Numbered from the stretch's first letter, positions 1 through 64,000 are shown. The stretch: DNA of 64,000 nt from Setoptus koraiensis (GCA_048013815.1 CM106586.1:22320001-22384000); one strand, 5' to 3'. Program-made: numbers and translations. The notes: generated by a model not told the origin, from the sequence alone.

Positions 1-1906
1 CGCATCATCACCATCAGCATGCTCATCAACATCAGCATTCAACGTCGCAGCAGGCACCACCAGCAACCTCTACACAAACTCCGACATCTTCGACACAAAC
101 TCCCACACCAGCGACAGCCACAACCACAACACAAGTGATAGCAACGTCAGCTAACAATCCGCCAATATCCACCTGTCACGCCGAAACAATCAAGACAGCA
201 GTCACAGCAACACCAAATGTGGCATCTAGCCTAAACGTAACTAATACGTCTAATTCTCAGCAGCAACGATCTCTTTCGCCGGCTTCCAATGCGACGCTCG
301 ATAGACAATTGTCTGAAACTGAAAAACAACCCACACATACTAGCAACAAAGAGAGCTTCTTACAACAGACAGCCAAAAGATTGTCTATAGGGCACCATTC
401 GATTGGAGGCAGAAAATCCATTGATAGCAACATGGGTGGTGTGCACCAGCAACGTCAAAGGATAAAATCGGCTGCTTTCGTCAGTACAGACATGGATGTG
501 AGCGACGAAACAAAATTTAATCGTCAACATACTCTGAAAACGTATGAAAGTTGTGATAGCCCCAGGATTAGACAAAGTGACCAAAACATCGATAACCACC
601 ACCATCATCACCATCATCTTAATGCGACCTCAACAAAGTCATTATCTGGCGCTACCACTTGCAAACAATGTAACCCGAGTAGCATTGAACCGTCAACAAT
701 CATAGAACCTAGGAGAGATAGTGTGTCACATTGTCGTCAACGCGCAACTTTAACATCGGCCTCGTCAACTACCCAGCAAGACGGATCAATGAGTCAATCT
801 AGCGAAAGTGAATCTGGTGATCCTGGGGCCGATAGTCTAATGCAATCGAATCCAGAGCAAAGCAAATCTACGCAACAAAATAAAGCATCTTCAAATGTGA
901 TAAACACTAAAAATTCAAGCTCCACTCGCATCACTACGAGCACACAACAACAGAATATAGGAAACTTAGAGAAGGAATTAGAGTCGCTAAAAATTAGATT
1001 AGATCGTAGGATAGGTGGCGTAAAAATGTCCAAAGTAACGCAATCCTATCTGAGTTATTTCCAACAATGGGCTGAATATGACCCTTTTATCACCACACCC
1101 ATTCCGTCCAATCCTTGGGTGACTGATTCAACTGAGCTTTGGGACTCTGAGAGGCAAACCAAAGATGTTCATTGTAGACGTATTAGACGATGGGCCTTTT
1201 CCTTGAAAGAGCTCCTCAATGATCCAGCCGGCAGAGACCAATTTTTCAGATTTTTAGAAAAGGAGTTCTCAGCAGAGAATTTAAAGTGAGTCTAAGTTGG
1301 TGTTTATGAGTGTCTATATAATTTCTTTTTGATTCAATGCTAACAGTCGCTATTGCGATATCGGTGAAATTGTTTTTGTGCATTATATATTGATTCGTAT
1401 AATTTATTTCTGTGTTCACTCATGTGCAAAAATTAGGTTCTGGGATGCAGTTCAAGAGTTGAAACGAGTTCACTCGAGGGATGTGGCAAGGAGAATCGAG
1501 GCTATATGGAATGAATATCTTGCAACTGGTAAGTTGAATTATACAGATTATTGTAATTGCGGCATCTATAAAATTAATCGCTCACATTCTAATAATATGT
1601 TCGACAATTTTTGGCTCTTCTTCCACATCGGTTCTTGTAGATGCGAACTGCCCTATCAATATTGATTCGAAATCGTATGAAACTTCAAAGAAGAATATGG
1701 AAAAGAATCGCAACAATCGCTATATTTTCGACGAAGCAGCCGGACATGTCTATCAGCTTATGAAAAATGATAGTTATCCACGTTATCTAAGATCTGACAT
1801 GTACAAAGACTACAAGGAAGCCTCCGAGAAAAAGAGAACAAATCAAGTTGCATTCGATGTTTTTAAGCCACAAATTACTACTCTCAAGCATAAATTCAAC
1901 TTTTAG
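1..1906 (+). CDS. RGS7: R7-family regulator of G-protein signalling (RGS6/7/egl-10-like), 5'-partial; exons <1-1285, 1437-1528, 1641-1906
   Basis: GGL domain (LEKELESLKIRLDRR...EYDPFITTPIPSNPWVTDSTELW) followed by the RGS box (FSLKELLNDPAGRDQFFRFLEKEFSAENLK|FWDAVQELK...G|DANCPINIDSKSYE...HVYQLMKNDSYPRYLRS). GT-AG introns 1286-1436 and 1529-1640 keep the frame. The frame is open from base 3, so DEP/DHEX lie outside the window. Confidence 0.92.
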
Positions 1907-2774
1907 GCCTCCTGGAAATCCTGCCTCTCAAAATCCTACTTGGTATGGATATAAAAATTGCAACAAAAATTCCATCGTAAATATTGTCACTACAAAACCA
2001 CCGATTAGCGCTTTGTGAACAGTTCGTTCTCGATTTTTTAATTGTTGATGTCATGGTTACCTTAGGACAATGTGTACATTCAAATGATGATCAGCAAGTT
2101 TACATGAATGAGTTGGTTTGTACATCAATATTTTGGTATATTAATAACTAGTCGTCATAAGCTAAGATTATTGAATTATCAAAGGCATTGTAACAATGAT
2201 TTCCACAATGTGATCAAATAAACTAGATAAAAAATAACAACGTGGAAGTTGTCGCAAATTCGACTATGCAAAACTATTTATTAATTGGGTCATATTGACT
2301 CTGACGTCAAAACTATGAGCGATTTTATAGTGGACTGAACAGACGAGTTTAGAAACTGAATTGCTGGATGACAGGTGCTGTGAGGAAATTACAGGTGTGA
2401 CCTTTAGTAGTTTTTTGTTGTTGATTGAATGGTACTGACAGTCGCAAGTAATACTCTCTTCAGTGACATGAGACGAGTCGAGTGTCGACTTGTGTGTCAA
2501 CTAACACACAGGTAAGTAACGTTTTATTAAGGACTAGTAACTAGAAAACAACTATCAAACATGTATCGGTGAGGTCGGTGATCGAACGAGTTCAATAGTT
2601 GAGGTCACCAGATAATAGATTCGAACCATTCGATTAGAATTTTCTTAAATATCATCGGTAATCAACAAAACTCAGACTGAAGGCGCAAATAAACGAGGTA
2701 AACAATTTCTTAGATAACATACTATAAAGTAATGATTAAACTTAGTATTTATCAGTTCAATGATTCATCTATCA

Positions 2775-5047
2775 TCATTCATAGGCAGAGGGTGATTCCT
2801 CCAAAACGATTTGATTTTCTGTTTCGTCAATATTCATTTTGACTCGAATATGTTCCATTTGTTCATCAGACGTTAAAAGCCTCGAGAAGCAAGATAAAAA
2901 AGGCGGTAGGGTTTCCATTAATGTTGGATGTGAGTGCGTCAACATCGGCTTGATAAAGTTATTGTCGAGATCTCGCCACCTCCTTACTAGGCTTGCGTTT
3001 TCGTAAGGACGAAGCTCCTCCATTCCTATCCCCAAAATTCTTAAAGAATCATGATGATTGTTTGAGGTGCTGTGCTCTGATAGCGCTAATTGTGAATCGT
3101 GGTGATTATTAGAGGCACTTTGCTCTGAAAGTGCCGAGCAGGAATCATAAATGCAATTTTTATTGTGTTCATGGTGACTATCAATTAAATTAGCTTCCCT
3201 TTTTCTGTTTCTTTGAATATCTAGCGAATCTGGATCCTTCGATTCCCTAATATGACTATCGGTACCTTTATCCGCGAAAGGTATCTTCAAAGCTTTCAGC
3301 ATGAAATCTACACTACCGCCAACTACTATAACACTAAATATTACTATCACAGATGTGGTACTAAGCATGATACGTCTTGCATCACCGACCGTATTTCTCG
3401 CAGCCAACGAATAAGATATAACTCCTCTGGCTGCTCCTCCCCATGCGATGACGTGCTGAAAATTGCATGGTATCTTCTTTTTTCTGCCTAAATTCAATAG
3501 GATACTTAGCGGGTATATACTTAGAGCTCTAGCCACTATAACCGCCACGAAAGCGATGCCGATGAAAGTTAGGTTCCAGGTTTGCCCCCTTTGCCAGAAT
3601 GCCACTCCAACTGCTAAAAATAAAAAGTTCTCACATAAGAATGTCAACAATTCAAACAATGTTATAGTTCTTTCACGGGCCTCTGCTGAGAAGTTGTTGA
3701 ATGTATAATGAGCTTGCGTGATACCACAAAATAGGATAGCCACTATTCCCGACATATCGCTAACTTCGGCTGCCAAGAATGACGTGTATGAGGTGAGGAC
3801 CACCAGACTTGTTTCCAGCAACGGTAAATCAGATAACTTTGTAAATTTTGTTGTCAATGCCGTAATGACTCCAAATATTATACCAATAATACATGAATTT
3901 ACAAACATAGATATGAAATTGAACGTTGATTTCCACAAGGCTAACATGATCGAGTAAGAGGGATTCCGACCATATATTATGCTAAACTGGTCGATTGCGT
4001 GAGTGAGAACAATTGATACGGCATCGTTGAGAATACTTTCACCAAAGACTAGGGCAAAGAGATTGACATCCACTTTTAGTTCCTGAAAGATAGCCAAGAC
4101 GGCTAGTGGGTCCGTGGGGGATATGATCGCACCAAAGTATAAACAATTTGACAGTGAGAAATTGTCCGCAAGATAGGTATATTGCAAGAAAGATCTCAAA
4201 AATTGAATTGCTCCGTAAATGATAGATCCTACAACAATCACAGAGATGGATGTGCCCACAAATGCATACGCTAATATTGCACCGATATTCCTAAAGAATT
4301 GTTTTCTTTTAAGAGATAGGCCAGCGTTGAGTACTATGGGAGGCAATATTAAATTGAAGAACACTTCTGGATCGACAGAGGCATAAGAGATTTGAGAGCC
4401 CAGCTTGGTTGATGGCGACAGTTCGCCTCTGAACTCATATGCATAGGTGTGATTCAAAGGTACATTCGGCACATCGCCTAGATTTCGCATCTCAACTATG
4501 ATGTAATCGGGCGGTCCATTTGGTGATGGGGTCTCAAGCCGCGAGTCTTCTGAGCTTATTTTCACTTCCAGGCCTATGTAGCGAATAGCGGCGCCCATGA
4601 TGAGGCCATAGATGATGGCCAAGCCGGTTTCGTGTATAAAATGGCGTCGTCTTCTTTTGAAGAACCATATTGTGATCAAGACCTGTGTGTGAGGTGAATT
4701 CGAAAAAAAGATTGTGTCAGTGTGATTGGAATTAATGGATATTGTTTATTACATTGAACAAAATGGTATTGATTAGTTGTGTAATGGGCGATTGTGAATA
4801 AGAAGAGTTAATTACGTACCAAAACCAAAAGAACAGCGTAGGCCAAAAGATTGAGAGTGTCTATACGATGTCGTTGTTTGGCCTTTTCATCCACAATAAC
4901 ATCCACAGGTAAATAGGCATGACCATATGTTGCAAATTGGACGAGTAAAGCGACAAGATAAGTTATTCGTAACATGATTGGTGGTGGGAAGGTGCACAAC
5001 GTCGTAGTGAGCCCTCTCTGTATTATTGATGGATATATTATTGCCAT
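2775..5047 (-). CDS. Nhe3: Endosomal Na+/H+ exchanger (SLC9A6/7/9, Drosophila Nhe3-like); exons 5047(or 4975)-4820 and 4682-2775
   Basis: Motifs HETGLAIIYG, DPEVFFNLILPPI, PTDPLAVLAIF, VFGESILNDAV. A phase-0 intron (ttg|gtacgt ... cacag|gtc) joins DEKAKQRHRIDTLNLLAYAVLLVL to VLITIWFFK. The start codon (5047 or 4975) is uncertain. Confidence 0.93.
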
Positions 5048-7236
5048 CGAGGTGTTTGTGCGTTTGTTTTTTGTTGTTTCTGTTATGTTTTTGTTGTTTC
5101 GTGGGTCTCTCAGAACAAATGCTCCAATGAAGGTGAGAGCGAATGCTCTAGAACAGGCGTCACAGTAGGCTCGCTAGCACTAACAACTAATTTTAGTATA
5201 TTTATATATAGGATTTGCTGTAACATGTTATCTTCTCTAGAGGTTGTTAATCGTCATGTTGCGGGTGAATGACAAACAATTATCACTGATTGCTAATGTT
5301 GTTGTTTCTTTGATCACAGCTCCTGTCTAATAATAATCTGGATAACTAATTGTTGTTATTGTTCATTTATTTAGCTGTACCACACATGCGAACATTAAAA
5401 CATGGACACAATTAGACACACAAACAATAATAATGGTATGTCACATATAATAATTGGGCCTGTATTGCGACAATTTTTGTTGCAAGTTTCTCTGCTCGGC
5501 GCGCCACCACAAAATCCGCAACACGAATAATCCGCTCTGTTTTGTGCACTGACTGTGTGTTCATGTCACTGTACTGTATATATTTAGAGGTTAGACAGTT
5601 CAGAGCATGCTCACAACTACCGCATGTCAGCTCTACTGCACTTTCGTTGCTTTCACTTTCACTTGCGCACTATGCACAATGTGAGCTGTTGTGTGTACAA
5701 TTGCGTATGCTCGAACCGCTCTGTGACAAGGCAAAATAAACGCAAGGGTGCATTGTTCTCCCTGAATTCAAGTACAGTGAAAACTCCTGAAACTCGTACG
5801 AAATTTAAATAAGTAAACAAGTCACCTGTGCTATCGAATGGCATCGCATGTCGTTGTTAACAAGTTGTGGTTAATAATCACGAGTTGCAAAACGTCGCCA
5901 GACAATTACAATATACACAAATCACACACAAATCAAAACAAGGGCAGTAAATTATGCAGACAACGCAAATCCAATATTTAGGGTACGTCATGGTGGCTGA
6001 TTAGAGCGCATACTAATCTCTCGGATAGTCATATTAAAAAATACCTAATGATGGCGATGACTCACGCCGTGAACGCAATGTCTCATCATTACCAACACGT
6101 CGGCAATTTGTGTGCTCCGCAACATCTACGCAGGGATCTATTATTGTTGCTTTTATTCAATGAAACAAGTCATCTGTCTGTGGGAATAACTTTTTGAATA
6201 TTAACACTACTAATTTTCCAATCAAATACGAATACACAGTCCGGATAAATCACAACATCGATCCGGTCTTATCTATCGACATCTATTGCTCGCAACGTTG
6301 TACGAGTCTCACATGAAACTGTGCCAATCTATTCATCATGTCGGCGAGAGTATCAGGCTGCGTTGGAATAGTTTCCCTGAAATGATAAGTACCAGGAATG
6401 TGGTCAAACCCAGCACCAGGAACAACGAGTATCTCCCAGCAGTGTCATAACATGCAGAGTCAGGCTTCTGATTGGCCTTCTCGGCTGCCTCTTTGGCACT
6501 CGGCGGCAAAACTATCTTCGGGGCAAGTGCGTACATGGCTCTGCCGGCCTTATATTCTAGAGCTGCTAATACCCTTTGCCGTTCTTTCTCAAACAGCTCG
6601 TGGGAAGGTTGACCTTTGTTTGGCGGATTTACAGCATGGCTCATTGTTACCTGTCCAAGTACAGACACAGTCTAGCGGGCAATAACTTACATAATATGGC
6701 ATTTACGTCAGGTGTAAAGTTGTCAAGTTTGCCATATGCTTCACGTAGACCACACTCTCCCATGTTGCTGGCACTCACCATGGATACTAGTTTATTAGAG
6801 GCCCCATCTCACAAATAACCTTTGAATGAATTGTGCTGAGCACCCTCCACCCATACATTTTGCTGGTGGACTTCATCTGCATTGATCATCAGGTTATGTG
6901 ATTGAGCGATTGGTCTATTTCTGTCTGGTCCTCATTTCGGTTACTACGGATTGCGACCTTAACATCAGTTTGAAATTTCGAGCCGAAAATTCGACACCTC
7001 CTTTCTACTATTTGAACAATTGGAAGTATCAACCTCGACAGCTCGGGGGCCATGAAGGCCTGAAGGAAGAAGTTTGAAAGATTTCAAGCGAATCTATCCA
7101 AGACAAACAGAGCTCTTTTTGAAAGTTCACGGTTCATGATGAAATGTTTATTTAGAGTATTTGAATAGTAGTTTTTTATCTCTTCAGACATCGATACAAA
7201 ATCTTGCAACAACAAAAAAGATGAACCTTAACTTAC

Positions 7237-8259
7237 CGATCGTTAACCTTGCCATATCTGACTAGTTTTTTAGGATTTTTCACAAACTGGATTGAAACTT
7301 GCCTTACTTACCTTGAATATCTACCTTGATAATCTTCTTGAGATCGGGTTCTACTTTGTTGGAGGCAACACACTCGTAAAGACCGGAATTCTGCGGTGTA
7401 GCATCATTAATCGATAACATTCCATCGACATCCTTCAAATTGACTGTATCATTGATATTACTATTCAACTTTATCCACCTCACCATTGGTTGTGGCTGTC
7501 CTCTGGCCGAGCAGTTCATTTTTGCTGTTTGCCCAACGGCAATCTTTATGTCTTGAGGTTCCACTAGCCACTTCAGTTCCACTTTTTTCGTGATATTGAA
7601 AAGTTTAATAGTAGCATCGAGTAGTATCAATATACAAAAAAGAGTAATGAAAGTGAATAATCGTTAAACCATCATGATCCATTCAACGAAGATATCCTGT
7701 GAATCCAATTTGTTATCTACACATACCAGCGACCATTAAACTTGCGGAGACACTGTCGTGGCCATGAGAGTTTTCAACTCGACAGGTGTAATTTCCGGTA
7801 TTCTCTACAGTTATGTTGGTCATTTTCAGTCTCGATAAGCCTTGCTCGAACTTTATTGTATATTGTCGTCCATAATAATTGTCCAGCCTGCTCCCATCTT
7901 TGAACCAGTAAAAATTCAGATCTTGACTATTCTTCCCATTGGAAACAACACAAAACATTTCCGTGTCGGATCCCTCGCTGTAGCTATCCTCTAATGGCAT
8001 AGGAAGTAGCTTTGGAGCAGCTAAAATTTTAGTAAATAAAGATGTGATTAATTTATTATGTTGGAGCGAATTATGTCGAACTATGATACCTCAATGATTG
8101 TCCCAAATGTGGTGCTGCTGACCAATTTATCCTCCACTTACTTGATTTCAATTTAGAGTTGGTATTGGCGGCACTTGCATCTGATGATAATGTCAGACTT
8201 TCCAAGGTGATGAGTAGAATCAGCAACCATATTGGTTGTTGTTTCCACGAGCTTGACAT
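7237..8259 (-). CDS. Dscam: Shortened Dscam (sDscam-beta-like) variable cassette B: leader 8259-8142, Ig7-like 8020-7727, Ig8-like 7581-7312, microexon 7257-7237
   Basis: Signal peptide MSSSWKQQPIWLLILLITLESLTLS. The Ig exons (APKLLPMP...MFCVVSNG...W...YTCRVENSHG; WLVEPQD...NCSARGQPQPMVRW...SGLYECVASN) resemble Dscam Ig7/Ig8. All introns are phase-1 GT-AG and the frame is intact. The Ig8 acceptor (gaaaaaag) is weak. Confidence 0.85.
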
Positions 8260-8507
8260 GTCTATAAAATATAATGATTTGGTGACGAGATACAGTAAAT
8301 ACGAAGAAATCCGAGTGTTTGTCTATTTTGCAGGTCATATAGATTGGTTAACTAAATCTTTCTGTAGATTGAAATATTCTCAAACAGGATGAGAACCAAC
8401 TCATATCGGTTTGTTTTCTTTTTTCAATCGTTTGCCCATCGATCAGCTGTAATGCGACAAAATTCCTGTCGGATAAATCGAGCTGCGGCGCCTAGCACCG
8501 CTGCGCA

Positions 8508-9520
8508 CATTTGGGGTCTCAAAAAGAATTGCATTTGGTAGCACACACGAAGCTTTGTCTCGGCTTCGTGAGTGAGAANNNNNNNNNNNNNNNNNNNNNN
8601 NNNNNNNNNNNNNNNNNNNNNNNNNNNNNNNNNNNNNNNNNNNNNNNNNNNNNNNNNNNNNNNNNNNNNNNNNNNNNNNNNNNNNNNNNNNNNNNNNNNN
8701 NNNNNNNNNNNNNNNNNNNNNNNNNNNNNNNNNNNNNNNNNNNNNNNNNNNNNNNNNNNNNNNNNNNNNNNNNNNNNNNNNNNNNNNNNNNNNNNNNNNN
8801 NNNNNNNNNNNNNNNNNNNNNNNNNNNNNNNNNNNNNNNNNNNNNNNNNNNNNNNNNNNNNNNNNNNNNNNNNNNNNNNNNNNNNNNNNNNNNNNNNNNN
8901 NNNNNNNNNNNNNNNNNNNNNNNNNNNNNNNNNNNNNNNNNNNNNNNNNNNNNNNNNNNNNNNNNNNNNNNNNNNNNNNNNNNNNNNNNNNNNNNNNNNN
9001 NNNNNNNNNNNNNNNNNNNNNNNNNNNNNNNNNNNNNNNNNNNNNNNNNNNNNNNNNNNNNNNNNNNNNNNNNNNNNNATCTCCGTCGTCGCTCCCGCGA
9101 CGACTGCGTGCGACGGAAACCCTTCGGGTAGAGTTGATGAGCGCTTCGGGTATCGGGCTGCGCCCTCTACCCTCCGCTCACATGACTGCAATCCATCCAC
9201 AAATGAAGGGGGGGAATAAAAAATAAGGATGAGACAAGTAGGAACAACTGAATTACAAGCTAATACATGGTGTTGCGCAGTCTGTGCACAGTATGGGCCC
9301 GCTTACCGCAACCGCACAGGCCTGGCCGCACCTCTAATTTCAGTTGAACCTTGACATCTAGCAAACCGGAAGTGATACCGGATTGATTTTGATTTCATCG
9401 TGCTCCGCTGAAAGTCATCTACCTGATTCTCAATTTTCAGAGCTCTAGCTTCAACTTTATGTAAAACCGGAACCAGAAGTTTCCGCACTTCCGGACCACC
9501 TAATCCATGATGTGGGGCGC
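8508..9520. mobile_element. Partial second copy of the dead-ORF flank plus a related MITE lacking the right TIR
   Basis: 8508-8578 is identical to 10571-10641 (71 bp). 9079-9190 is similar to 10996-11108. ~9445-9497 matches the subterminal repeat at 11374-11430. No copy of the terminal TIR follows. Confidence 0.7.
8579..9078. other. Assembly gap (500 N)
   Basis: Run of N. Both flanks match the 10571-11108 region, where the equivalent interval is only ~355 bp. Confidence 1.
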
Positions 9521-9543
9521 CGATGTATCACACACATTGTAAG

Positions 9544-9713
9544 GCGCGCACTCGCCGCGCTATGGCCATGCATGGTGTCATAAACACCATGCAGCACGGC
9601 CAGGCGCGACAAGTGCGCGCCACAGGCTAAAGACATGTAAATGGGCAATCTGCTGAGGTCAGCAGATTGCCCCTATAAATAAAGCCACGGCTGATCGATG
9701 AAGATCAGTCGTG
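9544..9713. other. Cluster of three inverted repeats around a TATAAATAAA motif
   Basis: 77-nt imperfect GC-rich fold-back at 9544-9620. Perfect 14-bp stem GGGCAATCTGCTGA-gg-TCAGCAGATTGCCC at 9643-9672. TATAAATA at 9674-9681. 11-bp stem at 9686-9713. Confidence 0.85.
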
Positions 9714-9755
9714 ATCTGACCAACCTTAAGAGAACATCTCTAAATAGATCAGCCC

Positions 9756-10644
9756 TTACTTGAGCATGTTATCAGTGAATTGGATTACTTTATGATTTCC
9801 GCTATCTAAACCAACTTGCATTGTTTCTATAGTATCCCTGATCGTATTTGCCCACCACCTAGACTGACCGTCGGGTACCTGGTTCTTGATCTCGTTCACA
9901 GAAGCTCCGCAGAACAATGAGAGGATTTCCTCGAATTTCTCATACATGAGTTCCACTGCCTTGTGAAACACAGCGTCGCCTTGCCAGCCGTCTGATGGCC
10001 TGCTGGCGAGGATGGCTGCACCAAACTCCTATATTTCTTCGACTAGAACGTCCATGTCTTCGTTTCTCTGACAAGCCACATAGGGCGGCAAAAGATGTGC
10101 ATTTTTCACACCAACATAATCAGTTGTATACCTTTTTCTCTTGTTGCTTTGCGTAGGTTCATGAAAACCGCCTGGTCCTGGTGTAGCCGCCGCATCTCGT
10201 TCGGGAATTCCTTGATCGTTCTCCTCCGTTACACGATGATCCTCGTCCATGACGGGTTGAGGACCAGCTGATCCTTGTTGTGTCTCCGCATCTTGGATGC
10301 GAAGTCCTTGATTGTTCACCTCCGTTACACCATGATCCCCGTTCATGACGGGTTGAGGACCACCTGATCCTTGTGCAGTCGGCGCATCTTGGATGCGAAC
10401 CTCTGCAGTTGGCTCAATTATTGGCTCTTGTGTCAGCTTTACTTCTTGCGGAAGGACTGATTCTCGCGCGGAATCCTTCTGAGGACTGAGCTTCCAGGTG
10501 ATGCAAGGACTTGGTGGTACCTGATTTTCGAGGACAATTACTGCAGGGACGAGATCTGATTTTTCCTGCCCATTTGGGGTCTCAAAAAGAATTGCATTTG
10601 GTAGCACACACGAAGCTTTGTCTCGGCTTCGTGAGTGAGAAATC
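9756..10644 (-). pseudogene. Disrupted ORF of unknown origin (~300 codons), split by one TAG and cut by the MITE
   Basis: Listed ORFs 10029-10670 and 9756-9971 are in the same frame (EEI*EFGAAILASRPSDGWQGDAVFHKAV). Removing the MITE and one TSD continues the frame leftwards on the minus strand into 11525-11680, which has further stops. Confidence 0.6.
10170..10400 (-). repeat. 96-bp (32-aa) coding tandem repeat, two copies plus a partial third
   Basis: IQDAPTAQGSGGPQPVMNGDHGVTEVNNQGLR / IQDAETQQGSAGPQPVMDEDHRVTEENDQGIP / ERDAAATPGPGG. The anchor gcatcttggatgcgaa occurs at 10288 and 10384. Confidence 0.85.
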
Positions 10645-11516
10645 GGTTGTTGTAGCGAATAGTGCCACACTCAGATTCTGATGAAACTTTCGGTATAGGT
10701 TTATATTGACCTCAATAGAACGAAAAAAGTGGTCCGGAAGTGCGGAAACTTCCGGTTCTGGTTTTACCTCAAGTTAGAGCTAGAGGTCTGAAAATCACCA
10801 TACTAGCCTTCCGAAAGACGCTGAATACAATGGCATAATTTTCAGCTCGGTGCGACTTCCGGTTCTCGAGATATCGGCATATTTATTGGTTTGGAAGACC
10901 GGAAGTTGACGAATTTCAGCTTCGCTGCACTCGGGGATGAACCTGCGATGGGTCTGAGAACTCGGCCTGCGGCCTCGTAATTTGGAGGCCGTCACATCTC
11001 CGTCGTCGCTCCCGCGACGACTGCGTGCGACGGGAACCCTTCGGGTAGGGTTGATGAGCGCTTCGGGTTTCGGGCTTCGCCCTCAGCCCTCCGCTCACAT
11101 GACTGCAAACCATAGACGAGAGTAAGAGACTAGAAGAAATGTTAAAAGCCTCGGAACATGATTCAAGCACAGATCTAGCGCTGTGCCATCTTGTGTGGCG
11201 ACATATCGGAGCCTCTAGGGCGCACGTATTTACTCGTGCGCGCGGATGCTTCGTCCCGAGCGGGATACCCGCGCGGTTTTTCCTGAATATCTCCGCAACC
11301 GGAAGCCGCACACACGTAAAACGAACTCCATTGTACTCAGAATGTTCATATCCTGCTGCATATCAAGTTCCATAGCTCTAGCTTGAATTTTGTGTAAAAC
11401 CGGAACCGGAAGTTTCCGCACTTCCGGACCAGCGAATCCGTTGTTTGGGGGCCCTAAGGGCCCCATGTGTGAAGTTTGGTGGAAATCTGAGTGTGGCACT
11501 ATTCGCTACAACACCC
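10645..11516. mobile_element. Non-autonomous TIR element (MITE, Mutator- or Merlin-like), 872 bp
   Basis: 33-bp TIR GG(T/G)TGTTGTAGCGAATAGTGCCACACTCAGATT at 10645-10677 and 11484-11516 (inner 30 bp perfect). 8-bp TSD GAGAAATC at 10637-10644 and 11517-11524. Inner inverted repeat at ~10730-10785 / ~11374-11430. No transposase. The superfamily is inferred only from GG termini and TSD length. Confidence 0.88.
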
Positions 11517-12197
11517 GAGAAATCAATGAAAGGAAGTGGAAATCCACTCCTTAGTGTTCTTCGCGATTCAGCACATTTTCAGCACTATACCAATAGTTTT
11601 TCATTTCGCCTTTGTTTGTCGGCTTCACCATGTCGTTCTAGGACGATTCTTCCTGAGATATCATCCGAAATCTCATCCATTTTGCAAAAAAAAAAGTGCA
11701 CGAAACATGAAGCCACACACTCTTTCTGCTGGTGAATTGAGATATGACTCAAGAATGAGAAACATGCAGTGAGATGATTTTCTGGTTAGAACCTTTCCAG
11801 TATTCTGAAGACGAACAGAAATGATCCTAGACTTGTGAGTAAATCCCAAGTATTAGATTAATCTACATCGCGACATGAGATATACCCAACATTCTTGTCA
11901 AACAACTGTGATTTCCTACGAAAATTGTGAATATCCCTGTATCTTCTAGACACTTAGCTCATCTAGGCTGATTTTGTGAGGGTCCAGAAGTAATCATTTG
12001 TTCTGTGAATCGGTTGCATCTCAACAAAGAATCATTCATAGGTGAATAAAAAGTTAAATCTTATACTCCATCGGACAAGTGAACTGTGTTTCTCTATAAG
12101 TCTGCAGTTTCGGTTGAAATCTTTATTTAAAAAAAGCATGTACACAGAAAGAAATCTAAAACCTTACAATTTATCAAAGTGATCACCCGTTACTTAC

Positions 12198-13380
12198 CGA
12201 AGGTTAACTTTGCCATGCATTCTGACCAGTTTTTAGGATACTTCAATTAGTGACTTCGTAAACTGACACTCTACTTACCTTGAATATCTACCTTGATAAT
12301 CTTCTTGAGATCGGGTTCTACTTTGTTGGAGGCAACACACTCGTAAAGACCGGAATTATGCGGTGTAGCATCATTAATCGTTAACATTCCATCGACATCC
12401 TTCAAATTGACTGTATCATTGATGTTACTATTCAACTTTATCCACCTCACCATTGGATGTGGCTGACCCTTAGCCGAGCAGTTCATTTTTGCTGTTTGCC
12501 CAACGGCAATCTTTATGTCTTGAGGTTCCACTAGCCACTTTAGTTCGGCTATATAAATCATCGATAGGATGATATTGGATATTTAATAATAAGTTGATAT
12601 GTAATCAATTGAAACTAAGTAGTAATCAAAAATTATATATTCCATCAGTCCCACCACGTCCATCAACGAGGTACGAATAGTAATATCATAGTTGAGTTAA
12701 TTAGTAAGCAAGGATACTTACCTACAACCACTAAACTTGCAGAGACACTGTCGTGACCATATGAGTTTTCCACTCGACAAGTGTATTTACCTGCGTTAAC
12801 AACAGTGATATTGGTTACCTGCAATATTGAGTGGCCTTGCTCAAACTTGATAGTATGTTGTCCCCCGTAATTGGTGTCCAATTTGTGACCATCTTTTGAC
12901 CAGTTAAATCTAAGATCATGAATGTTCTTTCCATTGGACACAATGCAAAACATTTCGGCGCTTGATCCCTCACTGTAGCTATCATCGAGCGCCATGGGAA
13001 GTAACTTTGGGATACCTGCAAAAGAAGAATATTATTGATCATTGTAAGAATATGGGTAGACAATTCATGATGCAACAAGCATGTTGAAGCAAGTTGACGC
13101 AGACAATGAAATCTCGATGATCTCTCATATATTTAATGGGTACTCGGTAGATGCGTTCATGTGTGATTTTTGTTGTTTGCTCGTCCATACAAAATATGTG
13201 AGAATGTAATTTCGGGATAATATTTTGACGAGTAATCCAATTGATCTGTGCCTACTTACTTGATTTGAGTTTACTGTTAGAATTTGCGCCATTTGCCTCT
13301 GCCGACAATGTATAAACTTCCATGATAAATAGAAACAACAACCAGCCTGATCGTTGTCGTGGCTTGTTGGCCGTATCCAT
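12198..13380 (-). CDS. Dscam: Shortened Dscam (sDscam-beta-like) variable cassette A: leader 13380-13260, Ig7-like 13015-12722, Ig8-like 12548-12279, microexon 12221-12198
   Basis: Leader MDTANKPRQRSGWLLFLFIMEVYTLSAEANG...KLKS. The Ig exons have the same lengths (294 and 270 nt) as cassette B. Canonical phase-1 GT-AG introns; frame intact. Confidence 0.87.
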
Positions 13381-14495
13381 TTGTCCGTGTAGATTGAGAA
13401 TGTTGCAACGATTTGAAATAATTGCGTTGTTTGGTCGACGATTGAATGTCTCACGTGGGATCAAACCGATTACGAGGTAAATAGAACTCTATGGATCATT
13501 TGTATATATCTATCTGAAATACTGGTCGTAGTTATGTAATAAATAAATTAATAATAAAATCTTGGTGTTATAATAACCGTAGTGAAAAGCAATTGATGAG
13601 TTGAATCAGTGTGTTTTACATTGGATTTGTTTTGTTTTTTCACGCGTTTTTTATCCGCATAAGCCACCAGCTGATATGCGGTAACAGTGCACCGAAATGG
13701 CGCCAATTTGAGCTTGAGAGCAGCGAATGTAATATGCTGCTCTGTGGAGCTCAAAGAATTGCATTACGTCAGCATCAAGTATCGTTTGATTGCGTTTTGT
13801 TCAAATGTATGTAAGTACAAAAAAGAGATGAGAAAAGAAAGTGGTTTTCTCGTTAGGAGAATGGCCTGAGAAAAGAAAAAAGCAGCAACAACAGCAGCAA
13901 TTTAGTGAGTTACACACACACACCATTTGGTGGTAGTTGAAGAAGCACTAAACTTGTTATTACAAATCATTATTATTTCTATTGATGCTATTATTACATG
14001 CAGTTGGACATGTTAGAGAGACAGGGAGACAGAGCATCCACACTTGTTGTAGTATACAAACAAACAAAGTGGCCGCTGGTCGATGACAATCTATTCTTAT
14101 CATCAATAGCACTGACGATGAGAACTCGGTGTGCCGTGTCCATCGACTCACCTTTAGCGACGGCTATTATGCAACGGTAAAGGAGTTTTAGACACTTGGA
14201 CACTTTGGAACAGCGCTGACCGATTACCTAGACACACAGTGATGACTTGGACTTGGTGGGTCATTTCATCGGCATTCGGCCATCGTCACTCGATCAGTGA
14301 TTCACTCAAACACTTGACACAGCATTCATCACTCGTCTACGAGCTGATTCAATGACAGCAATCACTGGCAATTGACAATACAGCAAATCTGACTGTATAT
14401 CTGACCATGTGATGTATATGTGATAGCACCAATGAACGAGCACCAATATTGTTGGCAGTGTTAGATGGCGTCATTCATTATAATTATCAATCGAA

Positions 14496-14704
14496 ATGTG
14501 CACGCCAAACCTATTGCGTGATACATCACCATTGTTATTGTTGTCCAATACCAACGAAAGTGGTAGATATTACAAGAACTCATCAGTGGTGCTGGCCAAC
14601 TGCGGCACCAACACCAACAACAACATCTACAACATTGGCGACAGCAGAGGCAGCAGGCAAAAAGAAACGAAAGATGGCGAACACTACAAATTGAATGACA
14701 ACAA

Positions 14705-14735
<31 letters not shown>

Positions 14736-17700
14736 AACAACAGCAACAACAATGACACCGACGAAGATGGAAATGAAGAAGATGAAACGCCAGTGCAGAG
14801 TGACGCCAATGAAGAGCATTGTGACGACGAAGACAGCAGCAAAGAAATACTTGGACTGCCGTACACTGGCTCGACAAACGTCTATCCATCAGACAGCATA
14901 AATGGAGAGGAGATGGGCCAAAATAAAGAGCAACAGCAATACAATAAGGAGAGATCGTTTAGGATTGTAGCTGCTAAACGGCTTTCCAACAAAACAGCGC
15001 CACCAACAGCAACAACAACAACAACGACAGCAGCAAATGGCCACGATTGTAAATTAAACGAAAGCCCGGAGCGACCGGACCACAACAATAACAGTTTTAA
15101 TTATAGCAATCTCAGCAACAACAACAACAGCAACACCAATAATAACCATTGCCACCAGGTAAAACAAACAAGGAGATACCATTCAATTGATTTCTCTCCT
15201 GACCATTACAACGCCGCTGGCCACAACGGTGCAACGGTACGTCCACTTGTAGTATATGATGATGATGATGATCAAATCGTCGTAAATAGTAATAATGATG
15301 ACAATGACGATGACTCACTTAACCACGTTGGCATATATCAAAGCATCAATAATAGCCCTGGTGGTAATAATAAGAGTTTTCGTCTGATTAGAACAATAAC
15401 AGGTAACAATCAGCAGCAGCAACAACAAAAATCTTTGTCCATAAATGATAGTCGCTTGTTAGCTGCTGCGGCAGCGGCCAGAGGATTGATTATAGCAAAA
15501 AGAAGTCGCCGTTGTCAAATATCTGGCCCTGCCACCAGTGACAATAATAGCCTAGCCAGTTTAGCCGCGTCCGTAACAAGATCGTCGTTTATAAACAAAC
15601 AAAAGACAAACAACAACCAGCAGCAGCAGCAGCATTTTGCATCGTTGTCGTTTCGTCCAGTTAGCAGAAATAAGCTCACTAGATCCATAGTAAGTAGATT
15701 GTCGACAGGCAAACGATTACAGACTGAGCTAGATTGTCATGAATTAGCCAGTTATTCGTTAGTCGATGATAATCATCGATTGGCGCAACAACAACAACAA
15801 CAACATCATCATCATTTTAAAAGATCGTCGTCGTCTGTTGCGTCATCTACTGACCCAAGCTCGTCGTCGCCGTCGTCAACGTCGTCCACATCAGTGGCGT
15901 GCACCTCGTCGCCTACACACCATTCTGATGGGCAACAACATTACGCAGCAACAAGTGGCCTGACATCATCAAGCAAGAGGAGAAGTGTTAGATTTATACA
16001 ATCAAAGTGTTTGCCACCACCAGTGAATCATCCCACCTTCAAGAAGAGCAATTCTCAATTGATATTATGCACGACAGCAGCTCCAGCAACGACAACAACA
16101 ACAACAACGAGCCTCGACAATGCCAACAACAAGCAGCCGGCCGATAATAGTAGCACCACAAACAGCGACCATAGCAGCAAAGTTCCACCCGTCAAGGCTA
16201 GACTGAGGTCCTCGTTGCTGACAAACAGACAGCAACAACCACAGGCTTGCGTTGCATCGGAGCTGTCAGAGCGGACTGATTTTAATGGGGGTCAACTGAT
16301 TGCTGACCAGCAAGCAGAACAGCAACTGACAACGTCACGCCGACGATCGCATCAGGCGAGCAACAACCAAGGCGATTCAACGCCCGACACAAGACGGCAC
16401 CAACACCAACAACAACAGCAGCAACAACAGCAGCAACAACAGCAGCAACAACAGCAACAACAACAGCAGCAACGACAGCAACAACAAGAGGCCAAACAGG
16501 AGTCGCTGCTGGATTTATCCGATGACAACATGCACCGATCACAGTTGTACATGATGGCAGGAACGCGACCGGCAACGCTCACATCGAGCAAGTCACCCGC
16601 TCACAGCGACTATTATACCAACAGCGGCAACAGCAACAACAACAACACCGCCAACAGCAGCAGCAACAACAACGCCAACAACAGAGTTGCTGTTGGTCAT
16701 TTGGTCAATCAGCAGCAGCGAAAGGCGGCCCAACATCGTCAGCAGCAACAGGCCAGATTACATGCAGCAGCGACCACTAATCACTATTCAATGGCCACCA
16801 CCGAATTAGATTCGGGTTCGTCGGCCGCATCGTCGGCCTCGTCGCTAACATGCCCACTAAATACCTCCACTTCGACGGGTACCACTGTGGCCGGTCACCG
16901 GCATCGTCACCACAAGCGTCACGATGAGTTTGTCGTAAGCAGTGGGGGCGCCGGTTCGTTGTATCACGCAACAGATGTAAACAACAACAACAGCAGCAGC
17001 AGCAGCATCGTCAAGACAGCAAACAACAACAACAGAAGAGTGAAATCGTCGTCTAACACAACCATGTTGTATCATGTAAATCGCGCCCCTGTCGTGGGCA
17101 AGCGACAACATCAATTGCGCAACAACACTGTTGATATCAACGATTATGAAGTGCAAGATGACGACGACGACGACGACGACGAGGATGTGGATGACGATGA
17201 TGATGAAGACGATGAAAATTATGACGACTTGCGGGATGATTACATCGACGGGGGCCTCATTAACCAAAATTATCACGATGCACGTCAGTATCGTCATTTG
17301 CGTCACGCTAGCACTGGCAGCGGCCAAACCAACCAACCAATTAAAGTCGGCAACGGCACCAAGAAACTGCAAGATCACACGTCGAGGCTGTTGAAGCAGC
17401 CAGTGGCGGTCCAACAGCAAAAGCACGCCAACAATGACATCAACAACAACAACAACAGCGACAACAACAACGACAGCAAGACTCAGGTGAGAAGGGCGAT
17501 TCGGCCGGCTCCCCCGCCTGTGCCCAACAAAAATCAGCGCCACCAAGCGGCCAATAATAGTGGCCAGACAGCGGCGTCCGGTTCGCCGAAACACGACGCC
17601 ACCAGCGGCGGCATTACGGGCCAGCCGGCGCCGGCCGACGGCAACAATGGTCGCGGAGTAGCAGCCGCGTCCGCTTCTTGGCGCCGTTACCTGACATCCG

Positions 17701-19535
17701 CCCTGTTGGGCAACAACAACCAGCGACAGCAGCAGCGAGTGTTTGACACGCCAAAGCAGACTAGACAAAACAACAGCAACAACAACAACAACAGCAACAA
17801 CAACAGCAACAACAACAACAACAACAACAAAACAAACAACAACGCCAGTTTGGGCGGCAAAACAACGGCGGCCAAATTGTCATCGGGCAACAAGAGTCGC
17901 AGTGCGCAACATTTGGCAAGCCACTCGCTTGCCGCAAACGGAGCTTGCGGCAACGGCGCAAATACTAACGGTGCTGGCTTGCAGCGACAGGTTGTTGGAT
18001 CGAGCGAACAATTGTCGGCAGCCGTGTGCCGGGCGGTAGAGGATGCGCAAGCCATGCAGTTTGTCAGCAGTTACGTCAATCAGTCGTCGCACAATGTTAC
18101 GCAACACCAACAGCCGAATCATCATTTGAACAACAGCAACAATTACAGCGCCTCTTGTGTGTATCAGACGCCCCAGCGAGGCCGCTCGTCCACATTCTCG
18201 GGCCTGTTGCTTGCCGGCCCGCTCGCACAACAACCGCACCAACAACCACAACCTGTTGCGTCGGGCCACCATCGGCATCAGCTGCTGTACCCCTCGAGCG
18301 GTCAGCAACAACAACACAGCAACACCATATACGCGCCAATCGCACAAGCGCAAGCGAGCCAGCAGCACCAATCCATGTCCGCGATGCAGCACCAATCCAT
18401 GTCAGCGATGCAGCACCATCAGAGTCAACATCAGGTGCCCCTGTTGGTGCCCCATTACACAAGCAGGCATCATTGCGGCGGCGGCCAAGCGGTCAGCAGC
18501 AGCGACCCCTTTGGCACGTACGCAAATCTGGCCCAGGCTATAGCATCCGCTCAACAGCATCACCAAGTGGCCATTGTGCCAACTAGCAATAAACTCAATC
18601 AACTTGTTGCCACTGGTCACTCCACTTATCCGTTCAACTGTCAAACTAACCAAGCCACCCGAACTGACCACCACCATCACCATCAGCAGCGCTATTGTGG
18701 CTCTCATCATCATCATCGGGGCTCGTCGTCCACATTGGGTTTTGCCTATCACCACCACCATCATCATCAGCACAATAATAATAATAGTGCAAGCTCTGCG
18801 GCGCCCTCCTCCATCTACGGCGCCCTGCCCAGCAGACCGGCGCCCGTTAGACCGCCGCAACAAGCCGCAACCATATTTGCCACTAACACTTCCGGTTTGA
18901 TTCATCATACCCACACCTCAAACCATCAGCCGGCTGCCCCAATGCCCAGTTCCCTTTTGTATACGGCCAATGGTCAGCCAATGACGGTTGCGCATCTCAC
19001 ATCACACATACCGACTGGTCGTCAGATATTGCTTGCTGACACCAACAACAACAGCAGCAGCAACAACAGCAACAACAACAACAATCACAGACATCACCTG
19101 TCGTATGCAATCTCAACCATTCCGCCGCAGTCGGTGCCACCGCTTCAGATGGCCAGCGCGGCCGGTGTCGGTCATCACGGGCTTGGCGGGCAAAATGGGG
19201 CCCCGTTGCAATTGCCCATTTTGGCCGCTGTCGCTGCCGGCACAAATCAAGCGGCCAACATTGCAAACAATCAGCAGCAACAACAATCTGTGTCGTCTGT
19301 GAATGCCAGCAGCAAATCAACTCTGTTGAGTAATCACCATGCAAATTACATTGACATAGACGAGGCCATCAAGCACAGCAATCAGGCACAATACCCAAAA
19401 TGCAGATATCCGGCCCCAATTGAGTGCTTTCGTCAGACCGATCTAGTGATATTGTGGTCGGCTTTGGCGATCATCTCTATCGTGTTGTTTTTCGGCGTTG
19501 CCATTTGTTCGCGAGCACTCACCGCCAATACTTGA
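14496..19535 (+). CDS. 1679-aa single-exon, low-complexity (poly-N/Q/H/D/S) protein with one C-terminal TM segment; function unknown
   Basis: Uninterrupted 5-kb ORF. Hydrophobic LVILWSALAIISIVLFFGVAIC lies within ~30 aa of the stop. No globular domain recognised. Confidence 0.75.
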
Positions 19536-20237
19536 TGTGACATTGTTATTATAATAATACGTTACATATATGTAGAGCAATGTATTATACTCCCAAATAC
19601 GTTTGGCCGAATTTCGCCCAAATTGTGGATCTGGCCGGATCTTGCCCGAATTGTCCGCGTACAGGTGACTTTTCAGACAGGTGATTCGCACACATTGGCA
19701 CAGTGAACAGATACACACACATGTACGCCGCATTGTTGTCTGGAGCGACAAAAAGCATCTTTTGGGGTTTTATTGAGGGACAGACAACTGGGCAGCACAT
19801 TGTACTAAACCAACAACAAGCCGGACAAAGCGAACCAAATAAGGACAGTTCACCACTAAAAGTGAAGAAATGCCAAGGAGAAAAAGAATAAGAGAAATAG
19901 GAATATTTTTACTTGTTGCACATTGCAGTCGCGACAATCTGAGAAGAGAATTGTCACGCTCAACAAAGAGGCCGAACAATGGCAGCAATATAGTCTAGTC
20001 TAGTTAGTTTCCATAAACAGTTTATATATAAAAATGTTGTTGTTATCGTAACCTGATCAGCAGCGAGCCAACAGCCAACCGAAACAGGTTGCTAACCGAC
20101 ATTGTAAAGGACTCAATGGAGCAAACAAACAGGGCATTCATACAGGGCTCTTCATTGTTATTATTTTTCATTATAAATTGAAAAATCCAACCAATCTTCT
20201 CATGTAACAATCGATCGGGCCATTCGTTTCATAGCTT

Positions 20238-20289
20238 ATGATTCATAACTTATCCAATGATTCATAACTTATCTAATGATTCATAACTT
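20238..20289. repeat. 19-bp tandem repeat x3
   Basis: ATGATTCATAACTTATCCA / ...TCTA / partial third copy. Confidence 0.9.
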
Positions 20290-22143
20290 GTGAATCACAA
20301 GGGCATCCAAGAGAGCACAATTTGTAAGTTAAGTCATTTGTTTCAGTCGTATTCCACACTGGTCAATATCTCTCATCGGCCAGGCCATACTTTTCGCCCA
20401 TCGGCCAGCTTTTTTGGGGCTTTTGTTCGAGTTTTCGGGTGCACGAAAAATCCGCACTCGGCCGCCCCTTGTGAGCGCTACAGCGTCGAAGCCCTAGTTT
20501 CGAAACCCGAAATCACCATTCGGCCGAAGCAATTTCGAGCTCGACTCGTGCATTGCGCGTACTTCGTAGCTGTAAAACAAGTGATTTTCATCTGTTGACT
20601 GCATCCAGTCTTGTTATTGCAAAACGTTTTCGAACCGTGATGTGAACAGCGAATCTCAAAAGTTTTTCTGAAACTTTTTCCAGGGCAAAATCAGCGCCAG
20701 AAAAAAACTGCCATACAAATTGTATGATACAATGCTCACGAGCACTTATGAAACGGCCATCAGGATATTTCCACCAGGTTGTTCTCGTTTGCCGCCGACT
20801 GCTGCCATGTCCAACAAGACACAAAAGGCTCCATTGTTGCAACGGGCCATTTCTGTGTGGACAAGTGATCTTGATCTGCACTCTATCAATCGATTGCAGA
20901 TCGATCCGAACTTTAAATTCCAAAGTACGATTGCAAAGTTATCGCTGGAAATATATTGCTGGCAGTCAGTTCATGAAGTGTGTCAACAAAAAGACGACAA
21001 CAATCGAACTGCATCAAGTGGTCGATAACAACAATTTATAGTTTGTTGAGTCTTGAGTCAATACAAGTTATTGTTAAAAATGATGATACTTATTCTTTTC
21101 GTTCGCTTCCATCCATTTATTGCATCCAGTGGAAATTCTTCGTGTGTGTGACCGCTTGTGTCGCTCGCTTGTCGAAGGTTCTTTTGGTCGCTCCGTCTCG
21201 GTCGCTTCTTCTTGATCGGTGTTTCCACGATCTGCCGCGAATGCTGCCATTAGATGCACCAATTAGATGATGAGAAGAAGCATCGCTCGACAACGGACAC
21301 TGTTGCCGTGCAACAGACAGCCATAATACGATAGACAGTACGATGAGAGTTTCAGTCACTTTCACATCACAATTCGCTGCGAATAGACGAGAGTCTAAAT
21401 ACTTTCTTCTACATCTATTGTCTCTCTGTCAGATGACTTTTTATCATGATTTGTCCCATGTCTCATGTGAAGTGTCTACATGAGAAACGTAACGCATATG
21501 ACACACGACAGGTCAACTGACTCGTTAGTGAGTTGTCTCGAGCTTGTCAGAGTGGGTTCCGTTGAGCTCATCGTGAGCTCGTTGTTCACTCTCTGCTGAC
21601 GTTTGTCAGCACACGGTGACTCAAACAAAACGCAAATCATTAAATAAGCTGCTCGCTGCCCCATTTATCTGGCAGCAAGCATGATTTATTTATTTTATCC
21701 ATAATTTATAGTATAGTATTTATTTAAATTTATCTGGTGTGACGGGCGCAAGCAAGCCGAGCCCACAACAGCTGTTCACCTGTCAACGGTGAGTCGCTAA
21801 TCAAAGTGTTTGTGTGTCGCTTCGGTCTAACTGGTCAGAAAAAATCGCCTTCGGACTATAACCAATGCCTGCGCGCCCGCCTATAACTAATATTGTAAGA
21901 CATTGAATTAAAATTGAATAAAGATTCAAATTTGAACTGATACCCAACTGTTTTGATTGGTTTGGTTTGTTGGTTGGTTGGTTTGGTTTGTTGGTTGATT
22001 GGTTGGTTCGGTTTTTTTTCTGTTTTTTTTTCGTTTTGTTCTGAAAAAAAAAATAAATTCATAATTTTATTTATTAGTGACAGTGTTACTAGTGTTAAGT
22101 TTGAGAAGAAAACGAATTGTAAACCTATCCATCTATGGAAATT

Positions 22144-22281
22144 GGTATCATCTCAAGAGTAAGAAGAGAGGTTCATGCAGTCGGCCCCGATGGTGCCATT
22201 ATTAACTCGACTGATGTTCCTCGTATTCAAGCTACATTCACTGAAGGTGCTTTAACTAAAAGAATCAAAGTTGATATTCAG
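22144..22281 (+). pseudogene. Isolated ankyrin ZU5 (second ZU5 domain) fragment
   Basis: GIISRVRREVHAVGPDGAIINSTDVPRIQATFTEGALTKRIKVDIQ aligns by eye to the ankyrin motif VSRIRQEVHAIGPEGG...VPQVQAVFPQGALTKKIKVGLQ. No other ankyrin exons are nearby. Confidence 0.8.
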
Positions 22282-23217
22282 CTGAGGACACTGCACATGC
22301 AGAATCAGTCAAATTCTTAACCACTGATCATATGAGAGGCCTGGGCGAAGGTAACTCTCACATGGATGTTCGACAATACGAAATGAGTCAAGACATAACA
22401 TTCTTGTCTCGCGATTTCACCGCACCATGCAAACCAATCGCGAGGCTGGAATAATCAGCTCGTGGAATATCTGGCGCACAAGATTCAGGTCCTCATACGA
22501 TAAGATAATTATCTACGGTGGCTCAGCCACAATATTGAATAATTGATAGGTAAATTCAACTGAAGCCTGATCCCATCAACCTTACAGCAGTCAGCGCAAA
22601 AACAATTCGACTCACAAGAGGGTCAGATTCTCTATAATAATGACAATCGTTATGTCATCGAACAAGCAAATTATAATTATCGTATATTTATTATATTTTG
22701 CACTCTAAGCACACCCAATTGGACCGACAGGGATGAACACTAAACTAGCATGTTGTTAAGTACATCATCAAAATGTCTGACGCCTCAATCGGCATCACCA
22801 ACTGGAGATGCAATCCAGTCAACTCGTCAACTTTAAATAATCTCACATGCACGCAATTGTAAAGGTCATATGATGAATCTGATATACTCCACACACATAT
22901 AATCCATAAATCCGTGCATCCATTATTTTAATAATACGTAATATTATTACATGTTACATACAACAATAGGCTTACATTTGATACAATGTTTGCCATGATG
23001 ACCCGCTGATGATAGTACCTACTCTAATAGAGGCACACTGTTCGATACACGAAGCAATAACAACTATTACGTTAGGAGTACAACAACGATAAAAAAATAC
23101 TACATCGATGTCTGCACAAGCTGTTCAGGCTATCGGAGACAATAATCATGAAAACATGAATCTTCTTTCGACAGAGGCCAAACTGGATGTGAATAGCGAT
23201 TTATTATGTTAGCAAGA

Positions 23218-23328
23218 GAGCTGGTATCACTTGTCGGCTGGGCTAAACAAATACCAGGGTTCTCTGATTCACAACGATCATCAAAAGATACACTTACCTT
23301 AAGACTGATTGTGTTGGGCCTCGCTTAG
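23218..23328 (+). pseudogene. Decayed nuclear-receptor ligand-binding-domain fragment (ERR/NR3B-like)
   Basis: ELVSLVGWAKQIPGFSD matches the ERR helix 3-4 signature (RELV..IGWAKQIPGF). It is followed by a degenerate region and LIVLGLA*. Confidence 0.7.
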
Positions 23329-23586
23329 GTTTTTAATTCAATGTTGATTGGTTTGATATTCAAAAATTAACACACGATTTCGTTGGTATTTCTTGATTCT
23401 TTGGGTTTCTAAACTGGTTTTCGATTGAGAAATACTATTGGTGCAAGTAACTTGACTGATTGATGTGGTTAGAACGATTGCAAAACTCGAACTGAAATTA
23501 GAACAGGGTAAATCGAAGATCGAGGACGATCAACACGCTCCCCCGGAGGAGTAGGATGTTAAGTTTGAGAAGAAAACGAATTGTAA

Positions 23587-23675
23587 ACCTATCCATCTAT
23601 GGAAATAATCCATAGATGGATAGGTAATAAAATGAGAGTCGGCCTAGCGCCGAGGCTAGGTCGACTAGGGGTTAA
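23587..23675. mobile_element. Double hairpin ending in CTAG-GGG-TTAA (possible Helitron/Helentron or piggyBac-type terminus)
   Basis: Perfect 17-bp stem ACCTATCCATCTATGGA-aataa-TCCATAGATGGATAGGT at 23587-23625. 11-bp GC stem at 23638-23665. CTAG at 23665-23668 and TTAA at 23672-23675. Confidence 0.5.
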
Positions 23676-26600
23676 AAATGTAATAAAAATTAGAGTGCTA
23701 GAGAGAGAGAGAGAGTTAGAGAGAGAGAGAGAGTGCGAGAACTAAATAGATCAAGTGAGTTAGAAAGAAAAATAAGTCAGTTGATAAAGAGTCGTCGATG
23801 CGAGTAGATGAAAAATATAACAAATAAATAAATCAACAAAAAGATAACAAGTCTCATAGTTTAAATAGCCAACTTTTAATACTAGTAACACTGTCACTAT
23901 TAGGGCCAGGACTGCCACCGTTAGTCCAATCATGGACGCGCGATGGTCGGCCTCTCTGGTCCTCCACTGATCCATGGTGGTTGTGGTTGTGCGATTGAGG
24001 TGATGCACAAGGTCGATTCTCACTCTACTTCGAAACTGATTTTGAAATTCAAACAACTGTGCAAATATATTTGTTTCGAGGCCCCTCTGGGCCCCGAAAT
24101 TCGGATTTTTCCATATCTCCGCGAGCGGGCATTCCTGCACTTCCGAACAGAATCATTTCTGTTGGGGCCGCAATAGGTGGCTGGCGCAATCGCCAACTTA
24201 CGATTGCGACAGCAACACTAACAAACAGGTTTGCTGGTGCCTCAATGGCCAGTCGGCAGAAATAACTAGCATATACAATGGGGATTCCGTTATTGAATAG
24301 TAGTTGCAATCTCAGTTGTCGCACGCTGGCCGGCAGAAAGGGGACCGGCGACCATTTAATTGACCAACATGGGAACAATACCGCCAACTTGCCTCAGTTA
24401 TTTGGCCCAACTTATTCTTTCTGGCGAGCCGCAGAGCCATAGAGAGTGCAACGCACAATCGCATTGGGGAAACTTTTGTGGAAACTCGCTGATTATAAAT
24501 CGCCTATTGCGCTCCACTATTAATGGCAGCCACACCATTGGCGCCGCCTGTCAGGCAGTTCCCATAGACGCCCGAGGATCCGGCTTGGATAGACTCGACT
24601 CAGCGCCAGACATAGCAGCAGCCGGCGCCGAGGCCGGTAATATCCCTCAATTGGGATTTTACCTCTAAGCCGCATGCTGTAATCTTTTGTTGTTTGGCGC
24701 CCGGCAAACTCGCCGGCAAACTCGCCGGATACTCGCCAGCGAGCTCGCCAGAAGCCGATACCATGAGCCCACTAACTACACTAATTATAACTGCGCTCCA
24801 AACAATTTGGGTCCGCTTGGCCGGTGGCAATTTTCAATTTTGTTGTCGCGACTCGCGAGAGCCAGCCGGCAGTTCGAGCAATCATCGACAGCACATGAGC
24901 CGACTTTTGGGCTGTTTTGAGGCCAAAACAGACCCAATGTTGGCTCGGTTCCAGCCGAGATTAAACAGCTTTTGCCGGTAATGAGGCTAATGAGGACAAC
25001 AGACAACCGATACTGCTCGCCGGCCGCTTGGCCGTCACACTGTTAAAAGTGTAACGGCCACTGGCGGATAATTCTTGGAAAATTGCTGTTTATCCGTTCG
25101 TTTGTTTGTTCGCTCGCTCGCTCGCTCGTTTGTTGTGCGAAATTGGCCAATGATTCGCCGAGTGAAATATCCGCTTCGATCTGTTTCCTCTGCGTGATTT
25201 AGCCTTTGTTGTCTGGCGTGGTCTCGTTACTGTGCATTGGCTAGCTCGTTTGGTCGGCCCTCATGCCGCGGTCAGATTGTCGTTTGCCTTTGTTGTTTCG
25301 TGTGCACTTTCGTATCGTTTCGCAATACGAAATTCGCACCGTTTCGCAATACGAACTTCGTATCGTTTCGTGGCGCGCCACAGCGGCCCCCGCCACGTTG
25401 CCTAATGGTGGCAACATTGTCAAACAATTGCGCGTGTTGTGTCAGTGTCGAAACATTGTCAAATACACGTAATACTCGCGACAAGTGTCTCTCGGTTAGT
25501 GTCGTCAGTGGTTGTATTGGCAGCGGCGGCGGCAGCGGAGGTGGGCGCCCCATTCGCCAGAAGTGGTTGACGTTATTATTGTTTTGTCTCGGCCGGTCTT
25601 AGCGCACACAAACAATTGAGGAAAAAGAAGAGGAAGAAGAAGTGGAGAATGTTGAAAGTGGTTGTTGCAACTCACGCCGGGCTTACGTAATGCGGCGGGC
25701 GCGTATAGCAGTTATGTAATTGTAGCAGCACTTGTCATTGTCGTTGTCGTCGCCATAGTTGTTGTTGTTGTTGTTGCTGCTGCTGCTGTTGTTGTTGGTG
25801 GCGCTATTGTTGTGGCAGAGAGCGTGTGAGAACAAAGCGCGAACAATCGAAAAGATCTCAAAAGAAGAAGGAGAAAAAAGTTTTCTAAATAAATGGCCTA
25901 ATAGTGGCGCTGTATTTTATCTCTCCCCCTCTCCCTCACTCTCTTTCCGCCAGATCTCTTGCCAGATCCATGGCGCGCATCGGCAACTCTACATCGCAAC
26001 GCTGGCCGCTAATTTAGTGGGGCCCCATTCGAGCCCGTGCACAGTGTGCACGGGCTTGCTGGTGTTGACCGAATATCTATACGCAAGCTGGGGCCCTTTT
26101 TACCCGTAGTGCGCGCGACATGGCCAAGCAGCTCCAACGGGGGCGCCACAGCAAAGAGCATAAGTGGCCTTGTTGAATTGTTTGAATTGTGGGAGGTTAT
26201 TGCCAACAAATAAACCGGCCAACTACGCGGCACCTGATGATAAGCGCTGGCCGCCAGCACGAGCGGCCCCACTCTGTTTTAATCAACGCCCCTCTCTGTT
26301 TGCGTCCCAAGTGTGACTTATTATCATTTCATTTATCTAGTTGCTTGTTTGGCCGCTCCACGGCTGCTTAGCTAACTGCTCAGTGCGTTGAGTACTGGCG
26401 CCAATTGATGTCACAATGAGACCTGTAGTGGTCGCCCGTTTGCTCGGTGTCCAGCGCGTCTGACGGGCTCTGTCCAGGGGCGCACTGGCCAGTATAAGTG
26501 TGCGGCCCAAACGATCATTGGCGCCCATAAAAGACCATGAAAAGAAAGCCAGAGTGAGGCCACCGAGGCCATGCGAGATCCGCGCCGAGGCCGCTGACAG

Positions 26601-29600
26601 CCAAGTAGAGCGAGCCCATAAAAGAGGCCACCCAATCGCGGGCTCAATCCAACAAATAGCCGAGTCGAGTAGCCACTTATTGTCTATTAGACAGCTCCTA
26701 TAACCAACAATAGCAACCCTGGCGATGATTACCTGTGCGAGTATGGCCAACACAATACGAAACGTGCAAACCCAAATAACAGTTACACTCGTCCAAAAGT
26801 GCCTTTGTTTTATCGGTCACTTTTGGCAACTACCAACCGATGTTGCCAAAACCGGTTGCAGCTAGTCTCAGTTTTTGCCCTCGCACAAATGAATTTACAT
26901 TCGTTGCAGCGTCTCGCAAGCAGCTAGCTCCGTCCGGTTGGCAAAGCGGAAACGACCAGTGAGATGGACGAAAAATGCAAAGCTACACAAGCACGAAACC
27001 AGCCGAACTGATGACGAACTGGGCCCGCATTGGCGAGCTCTCGTGTCGCCACTTGCGCCGCTAACTGTGTGCTCGCTGGCGGCACCTAGCGACTTCATTA
27101 CCACCGCGGCTGGCTGACTGAATGAGCAAAAGTCGTAATGGTTGAGCGTCGCCTAAACCTGTTTGCGACCGTTTGCGACTGCTTGCGATTGTTTGCAATC
27201 GTTTGCAATTGTTTACAATCGTTGTTCACAATTGTTTAGTCTAGAAACACGTGCTAACACGTTACTGTCTGCAGGCTAGCTGGCGCGTGCTGATGTTTCC
27301 AGTCGGACTGTTTGGCACTCGGTCGCGACTCTAAATGCGACCAAAAGATATATTGCTATTATTGATTGGCTGGCAAGCTTTCTATTGCACAATTGCAAAT
27401 TGCTGTTTGTGTTCGCCCTCAAATGTGGCCCTCGCGACAACTTGAAGCATTATTAGCGACAACCCATTCTACGAGATAAGCCGGCGCTCTCGAGCACAGT
27501 TTTGAAGAAATTGTTTCCAGTTGGGCCCCAGTATTCAACTGCCATCATGTCACCACTGACGCCGAATCGTTGGCATTGTCGCCACATTTATGCGGCCATA
27601 GCCATACCACAATGGACCAGATATAACATGTATCTGGTTGTTGCCTGCTCACGATAAGACCTGCTTGTCAGGGGCCCCTTGGCCTGTGAGGACGCAAATG
27701 AGTCATTGTACAAGTTAAACCATGGCAATCACTACATTTACATGGGATCAATCTCACCTCGCAGCTAAACCGAGCTGATCCTCGCCACCGGAAATCAGCT
27801 CCAGATCAATCTGCGCACGAGCGACTGCATTCGGCTGGGCCATTCCCAGAAAAAACAATTGGTAGAAAATTTGTCGGATATTGCGCTGTATGTAAATTAG
27901 CGGCATGTTTAATTAAGCGGCGTCACGCAACGTTTCATGTGTAATCGAATGCCTGCATCAAGCGAATACATCATGACCAATTCGCAATTCACACAGAAGC
28001 GCATGTCATTTATGGCGAGCGTTATTTCCAGTTCGAGTCATTGAGGCCCAGCTCTGGATTTAATTAGATCATACAATTGTTTGTTTGTTTGTCGGACCGT
28101 GGCGAGTGTGCAAATCGTCAGTGATGATCGTCGTTGCGACAAAACGAGCGCTAGCTCGAGACGAACCACGAATCAAAGTCAAACATCAATCATGTCAGAT
28201 ATTTGATTAGTTTGGGCGCGTTCTTCAGTTGCTTCTGAGCTGGATATTCATAGACTGCCTTCACTGTATATGTTGACATTATAAAATGGTCAGCTTCTAG
28301 CAACGACCATACGACAGCGACAATTTTCATAATGATTGGTCGTCGCGTGCCGCAAGCTCAAATGACAGATATGGCAAACAATCAAGCGACATTCTCTGCT
28401 TTTGTTTGCTTGCTCTTGATTGTCGGCTTGCGTAACATTTAATTTATCAATTTAGTCGACGTGCAAATCAAAACGAAAACAATGCTTACTGCAACTATCA
28501 AAATGCGAGAAGCGTTTGGAGCGCAAACAGAAATTCGGTCATTTGATGCATTGCTTGCGCACCCACATTGGCATTGAATAAATAATTAAACTGTGATCCG
28601 CCTGATAAAATGAATGGATTGTTAATAAAGAATGGCACTGAATCCTCCAGAACAAATGGGTGTTCGATTGCGACCCGGCCGTCGTTTCTGCGCACCTCTA
28701 ATTTGCATATGATTGAGTGCCTGCGCGATGCCTCACGAGCATTCGAAATATCAATATTGCCTAAATAGACATAATGTGAGAATCTTGCAGTCTAGATAAA
28801 CACTCTTTTCGCCCAGTTCATCAATCCGTGCTGAGTATTCGATTTGCAGAAAATCAGTCGATAATCCTTTGACTTGTGAGTTTAGACGTCTTGCATGCAT
28901 TGAATCTCAAAAGTTTTGTCCTTTTTGCCAAGAAATTCTTGCCAACAAGTTCTTGCCAAGAAGTTGTTGGCCCCCTGAAAGGACTGATCTCTCAGTTGGA
29001 ATGGGCTCGAAAAAATCATCCTCTATCGGCCTGTGTGAGGGCTACAAACGAATGGCGATCCAGGCAGCTAACTGGAATTCTCGCACAAACTAGCAGCGAC
29101 AGAACATCTCAGTGGCCGAGCAAGAGGAAAAGTTTGCTATTTTTGTAGAGCGGGTCGGTGTCAATCATCATGGCAGAATGCAATTGGTTTGTGTGTTGTC
29201 GATGGAGCCACAAAAGAAGCGTTTGCACACACGACAGGATGGCTTTGTCGGATTGTGCGAGAATCCTTTCTTAGAAGAATTCAACCTCTAAGCGAAAGAG
29301 AACTTAACACAACCTTTGATCAGGCTTGCATCGCCGGCCAGATTATATCACGGCATGTTCTAGCTGAAGCTTATTGACTTCTAATGGCTAGACAAAAACT
29401 TTGGCCCACTTTGTCTAGGAGATTTATACTTGCAGACAGAAGGTGAGGCTAGTTGTCGATATGGGACTGGTGGCAATATGTTAGTATTGAGGATTTCGGT
29501 GTTGTTCGAAAATCCAACTGAAATGATGAATTGGCCAAGTGTTTAAGCTTGCGCTGTTGGGGCCCCTAGAACAAGTGCAGGGGTGAGTTTTTGAATGGCA

Positions 29601-32600
29601 CTGGGGTGTTAGGAGGAGGTCGCTGGCACAAGAGCAGGCTAGATGGATAAAAACAGATAAAGCGATGGAGGCTTCACTGACACTTAGTTCTGGCCCCAGC
29701 CCCGCACTCGATTCTTTTTTTCTTCGCCTCGTTTCGGCGTCTTTTCGTTGCATCTGCAGCCACGAACAGTTGGCAGGCCAAGATTTAGCCTTTGGTAGCG
29801 AAGCAGAAATAAGGCATCAATATCGAGCGCAAAACAACTGCAAAAAAAGATCTGCTTGCCCGGCTCACCAGCGACACACTGCTCTATCTAGGTACCATTA
29901 GTGTCCTCATCCCCCAATTTTATTGCATCCTCTCTTCTTCTTCTTGCTTCGTTTCGCCTGATTTTTTTTTCTTGGCTTTTACATCCGAGCCAGGGCGATC
30001 ATTTTCGTTGCTCACCTGATGAAAAGAAAATTTATCTATCTATCTATTTTTCTAAATTAAGCTCCTCGATACCCATCTCGCCATCACAATCAAAATAAGC
30101 ATCAAAACGCCTGCACGCGGCGGCCATGCTAGCGCGATATTTCCGATATTTGGCCGGGCTGTAATTTAATTTCGTGAGCACCATCTCCACCTCTGTTACC
30201 CACCGACAGGCCCCATAAGATCTCGTTCGTTTTTCAGCTGTCCGCAGAGCTTGTTCTAAAGTTGCCGTTTCAAGTTGCCTCATCTGTCCAATGGAGACAC
30301 GGTTCCAGCTTGTAAGTGCAAAAACTTGTTTCTGTTTCTCGCGAGAAGCGACGTCTGAGAGGTAGAGCCGGCCTGGTCGCGAGCGAGCGACCTCGGACTT
30401 TTCGGCCCACTTCGCCACATTAGGCAGCCTGTGTATCAGCTCGCACATTTTTAGTTTTTGATTTTTATTTATACAGTCGCACAGAATGGCATTGCGACCT
30501 TCGAAACAGCAAACATTGCAGCAGAGAATTATTGTCGTGGTGCAATGGTCAGATGCAACTATTGACCATTGTTGTGCAACAAAATACCAGACAACACTGA
30601 GCTGGCTGGTTGGGCAAACAAACACTGGCGGTTCCTTGTGCAAATACAGCAACAATATGCACGCCAACTAAACGCATCGTGAAATTGAGGCCCGAAGCAC
30701 CAGCGGAATACCAACAAGCTGGCCCGAATTGGCGCGCCCAGTGAGTTGCTGAGGCCGATGTTAGACAAAGAAATAAGCGAAAGTGGCCACTGGACATCGC
30801 ATGCGTCCGAGGCCCGCCGCGACGTTGCAAAGAATTCTCGCAAAAATCTCTATTATATCGCGAACAAGAGACGACGAGACACAACCAGAAGAGTATCTAT
30901 TAGAGAGAGAGAGTATTTGCTTCGAAAAAGAAAAGTCTGCGAGGCTAAATTCGGATCTTGAATTATCGAACCATCGAATCCATTTTGCGCAAACTGGCCA
31001 CCCAAACCGGAAATTGATAGTGGCACAGTTTTTGTTGAATCAGAAAGGCTCAGATTGTTCCAGATATGAAGCTCATCGCCCGGCGCAACAATATCTTGCG
31101 ACCAGCCCTCAGTGTGGATAGTCTAACTTCCGGTCAGGGAAAATTTTTCTACTGATTTCGTGCGTGTATGTGTGTCTTCGCTGAGAAGAGTGGCATTTTC
31201 GCCACCATATATCCTATAACATCGGGACACTGAGTAGCACACAGATTTTCTCTCCAAGGATGATTATTGTTTCGACAAGCAAGTGGGCAAGACAAAAAGA
31301 TTGTTGGTTGTTCTTCGTTGTCTCGAGATTCTGATCACTCGGGCTAGTTTTTTGTGGGTTTTTCGCACGTTCACTTCAAAAAGCCATCAATATTTTCTCT
31401 CACAGCAGATATGACTTGAGCGTATTTGCATTGTGGAAAATCTTTACGACAACAGCAAAGATAGGTGCCGCAAACGGCTTCAGAAAAAGTCAGAGTATTT
31501 AGTTTCGAGTGGGCGAGCCAAGTGGTCAGCGATTCAATCGATGAGCTTTCTCAATTGATCCCAGCAGTCCAGTTGCCTGTGGCCATAACAATTTAATGCC
31601 ACCATTATTTCAATTCATTTCACTCGACTGCAATGCCAGTCAGAAGAGCGGATATTTCGGGGCGACTACTACTGCAACGGTCATATAAAGACAATATAGC
31701 GCCAAGGTGTGCTCTTTTTTGGTCCGTTTTTTTTCTATCGACTTGGTGCGCCTTTAGTTGTTTGCGACTCGCAAACAAGACTGAGTGACTCTGAATTGTC
31801 TTGCAGATAACAGTGGTCAAGTGTTGATAAAGGGCGAAATTCGAGAACGGAAATGATGAATAAAATAATAGATATAATAAATAAATATATTGTAAAATGA
31901 AATTTTCATTTCGTTTTCACGAAATATCGCGTCTGCTTTTTCGCTCACGTTGCCGCTGATGAAGCAAAACGAGCAGAGCTGTGAGCGGATTATAGGTTTA
32001 GTTTGTCATGAATTTATTATTTATTTGGGCCTATCTACGCGGCGCGTAGTCTTATTTCAATATACATTTCAATATATATATGTATGTATGTATGTTATGG
32101 TCTGGTCGAGATTAAAACACGTTGATGGAATGAAAAGTGACAGTTATGAGAGATAGATAGTTGTGCTCGTGAGAAACAACAGCAAACAATTTTATTTCTA
32201 AGCGCCATGTTTGCAACGTTTTATACAAAAGTACGTTGTATAGCGGGCCTCGGCGGCGGTCACGTCCGGTTCTCCGCTGTTATTGTGTCTTATCTAAAGT
32301 GCCCCCAGAGAGCCGGCCGAGAAATGGATTTATCTATTTAGAGGAGCTTAGTATGTGTGCATGTGCGCCCCCTGGAACTGGAAAATAAAAGACGAAAATA
32401 AGCGACTCGAAAAGTCCGCCAGAGTATTCTGGCCAGGCCGCCCGTACACACAATTGGATCGGCTTTGAGGAGAGGCTCGTTGCGGGGCCATTTTTCTCGA
32501 GATATGACCATGACAACAACCATTAAATGGCCATCGGTTTGTCAAACGTTAGTAATCATAAACTGATGGCGCATGTAGTTTTAAAGCCAGCGGCCAAGCT

Positions 32601-35433
32601 CGCCGAACGAGCGGCCGAGCTCTCCAAACGAGCGGCAAGTGTGTTTGGGGGAGCCAAGTGCACGGCAGCCAATTTAAATAGGTTAGTTGGGGCGCGCGCC
32701 AATTCAATTTGAGATGATTTTGGCCAATTCTTGCGATTATCTCGTGTTGCGGCTCTGGACAACAATAATTTGGGGCCCACTGTGAGCGGTGTGTGGCGGG
32801 CCGGATTCGGCCAACAACCAGCACACAATCTTGCCAGCGCACAACAGTTGCCAGATGCACGGCGAGCGTTTATCTGGCACTGGCGGCCATCGGGGGCCCC
32901 CGAACGGGAGCTTGGCCCCGCCAACTTGGCACCGCCAGGCCACTTAGAGCGGCGACTCGCTCGGAGGGCCCCCTAATGGCGGCCACTGAGAGGCGGCCAA
33001 TTCAAGCAGTCAATGGCCATTAATTGATTGTGTCTTGTCAAGATAGCAATTCGATTGAATTCGATTGCAACTTGCCCGGCTTATCTTGTCCTGTGCGGGC
33101 CGGGCCGGCCCGGCCATTCCAGTGGGCCGCTTATATCTGGCCGCATTGGGCGCTTATATCTGGTTGCTTTGGGCGCTTATGTTCGGCGGGGGCCAGCAAC
33201 TTATATATGCGTCTGCACAGCTGTCATTGGTCGTCATTTGATTCGGACAGTGTCGTCACTGACTCAATCGATATCTCACCATTGTTGTCGCGGGCCGGCC
33301 CGACCCCAGGCCACTCAATCAATACAAGCGGCCGTCGGCGGCGGTGGCGGCGGCGCAACTGACCGACCGCTGTAAATAGTGTGAATTGAATTAATGGCCA
33401 CCACACACACACACACACACACACGACACATGCTGACCAAGACAGAACAGGTGAGCGGCGCACAGGTGCCATTACGCAATCGGTGGTGCGACACACGTTA
33501 TGCGTACAATATCGCAACACTATCGTATATTGTGCGCGCGTTGGGCACGTGCATTGCACGCGCACCCTCCATACATTGCGTATGCGGCACAATGTGTGGC
33601 AGTGCCCTTGCGACTACGTGTCTGGCAAGCTAACTAGAGCGGCCGCTTTGTTTTCGCGCACCTTCTCGCACAGCGCGAGGGGCCCGACGAGCGACAGGCT
33701 CGCTAAGTTGGCCAGTGTTGTTTGGCGCGCTCGGGCCCCTCTCGACCGGCCGACGGTCGCTTTTGCCGCGTGTCGTGTGTGTGTGTGTGTGTGTGTGAAT
33801 AATGTCGCATGGCATAATTACTTTTATCTCTCGCTTTTCGGGCCCCGCTCGCCCGACTGCCGCCCGAAGCTGGCGCCGAGTAACAAGAGCGATGGCAGTT
33901 ATTTGCCACTTTCAACTATCGCCGACCGATCCGCCGCCCTCGCCTACCGATCCGCGGGCCTCGCTGACCGACGGCCAGCGATTGACGGTTCGGCCGTCAG
34001 CTCAACGCGGCCGTCAGCTCGACGCGACCGTCAGCTCAACACGGCCGTCAGCTCGACGCGGCCGCCAGCCCAATGCGGCCGCCCGCTCGGTGGGGCCGGC
34101 TCGAGCTGGCCCAATCAGGGTCAGTTGGTGCGGCCGAGCTCGGGTTAGCGGGCAACATGATCGCCCGCTAACCCGATAAGTAATGTGGCGCTGCGCGTAT
34201 GTTATAACTGGTTTATAACTGGCTTACACACACACGCACACGGCGGCGTAATGAGACAAAGTTGAAAGATAAGATAAGCAACTTTGAGCGGCGGCGGCGA
34301 CATTTTTTACTGGTCGCTGTGGGGCCCGGCGCGGTGGCGCGAGGCCCAACTTTGGCCTCACTCACACTGCGCGCGGCTCAAAATAAACCGAGCCGACAAA
34401 CCCGGATCAGTGGCGCGCGGCCCACGATTGCCCTCGAGCGGGGGCCGCGCGCCAGTCTCGTGTTTGTTGGTCATTTTCACTCAAGATTCGCCAACACAAC
34501 AACGTGCCACGTCTTCGCTGTTGGCCACTCAATTTTTGATGGCAACGAGATAGCCGGCAACGAGATAGGCCCCACAGAAAACGAAACGGCCGGCGAGGAG
34601 CCCCAAAAATTGGCTAAAGAGCGCGCCAGATAAAGACGCAACACCGTGCGCAAATCCATGCGAACAACGTGGCCATATCGCACAGCGCACACCGATATCA
34701 GATGATTATGATGGCTGGCACACGAGCCTTCGTTCGACCTTCGTTGCGCCAACTAATGGCGCCCCCAGAGCGGGCGCGGTGCGCGCGCGCCGCAAACCAA
34801 TGGTGTGCCACTGCGCACAATTGGGACGGGCGAATGAAAAACGTCGCCGCGATTCCGTTACCTAGACCGTTTGCGATTGTGCTCCTATAGTCGCCATGGT
34901 CGGCGAAGTTGCGGGAGTCGCTATAGTCACTGAAGTCTCTGAGGTCGCGAAAGTCGCTATAGTCGCATACCGCACAGTGTTGCGCAGTGAACGTGATCTG
35001 GCCCGAAGAGAGCGAGCTTGTTGGCGTCGATGCGCCAGTGATGTGTGCCACAATAGCGCGACAAAGTGCCAACTATCCGCTAACGGCGTTATTTATGCTA
35101 ATTTGAGCGCTCGTGGTGGCCCGATCTGCCTCAACATGACTCGCCCGTCGATTGTGGGCCCGCTGAGCAGCAATTAAGTGGCGACAAAATTGAAAAAGTT
35201 TGAATTGTTAACAAAAGTTGAAGACAAAATTCAAGCAAAGTCGCGAGTGCAAATGTCAGCAGTGTGCGGTGGCAAGATATGATGATAAAAATGAGTTTTC
35301 GCCCGGCCAGTCCATCTAACAATTGCATGAATATTGTGTATAAATATTGCACGACATAGCCGCGCAGCGACGCCGGGCCCGCGCCACGGAAGAAGAGCTA
35401 GCAAGCAAACAAACAGCGCAATCGCGTTACCTA

Positions 35434-35595
<162 letters not shown>

Positions 35596-37795
35596 TGCGG
35601 CCAGCCGGCGTGTAACGGTGCCGCATCCAGCAGAAGCGGTTGCGTAACTAGACTAGCAAGCAAAAGGTGTGCGCCAAGTGAAAGCACGACAAGCCGAGAG
35701 GTAAACAATGAGCAAGATTGGCTCTAATTAATCACCTATCGGCGAAAACTAACGCGCACCACGAACAGCGAATAATAGCGCCGGCTAATGGATTGTGTGC
35801 ATGGCGCCACCAGTGCAAAAAGTAATAAGCTCATTATTATCATTTAGCCGTAGAGATAGAGCTCAAATATAGCTCAGATATAGCTCAAATAGAGAGAAAT
35901 AGAGAGAGAGAGAGCAGAGGCATAAAAGAATCACAGCGAGCAACAAAAGAAGGACAAAAATCATCACGAGCGCCGGCAGCACAATGCGAGAGGGGTCACC
36001 ATGAGGCGCACGATTAAGACATTAGATAACCACCGACGGCAGCAGCAACGGCCTCGCCTAGCAGTGCCACAGGTAAGCCCGGTTAGATAGAGGCGTCTTG
36101 CTCACGACTCACAACAACGCCAACAACGACTCACAACAACGCCAACAACGACACACAACAGCGCCAACAACGACACACAACAGCGCCAACAAATCGCGTC
36201 GCGCCAAAGGTAAGCCATTGAAGCATATCGCACAGTCATATGGCACCGTACGCAACAACACGACAGGTGAGAACACGACAGGTGCATTGTGCAGTTATTG
36301 TGTTGGGCACGCCACACACACACACGCGCGCGTGCATAACACGCGCAGCTTTGCGCGGACCGGAAGTGCCGGGCCAAAATCATTAGTGAGTGAGTGAGTG
36401 ACACAAACAAACGAAACAAAACAAAACAAAGCAAAACAATTTAACAACAGTGGGCTTGTTTGTTGATATGCGCGCGATTGTTTGCGCAAACAAATATGCA
36501 AATTATGCAAGTTATGTTATTTATTGCTAATTTGCTTGCGCGCTGCTGCGTCATATCGCTATAAACCGTGGCCAGCAAACACACAAAAATGCACCAACAT
36601 ACACACTGCACTGTACACTACAATGTACACGCTAAAAGTGATTAAGTGATGGTGGCCATTAAGTAAGCGGCCCTCTACCCGAGACAACTTTATATAAGCA
36701 CGATGGTAAAATATAGCGAGCTCTAGCGGCCAGTCGCTGGCACTATACGCAAAAACAGATAATGAGCGTGTGATCTAGTTAATTATATAGTTTACAGCAG
36801 CAGCAACAACAGCAGCAACAACAGCAACAACGACAGCAACAACAGCAGCAACAACAGCAACAATGCACCCGGCGCTAACTGTCAGCGACAGTGAGCACCT
36901 AGAACAGGGACGACATTAACAGAGGCGATGAAGACGTAACAGCACATTAGCAAAAAATATACATGTGTAAACAGCTGATTGTGTGTTTGTCGTCAGGGTG
37001 GTTATTGCGCAATCGGCAGCGGGGCCCCACTGCCGATCATCCGCACAAAGCTGGTGTGTCGCTACTAATAGATGGGCCCCATTAAACGTGCAAAGTGGAA
37101 AGTGCCGGCCCCAGCGAAGGTGTCCGACGGCGCTGTATCGCGCTGTTTGGGTGCTATATGGCTCTATGGCTCTATGGCTCTATGGCTGCATGGCTATATG
37201 GCTGCGTGGCTATATGGCTCCGTGGCTATACGGCCGCATAAGTGGTGTAGGGGCGCTGCTGTCGCCCGCTAAGTACGCTAAATAAGTGGGCTCTATTCAG
37301 TTGGGGCGCCACTGGCGGCGCCGTATTCATTATACGTATTATACGGTGGCGCGTTGTAACTGTATAATGACACTGGCGCACATAATGCGCCACTGGACTC
37401 CAGTGACTGGAGTGCCCCTCGCTCACCCTGAAACCGAACTCGACTAGCGAACCGGGCCACAGAGGGAGCCCCCAGCGAAACCGAATCGCCGAGACTGGTT
37501 GTTGGTTGATGGGCCGGTTGTCGGTTTTAGGTTGTCGGTTGAGAGGCCGGTTGTTGGTGGCCGAGAGACAAAAGTGGAACAATATGAGACAATGTGTTTG
37601 CGCGCCGCAGACTGGGGGCGCCGTGATTGCCAGCGGAGCTATTGTGGGGCCCCCTCTGGTATGTCTGTCTGTTTGTTTGTTTGTGTTTGCAACAAGGAGG
37701 TTGCGCATTTTTTGTTCGGGGGCGCCCGCTCGGCCCGCGCACGATTTGTGCGGCCACCCACTGCGTGCGACCGCGCAAATGTCGCTCCGTCGAAC

Positions 37796-37849
37796 AGAGT
37801 TGCATAAGAGTTGCATAAGAGTTGCATAAGAGTTGCATAAGATTTGCAT
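37796..37849. repeat. 11-bp tandem repeat AGAGTTGCATA x4 plus one degenerate copy
   Basis: Read directly from the sequence. Confidence 0.9.
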
Positions 37850-38535
37850 CGGTTGTCGGTTATGCTGATTTGGTGTGTGCTGTGCCCACTTGTTAGCGGG
37901 CGCCCCCCGATTGTGGGGCCCCTCTCTTACAAGTGACTCGGCTCTGACAGTGGGCTGGCCAGCGGGACGGCCGCGAGACAGCGACGGTGACACGGCGACA
38001 AACATTGCCAACAACGACGACAACAGCGACAACAGCGACAACAACGACAGTAGCAACAACAGCAACAACGACAACTTTTAGTGTAACACGAGCACATCAT
38101 TTGCACACAAGCAACACCTAACTGCAGTTATGTAACCTGACAGACGGACAGACAGACAGACAGACGCTATATCTAGTGGATAGTATCCAGTATAAACTAA
38201 ACAGCAGCACACTTGTGGGCGCCAGTATCCAGTTAACGCCTCACAGTGCTCATTCAGTTGCTTGTTGTGCAATGGGTTACGTCATGGTGTACGTACAATA
38301 ATAGTAATGTACACACACACTCACACACAATGACGTAACAATGCCAACACAGCCTAACAGTGCCCAATGTGCATAATGTGCAATAATGATAATAAAGCGG
38401 CGGCGCCGTCGCCTCGCCCAATCGTGACATTGGTCACATTGTTGTTATATAACGCAACAACAACGAAGCTGGCTGTCGTAACGGTAACCGAGTGAGCCAA
38501 CAATGACAACTATATCAACCTGTCTAGCCGCAAGC

Positions 38536-38600
38536 CTCTTACGCAACGCTCTTACGCAGCGCTCTTACGCAACACTCTTACGCAACACTCTTACGCAACA
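38536..38600. repeat. 13-bp tandem repeat CTCTTACGCAAC(G/A) x5
   Basis: Read directly from the sequence. Confidence 0.9.
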
Positions 38601-41600
38601 CAGTGCCGCGGCGGTGGCCAGTTATTGCGCAACTAACACATTCACACGTGTGTGTTTGTGTGTGTAGTGCTAGTTACATAACTGTGTGCGCTAGTTAGTC
38701 GTGAATCACGTAACTTGGGACGCAACAACGGTAAGGCGAGCATGACGCATTTAGGCTAAAACAAAACAGCTCAGTGTCTTATTATGAGACGCGCCGTTAG
38801 GCAACGAGCGTGCTGCTTAACATGCAAACTTTTGCGCCTCGCCATCATCACTTTTGGCGAGCTCGTGTCGTGTCTTGTCGAGTTCGTAGGCCGTGTCGCA
38901 ATGTTGTTGGTTGTTACTGGTTGTTGTCTCTGTTGTTGTCCCTGTTGTTGTTGGTTGTTGGTTGTTGTCGGTTGTTGGTTGTTGGTTGTTGTCGGTTGTT
39001 GGTTGTTGTCGGTTGTTGCTGGTTGTTGCTGGTTGTTGTCGCCGTGGCAGCGTTAACACGCCAAACAAAAGATTAACACTAATGACAATTATGTTGCCTG
39101 ACTCAGGCACAAACCCAACTCAGATAGCAGTAACCTGAGGCAACAAACGGCCCAACAGCCAGCGAACAACGAAAGGCGAGTCGCCGGCCAGTTGTCGATC
39201 GAGCCTTGTATCAGGTGGCGTTGTTTGCTGTTGGCCCCAATGACACCAGCAAACAGCCCGCTGCGACCTCTTCTGGGGCCCCTTTTGGAGCCCATCGAGG
39301 GGCCGAACCGAGCATCCCGCAACTATAATCTCTTGTTGTGCCGAGTCTCTCTGTCTAACGACTCGCAGCAACCAAATATTGGCTCAATCTGTGCCGAGCC
39401 ACAAGCGAGCTGAACGGGCGCCACACTGTTTAGTTTAGAGCTTCAACGAGCCAGCGCGCCATTCATAGCCAAACAGCGGAACAGATCGGATTTGGTCAGC
39501 GAGTCGCTCGCTGGCCGCTAGCAGGCACTGATTGGCGCTAGGCGCCGTATCTATTGGCCGGTGGCCAGGCGCAGTGTCCATTGGCCGGTCGCTAGGTGGT
39601 CGCTAGGTCCGTCGGCGGGCCGGGCCAATTGCGGTGGCCGGTTGTTGCGGGCGCGGGTCAGTGAGAGGGGCCGAGCACTGACTGCGAGCGGCACAAACAC
39701 AATGGACGCACAGAGGATAAAGTTTCACCCGTTGCCGATCGACGCTGGGCCCCAATCGCGAGCGCGAGCGCCAGCCGACTGCTGACGCTGCGCAAAAAGA
39801 AATCGCCACTGCTACACAATATAATGGGCTAATGGCATAGATAATTGCCAAATTAGCCGCCGATGGCGCAATTACAATTAGCAGGTATATCGGCGCTATA
39901 TATAGTGTGCCGTGGCTGGCAATAATCGGGTACAGCGGACAATATACCCGACACGAGTCGCTCGCCACATAGTAGCTACGTAGTAGCCCAGTTAACCGAG
40001 TCAGTTTAACCGATTCAGTGTAAGCGAGTTTGTTTGACCGACTCGGTCAGCTTTTGTTGGGCGCCCTCGCTCGGCCAATACCGATCACTGGCCGTGGATA
40101 AACTGAACGCGGCCTGGTGGGCCCCAAATTGACTCGTAGTGGGCGTCATTGTCATTACGGGCTGATTGTTTGTCGGCTTGTCTTGCCAGTGCCACGGCAC
40201 CACTGAACAAGCGTTGCGCTAATGGCAAGAGGGCGCCCTTGTTGAGTTGTTTTGTGTCACTAAACCTCCGGGCAACCCTAACTATCAAAAAGTTGTCGGC
40301 CCCACTTAATTAAGGCGCGCCTCTGGTGCGCCATTCCCAGAAATGCGTCACAAATCATGGGAACCATCCAACGATTTCTAGATGATCGACTGAAATGAAA
40401 ATTACAATTAAGCCACGGGCCGTATGAGACCACGTTATAGAGTCCACGACAGCTGCACAACAACAGCTGGCTGTCAGTTTGGGCACGGGCCCCAAACTGA
40501 TCGATCCCTAGAGCGATTCATTTAAACTGAAACAACAACAATTGCCACAATTCAGCCGCTGCCCCATTCGGCCGCTCGGCGCCCAGGTGAGCCAACGGCG
40601 GAGTGCAATGGAAATTCAATGAAAACTTAATGAAAACGGATGCTCCGAGCCGCACAATCGGCACGAGCGACATTGGCCCCTTTTCTGGCGCCATCACTTG
40701 GGGCTGTATGAATTATTCAGACTGTTTTATAGTTTTCAGGTTTGTGGCTGCCACTTCGGGTCGCTTCCTTCTGGTCGCTTCCCGCTGGTCGCTTTCTTCT
40801 GGTCGCTGGCTCCCTCTGGCTGCGGTGCGCTTTTTGCCGGCCCGGCCCGAAGCGCCCGAAGTGCCCTAAAACACGCGACCAGTTGACTCTGTGCCCGCGA
40901 TTGTCTCCCTTCGTTTGCTCGTTTCAACCAGCCGCCACCGGCCGGCGACCGAAAAGCTCTCGACCGACTTGTGCCACCCTAAAGGGACCAAACCAGGCTA
41001 TGCTCGCAAACGCGTATCTGCACAGCACTTTGCAACATTTCGCTGTCTTTTTCGACGAAACAAAGGCCAACAAGCCGAAATTTCTCTCAATTCTCGTATA
41101 TACATTTATATGTGGCATGCTGTTGCCGCTGCACTGTCGCTACTGTGTCTGGGCCAGTCGCAAAAGTCGCGAGAGTCGCCCGCAATTCGCATTCTTCGAG
41201 CTGGCTCAACGACTAGATAAATGCTCAATCTCGTGGCGCCCGATGTTGCGCTCGCTGCATGCGACCGCTCGATCCCTCGGGGCCCCAAAAAGAAAGCTCT
41301 CAGTGTGTGTTAGAAAAAGCTCGAAAAGCAACTTGCTGTTGCAATTTGGTGCGCCCGCAGCAAAGTAGCTTCAGCAGCCACTAGTTTTACAGAATACAAC
41401 TTATATTATATAAGTGAGTCGTCTTGTTTCGCCCAGCACCGGTGCTGGGGCCCGCTCGCGTCGCTCTATAGACACTGGCCTCGTTCGCCGTTCACTTGCC
41501 TCTGATCACTGATGGGATCTGAACTGAATCGATGTGGGCCACGCTCATGGCACAATTGTAATCACGAGGCGCTTCTGGCTAATTGATGGCAAACTCGCGC

Positions 41601-44600
41601 TCACGCTAAACAAATTCTTTAAAAGAATCTTGGTCGCTCAAGAATCTGATCATCAGCGGCCACAAATGCCGCTCACTGGGCACCGGCCGGCGAGCTCTGG
41701 CGGGCGAACACTGATTGACAAATTTCAGCGGGGGCTCGCCGCAAATCCGTCACACTGCCAAAGTGGGGCCATTTAAAGATGTGACCGAAGCGGCCACCAA
41801 TGGCAGCCGCTGATCAATCACACTTTTTGAGCGCCCGCAATTTCGATTTGCGCGCTCGCAATCTCTGATCATCAGAGTCTGATCATCAGAGTCTGATGGC
41901 GGCACGAAGCAACGGGGCCCGTCCGACGCGCAATCCCGCGCAACCCGACACGACTGGCCAGCGACCGATGGCACCTGAGAGTTGCTGAGCGTGTCAATTA
42001 GCCCGTCACTGACACATGCAACGCAATCTAACATTCACTGTTTGGGGTCCGCGTCTGAGCCGTCTGGGGCGTCTGAGGCATCTGGGGCGGAGGTTTGCGC
42101 GGGTGCCACAAACATGCCCCGTCAAATGAAGTGAGGCCAAGTGAGTGTGTCGGCCAGTGCGGCCGGCAGGTATATCGGGGCACTCGCTGTGGGCCGGTGG
42201 GTGCCGTTGCGGCCCGCAGCCGCAGTCAGTGTGCGCTGGCGGGCGGCCCGATACAATATAACGCGATACAATGCGACATAATAGATACATGCCGGATAAT
42301 AACCATCCATCTTATTTATCATAACGGGACACAATGAGAGAGCTCGCAACATTGTCATTTGTTGTTTGCTGGCGCCACACAAAACAGCCAGCGACTGTTT
42401 GGGTGCAGTCGCTCGTTGCCCGTTGGCGGCCCGGCTCGTTGGCGGCCCGGCTCGTTGGCGGCTCGAATCGTTGGCGCGGCTCACTTGCGCTCGCCAACTT
42501 GCCAGTTCGCAGCTCAGTTCGAGCTGGATGGGGCCCATTTCGAACGCCTCCTGTGCCGTTGCATTATTATCTTGTTTGGCCGTGGTCGTCGTCGCGCAAT
42601 GCCCATGAGCACCGACGGCATTTTGTCTCTTTCGGCTAGCAGTCGCCTTTTCGGTGGAGTCGCCCTCTTGGTGGCGTGTCGCTGCTCGTGACTGCACGAG
42701 TCACGAGCAGCAGTGTCACTCCTAGCGGCAGATACGCACAAGATGAGGCCAGAGATAAATGGTTCAGCTAATCGAATCGCTGCTCGCAACTACTCAAACA
42801 ACTTGACTAGTTGCACTACAAGCCTCAACATCACGCCTTACGCAACACAACACAACATAACAACATATCAACTATCAATTTGCACGTCAATTGATCTTGT
42901 AATCGTGTGTGTGTGTAACGCACCAATCGTGACGTAACCATCGAGCTGATTGCGTCATCATTACGTCCATCGCTATCATCATCATTATGGCGCGGCCGTA
43001 AACGGTCGCACTGTGGGCGCCAGCGAAAATTGTTGCTTGTCCAGGGCGGAGGACAAATTCGAAATTCGCCATTTCGATATTTCGCAATTTCGATATTGCT
43101 CAGTTCGCAGTTCGAAATTTCTCATTCGCAGTTCGGAAACAGAATTTTCCGAATTTCGAAATTCTGGAAATTCTGGAAATTTTGAAATTTTGAAATTCTG
43201 AAATTTCGAAATTTCTGCACTGTGAGTCTGCGAAGTTCGTGACAGGAGAGGGCCGAAAAAAAGCCGAAATCCTGGCCATCGAGCGAAATTCTTCGCTATC
43301 CTGCCGCGGCGAATCGACGCGACTAATGGGCCGAACTCGCGAAATCGGCACAAACATTTGCACGTATGGCCAATTTTTCGCCGGAAGAGGTCACTTTTGC
43401 GACCAATTCCAATTTGAATTGCGAATCGCCAACGTGCGCTTGTCGCAGCGCGATCTGGCCTGTTTTGTTTAAACTTTTTCGAGCGGCCGCTCGAAACTGC
43501 TAACACTTGATATGGCTGGATGAAGAAAAAGCGTGCCCCTTCTCGCCCTATTAAATCGCAATCGCATCGCGCGCTTTATCGGGCTGCTCGTATGATCTAA
43601 TGGCGTTCGTCTGGCGCCGAGTGACCAAACAAATGGCTAGAGTGTGTGTGTGTTCGGCTGGCGTGAAAAGCAAACAACTTGGGGCACCAAACATTTCGGT
43701 TTGGTGGCGGCGATCTTATCTGGGGCCTTGTGTGTATTCTTTTCGGCGCACTATATCACTTGCAACTTCACTTCTGTGGTTTGAAATCTTTCGAGAATTG
43801 CGCCACTATCTGTGCCGTTTATCTCTGGCCTGTTTATCCGTATAAAGGAAGATTGTTTTTGATTGTCTGTGCAATCACTTGAAATCGGCGAGCTCTTGCC
43901 GGCTCTGCGTTTTTGTTGCGTTGTGTTGTGTTGCGTTGCGATGTTGGGATCCATTCTTTTTTGAATGATTTTGAGTGCGCGCCAGACAACAACTGCAACC
44001 AATCTCTCATCTCTCCCACAAGCGAGTGTGTGACTGGCGCTTGCCGGGGATTTCGGCGAGTCGTTAGCCGAGATCCGCGGCCCGCAGCTACCCAACGGAG
44101 ATACCTGGCGCCCAGTTAATGCCGGGGCTGCCTTAATGATCGCGATGGCGCTGCAAGATTAACCCGGCCCTCACCGAGCTTAGCCGGCCAAGATTAGCTC
44201 TGGCGCTTCGCCTCTCGTCTGGGGCCCATTTGTGTCGGCCGCACGCGGTACCTCGTGTGCTGCCGCAAAGCGGCCTGTGCGTACCCCTTTCTGCCGGAGA
44301 CATGTTTTTACTCTAAATTCGCGCAGCGCCCCACGCCACGGATAATAGCGCGCCTAAATGAGCTCCATTCGGGCCGATTCGGCATTCTGTCGCTAGCTTC
44401 TCGACATGTTTATTGCGTTTGCACGGGCGGGCAAAATGAGTGAATGCCCGTCAGCTTTGCCCATTTCTCTTCTTCTTGTTGTTGTCCTCTTATTTTCAAC
44501 TCGCTCTTTTATTCTTACCATTTTGGCGGCGCCGATACGGGGCCCCAACTGGCGTGTTTGGCGTTTGTTGTTGGTGCGCGATTTGAGTCGCCCCCCCCCC

Positions 44601-45793
44601 CAATTCGAGCCCAGCGGAGACTTGCGAGCGCAAAAATAAGCACTGCGGTGATAATAACAGCGAGTTATATTTACGACTCGGCGCTAGCCGTTTTTTATCA
44701 TTGCCCATCTCTTCGCCGTTGTACCGTTTATCTGGTGGGCGCTATTTGCACATTACACATTACATAATAATATCGAATGTCACACGCACCCACACAAAGA
44801 CGCCACGCAACGTCACCTATCTATCTTGGGCGGGAATCTTTGCGGGGGCCGCCAGCCGCCGTCGCCGCCAGCTCGTGCAGTTTAACGCGGAGAAAGTGGC
44901 GTCAATCGCGGGCCCCCTCTCTCTAAAATGAGGCCGGCAAGTCGCAAATGAGCAGCCATTTAATATTATGACTATTCCATGTCTATTAGAGTGAGGCAGC
45001 TCATAAAGCCGCCAGCTCGCCCAAACTGTCTCGGCCAAATCTACATGACGAGCCTGTCGCTGACTCGGGGCCCCGACTTTACAACTTTTACATGCGCATC
45101 CATTGTATACAAAACGAAAATCGGGCGCCCATCCAACGACCTTTGCTGTCACCGTCACTGTCTGTCGCTTGTGTTCGTGCAAAATACAAGTCGCAGCGAC
45201 GCGCCAGCCGTCTAATGGGGCCCACTCGGGACCGCGGGCCGGTTGTCGCTGACACTATTACACAGACAGGACAGTCGGCACAGCGCGCTGCTCGTGAGCC
45301 CGACCGACGCGCGGCCGCAAATTCACCTGTGGGCTCGCTGGCCGGCGCCCGGCGGCCCTCTAGCCGCGCCGGAACTGCTCGGGATGGTTCGAATGGCGCG
45401 AATTATAGGGCCGGCGGCCCAGGGCTCACCTTGATGGAGCTCGGCAGCTTGTCTTTATTTCTTTTTCTTTCGCGAAAGAGTGACGCCGGCCTGACGAGCA
45501 AGGTCGCCCGGCCGGCCGCGCAACGGGCACGTCGCTCGCCGACATGATCGATTTTGTGCAGCGGCCGTCATTTCCCTTTCTCCTGGCGGCGCCCCCCGCT
45601 CGCCCGCCCGCCCGCCATTCACGGCGCCCTCTGTGCACGCTGCTCGCGCCGCCATTCACGGCGCCCCCTGCACGCTGCTCGCGCCGCCAGGACGATCTTT
45701 GTTACATAATAATATATGTAGCGCCAAGATGGATATGTATTTTTGCGCTTGCACGTTGCGGCAAACTGGCGCGCCGCCAGAGGCACGCGCCAG

Positions 45794-45895
45794 CCAGACA
45801 TTGCAGTGGGCCAGATATTGCAGCGAGCCAGATATTGCAGCGGGCCAGATATTGCAGCGGGCCAGATATTGCAGCGGGCCAGATATTGCAGCGAG
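45794..45895. repeat. 17-bp tandem repeat CCAGATATTGCAGCGGG x6
   Basis: Read directly from the sequence. Confidence 0.92.
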
Positions 45896-48800
45896 CGGTT
45901 TGCCGTGATATGCGGTGATTTGCGGACAGAGCCGTTAGGCGGCGGGCCGCTTGTGCGCGAGTTTGCATGATAAATATCGGCCGGCCGGGCTGGCGTCATC
46001 ATTGGGCGAGCCGGAGCGGTTTGCTGGCGGGCTTTTGCCCGAAAAAGTCTCGCCAAAAGTTGTTGTTGTTGTATGGGTTCCTTTCTTGGCCTCTCGTAAT
46101 CTGCGTTACGGCTGCTACTCGGCGCCGAGATTTATTGTGTGACTGCTGGAGTGTATCTAGCGTTTTGTTCTCGTCCGTTTGAATGAAGTATGTTGCAATG
46201 TGGCGCTTGATGCTTGCGTGCGCTCGGCCCGTCGCGGCTCGAAGCGGCTTGGGCCCAAATTATTTTAAAAAAGAATGATATCGCATTATATCATTATTAT
46301 TAAAATTTCGCCCGCCGCTTGATGCCGCGCTGTTCGGCTGCCGACTGTCTAGCCGGCAGCCGACAACTGTGCAACTGTGCGCCGCTGTGGCAGCTTAGCC
46401 AGCGAACGGGGCCCAATTGCTGGGCGGCTCAGGCGACTCGTCGTGATATATTGTTCGCGCAGTAGCTATATCTATTTTGATCTGTTTAACCATTGTGGCG
46501 CCGGCGGCCCAAACGTTAACAGGGTTAACGTTAACAGCCCAGTTGAACCCAGTTTCGCGCGCTGTAGCGATCCGATGCGCGCCAGCCCAAGATGGGGCTC
46601 CGAGGCTCGCGCTGGCTAGGGGCCCCCAGCGCCAGCGACACTGATGATTATGATGATGGTTCAATTGCAATCGTTTAAAAGTGGGCCCGCCAACTTAACA
46701 TGCACACGCTGCCAGCGGACAAGTGGGCAGATATGCGGCCGCCGGCGCGCTCACGGTTCAGCTCCGGAGGGCCCGCCGACAAGAGCGGCCCAACGAGACG
46801 GCCCGCTAATAGCTGCGTCTGTGCGCTGGGCCGGGCCGCGGCCCGCGCTCGACCGGGTCAAATTAGTGGCCATTTGGCCCAGTGCGCCACTCTCAATTCG
46901 ATAGCGTGCGCCGTTCGTTAAAACGGGTTCCGGATGGCCGGCCCAAGTTTGAGTTTACCGGGCCGGCGCGGCCGATTTGTGGCGCGCATTATCCGCGTCC
47001 CCATGCCTCTGCGCCTCTATGCCTCTGTGTCTCTGCGCCTCCATGCCTCTGTGTCTCTGTGGCGCTATGCGGCGGCGGCGGCGACCATCATGCTCCCATG
47101 CGCCCCCGCCAGATATATATGTGATACCACTAATGATCATTGCGTTGTCTCCCCTGGATAGATTCTGCAAACAGATACAGATAGCCGGACGGCCGAACGC
47201 GCCAGCGGTCGCCGTGCTGCACCGACTGTGCCATGTATATCTGGCGGCTGTACGTTGTATCCGCTGGATGCGTTTGTCGGGGCATTTGTAGCCAGCGCGC
47301 CGATGGCAGCAACGACGACGATGATGATCATGATCATGGCAATAACGGTTCCATAACCGCCAAATAAACTGCGATTTTTCGGCCAAAATCAACGAAGCGA
47401 GATGAAAAAATTAAAATAGGCCACTGTTTATCGAGCCAGTGGCGCCGCCGCTCGCCGGGCCCCGTTCGGCCGACATATCGTCGTACAGTTATGAGTTTTC
47501 CAGTGAGCGAGCCAACGACGATCGGCCAGAGACTTTATTTTTACCGTTTCGCCATTGTGCCGTTTCGCCATATCGGCGTGCTTTTTTCTCCATTTCGTCG
47601 TTTCGCCGTTTCGCCGATCCGCCGTTTTGCCGTTGTGTCGTTTCGCCGTTTCGCCGTTTCCAGATTTCACCATTTTGCCATTGCCCCGTCCGAGAACCGA
47701 GCCGCTCCAAACTTTGGACTCCAAAATCTGGCCTCAAAGTGAAACGTTTGGCCCCGCGAACGAGCAAGCGACTGCGCCCACCGGAGCGGCCGCTTCGATC
47801 GCGTGTCCCGCCGCGGCGCCAGTGTTACGTAATTCGATTGATGCAACACACTATGCATGACACAACGCAATATGTATGCATCTTGCATTGTGATTTTGTC
47901 TCGTCTGACAACGCACGCACCTTGTTATGCAAATGTCGACCCCGCTGGCGCAAGACAATCGACGAGCCCGGCATCGGCGAGCATCGACATTTGCATGCCT
48001 GACAACTGGCTGTGGTCAGCTGACGAGCTGATTGCATCAGCTGACAAGTTGTGAGTGCATGAGTGACAGTCGGCGGCGAGCTGTCACTGGCGAGCTGATG
48101 ATTTTATTGCGCAATTTATTGTTGTTGTTGTTGTTGTTATTGCAGTTTTGGGCTGCAGTCGTTTGTGACAGTTGCGCCAATACGGCGCCAATATCTGACC
48201 GCCAGCTGACTGTCAAATGCTCGCATATTTGCAACTTCTCCAAAACTTTTCCCATTGTGTGTTGATTCAAGGCGCACTATTGCGCATATTGGCTCAGTGT
48301 GCGCCGTGCACGCGCGTCGCTGACAAGTGATGGGCGCACAAATTGGCCAACTTGATATTATACTTTAAATGAAACGAAATCGCGTCGCGAAACGGCCACA
48401 ATGGGAAAAGTTTGCAATGGCAATTGTGCGTCGCTGCGTGCGATTTGCGCGCACAAAAGCCCATCGATGGCAAACGAGCGGCACACAACTGAAAATTGTC
48501 ACTTATGACCTGATGAATGGCCAATATTGTGCCTGTTTGGCCATTTCTGTTGTCGTTGTCGGGCTCGTTGGCGCGAGCCAGAAACGACCGACAGCAGCCG
48601 TGGACAGTATTCACAAGTCAGACATAATATTTAGGTGCAGCAACTGGCGAGCCAATTGGCCGCTCTTCGATCGTTAATTGATCAACTGTGTCCGTCGATT
48701 GACATAATCACTCTCGCGGTCGGCCCCATATCGGCCGATATCGGCCGACATCGGCTGACGTCGGCCAGCGTGATGATAGCAAACGGATCGGATAATAATA

Positions 48801-50689
48801 TCGGCCGACTGGTGATTAGAGCGAGCCGCTGTGAACTGGCCAGGCTGGCGATGTCAGTGCGTGTTTCCGCAATCAACACATCACATTGTGCGATATCCAT
48901 GGATAAATTTCAAATTTCAACCCAACTCATCGAAGCGCCCATATCGGGCCACGTCGCGCTGGCACCGGTAAGGTTCCGGTTGCAGGTTGTTGGCGGGGCG
49001 GGCGCGACACGCTCGTCTCGATGATTATGCAAATAAGCCACTTGTGCGGGCATCACCATCGCCATACACAGTTAAGTGTTTGCTCGACGATATGTTGGCC
49101 ATATCGGCGATAGTGATGGAGTGCGCCAGTTTCGCGCCGGCGACATGAAAATTGATTCGCGCCCCCAAACGCGTGCTCGGCTCGGCTCGTGTCGACGAGC
49201 GCCGCAAAGTGCTCAAAAGTGTTGATTGAATGGGGCCCGGCGCCGGCTCGTGTCAGCGCACGCCAACGACGCCCATATCCAGCGCGCGCCATCCATTTAT
49301 ATTGGCCCAGTTCGCCCAATTTAAATTTGCCCAGCTCGCTGGGCTGGCTCGCGCACAGTTATTATGGCGGCACCGCAACTGGGGCCCATGATATCAGAGC
49401 TCATGTGTTGTGTTATAACTAATGCAACAAACTATGATTATCGCTGATGCACACACACACACACACACACTGGCTGACTGACGAAATCAAATCTTTGTCT
49501 CAGCCCAACGCGGCTCAAATGGGGCGCCAATTTGAGTATGGGCCCCAGTGGCTCGCCGATGCGAGCGATTGGGGCCATTCCGCATTGACGCCGAAACAAT
49601 GATTGCGCGACGCAATCATCATTATTGTTGCTGGCTCGGCCCGCCAGCCCATTGGACTGAGCCCAATGCGGCCCGCCAGCCCGCCGACCAGCCAGCATCG
49701 CTCTGGCGCCTCCAGCGGGCCCATGCGCCGCGGTCTCGCCGGCGCTGTCTGTCTGTCGTCTTGGTCATATCGATCTAGTCGGCGGCGGCGAGCAGCATTA
49801 GACAAATGGTTCGTCCCAAGCTGGCGCGCCCGCTGCCAGCCAGCGCGTTGTGGATAGCGAGCCACAGCGACGAAAGGATATTTTTTCGCTAATTTCGCGC
49901 GACAACGACAATTTGTTTTAGCATACACACACAGCGGCAACGCCAAATCGATCGGCCCCCTCCCCCCTCAAACACTTGATTGACTTTGCCAGAGAAGTGT
50001 TCGGGCAGCTGACTCGCCAAAGCAAGCGGCCGGCCCGACCAATGACATCAGATAATAATAATCAATCGAGTGATTTTGTTGATCAAACGACTGCAAATGG
50101 AAATGGCGCACTATAAATAATCAGCGTGCTATACTGTTTATGCGCGCGCTGTGCACTGTTAGTGTTACAATAGTACACAGCGCGAGCTTGTTTGTTTGTT
50201 GGACTTGGGGGCCCCGCTTAGCGCTCGCACATGTTTTTTGAGCTGGCTAGGCCGCTTTATAGCCAGCGAGTTGTGTGCCAAATTGTGTGATCAGGGGCCA
50301 AATCAGGGGAGCCGCGCAATAGCGGGCCAGTGATCAGTTTGAATAAATTATAGGCGCTGCATTGACAATACAAACAACGGTATCGCACAATATTTTTGCG
50401 GCCGGCCCGGCCCGGCGAGAAACAACAACAAAACATGAAGCTGACTTTCTCTCTCTCTCTCTCTCTGTTTTCATTCATATCAAATTATCCCCTTATCCGG
50501 CCGCCGCCATATCTCTGGATGCTGCCCGTATCAGCAAAGCGAGCGGCAATAGCAACCGTAATATCGCAAGACAACACGATGTGATCAACATCACATGCTT
50601 AATGACACAACAGAACAGCCAACGAGATAGACACAGGAACTGGGGCCCAATGCCCCACACACACAACAAACAGCATACTCACAGACAGT

Positions 50690-53600
50690 ATGGACAACGA
50701 AAGCGACTGGCAAGCTAGCCAGCAGCACATGACAAGGACGACAAGCATGGCATCTAGTGGCGCCAGTGGCACCACTAGGTTGAATTTGAATCAATTGCAA
50801 GCGGATGAAAAGAGCAAAAAGAAATATAGGGTCACGCCGACGAGGGCGCCCAAAATGTCAGACAATGATGCCAACAGTACATGCAATATTAGATCGTGGT
50901 CGACGACTAATCCGCTGCCGGCGAGCTCGGCGCCACAGTCACGCATTTGCGGCACTCTAGGTGCAACAAATAATTATCAATTATCTAATAGCAACAACAA
51001 CGACAACAACGACAGCAACAACAACAACAAGGTGACCAACAAACAAAAGACACGCGCAAAATCATGGCGAAAGTCAACAAACAAAGCAGCAACGACAACA
51101 ACATTGACAACACAAACCGCATGTGCTCGTGCCACCGCTAGTGACACATCATATAATACTGACAGAGGCAATAATAATAATAACAACAACAACAACAACA
51201 ACAATGACAATGTTGGTCATCACATGAACGAGATTTACTCATCAACGGCCAGCAGCAACGTGACAGCGGCAATGAGTGGCGACGATGACGCAACAAGCAT
51301 CACCAATATGACTGTGACCACTACGGCCGATGACAGCGAGGCGGCAGCGGCGAGCGATGAGCACAACTCGTCTATTGTGACAGCAGCGGCACAACAGCAA
51401 CAACAGCAACAACAGCAACTGCAACAACTGCAACAACTGCAAACGACGGATTGGTTGTGCAATAGTAATCGGAGCAGGCAAACAATATCGCACGCGGGCG
51501 CCAATGGAAACGGCAACAACAACAAACAGCGCAATAATCGCAGCGGCGGAACAACAACCACTCGAAAACAACGACGTTGTCGAGACCGAGAAACGGAACA
51601 CGACGCAGACTGCGACGACACAACCACAGCCACCAGTGCCACCGACTACGACACCGACAACGACAGTGACGCAACCACGGACAGGATGTCACTGAGGGAA
51701 GACGAGTCGATAGCGCCCAACTGCAGCGCCAACAACGACAACAACAACAGCAACTGCTACGACAACAGCAACAACGACAACAACTGCTACGACAACAGCA
51801 ACAACAACGGTAACGATGATGTCACTTTGGCCGCCTGTCACGTCTCCGAGCGCCGTCATCAGCAACAGCGGCAGCAGCACCTCTCCGATGCCAGTTCGCT
51901 CGATGAAATCTATCAGCGCCGCCGCCAACAACAACCGCAGCAGCAGCAACAACAACCGCACAACAACGTAACGGGATTAACCGCTGACACCTGTGCTAGT
52001 TTGCCTTGCACCACCGACCAACGGATTGCCTATGCCGTCAGCGGCGCCACCAGCGCGCAGCAAGAGCAGCGCGTGCTGCAGCACGCGCTAACGTCGCGCG
52101 CCCTCTGCGATAATGGGGCGGCCGCTGTTGCGTCATCGCTGGCATCTTTCAAAGCCCAACAACAACAACAACAACAGCAGCAGCAGTACTCTAACAAGTA
52201 TCAAGTAGCGCCATCTGAGCACAACGGCGCAAATCTAAACACTTTTGCCACTTACCGTTGCGCGGCCAATGCCCTCGCTGGCGGCGCTGGTCAGCAGCCA
52301 GCGGCGCATTATCCGCTGCTGGCGCAAGATAATTTCATATCGCAACAACTGGGCAGTCGCGCCAACGACACCAACAACTGGACGGCGAGCGATCGATTTG
52401 TCATGCCACAACAGCAGCAGCAGCAACGCACCTTGAGCCAACTGGACGCGAGCCATCTCCAGTTGGTCAACTGCAACCAGTTCAGCCAGAGGGTATCGCT
52501 GTCGGGTCACGCCAACGGCAGCGGCATCAACAGGACAGCGGACAAAACTAACGCGGCCGAGCTATCAGCCACGTCGGGCCCCCACGAGCAGCAGCAGCAA
52601 TTGCAATTGACCGCGCCGGACAAACTATTGTCGTCGTATCGTATGCAAGTTTCGCCGATGCCCTTATCGTCGTCCGCGCTCGTCGCCCCACATCCAGCCG
52701 CTGCCTGCATGACGCAATTTGGCAAGCCCGCCAGCAGCGGCAGCACGTATCAACCGGAACCGCCGCCGCCGCCGCCACAGCAGCAACAACAACAACAACA
52801 GCAACAACAACCACATCCAGCGGCATCAATTTTGTCCGCGGCGACAACAGCAACAAATAACGCGCAGCAGTGGCAAGCCAGCTCGCAGCCGGTTGTGGCC
52901 CAAATATGTGATTATGTGTCATCGCGAGCCACTATGCAACGACAACAACCGTTGCAGTTTCCGCCGCCGCCACCGTACACCACAACAGGACAGCAACAGC
53001 AACAACAGCAACAGCAGCAGCAGCAGCAACAACAGCAACAACAGCAGCAACAACAGCAAGCGACAAACAAACAACAGCAACTGTACGCTAAGCAAACAAT
53101 GTTGCGCAACGACGCCAACAACAACAACAAACATGAGCAGCAGCAGCAGCAGCTTGACAGCAATAATTTAATTTATCAGGACAGAGATAGCATTAATGAC
53201 ATGCTCGCAAGCATGGCATTGAACAAACAATTGCGCCGCTCTGCCTCATCCTCAAATTATCGCCTTCATCAACCACAAACCAACAACCAACAGCAACCAC
53301 CGGCAACGGCCACAATACCCAGCGGCCCGACAGACGCTGGCAACGACTGGGCAAGTCGGGTATTGCGCGCAAACAGCAGAACGTTGGGCAGGCCACACCA
53401 ACTGGCCAACATGACAAACATGCCATTTTCAATGGAAACCGGAAATGGCTCCGCTGCTGCTGCCGCTGCCGCGTGCCTCTTGCCTGGCGCGCCGGGCTTG
53501 GGTATGAGTGGCCGAGGTGCACAACTGATGACAAAATCGTCGCATCATATAGCCATGAGCGGCGACGGCGGCCACAATGAGCCGCGACGAGCCGGCCAGC

Positions 53601-56600
53601 AACAACAGGCCGGCAAGAGGGCGCGCGATAAGCGCCGACAGCGCTCCTCGGGCAATCTCAACGAGCGCCAGCAGCACCGCTCCGCGGGGGCCGCTCTCAC
53701 CAAGTCCGCTATAACACTTGTTGGTGATACAATGGTGGACATGAACTCGTGTGCGCTTGAGCCCTCACTGGAGCGCCGCCTGGCCAACAAATCTCACAAC
53801 AGCAAATTGGGGCCCAAAAATCGACCGCACCAGCACAGAAATAAATCGCGCACAGCAAATAGATCGTCGCTGTCAAACTGTCTCGACGGCGAGCGACATT
53901 CCGATAAAGACGAAGACGATGATGACGATGACGGCGACGATGACGACGATGATATAGATAGTGCCTCGAGAGATTTTGCCACAATTGGCACGAGAACTGT
54001 GTGCGTCGCGAGCGCCCTCAACAAGCAGCAGCAGAATGCTGCGGGGGCGGCGGCGGACATATCAACAATTAGCGGCAGCCAATACGCAGCCAATAGGTAC
54101 GCCAACGACGACGATTACGCCGACGATATTAAAATGACAGCACAGGTGAGAACGGGCGCGTGCGCCATTGGTGCGGCAGCCGCTGCCGCCGCCGCTAGGC
54201 GCCAGCAAACGGGCCACCGGAAGTCGTCGGGCGCTTGGCTGCTGAGCAAGCTGATCGGCGGCCGGGCCGCGGGTTGCGTCAACAACAGTTCGTGTTGTTG
54301 TTCCATATGCAAAATGTTGCCCCTCAAGAGCGTGTGGGTGAGGCCAGAGCAGCAAGCAGCGGATGATGGCGCCACCGACAACAACAGCAGCAGCAACAAC
54401 AACAGCAACAACAGCAACGTCAACAACACCGGTCAGCTGACCAGGACAACAACGCTGGCGCGACAACCCGTTCTGCTCACGGGCTCCTCCGTGGGCTCAA
54501 GTGCCTCACATTGTGCCTATGGCAACTACGTGGCCGCCTCGTCGGCATCGTCGTCGTCCGCCTACGCGTCGGGCAGCTCCACGTCGGCGGGCAATTTGTC
54601 CGCGTCGGGCGGCTCATGTTCCAACAACTCGGCTTCCGGTGCCAACACAATCACCAGCGTGCGCGCAGCCAAGCAGCTGATCAATGGCAGCAAGAGCGGC
54701 GGCAAGCAGCCGAAAATGTCGGCGGCCAAACCGAACAACAACCCGATAAAACCGCTGAAATTGTCCACTATATCGTCGGCGTTCGTCTGTTTAGACGGCT
54801 CAAACGAGGGCTCGCTGAGTGTGTCGGGCCTGCAAAGATTGAGGGCCAAACTGGACGATTGCGATAGCGCCAGCAAAAATTTCAATCATTTCTACAACGA
54901 AAACGACGACGACGACGACGACGACGCCGCTGCCGCCATCACGGACCACGAAGACCACAACCAGCCAGCGAGCAATCCCAACAGCACTGGCACTAGCCAG
55001 AAAAGCAGCCAAAATCTCATTAGTGTGGCCTCATCGACGGCGGCCGCCAAGGCCTCCACTCAGGGCTACATAGACCTGAGACAGGATCAGCTGAGGGGCG
55101 ACTTTCAGCAGATCGACCCGCATCGGGCGGTGCCCAGCGTCAGCCGGGGCACCGTGTGCGAGTACATGTGCCACTATTTCTGGTGGTTCTGTTGTTGCGG
55201 GTTTGTTAATGTTATGCAACCGCAACCGAAAATGTGCCAATTATATCCGTGCAAACAATGGATGCGATTCAAAGTGTTCAATTCGTTGCTGTTGGGCAGA
55301 TTGATATATTTAGTTTGTTTAATTATGCTAGCTTTATTTAGTGTTATTGTTTTTCGTTCTATTGAACAAAACGGCCGCCAGTTGATTTACATGCCATTTC
55401 ATCATTATCAGCAGCAGCCCCACCAGCACCAGACTACCCGACACCAACTGGCGGGCGATTATTACAACTACAACAGTAATTATCTGTTCAGATACAATCA
55501 GCGTCACTCAATCAGAAATCACCAAAATAATCATAATTTGTTTGTGCCCACAATACACAATAGGTGGCAGTTCAGCATCGACAATCTAAACAACGCCAGC
55601 AGCGCCACAAACTCAAGATTTTCTCTAGACCAGCAGCAACAATTTGCGTCAGAGATCGACCAAGTGCCCCCACTGTTCGCAATGCTGATATTGCAAAATT
55701 TAAACATTGCGCTCAAGTCCAGTCAGGCGCCCCCCGAGCCGCCGGCCGCAAGCCAATGGGTGTTTCAATTCGGTGATATACGCGTGCCCGTGGCGCCCGA
55801 CGCGCGCCACGACAACCTCAAGACGTCCGCCAGTGAGCAATTGTTCGTGTCGTCCAGTGATTTATTGCAAATTGACGACACGCTAACCACCCTGAGAAAC
55901 TGTCACCGTCTCACCGGTCTCAACGGTCTCACCGGTCTCAACAGCAGCAGCGGCCACTGGTCAGCGGCTGACCACTGGTCGTCGTTTTGCCTGCTGCTGC
56001 TGAACAGGGAGCGCCAGATGAGGCGCAACTTGCGCTCCGTCGCCCAGCGAGACGCCGTGCTGGGCGCCAAGGAGCCCGTGGGCGCCGACAAGCGACGCGA
56101 CAGGCTCCAGTTTGCGGCCACGCTGGCCAACGGGCACCTACAGGGTCCGTTCATCGATTACCTGATGGACAATTTGGCGCTGCTGCGGCCAAAACTAATT
56201 AGACAAATAATTGAGGCCAACGACGCCACGGACGGCGCCTATTTGACGGGTGAGTGGGTGCCGGGCGCGGGCCAGCGCAAATTCTCTGCCACCGCTCTCA
56301 GCGAGCAAATAGCCCGATCGGGCGCCATGCCAGACACAACACAAAACAACGGCCAAGATCAAAATCACGAAGGCCAAGCGACCGGCCCGTCGGCCAACGA
56401 TTCGCCCGACTACCCGTGGGATTTTGCGGCTGAAGCGGCCAGCGAGCCCGCAAGCGAAACACCGTACGACTATCACGCAAACGGCGACATTAGCGACGCG
56501 GACGCTTACGCCGGCGCCGCCGACGAAGACGACGACGAAAAGCAATATCCGTGGGCCAGTTATAGGTTGCCCAAATTTATAAGACCCGTAAGCTATGATT

Positions 56601-59600
56601 TATTTATGTATTCCAATCTAACAACAAAATTCAATTGGGGCCTAGTGAGAATAAACTTTCAGCTGCTGGAGGATAGCAATTTTATAATAGTGCATAGCGA
56701 CCAATTGAACATTGCCGATATTCAATTGACCACAACAGTGGCCCCATCTAATGATGCCAGCCTGGGCACGGGCGCCAGCGCCGGCGCCGGCGAGCCCTAT
56801 TTGCCTTCGTCGGCGTCGTCGTCGGATTACGGCAGCGTTGGGGCCGGAGCGGGGGCCGGGGCGCACGATGAGTATCAGCAGCAAACAAGTGGCGACCAGT
56901 CAGCGAAATCGGGCGCCGACTCGCCGCCGACGACTCGATTGATTTCTATTAGGCGCGTACTGGCCAGCGCCAAGTACCAACAAATTTATATAGAGCTCGA
57001 CGAGCCCCTATTATCCGGCGGGTGCCAGTGGTGCAACTCGGACCAGACGCAAAGTGATGACGCGGCCACCGCCAGCAACAACAGCGACAGCAACAACAAC
57101 AATGAAAACGCTAATGGCCACTCCACATCCGGTCAGCGGAGCGACGAGCCGCCGGCATTAGCTCTATCATTATATAATAATTATACATTGAAGGTTACGT
57201 TCAACAAGACCATCAATCAAGATAGGAACATTAATCAGGGCATTTACGTAATAAACTACAGGGATTACATGCACGACGACGAGCAAAAACAGATGCTGGC
57301 CACCCAGTTCGAGCCCGTGTACGCGCGCAGCGCCTTCCCGTGCTTCGACGAGCCCCATTTGAAGGCCCGATTTCAATTGAATTTGGTGCACGACAGCGCG
57401 CACACCGTCTACTTCAACGCGATTAAACGCGAAAAGGTGCCCTACTCGTCCGAGGGCCTGGTCATGTCCGCCTTCGAGCAGACGCCCATACCCATCAGTA
57501 CCTATCTGGTGGCGTGGGTCATATGCGACTTTAAGCCGCTCATATCGCGCACCTCCTCGTTGTCCTTTTCGCCTTCGTCTTCGTCCGCCTCTTTGTCTCC
57601 TTCGTCGTCTTCGTCGTCGGGACCCGGCGGCCTGCTGGACGGCGGCCTGTTGGGCGGCGGCGCGTCGGAGGGCGGCGCGGACCAGCGGCCCGGCGACGAC
57701 TCGCCCGGTCACACCGACAATCACGATAATAGCGTCAGTCAGAACGGCGACCAGCAGCGGCCCGTGGTGCAAATTCAGGTGCTGAGCTCGGCCGATCAGC
57801 TCGGCCAGGCCGAGTTCGCCAGCCTGCTGGCGCCCCAGCTGCTCGACTACTACCAGCGCCTCTTGCGGATGGACTACCCGTCGAGCAAGCTCGATTTGGT
57901 GGCGCTGCCCGAATTTGTGGCGGGCGGAATGGAAAATTTCGGTCTCATAATGTTCAAGTCGCAATTGATTCTCATTGACCAGTACCTGTCGAGCAACGAG
58001 CTCATTGAGCAAGTGGCCGTGCTGCTGGCCCACGAGCTGGCCCATCAGTGGTTCGGCAACATTGTCACCATGCACTGGTGGAACGAGCTGTGGCTAAATG
58101 AGGCCTTTGCCACTTACATGGAAAACGTGGCCATTCAGCAAATATATCCGGATTGGCGCATGCTAGAGCAGTTTGTCGTTGGCACCATTCAGCCTGCCAT
58201 GATGCTGGACATGTTCGAGCTAAGCACACATCCGGTGCGCAAGTCGCCGGCGAACGTTGTGGCGCGCCAACGGGACATAGAGGCCATGTTCGACGGCATA
58301 TCGTACAAGAAGGGCGCCGCGCTCATATACATGCTGCAGGGCGTCATGCGAGCCGGCGAGATGCGCGACATTCTGTGCACGTACTTGCGCACGTACCAGT
58401 ACAAGACGGTCACCGGCGACAACTTTTGGCGCATCGTCAACCAGGTGATGGCGGCCCGCGGCTCCGGCCCGACCACCATGGGCCGCTACCCGGGCCACAC
58501 CACAGGCCGCTACCCGGGCCACACCATAGTCCGCAGCGGCGCCGGCGAGGCCCGCGAGATCAATCTGGTGGTGGACGCAAACAATTTGACTATGCAAAAC
58601 AATGGCGCCGATCATTATCATCAGCAAACGGGCGCCGTCAATTATCATCAGCAAACGGGCGCCGACCCGACGGACCCCGCGGACCCGGCGGACCCGATGG
58701 CCGGGCCCGCGGACGAGGCCAGCCTCGACCTGGCCAGTGTCATGTCGACCTGGATTCGCGAAAAGGGCCACCCGATCATAAGCGCCTGGATTTACCGCGA
58801 CAGGATTATATTGCGCCAGCAGCGCTTCTACATAAACAGCGCGCCCAGGGCCCCGCCGGCGCCCGTTGTGCCGTTTGGTGCCGGCAACCGGCAGCAGATC
58901 TCGCGAAGACAAGTGCCCGATAATCGCATTGACACACCGTTGGCCCGCAGCATTGCGCCCCGCTCGCCAGCGATACCCGCTCGCCAGCGCCAACACGCCG
59001 ACAACGGAAGCAACGGGCAAGTGTCCGACACCGCGGGCGCTAATCGGATTATTGCGGATTTAAGGGGAGCGCCCGCCTATGTGCTGCACGATGCGAGCGT
59101 AAATGCAACGCCGGCAAGCGCCGGCGGAATGTTTGACAGAGATAACGGGAACAATTGGCAGTTATCTGCTGTTGCTAGCAAAAGTCTGCCGGCCGCGGGC
59201 CCATACGACCAGCGGCAGCAACAAAATAACTCGCGGCCAATCAGCGCCCCGCAGCCAGCGAACAACAATACAACATTGGGGGCCCATTCAAGTTTATTTA
59301 TAAATAACGACCGCGATCAATTATTGCCAACACAAAATCCGCCCAATCCCGTTAGCGGCGCCCCTTCGGGCGCCCCTTCAAATCGGCCCGACGGCACACC
59401 TTCGGAGCCCGACGGCACAACTTCGGAGCCCGACGGCACACCTTCGGATCGGCCCGACGGCACACCAGCGGATTTGCTGACGGGCCGGAGCGCGAGTCGG
59501 CCGGAGCCGGCCCGCAACGGCAGCGCCCCGCAAAGAATCGAGCCAGGCGAGACAATGAGCGAAAGCTTCCAACGAATGCAAAGCGAGCCGCCGAAGCGAG

Positions 59601-61171
59601 CGGCCAGGTCCGGCCAGCGGTACTCGCTGGTCGGGCCGGCCTCGTCGCCGCCGCCAGCGCAGTCGGATCCGGTGTGGACCATACCCATCAATTACATTAG
59701 TCACTTGAACAGTCGCCAGGCGAAATTTGTGTGGATGACGACGCGCGAATTCACCATACCACTGGGCCATTCTAGTGGCACCACCGATGTGAGCGGCTCG
59801 GCCAATCAAAATCACGCCAGCGCCATCAATTCGCCCATTGGTCAGTGGTTTAAATTGAACGTCAATCAGACGGGATTTTATCGTGTCAATTACGACGACA
59901 GAACATGGGAGTCGCTAATTAGGCTGCTCATGAGCAGCCATTACAGCAATCATGTGCTGTCGCCCACGGACAGGGCCAATCTACTGGACGACTCCATGAC
60001 GCTCATGAGAGCGGGCCGGTTGTCCGTGGGCATCGCCATGAATCTGACCCTGTATTTGGAAATTGGCGAGCGCGATTACGTGCCGTGGGCGTCGGCGCTG
60101 CGCCACTTCGAGCACCTCAGTATACTGATGAACCAGAACCCCAATTGGCACAGGTACGTGTTGCGCCTCATAAATCCGGTCATGAGTGTCATCGGATGGA
60201 AGGACGACGGGCCGCATCTTATGAAAAAGTTGCGCACCTTATTGTTCAAGGTGGCGCTGTTGTACGGCGACGAGCGCATCATTCAGAAGGCCAAGGGCGA
60301 ATTCAAGAATTGGTTCAAATCAAACAGATTTGTGGTGCCCAATCTGCAAGAGATCGTGTACACGGCCGGCGTTAGATTTGGCGATCAACAAGAATGGTAT
60401 CACTGCTGGAACAAATATCAGCAATTGGTGAGCTCGCAAAATGCCGCCACATCCGCACAAACCACAACAACAACAACAATGGGAAACAACGGCAACACCG
60501 GAAGTTTCGGTGGCAATGTGCGCAAGTCAACGCTGCCACTCAATCAACCGTTCAGATCCAGTTCGGATCATGTGGCCGCCGGGTTGCTCATGAGCGCCTC
60601 GCCCGACCTGGGCCCGGCCGGCTTGCCGGCACCCAGTGGCGGGCCCGGCAACATGATCGGCGGCTCGTCGACGGGCGTCAGTCAACCGTATGAACAGAGA
60701 CTGCTGTTGAGCGCTCTCGGATCCACTCAAAACACTTGGCTTCTGGAACAATTTTTAAATTATTCATTAGATGCAAACAAGATTCGTCCGCAGGAACTTA
60801 TTCATGTGATGACAGTGCTGGGCAGAAATCCCGTCGCAAGATTGTATTTGTGGCGATTTGTCAGATTGAATTGGTCATTAATATTAGATAGATTTAGTCA
60901 ATCAAATTTCATCATAGACACAATAATAATTGAATCAACAAAACATTTCTCAACGCAATTAGACTACGAAGAAGTGGAGGCATTCTTCAAGCAACAACAA
61001 CACCAACAACGACAACCCACTTCCGGACGCACCGAACTGGGCCCCAATCAGGCCGCTGTGGAACAAAGTCTCGAGATGATCAAGAGCAACATCTATTGGC
61101 GGAGTCACATTGAGCCCCGACTCACCAAGTGGCTCGGTCAGTACGAGGCCATGAACAGAATCTCCAGGTGA
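50690..61171 (+). CDS. Giant single-exon type II membrane M1 zinc aminopeptidase (APN/ERAP/IRAP-like), 3493 aa
   Basis: M1 N-domain (YRLPKFIRPVSYDL; TQFEPVYARSAFPCFDEP), GGMEN (~57923), HELAHQWFGN-x-WLNEAFATY (58031), catalytic Tyr region (FDGISYKKGAA), and an ERAP1_C-like tail (WFKLNVNQTGFYRVNYD...LSPTDRANLLDD). TM LLLGRLIYLVCLIMLALFSVIVF at ~55285-55355. Confidence 0.93.
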   Translation: MDNESDWQASQQHMTRTTSMASSGASGTTRLNLNQLQADEKSKKKYRVTPTRAPKMSDNDANSTCNIRSWSTTNPLPASSAPQSRICGTLGATNNYQLSNSNNNDNNDSNNNNKVTNKQKTRAKSWRKSTNKAATTTTLTTQTACARATASDTSYNTDRGNNNNNNNNNNNNDNVGHHMNEIYSSTASSNVTAAMSGDDDATSITNMTVTTTADDSEAAAASDEHNSSIVTAAAQQQQQQQQQLQQLQQLQTTDWLCNSNRSRQTISHAGANGNGNNNKQRNNRSGGTTTTRKQRRCRDRETEHDADCDDTTTATSATDYDTDNDSDATTDRMSLREDESIAPNCSANNDNNNSNCYDNSNNDNNCYDNSNNNGNDDVTLAACHVSERRHQQQRQQHLSDASSLDEIYQRRRQQQPQQQQQQPHNNVTGLTADTCASLPCTTDQRIAYAVSGATSAQQEQRVLQHALTSRALCDNGAAAVASSLASFKAQQQQQQQQQQYSNKYQVAPSEHNGANLNTFATYRCAANALAGGAGQQPAAHYPLLAQDNFISQQLGSRANDTNNWTASDRFVMPQQQQQQRTLSQLDASHLQLVNCNQFSQRVSLSGHANGSGINRTADKTNAAELSATSGPHEQQQQLQLTAPDKLLSSYRMQVSPMPLSSSALVAPHPAAACMTQFGKPASSGSTYQPEPPPPPPQQQQQQQQQQQPHPAASILSAATTATNNAQQWQASSQPVVAQICDYVSSRATMQRQQPLQFPPPPPYTTTGQQQQQQQQQQQQQQQQQQQQQQQATNKQQQLYAKQTMLRNDANNNNKHEQQQQQLDSNNLIYQDRDSINDMLASMALNKQLRRSASSSNYRLHQPQTNNQQQPPATATIPSGPTDAGNDWASRVLRANSRTLGRPHQLANMTNMPFSMETGNGSAAAAAAACLLPGAPGLGMSGRGAQLMTKSSHHIAMSGDGGHNEPRRAGQQQQAGKRARDKRRQRSSGNLNERQQHRSAGAALTKSAITLVGDTMVDMNSCALEPSLERRLANKSHNSKLGPKNRPHQHRNKSRTANRSSLSNCLDGERHSDKDEDDDDDDGDDDDDDIDSASRDFATIGTRTVCVASALNKQQQNAAGAAADISTISGSQYAANRYANDDDYADDIKMTAQVRTGACAIGAAAAAAAARRQQTGHRKSSGAWLLSKLIGGRAAGCVNNSSCCCSICKMLPLKSVWVRPEQQAADDGATDNNSSSNNNSNNSNVNNTGQLTRTTTLARQPVLLTGSSVGSSASHCAYGNYVAASSASSSSAYASGSSTSAGNLSASGGSCSNNSASGANTITSVRAAKQLINGSKSGGKQPKMSAAKPNNNPIKPLKLSTISSAFVCLDGSNEGSLSVSGLQRLRAKLDDCDSASKNFNHFYNENDDDDDDDAAAAITDHEDHNQPASNPNSTGTSQKSSQNLISVASSTAAAKASTQGYIDLRQDQLRGDFQQIDPHRAVPSVSRGTVCEYMCHYFWWFCCCGFVNVMQPQPKMCQLYPCKQWMRFKVFNSLLLGRLIYLVCLIMLALFSVIVFRSIEQNGRQLIYMPFHHYQQQPHQHQTTRHQLAGDYYNYNSNYLFRYNQRHSIRNHQNNHNLFVPTIHNRWQFSIDNLNNASSATNSRFSLDQQQQFASEIDQVPPLFAMLILQNLNIALKSSQAPPEPPAASQWVFQFGDIRVPVAPDARHDNLKTSASEQLFVSSSDLLQIDDTLTTLRNCHRLTGLNGLTGLNSSSGHWSAADHWSSFCLLLLNRERQMRRNLRSVAQRDAVLGAKEPVGADKRRDRLQFAATLANGHLQGPFIDYLMDNLALLRPKLIRQIIEANDATDGAYLTGEWVPGAGQRKFSATALSEQIARSGAMPDTTQNNGQDQNHEGQATGPSANDSPDYPWDFAAEAASEPASETPYDYHANGDISDADAYAGAADEDDDEKQYPWASYRLPKFIRPVSYDLFMYSNLTTKFNWGLVRINFQLLEDSNFIIVHSDQLNIADIQLTTTVAPSNDASLGTGASAGAGEPYLPSSASSSDYGSVGAGAGAGAHDEYQQQTSGDQSAKSGADSPPTTRLISIRRVLASAKYQQIYIELDEPLLSGGCQWCNSDQTQSDDAATASNNSDSNNNNENANGHSTSGQRSDEPPALALSLYNNYTLKVTFNKTINQDRNINQGIYVINYRDYMHDDEQKQMLATQFEPVYARSAFPCFDEPHLKARFQLNLVHDSAHTVYFNAIKREKVPYSSEGLVMSAFEQTPIPISTYLVAWVICDFKPLISRTSSLSFSPSSSSASLSPSSSSSSGPGGLLDGGLLGGGASEGGADQRPGDDSPGHTDNHDNSVSQNGDQQRPVVQIQVLSSADQLGQAEFASLLAPQLLDYYQRLLRMDYPSSKLDLVALPEFVAGGMENFGLIMFKSQLILIDQYLSSNELIEQVAVLLAHELAHQWFGNIVTMHWWNELWLNEAFATYMENVAIQQIYPDWRMLEQFVVGTIQPAMMLDMFELSTHPVRKSPANVVARQRDIEAMFDGISYKKGAALIYMLQGVMRAGEMRDILCTYLRTYQYKTVTGDNFWRIVNQVMAARGSGPTTMGRYPGHTTGRYPGHTIVRSGAGEAREINLVVDANNLTMQNNGADHYHQQTGAVNYHQQTGADPTDPADPADPMAGPADEASLDLASVMSTWIREKGHPIISAWIYRDRIILRQQRFYINSAPRAPPAPVVPFGAGNRQQISRRQVPDNRIDTPLARSIAPRSPAIPARQRQHADNGSNGQVSDTAGANRIIADLRGAPAYVLHDASVNATPASAGGMFDRDNGNNWQLSAVASKSLPAAGPYDQRQQQNNSRPISAPQPANNNTTLGAHSSLFINNDRDQLLPTQNPPNPVSGAPSGAPSNRPDGTPSEPDGTTSEPDGTPSDRPDGTPADLLTGRSASRPEPARNGSAPQRIEPGETMSESFQRMQSEPPKRAARSGQRYSLVGPASSPPPAQSDPVWTIPINYISHLNSRQAKFVWMTTREFTIPLGHSSGTTDVSGSANQNHASAINSPIGQWFKLNVNQTGFYRVNYDDRTWESLIRLLMSSHYSNHVLSPTDRANLLDDSMTLMRAGRLSVGIAMNLTLYLEIGERDYVPWASALRHFEHLSILMNQNPNWHRYVLRLINPVMSVIGWKDDGPHLMKKLRTLLFKVALLYGDERIIQKAKGEFKNWFKSNRFVVPNLQEIVYTAGVRFGDQQEWYHCWNKYQQLVSSQNAATSAQTTTTTTMGNNGNTGSFGGNVRKSTLPLNQPFRSSSDHVAAGLLMSASPDLGPAGLPAPSGGPGNMIGGSSTGVSQPYEQRLLLSALGSTQNTWLLEQFLNYSLDANKIRPQELIHVMTVLGRNPVARLYLWRFVRLNWSLILDRFSQSNFIIDTIIIESTKHFSTQLDYEEVEAFFKQQQHQQRQPTSGRTELGPNQAAVEQSLEMIKSNIYWRSHIEPRLTKWLGQYEAMNRISR

Positions 61172-61634
61172 CGCTATCACAACAAAAAAAAGAACAATAC
61201 AAAACTGAAATTGTCGTCGGCGATCAGCTGCACCGGTGATTGCTGGCGATAATATGCCCATGTACAGATTGTATTCACTACAATAACTATCAAATGTTGA
61301 AATTAATAAAGTTAATATGTTAATAGGTCACAGTGTTAGGCCATAGCAGAATCTGTCACTCAATGTTCTCGTGGGGCTCTGTCGAGCTAGCTACGCAGAT
61401 TCTACTCCAAAGGATTCTTCTCTGCGAAAGCCCCTTCGTTTCTAAACCAAAGAGGCGTGAAACAAGAGATATTTGCTTTTGATATCTTGTTTTGGTGACA
61501 CACAGACGACGGTCTGCATGAAAATCTCGCAATTAGAATGCAATTGCCAAGTTTACACAACTATCACTAAACATGAATTATGCATTTTCTGATGGTTGCG
61601 TCATCGACACTTGCACAAGTGTGTCTAGCCATGA

Positions 61635-61871
61635 TTGGCATTCGAGGAGTACTACGGGACAGTGGCCGACGTCGCAGCATCGGGATCAACTGCACCAACA
61701 GGTAAAGTTATCGAGTACCCCAGCTCGAGTGCCATCGATAGCCTGCTAGAGGAAATCGATGCTGATATTGATCGCTTCGGTTACTCATCTGAGGGACTTG
61801 CAATGGAGTATTTCTGGACACACAGCAAAGACGCGAACGTTAGCAAGTTCCTGCGCGCTTCAGTGAATTAA
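61635..61871 (+). pseudogene. 5'-truncated paralog of the 63335-63892 gene
   Basis: Shares EYYxTVAD, YPSSSAIDxLLxExD and LAMxYFWTHxxDxNxxKFLRxxVN* with the C-terminal part of the 185-aa ORF. It has no in-frame ATG upstream of the homologous region. Confidence 0.7.
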
Positions 61872-62124
61872 AAACTTCCTAAGTTAGCTCGACGCGCAAT
61901 ATTCTATGTCAGTTTACTTGTTAGTCAATATACATAATGACCTGTTAACCGAAAAATTGTTAGTCGCTCATTGAAGTTTCTAGCTTTATTACTTTCATCA
62001 TTTCATAGAGTGTTTGTCAGTGGCGGCCCTCTAAACACCTTCTCAGGTAGTCCTAGCTCAAGTGTCATTGATAGCCAATTGGAAGGAGTTGATTGTGGTA
62101 ACTTCGAATAGATTGATTGGCTTG

Positions 62125-62310
62125 CAGCAACAACAACAGCGACAACCCACTTCCGGGTTCGTCATACGCGCCGAATTGGGCCCCAATCAGGCCGCTGTGG
62201 AACAAAGTCTCGAGATGATCAAAAGCAACATCTATTGGCGAAGTCACATTGAGTCCCGATTCACCAAGTGGCTCGGTCAGTGCGAGGCCATGAACAGAAT
62301 CTCCAGGTGA
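62125..62310 (+). pseudogene. Duplicated 3' stub of the aminopeptidase gene
   Basis: Near-identical to ~60995-61171 (ELGPNQAAVEQSLEMIKSNIYWRSHIE...AMNRISR*). 3' UTR similarity continues to ~62620. Confidence 0.9.
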
Positions 62311-63334
62311 CGCTATCACGAAAAATTGAAGGCAAAACTGAATGGACGAGACAAAATTATCATCGGCAATCGACTGTATGGGTGATTGCTGATGATAGTG
62401 TGCCCATGTACAGTTTGCATTCACTACAATAACCGTCAATGTTGGAATTGATAAAGTTACCATGTAAATAGGTGGCAGTGTTAGGCCATGTCAGCATCTG
62501 TTACTTGATATTCTCGAGTGGTCCCGCCAGGGTAACTAGCAGCTGAACAAAACATTTTTCTCATGTGAGAAAGCACCTTTGTTTCTGAAATATAGAGATG
62601 TGAAACAAGAGATATTTGGTTTTTAGCGCCCAATTCCAATTGAGTAGCGATAGGGTTAGTGATGGTTCATACGTTTATTCGTGTGACTAGTACAATCAAG
62701 CTTTTTTTAGGCAAATATAGAACATAGGATGAACGTTATCTCTAAATTCCTCAGCTATCACACATACAATCAACACAGCCAAGGTCGCATGACTCAGTGT
62801 CAGATATCAGCTACGTGGGGCGAGACCCATCAGTTGCGCACAGTGACAGGTTATCTTCTGGTACAGGTACTCTTCTGAACGTATCGACCATTCATTTCCA
62901 CACAGAAAATAATAAGCGCTCGTGATACTGCTATAATAAGCAAAACTTGTGATATCTTGTTTTGGCGACATCTAGAAACTATCTGCAACAGGCGCTCAGC
63001 ACGTGGGATTCACATTGCAAAGTTTACACAACTATCTATAGATATAACTTGCCATATTCGGCATTTAAACGAAGTCTGAAAAGTGGATCGGCTGTTACAT
63101 GGTCTATATCCAAGAGGTAACATTTGGCTGTTCGCTATATTCATAGAAACAATTGTCCGCAAATAAAAATTTCTTCCTGGATCATTGGAACGAGAAAAAG
63201 GGTTTACAGTGTAAATAGTGGGACTATTCGAATGACCTACTGTCGCTTCTTATTCTGGCACATTCACAAAGGTTCAGAAATATTGAAGCTCAAGATATAA
63301 TTCACCGGAAGGGGACAACAAAACAAGCGCAATA

Positions 63335-63892
63335 ATGATTTATACACTGATTGCCGCGGCTATCTTAATGACAATCATTGTTTACACCAGTCATGAACCA
63401 AAACTTGAACTTCCTGAATGTGATATGTACTCACAAAACTTGGCTCGTAATCGCAGTGAATATGATCCCCTATTTTTGTTCATCAAAGAAAATTGTCCAT
63501 CGAAGGACTTGTTGGCACATATTCTATGGGTTAAGGTTGCGAACTCGCTAACACCCCGATATACGTCTATCATAAACCCCGATCTAAAACGGTACAGACT
63601 TATGAATGAGCAGAAAATGGAACAAATCAGATGGTTGAGTGAGGCAGAGAGTAAAGTATCCGAGTATTACTCTACGGTGGCAGACATGGCTACTCGGCCA
63701 TCAACTGAACCAGAGAGTCTCGTGATTGTTACTGAAATCACCAGATACCCCAGCTCAAGCGCCATCGATGACCTGTTGAAAGAAGTTGATGATGACAATC
63801 TAGAGTCAATTGATCGACTCGCAATGGATTACTTCTGGACGCATCACGAAGATGAGAATATTTTGAAGTTCCTGCGGGTTGCAGTGAATTAA
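63335..63892 (+). CDS. 185-aa protein of unknown function with an N-terminal signal or anchor sequence
   Basis: ATG start and hydrophobic N-terminus MIYTLIAAAILMTIIVY. Amino-acid-level conservation with the upstream paralog supports coding. Confidence 0.7.
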   Translation: MIYTLIAAAILMTIIVYTSHEPKLELPECDMYSQNLARNRSEYDPLFLFIKENCPSKDLLAHILWVKVANSLTPRYTSIINPDLKRYRLMNEQKMEQIRWLSEAESKVSEYYSTVADMATRPSTEPESLVIVTEITRYPSSSAIDDLLKEVDDDNLESIDRLAMDYFWTHHEDENILKFLRVAVN

Positions 63893-64000
63893 AAAGTTTA
63901 TAAATTAGCTTGACACACTTACTTAATAAACTTACAAAACAGATAAATAAAACAGAGAGTGAGACAGGTTGCGAGTTCTTCTGTGATTTGAAGAGAGCGA

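What the first reader, a model, noticed from the sequence alone, without database searches (positions are those of the whole stretch)
7237..13380. Two intact sDscam-beta-like variable cassettes with no constant region in reach
Seen: two complete minus-strand cassettes (own signal-peptide exon, Ig7-like exon, Ig8-like exon, microexon), each ending in an open GT donor. In the 7.2 kb downstream there are only the NHE gene (same strand) and the RGS gene (opposite strand); no Ig9/FNIII/TM Dscam exons are visible. Established: chelicerate sDscams use tandem 5' cassettes spliced to a shared constant region, and trans-splicing between sDscam-beta loci is known in the spider mite Tetranychus urticae. 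Inference: these are either cassettes that splice across two unrelated nested genes, orphan cassettes that trans-splice, or secreted two-Ig isoforms.
Basis: partly seen in the sequence, partly recalled or inferred. Interest (0 to 1): 0.75.

Follow-up and report, generated by a model that had tools for sequence, protein, structure and literature searches.

The report
Stand-alone short-Dscam cassettes, remote constant exon
Two intact gene pieces encoding the variable front half of a mite nerve-cell recognition receptor (short Dscam) lie 4.6 million bases from the matching back half. Each carries a short RNA tag complementary to a conserved tag beside that back half, so the full message is probably stitched together from separate transcripts.

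Summary
The two minus-strand cassettes are real, intact and under purifying selection (dN/dS 0.10-0.27). Each has a signal exon and two I-set Ig exons that match Ig1 and Ig2 of full-length chelicerate sDscams (Dscam Ig7/Ig8). No constant region is in reach: the NHE gene starts about 550 nt downstream. The genome (very probably the eriophyoid Setoptus koraiensis) has two clear sDscam constant exons (Ig3 + 3 FN3 + TM + tail), both megabases from all ~12 dispersed cassettes.

The "microexon" is probably not an exon. In about 55 sDscams Ig2 joins Ig3 directly, and the Ig2 donor plus the remote phase-1 acceptor gives that canonical junction. The microexon sequence is instead complementary to a block upstream of the constant exon at C2:17.695 Mb, whose core is conserved in six species.

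- Cassette tails complement that block (Fisher P about 7e-7).
- Relatives' tails complement their own version of it (1e-4) but not this genome's (0.39).
- Ig1-intron controls are negative (0.67).

This matches the docking/selector system of Tetranychus sDscam-beta trans-splicing, but here the loci are unlinked. Trans-splicing is inferred, not shown, because no transcript data exist. A secreted two-Ig product remains a rival. The scan's agents reached a similar reading at the C2:7.52 Mb constant exon.

The parts
13260..13380 (-). Cassette A exon 1: start codon plus signal peptide (MDTANKPRQRSGWLLFLFIMEVYTLSAEA...), phase-1 donor
   Evidence: hydrophobic core seen directly. No signal-peptide predictor was available.
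12722..13015 (-). Cassette A Ig1 exon (294 nt, I-set; equivalent to Dscam Ig7 / sDscam Ig1)
   Evidence: dN/dS 0.10-0.27
12279..12548 (-). Cassette A Ig2 exon (270 nt, I-set; equivalent to Dscam Ig8 / sDscam Ig2). It ends ...KVDIQ + G, followed by donor GTAAGT at 12278.
12184..12228 (-). Cassette A putative selector sequence. It lies 52-96 nt past the Ig2 donor and is complementary to the docking block upstream of constant exon 1.
   Evidence: dG -37.5 kcal/mol, z -3.0; rank 1 of 36 windows
12122..12127 (-). AATAAA conserved in cassettes A, B and C: candidate poly(A) signal ending the cassette transcript
8142..8259 (-). Cassette B exon 1: start codon plus signal peptide (MSSSWKQQPIWLLILLITLESLTLSSDA...), phase-1 donor
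7727..8020 (-). Cassette B Ig1 exon (294 nt, I-set), 73% identical to A at the protein level
7312..7581 (-). Cassette B Ig2 exon (270 nt, I-set), 95.5% identical to A. Donor GTAAGT at 7311.
7221..7264 (-). Cassette B putative selector sequence.
   Evidence: gapped score 48, above all shuffles; p = 0.0025; dG -43.0 kcal/mol, z -5.0; rank 1 of 36
7147..7152 (-). AATAAA: candidate poly(A) signal of cassette B
8579..9078 (.). Scaffolding gap (500 N) inside a repeat copy between the two cassettes, not in an exon
   Evidence: PMC11920263 (3D-DNA scaffolding)
2775..6668 (-). Unrelated Na+/H+ exchanger gene immediately downstream of cassette B (main exon 2775-4679; first coding exon about 6336-6668). 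It bounds the cassette.
135..1665 (+). Unrelated GGL+RGS (R7-type RGS) gene on the opposite strand

Best explanation
Each cassette is a self-contained 5' half-gene of a shortened Dscam (sDscam-beta type). It has its own start codon and signal exon, an Ig1 exon, and an Ig2 exon that ends in a very strong phase-1 5' splice site. Fifty to 100 nt further on lies a selector sequence, followed by a poly(A) signal.

The matching 3' half is a single 1.9-kb 'headless' exon encoding Ig3, three FN3 domains, a TM helix and a cytoplasmic tail. It lies at C2:17,693,132-17,695,044 on the same strand, 4.63 Mb away. I found no Ig cassette near it.

Proposed mechanism:
- The cassette pre-mRNA and the constant-exon pre-mRNA are transcribed separately.
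- The selector pairs with a docking block 340-410 nt upstream of the constant exon's acceptor. The core of that block is conserved across species.
- The spliceosome joins the Ig2 donor to that acceptor in trans, giving the canonical ...KVDIQ-V-VPARFNEKF... junction of a full sDscam.
- The same would apply to the ~10 other cassettes scattered over both chromosomes.

Shown:
- the anatomy and the homology;
- purifying selection on the cassette exons;
- absence of a cis partner among all sequences searched;
- phase and junction compatibility;
- the conserved docking block;
- statistically supported, species-matched complementarity.

Inferred: separate transcription, the pairing in vivo, and the trans-splicing event itself.
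For: - Identity: the Ig1 and Ig2 exons align with Dscam1 Ig7 and Ig8 and with Ig1 and Ig2 of full-length chelicerate sDscams. The constant exon aligns over 100% of its length with 745-800-aa sDscams of mites, spiders, ticks and horseshoe crabs, and is 58% identical to an Aceria tosichella Dscam-like protein.
- Junction: in about 55 sDscams Ig2 abuts VPA[RK]F.EKF with only the split codon between them. Here the donor G plus the acceptor TA-GTA-CCA... reproduces this.
- Donor: G|GTAAG follows Ig2 in 10 of 10 units that are only 40-47% identical to A, and in 3 of 3 relatives. Ig1 donors of the same units vary, with GTAAG in 2 of 10.
- No cis partner: searches with FN3, I-set, the constant exon and an Ig2 profile place every cassette megabases from every constant exon. 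In five related species the 10 kb upstream of the orthologous constant exon holds housekeeping genes and no Ig exon. Relatives' cassette loci have no constant exon within 4 kb.
- Docking block: its core is conserved in six species while the flanking intron is unalignable.
- Complementarity of cassette tails to that block: Fisher P = 6.7e-7 in this genome and 1.3e-4 in relatives; relatives' tails against this genome's block, 0.39. Duplex z-scores run from -1.7 to -6.2 for all ten tails. The docking windows give the best mean dG of 36 windows in the intron without being the GC-richest. There is no comparable site in the other constant exon's intron. The Ig1-intron control gives P = 0.67.
- Function: dN/dS is 0.10-0.27.
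- Precedent: docking/selector-assisted sDscam-beta trans-splicing in T. urticae, with selectors 43 +/- 10 nt past the donor (PMC9258826).
Against: - No transcript evidence of any kind was available. No RNA-seq exists for this species.
- The pairing statistics are partly post hoc. The 3' limit of the docking block in this genome was drawn after I had seen the complementarity.
- An unbiased k-mer convergence test was not significant (P = 0.34 and 0.06).
- With ungapped scoring only one cassette (F2) was individually significant.
- Two relatives' duplex z-scores were weak (-1.1).
- Every cassette has a poly(A) hexamer within 200 nt of the donor, and an in-frame stop soon after it (directly after G-K in five of the ten units here, including A and B). 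A stand-alone secreted product is therefore plausible.
- I could read only 1.5 kb upstream of the constant exon myself. The '39 kb without 5' exons' is an unchecked first-reader note.
- About 6% of the original assembly is unanchored and was not searchable.
Confidence: 0.6

Rival explanations
1. Stand-alone genes for small secreted two-Ig proteins. On this reading the transcript is not spliced after Ig2, or it uses the 'microexon' as the start of a terminal exon. It terminates at an in-frame stop (...DIQGK* or ...ECMAKLTFGK*) and is polyadenylated at the conserved AATAAA. The cassettes would then have become independent of any constant region.
For: - In-frame stops follow the donor within 1-15 codons in all ten units.
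- An AATAAA/ATTAAA lies within 200 nt in 13 of 13 cassettes (joint null about 4e-7).
- TAAATAAA is invariant in A, B and C.
- Each unit has its own signal exon.
- No constant exon lies in cis.
Against: - GGTAAG is invariant at the nucleotide level in units whose synonymous sites are saturated, which fits a splice site and not a Gly-Lys codon pair.
- The constant exons are 'headless' and would have no source of a signal peptide or of Ig1-Ig2.
- The tails complement the conserved block next to the constant exon.
- A short transcript ending at a nearby poly(A) site is also what a trans-splicing donor transcript would look like.
Confidence: 0.22
2. The microexon is a real coding exon. Either it adds a 7-8-residue linker between Ig2 and Ig3, or it is the last variable exon carrying the open donor.
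For: - AG and GT flanks, an open frame and a 3-nt indel are conserved in A, B and C (ECMAKLTF / DMARLTI / EHKARLPI).
- It is also phase 1, so inclusion would stay in frame with the constant exon.
Against: - None of about 55 full-length sDscams has a linker at this junction.
- No counterpart was seen in the printed 135-140 nt after the Ig2 donor of the seven more distant units, though I made no systematic search for one.
- An open 21-24-nt frame and an in-frame indel are weak evidence.
- The same bases, including the 'donor' GGTAAGT, are explained by complementarity to the docking sequence ...ACTTGATTACCTGATCGGTTAACCTGCCAGATTCTGACT.
Confidence: 0.1
3. Ordinary cis-spliced sDscam gene whose constant region is missing or misplaced through assembly or scaffolding error, or an extremely long (4.6 Mb) cis intron.
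For: - A 500-N contig joint sits between A and B.
- About 6% of the original assembly is unanchored and BUSCO completeness is 89% (PMC11920263).
- Constant exon 1 is on the same strand and lies downstream.
Against: - The sequence from cassette B through NHE and RGS is contiguous, with no gap.
- All seven cassette loci lack a constant exon, and both constant exons lack cassettes.
- The same separation is seen on independent contigs of five or more related species.
- Cassettes on the other chromosome cannot splice in cis.
- I judge a 4.6-Mb intron, nearly a tenth of a 49-Mb genome, implausible; I did not count the genes inside it.
Confidence: 0.05
4. Decaying orphan cassettes (pseudogenes) left behind after translocation.
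For: They have no partner in cis. Degenerate Ig2 fragments with stops do exist elsewhere, at C1:23.16 Mb.
Against: - All exons are open, with intact splice sites and start codons.
- dN/dS is 0.10-0.27 at dS up to 1.7.
Confidence: 0.03

Closest known systems
Tetranychus urticae sDscam-beta1-4 locus: alternative promoters plus cis- and trans-splicing guided by docking-site/selector RNA pairing (Hou et al. 2022, PMC9258826)
   Same: - Multi-exon 5' cassettes encode a signal peptide plus Ig1-Ig2.
- The constant region is one large exon.
- A selector lies a few tens of nt past the last variable donor and a docking site lies in the intron upstream of the constant exon.
- One constant exon there (beta4) has no variable region of its own.
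   Different: - In T. urticae all clusters sit in one locus. Each of beta1-3 has a constant exon in cis, so trans-splicing is an addition to cis-splicing.
- Here no cassette has a constant exon in cis. Cassettes are in groups of 1-3 at seven or more loci on both chromosomes, megabases from the two constant exons, so trans-splicing would be obligatory.
- Cassettes here have three exons, not four.
- Joining is demonstrated experimentally in T. urticae and only inferred here.
Drosophila mod(mdg4) and lola trans-splicing
   Same: A gene split into independently transcribed units joined by spliceosomal trans-splicing of ordinary splice sites. For mod(mdg4), intron motifs and pairing have been implicated (PMC13490949, abstract only).
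   Different: - There, common 5' exons are joined to many alternative 3' exons within one locus (some on the opposite strand).
- Here, many alternative 5' units would be joined to a common 3' exon across megabases and chromosomes.
- This comparison rests partly on my own knowledge.
Canonical chelicerate sDscam-alpha/beta clusters and vertebrate clustered protocadherins (Yue et al. 2016, PMC4835542; Cao et al. 2018, PMC5775551)
   Same: Variable N-terminal Ig units, each with its own first exon, share a constant region, and a phase-compatible single junction joins them.
   Different: Those are tandem arrays directly upstream of the constant exons and are cis-spliced. That linkage is absent here.
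Drosophila Dscam1 exon 6 docking site / selector sequences
   Same: One conserved docking element competes for pairing with many divergent selector elements, each overlapping a different part of the docking site.
   Different: In Dscam1 the pairing is intramolecular and governs mutually exclusive cis-splicing of internal exons. This comparison is from my own knowledge and from PMC9258826's discussion.

Membership tests
Chelicerate shortened Dscam, beta type (sDscam-beta) | Variable unit encodes two Ig domains homologous to Dscam1 Ig7-Ig8 (sDscam Ig1-Ig2) | tested here: met
   I-set in all four exons. Alignment to 3dmk residues 618-709 and 716-809. The best match is always Ig1 or Ig2, respectively, of full-length sDscams.
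Chelicerate shortened Dscam, beta type (sDscam-beta) | Each variable unit has its own first exon (start codon, signal peptide) and hence its own promoter | tested here: met
   ATG plus a hydrophobic leader exon with a phase-1 donor sits ahead of each Ig1 exon. Promoter activity itself is not testable here.
Chelicerate shortened Dscam, beta type (sDscam-beta) | Constant region of Ig3 + 3 FN3 + TM + cytoplasmic tail exists and is phase-compatible | tested here: met
   A 644-aa open frame at C2:17.69 Mb has a phase-1 acceptor and aligns over 100% of its length to sDscams. The junction reproduces the family consensus.
Chelicerate shortened Dscam, beta type (sDscam-beta) | Variable cassettes arrayed in tandem directly 5' of the shared constant exons in one locus | tested here: not met
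   The nearest constant exon on the same strand is 4.63 Mb away. All cassette loci and both constant exons are unlinked. The same holds on contigs of related species.
Docking-site/selector-guided sDscam splicing (T. urticae type) | Conserved docking element in the intron upstream of the constant exon | tested here: met
   A block of about 40 nt is nearly invariant in five relatives, with its core (GACCAAC..GCTGACCAACTTGA) shared by this genome, 160-410 nt upstream of the acceptor. The flanks are unalignable.
Docking-site/selector-guided sDscam splicing (T. urticae type) | Selector complementary to the docking site shortly downstream of the last variable donor | tested here: met
   - Fisher P = 6.7e-7 (this genome), 1.3e-4 (relatives), cross-species control 0.39.
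- Duplex z -1.7 to -6.2.
- Docking windows give the best mean dG of 36.
- Ig1-intron control 0.67.
- Caveats: the k-mer convergence test was not significant and the block limits are partly post hoc.
Docking-site/selector-guided sDscam splicing (T. urticae type) | Chimeric mRNA joining cassette and constant exon; dependence on pairing shown by compensatory mutations | not testable with these tools
   There are no transcript data and no experiments.
Secreted two-Ig IgSF proteins (e.g. Dpr-like) | Complete ORF ending in a terminal exon with stop and poly(A) signal, and best homology to a two-Ig family | tested here: inconclusive
   A stop and an AATAAA are present after the donor. However, the homology is to sDscam Ig1-Ig2, and the Ig2 end is an invariant consensus donor.

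The most novel reading that the evidence does not exclude
In eriophyoid mites the whole clustered sDscam system has been taken apart. About a dozen promoter-bearing Ig1-Ig2 'head' genes are scattered over both chromosomes, and one or two 'headless' constant exons are joined to them only at the RNA level. This would be obligatory intergenic and even interchromosomal trans-splicing, guided by a conserved docking site and cassette-specific selectors. It would be the first neuronal recognition receptor family known to be encoded entirely in unlinked pieces.
Probability: 0.5. Interest if true: 0.88.

Novelty: new variant of a known kind. Interest (0 to 1): 0.74.

Why it matters
Trans-splicing of protein-coding genes in animals is rare. 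In the one sDscam case known (T. urticae) it occurs between neighbouring clusters that can also splice in cis. If this reading is right, it would have several consequences:
- A cell-recognition receptor repertoire could be maintained with its variable and constant halves fully unlinked, for as long as the lineages sampled here have been separate.
- RNA-RNA pairing alone would have to bring transcripts from different chromosomes together.
- Gene annotation in these tiny genomes (5,954 genes reported) would systematically miss such receptors, calling 'headless' and 'tailless' fragments instead.

It would also give a compact natural system for studying how specific trans-splicing partners are chosen: short introns and a docking region of about 60-70 nt (conserved core about 40 nt).

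Tried and rejected
- The fetch from genomes: my first call asked for 20-kb pieces that were cut to 10 kb, so they did not adjoin the window. I could not read the 10 kb directly left of the window or more than 1.5 kb upstream of the constant exons. I relied on whole-genome searches instead.
- RNAduplex on 150 x 1500 nt gave sprawling, meaningless structures. An earlier version was killed.
- Ungapped complementarity scoring: only cassette F2 was individually significant, and 3 of 10 best sites fell in the docking region.
- Window-free k-mer convergence test: not significant, and it peaked on an AT-rich stretch. I therefore do not claim that all cassettes converge on one spot by that measure.
- Brix/Ldh synteny as a bound on the constant exon's upstream space: it holds in five relatives but not in this genome, where Brix is on C1.
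- Constant exon 2 (C2:7.52 Mb): its 1.5-kb upstream intron shows no docking core and no standout window. Its database orthologues are too distant (35-40% identity) for an intron-conservation test.
- Aceria protein P0036 starts at an internal Met in Ig3 and says nothing about the 5' partner.
- The big representative-protein search was not used, because giant multi-Ig proteins would swamp a single-Ig query.
Exons were searched one by one by reference, so no search or fold of a joined cassette-constant protein was made.
- Nothing in the window or the loci looked human.

Full report
WHAT IS THERE

On the minus strand the window holds two homologous three-exon units.
- Cassette A: exon 1 at 13380-13260 (ATG and a hydrophobic leader), an Ig exon at 13015-12722 and an Ig exon at 12548-12279.
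- Cassette B: exon 1 at 8259-8142 and Ig exons at 8020-7727 and 7581-7312.
- Every junction is phase 1 with AG/GT sites.
- All four Ig exons are I-set domains.
- The Ig1 exons are 73% identical and the Ig2 exons 95.5%.
- No other copy is in the window.

The 500-N run at 8579-9078 lies between the cassettes inside a repeat. Its two flanks are colinear with one intact copy of the same repeat 2 kb away, where 354 nt separate the matching points. The assembly was scaffolded with 3D-DNA (PMC11920263), so the run is a contig joint. Continuity is likely but unproven, and no reading frame depends on it.

Downstream of cassette B there is only a Na+/H+ exchanger gene on the same strand. Its first coding exon begins about 550 nt below the last conserved cassette element. 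Beyond it a GGL+RGS gene lies on the other strand.

WHAT THE CASSETTES ARE

Searched exon by exon against solved structures, the Ig1 exon aligns end to end with Drosophila Dscam1 residues 618-709 (Ig7) and the Ig2 exon with 716-809 (Ig8). Both also match the single-domain Dscam entries.

The assembly (48.76 Mb, two sequences) fits the published eriophyoid Setoptus koraiensis genome, which has two chromosomes and an N50 of 24.53 Mb. Contig C2 is 24,533,333 bp.

A whole-genome FN3 scan showed a 644-aa open frame at C2:17.69 Mb on the minus strand. It encodes an Ig domain, three FN3 domains, a TM helix and a cytoplasmic tail in a single exon behind a phase-1 acceptor.
- Its nearest named relative is an Aceria tosichella Dscam-like protein (58% identity).
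- It aligns over its full length with 745-800-aa sDscams of dust mites, oribatids, spiders, ticks and horseshoe crabs.
- Against those full-length proteins, the window's Ig1 exon always hits the first Ig (residues about 25-125) and the Ig2 exon the second (about 120-220).

The exons are under purifying selection, with dN/dS 0.10-0.27 for all pairs among A, B and a third close copy C at C2:6.65 Mb. They are not pseudogenes.

NO CONSTANT REGION IN CIS, HERE OR ANYWHERE

Searching the genome with the constant exon finds one clear paralogue at C2:7.52 Mb (minus strand) and two distant ones at C2:2.88 Mb and C1:5.95 Mb.

An Ig2 profile census, with all candidates scored, finds:
- ten strong cassette units at seven loci: C2:22.33 Mb (two), C2:6.65 Mb, C2:11.17 Mb (three), C1:0.58 Mb, C1:6.12 Mb and C1:21.59 Mb (two);
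- two units with a split Ig2 exon at C1:14.64 Mb;
- one inside a larger ORF at C1:9.95 Mb;
- degenerate fragments at C1:23.16 Mb.

None is near a constant exon. Cassette B's donor is 4.63 Mb from the acceptor of constant exon 1.

This is not peculiar to one assembly. On contigs of five related species the orthologous constant exon sits between Brix/Ldh and PAP2 genes, with no Ig exon in the 10 kb upstream. Cassettes from the same metagenomes lie on other contigs, with no constant exon within 4 kb.

Limits:
- I could read only 1.5 kb upstream of the constant exons in this genome.
- About 6% of the original assembly is unanchored.
- An unchecked first-reader note reports no 5' exons for 39 kb upstream of constant exon 1.

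THE MICROEXON IS PROBABLY NOT AN EXON

In about 55 full-length sDscams the last strand of Ig2 runs directly into VPA[RK]F.EKF of Ig3, with only the split codon between them. Here the Ig2 donor (…KVDIQ + G) joined to the constant acceptor (TA GTA CCA GCC AGA TTC…) gives KVDIQ-V-VPARFNEKF, exactly that junction. Including the 24/21-nt segment would insert ECMAKLTF or DMARLTI, for which there is no precedent.

The segment is conserved in A, B and C with its AG/GT flanks and an in-frame indel. I saw no counterpart in the 135-140 nt printed after the Ig2 donor of the seven more distant units. By contrast, all ten units end Ig2 with an invariant G|GTAAG, although they share only 40-47% protein identity with A and synonymous sites are saturated. 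The Ig1 donors of the same units vary freely, with GTAAG in 2 of 10. The Ig2 donor is therefore the conserved, unusually strong open donor.

A DOCKING SITE AND SELECTORS

In T. urticae, sDscam-beta cis- and trans-splicing depend on a docking site upstream of each constant exon. That site pairs with selector sequences 43 +/- 10 nt past the last variable donor (PMC9258826).

Here the 1.5-kb introns upstream of the constant exon in six species share the phase-1 acceptor (YAG|TA GTN CCA GCC) and one conserved block.
- In five relatives the block is AACCAACTTGACCGATGGCTGACCAACTTGAAACTCTTAAYCT, nearly invariant amid unalignable flanks.
- This genome keeps the core GACCAACT…GCTGACCAACTTGA, followed by its own extension TTACCTGATCGGTTAACCTGCCAGATTCTGACT.
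- The block lies 160-410 nt upstream of the acceptor.

The reverse complement of this genome's version reads …AGTCAGAATCTGGCAGGTTAACCGATCAGGTAATCAAGTTGGTCAGC…. The so-called microexon regions read:
- B: AGTCAGATATGGCAAGGTTAACGATCGGTAAGT
- A: GGTCAGAATGCATGGCAAAGTTAACCTTCGGTAAGT
- C: AGTCAGAACATAAGGCGAGGTTACCGATCGGTAAGT

Distant cassettes match adjoining parts of the same block: F2 over 27 nt, F3 an exact 11-mer, E2 an exact 10-mer and E1 an exact 9-mer.

Tests of complementarity between the first 130 nt after the Ig2 donor and the block, using dinucleotide shuffles:

| Test | Result |
|---|---|
| This genome's tails vs this genome's block (8 lineages) | Fisher P = 6.7e-7 |
| Three relatives' tails vs relatives' block | 1.3e-4 |
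| Relatives' tails vs this genome's block | 0.39 |
| This genome's tails vs relatives' block (shares the core) | 0.001 |
| Ig1-intron tails of the same ten units (negative control) | 0.67 |

Further results:
- The relatives' selectors use the segment GCCATCGGT, which complements a part of the block found only in the relatives.
- Predicted duplexes are more stable than shuffles for all ten tails: z from -1.7 to -6.2, with A -37.5, B -43.0 and F2 -54.7 kcal/mol.
- Among 36 windows tiling the intron, the docking windows give the best mean energy without being the GC-richest. They rank first for A, B, C, E1 and F2.
- The intron of constant exon 2 has no such window.

Weaker or negative results:
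- A window-free k-mer convergence test was not significant.
- Ungapped scoring supports only F2 individually.
- The 3' limit of this genome's block was set after I had seen the matches.

I take the pairing as well supported but not proven.

HOW IT MOST LIKELY WORKS

Each cassette is an independent 5' transcription unit: its own start and signal exon, a strong terminal donor, a selector, and then a poly(A) hexamer. All 13 cassettes examined have that hexamer within 200 nt of the donor (joint null about 4e-7). The constant exon is a separate 3' unit with docking site, branch-point-like CACTAAC, a weak, interrupted pyrimidine-rich stretch and acceptor. Pairing would bring the two RNAs together and the spliceosome would join them in trans.

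For cassettes A and B the partner suggested by pairing is constant exon 1 at C2:17.695 Mb; for B, -43.0 against -27.4 kcal/mol for constant exon 2's intron. Cassettes on the other chromosome (E1, E2, G) also rank the same docking window first or second, which would need interchromosomal joining.

The divergence pattern is Ig1 73% identical at dS 1.7, against Ig2 homogenised at dS 0.10. This fits Ig1 being the specificity domain, as shown for T. urticae (PMC9258826).

Unspliced transcripts would end …DIQGK* and could yield a secreted two-Ig by-product or an alternative product. I cannot exclude that this is the main product (rival, 0.22).

COMPARISON AND NOVELTY

The parts are those of the T. 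urticae sDscam-beta system. One defining family feature, cassettes arrayed directly 5' of their constant exon, was tested and is not met. In T. urticae trans-splicing supplements cis-splicing within a single locus. Here it would be the only way to make a receptor.

I found no paper on Dscam organisation in eriophyoids. Within this scan, a follow-up agent working on the C2:7.52 Mb constant exon reached the same 'headless exon, probably trans-spliced' reading, and first readers flagged constant exon 1 and another cassette cluster. Those notes are not independent evidence.

I rate this a new variant of a known kind, of high interest if transcripts confirm it. The claim is directly testable with one RT-PCR.

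PROCEDURE NOTE

The spliced model was never joined. All searches used single exons by reference.

Noticed in passing
window 7312-7581 and 12279-12548 versus 7727-8020 and 12722-13015: Between cassettes A and B the Ig2 exons have dS 0.10 but the Ig1 exons dS 1.67. This indicates recent gene conversion confined to Ig2. A's Ig1 is closer to the cassette at C2:6.65 Mb (dS 0.38) than to its neighbour B, so the cassettes are mosaics exchanged over 15.7 Mb.
   Followed up: partly
window 8505-9196 and 10568-11113; ORF 10029-10670 (-): A repeat family fills the space between the cassettes, with two copies, one of them broken by the 500-N joint. It contains short palindromic 'TCCGGAAGTGCGGAAACTTCCGG' motifs. 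A nearby 213-aa ORF has no Pfam match.
   Followed up: no
G000 C2:17695384-17695455 (docking block, outside the window) and window 12198-12190 / 7237-7229: This genome's docking sequence contains TTACCTG, which from memory resembles the 5' end of U1 snRNA. Its complement is the GGTAAGT that made the selector look like an exon with a donor. Whether this mimicry has a role is unknown.
   Followed up: no
L065, L067, L068, L069, L070 (related species) versus G000 C1:5847329-5848150: Ldh(-), Brix(+), constant exon(+), PAP2(+) synteny holds across the five related species (each locus showing the part its contig covers). In this genome Brix lies on the other chromosome from constant exon 1, so the constant exon has moved in one lineage.
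   Followed up: partly
G000 C1:23158964-23159125 and C1:23172708-23172821: Partial Ig2-like fragments, one with two in-frame stops. They look like decayed cassette remnants, in contrast with the intact units.
   Followed up: no
window 135-1665 (+): The 'RGS' gene has a GGL domain followed by an RGS domain split by an intron, i.e. an R7-type RGS.
   Followed up: partly
G000 C1:14643857-14648409 (+): Two further tandem cassettes have an Ig2 domain split into two exons (matches to profile positions 1-45 and 40-94), unlike the single-exon Ig2 of the other ten units.
   Followed up: no
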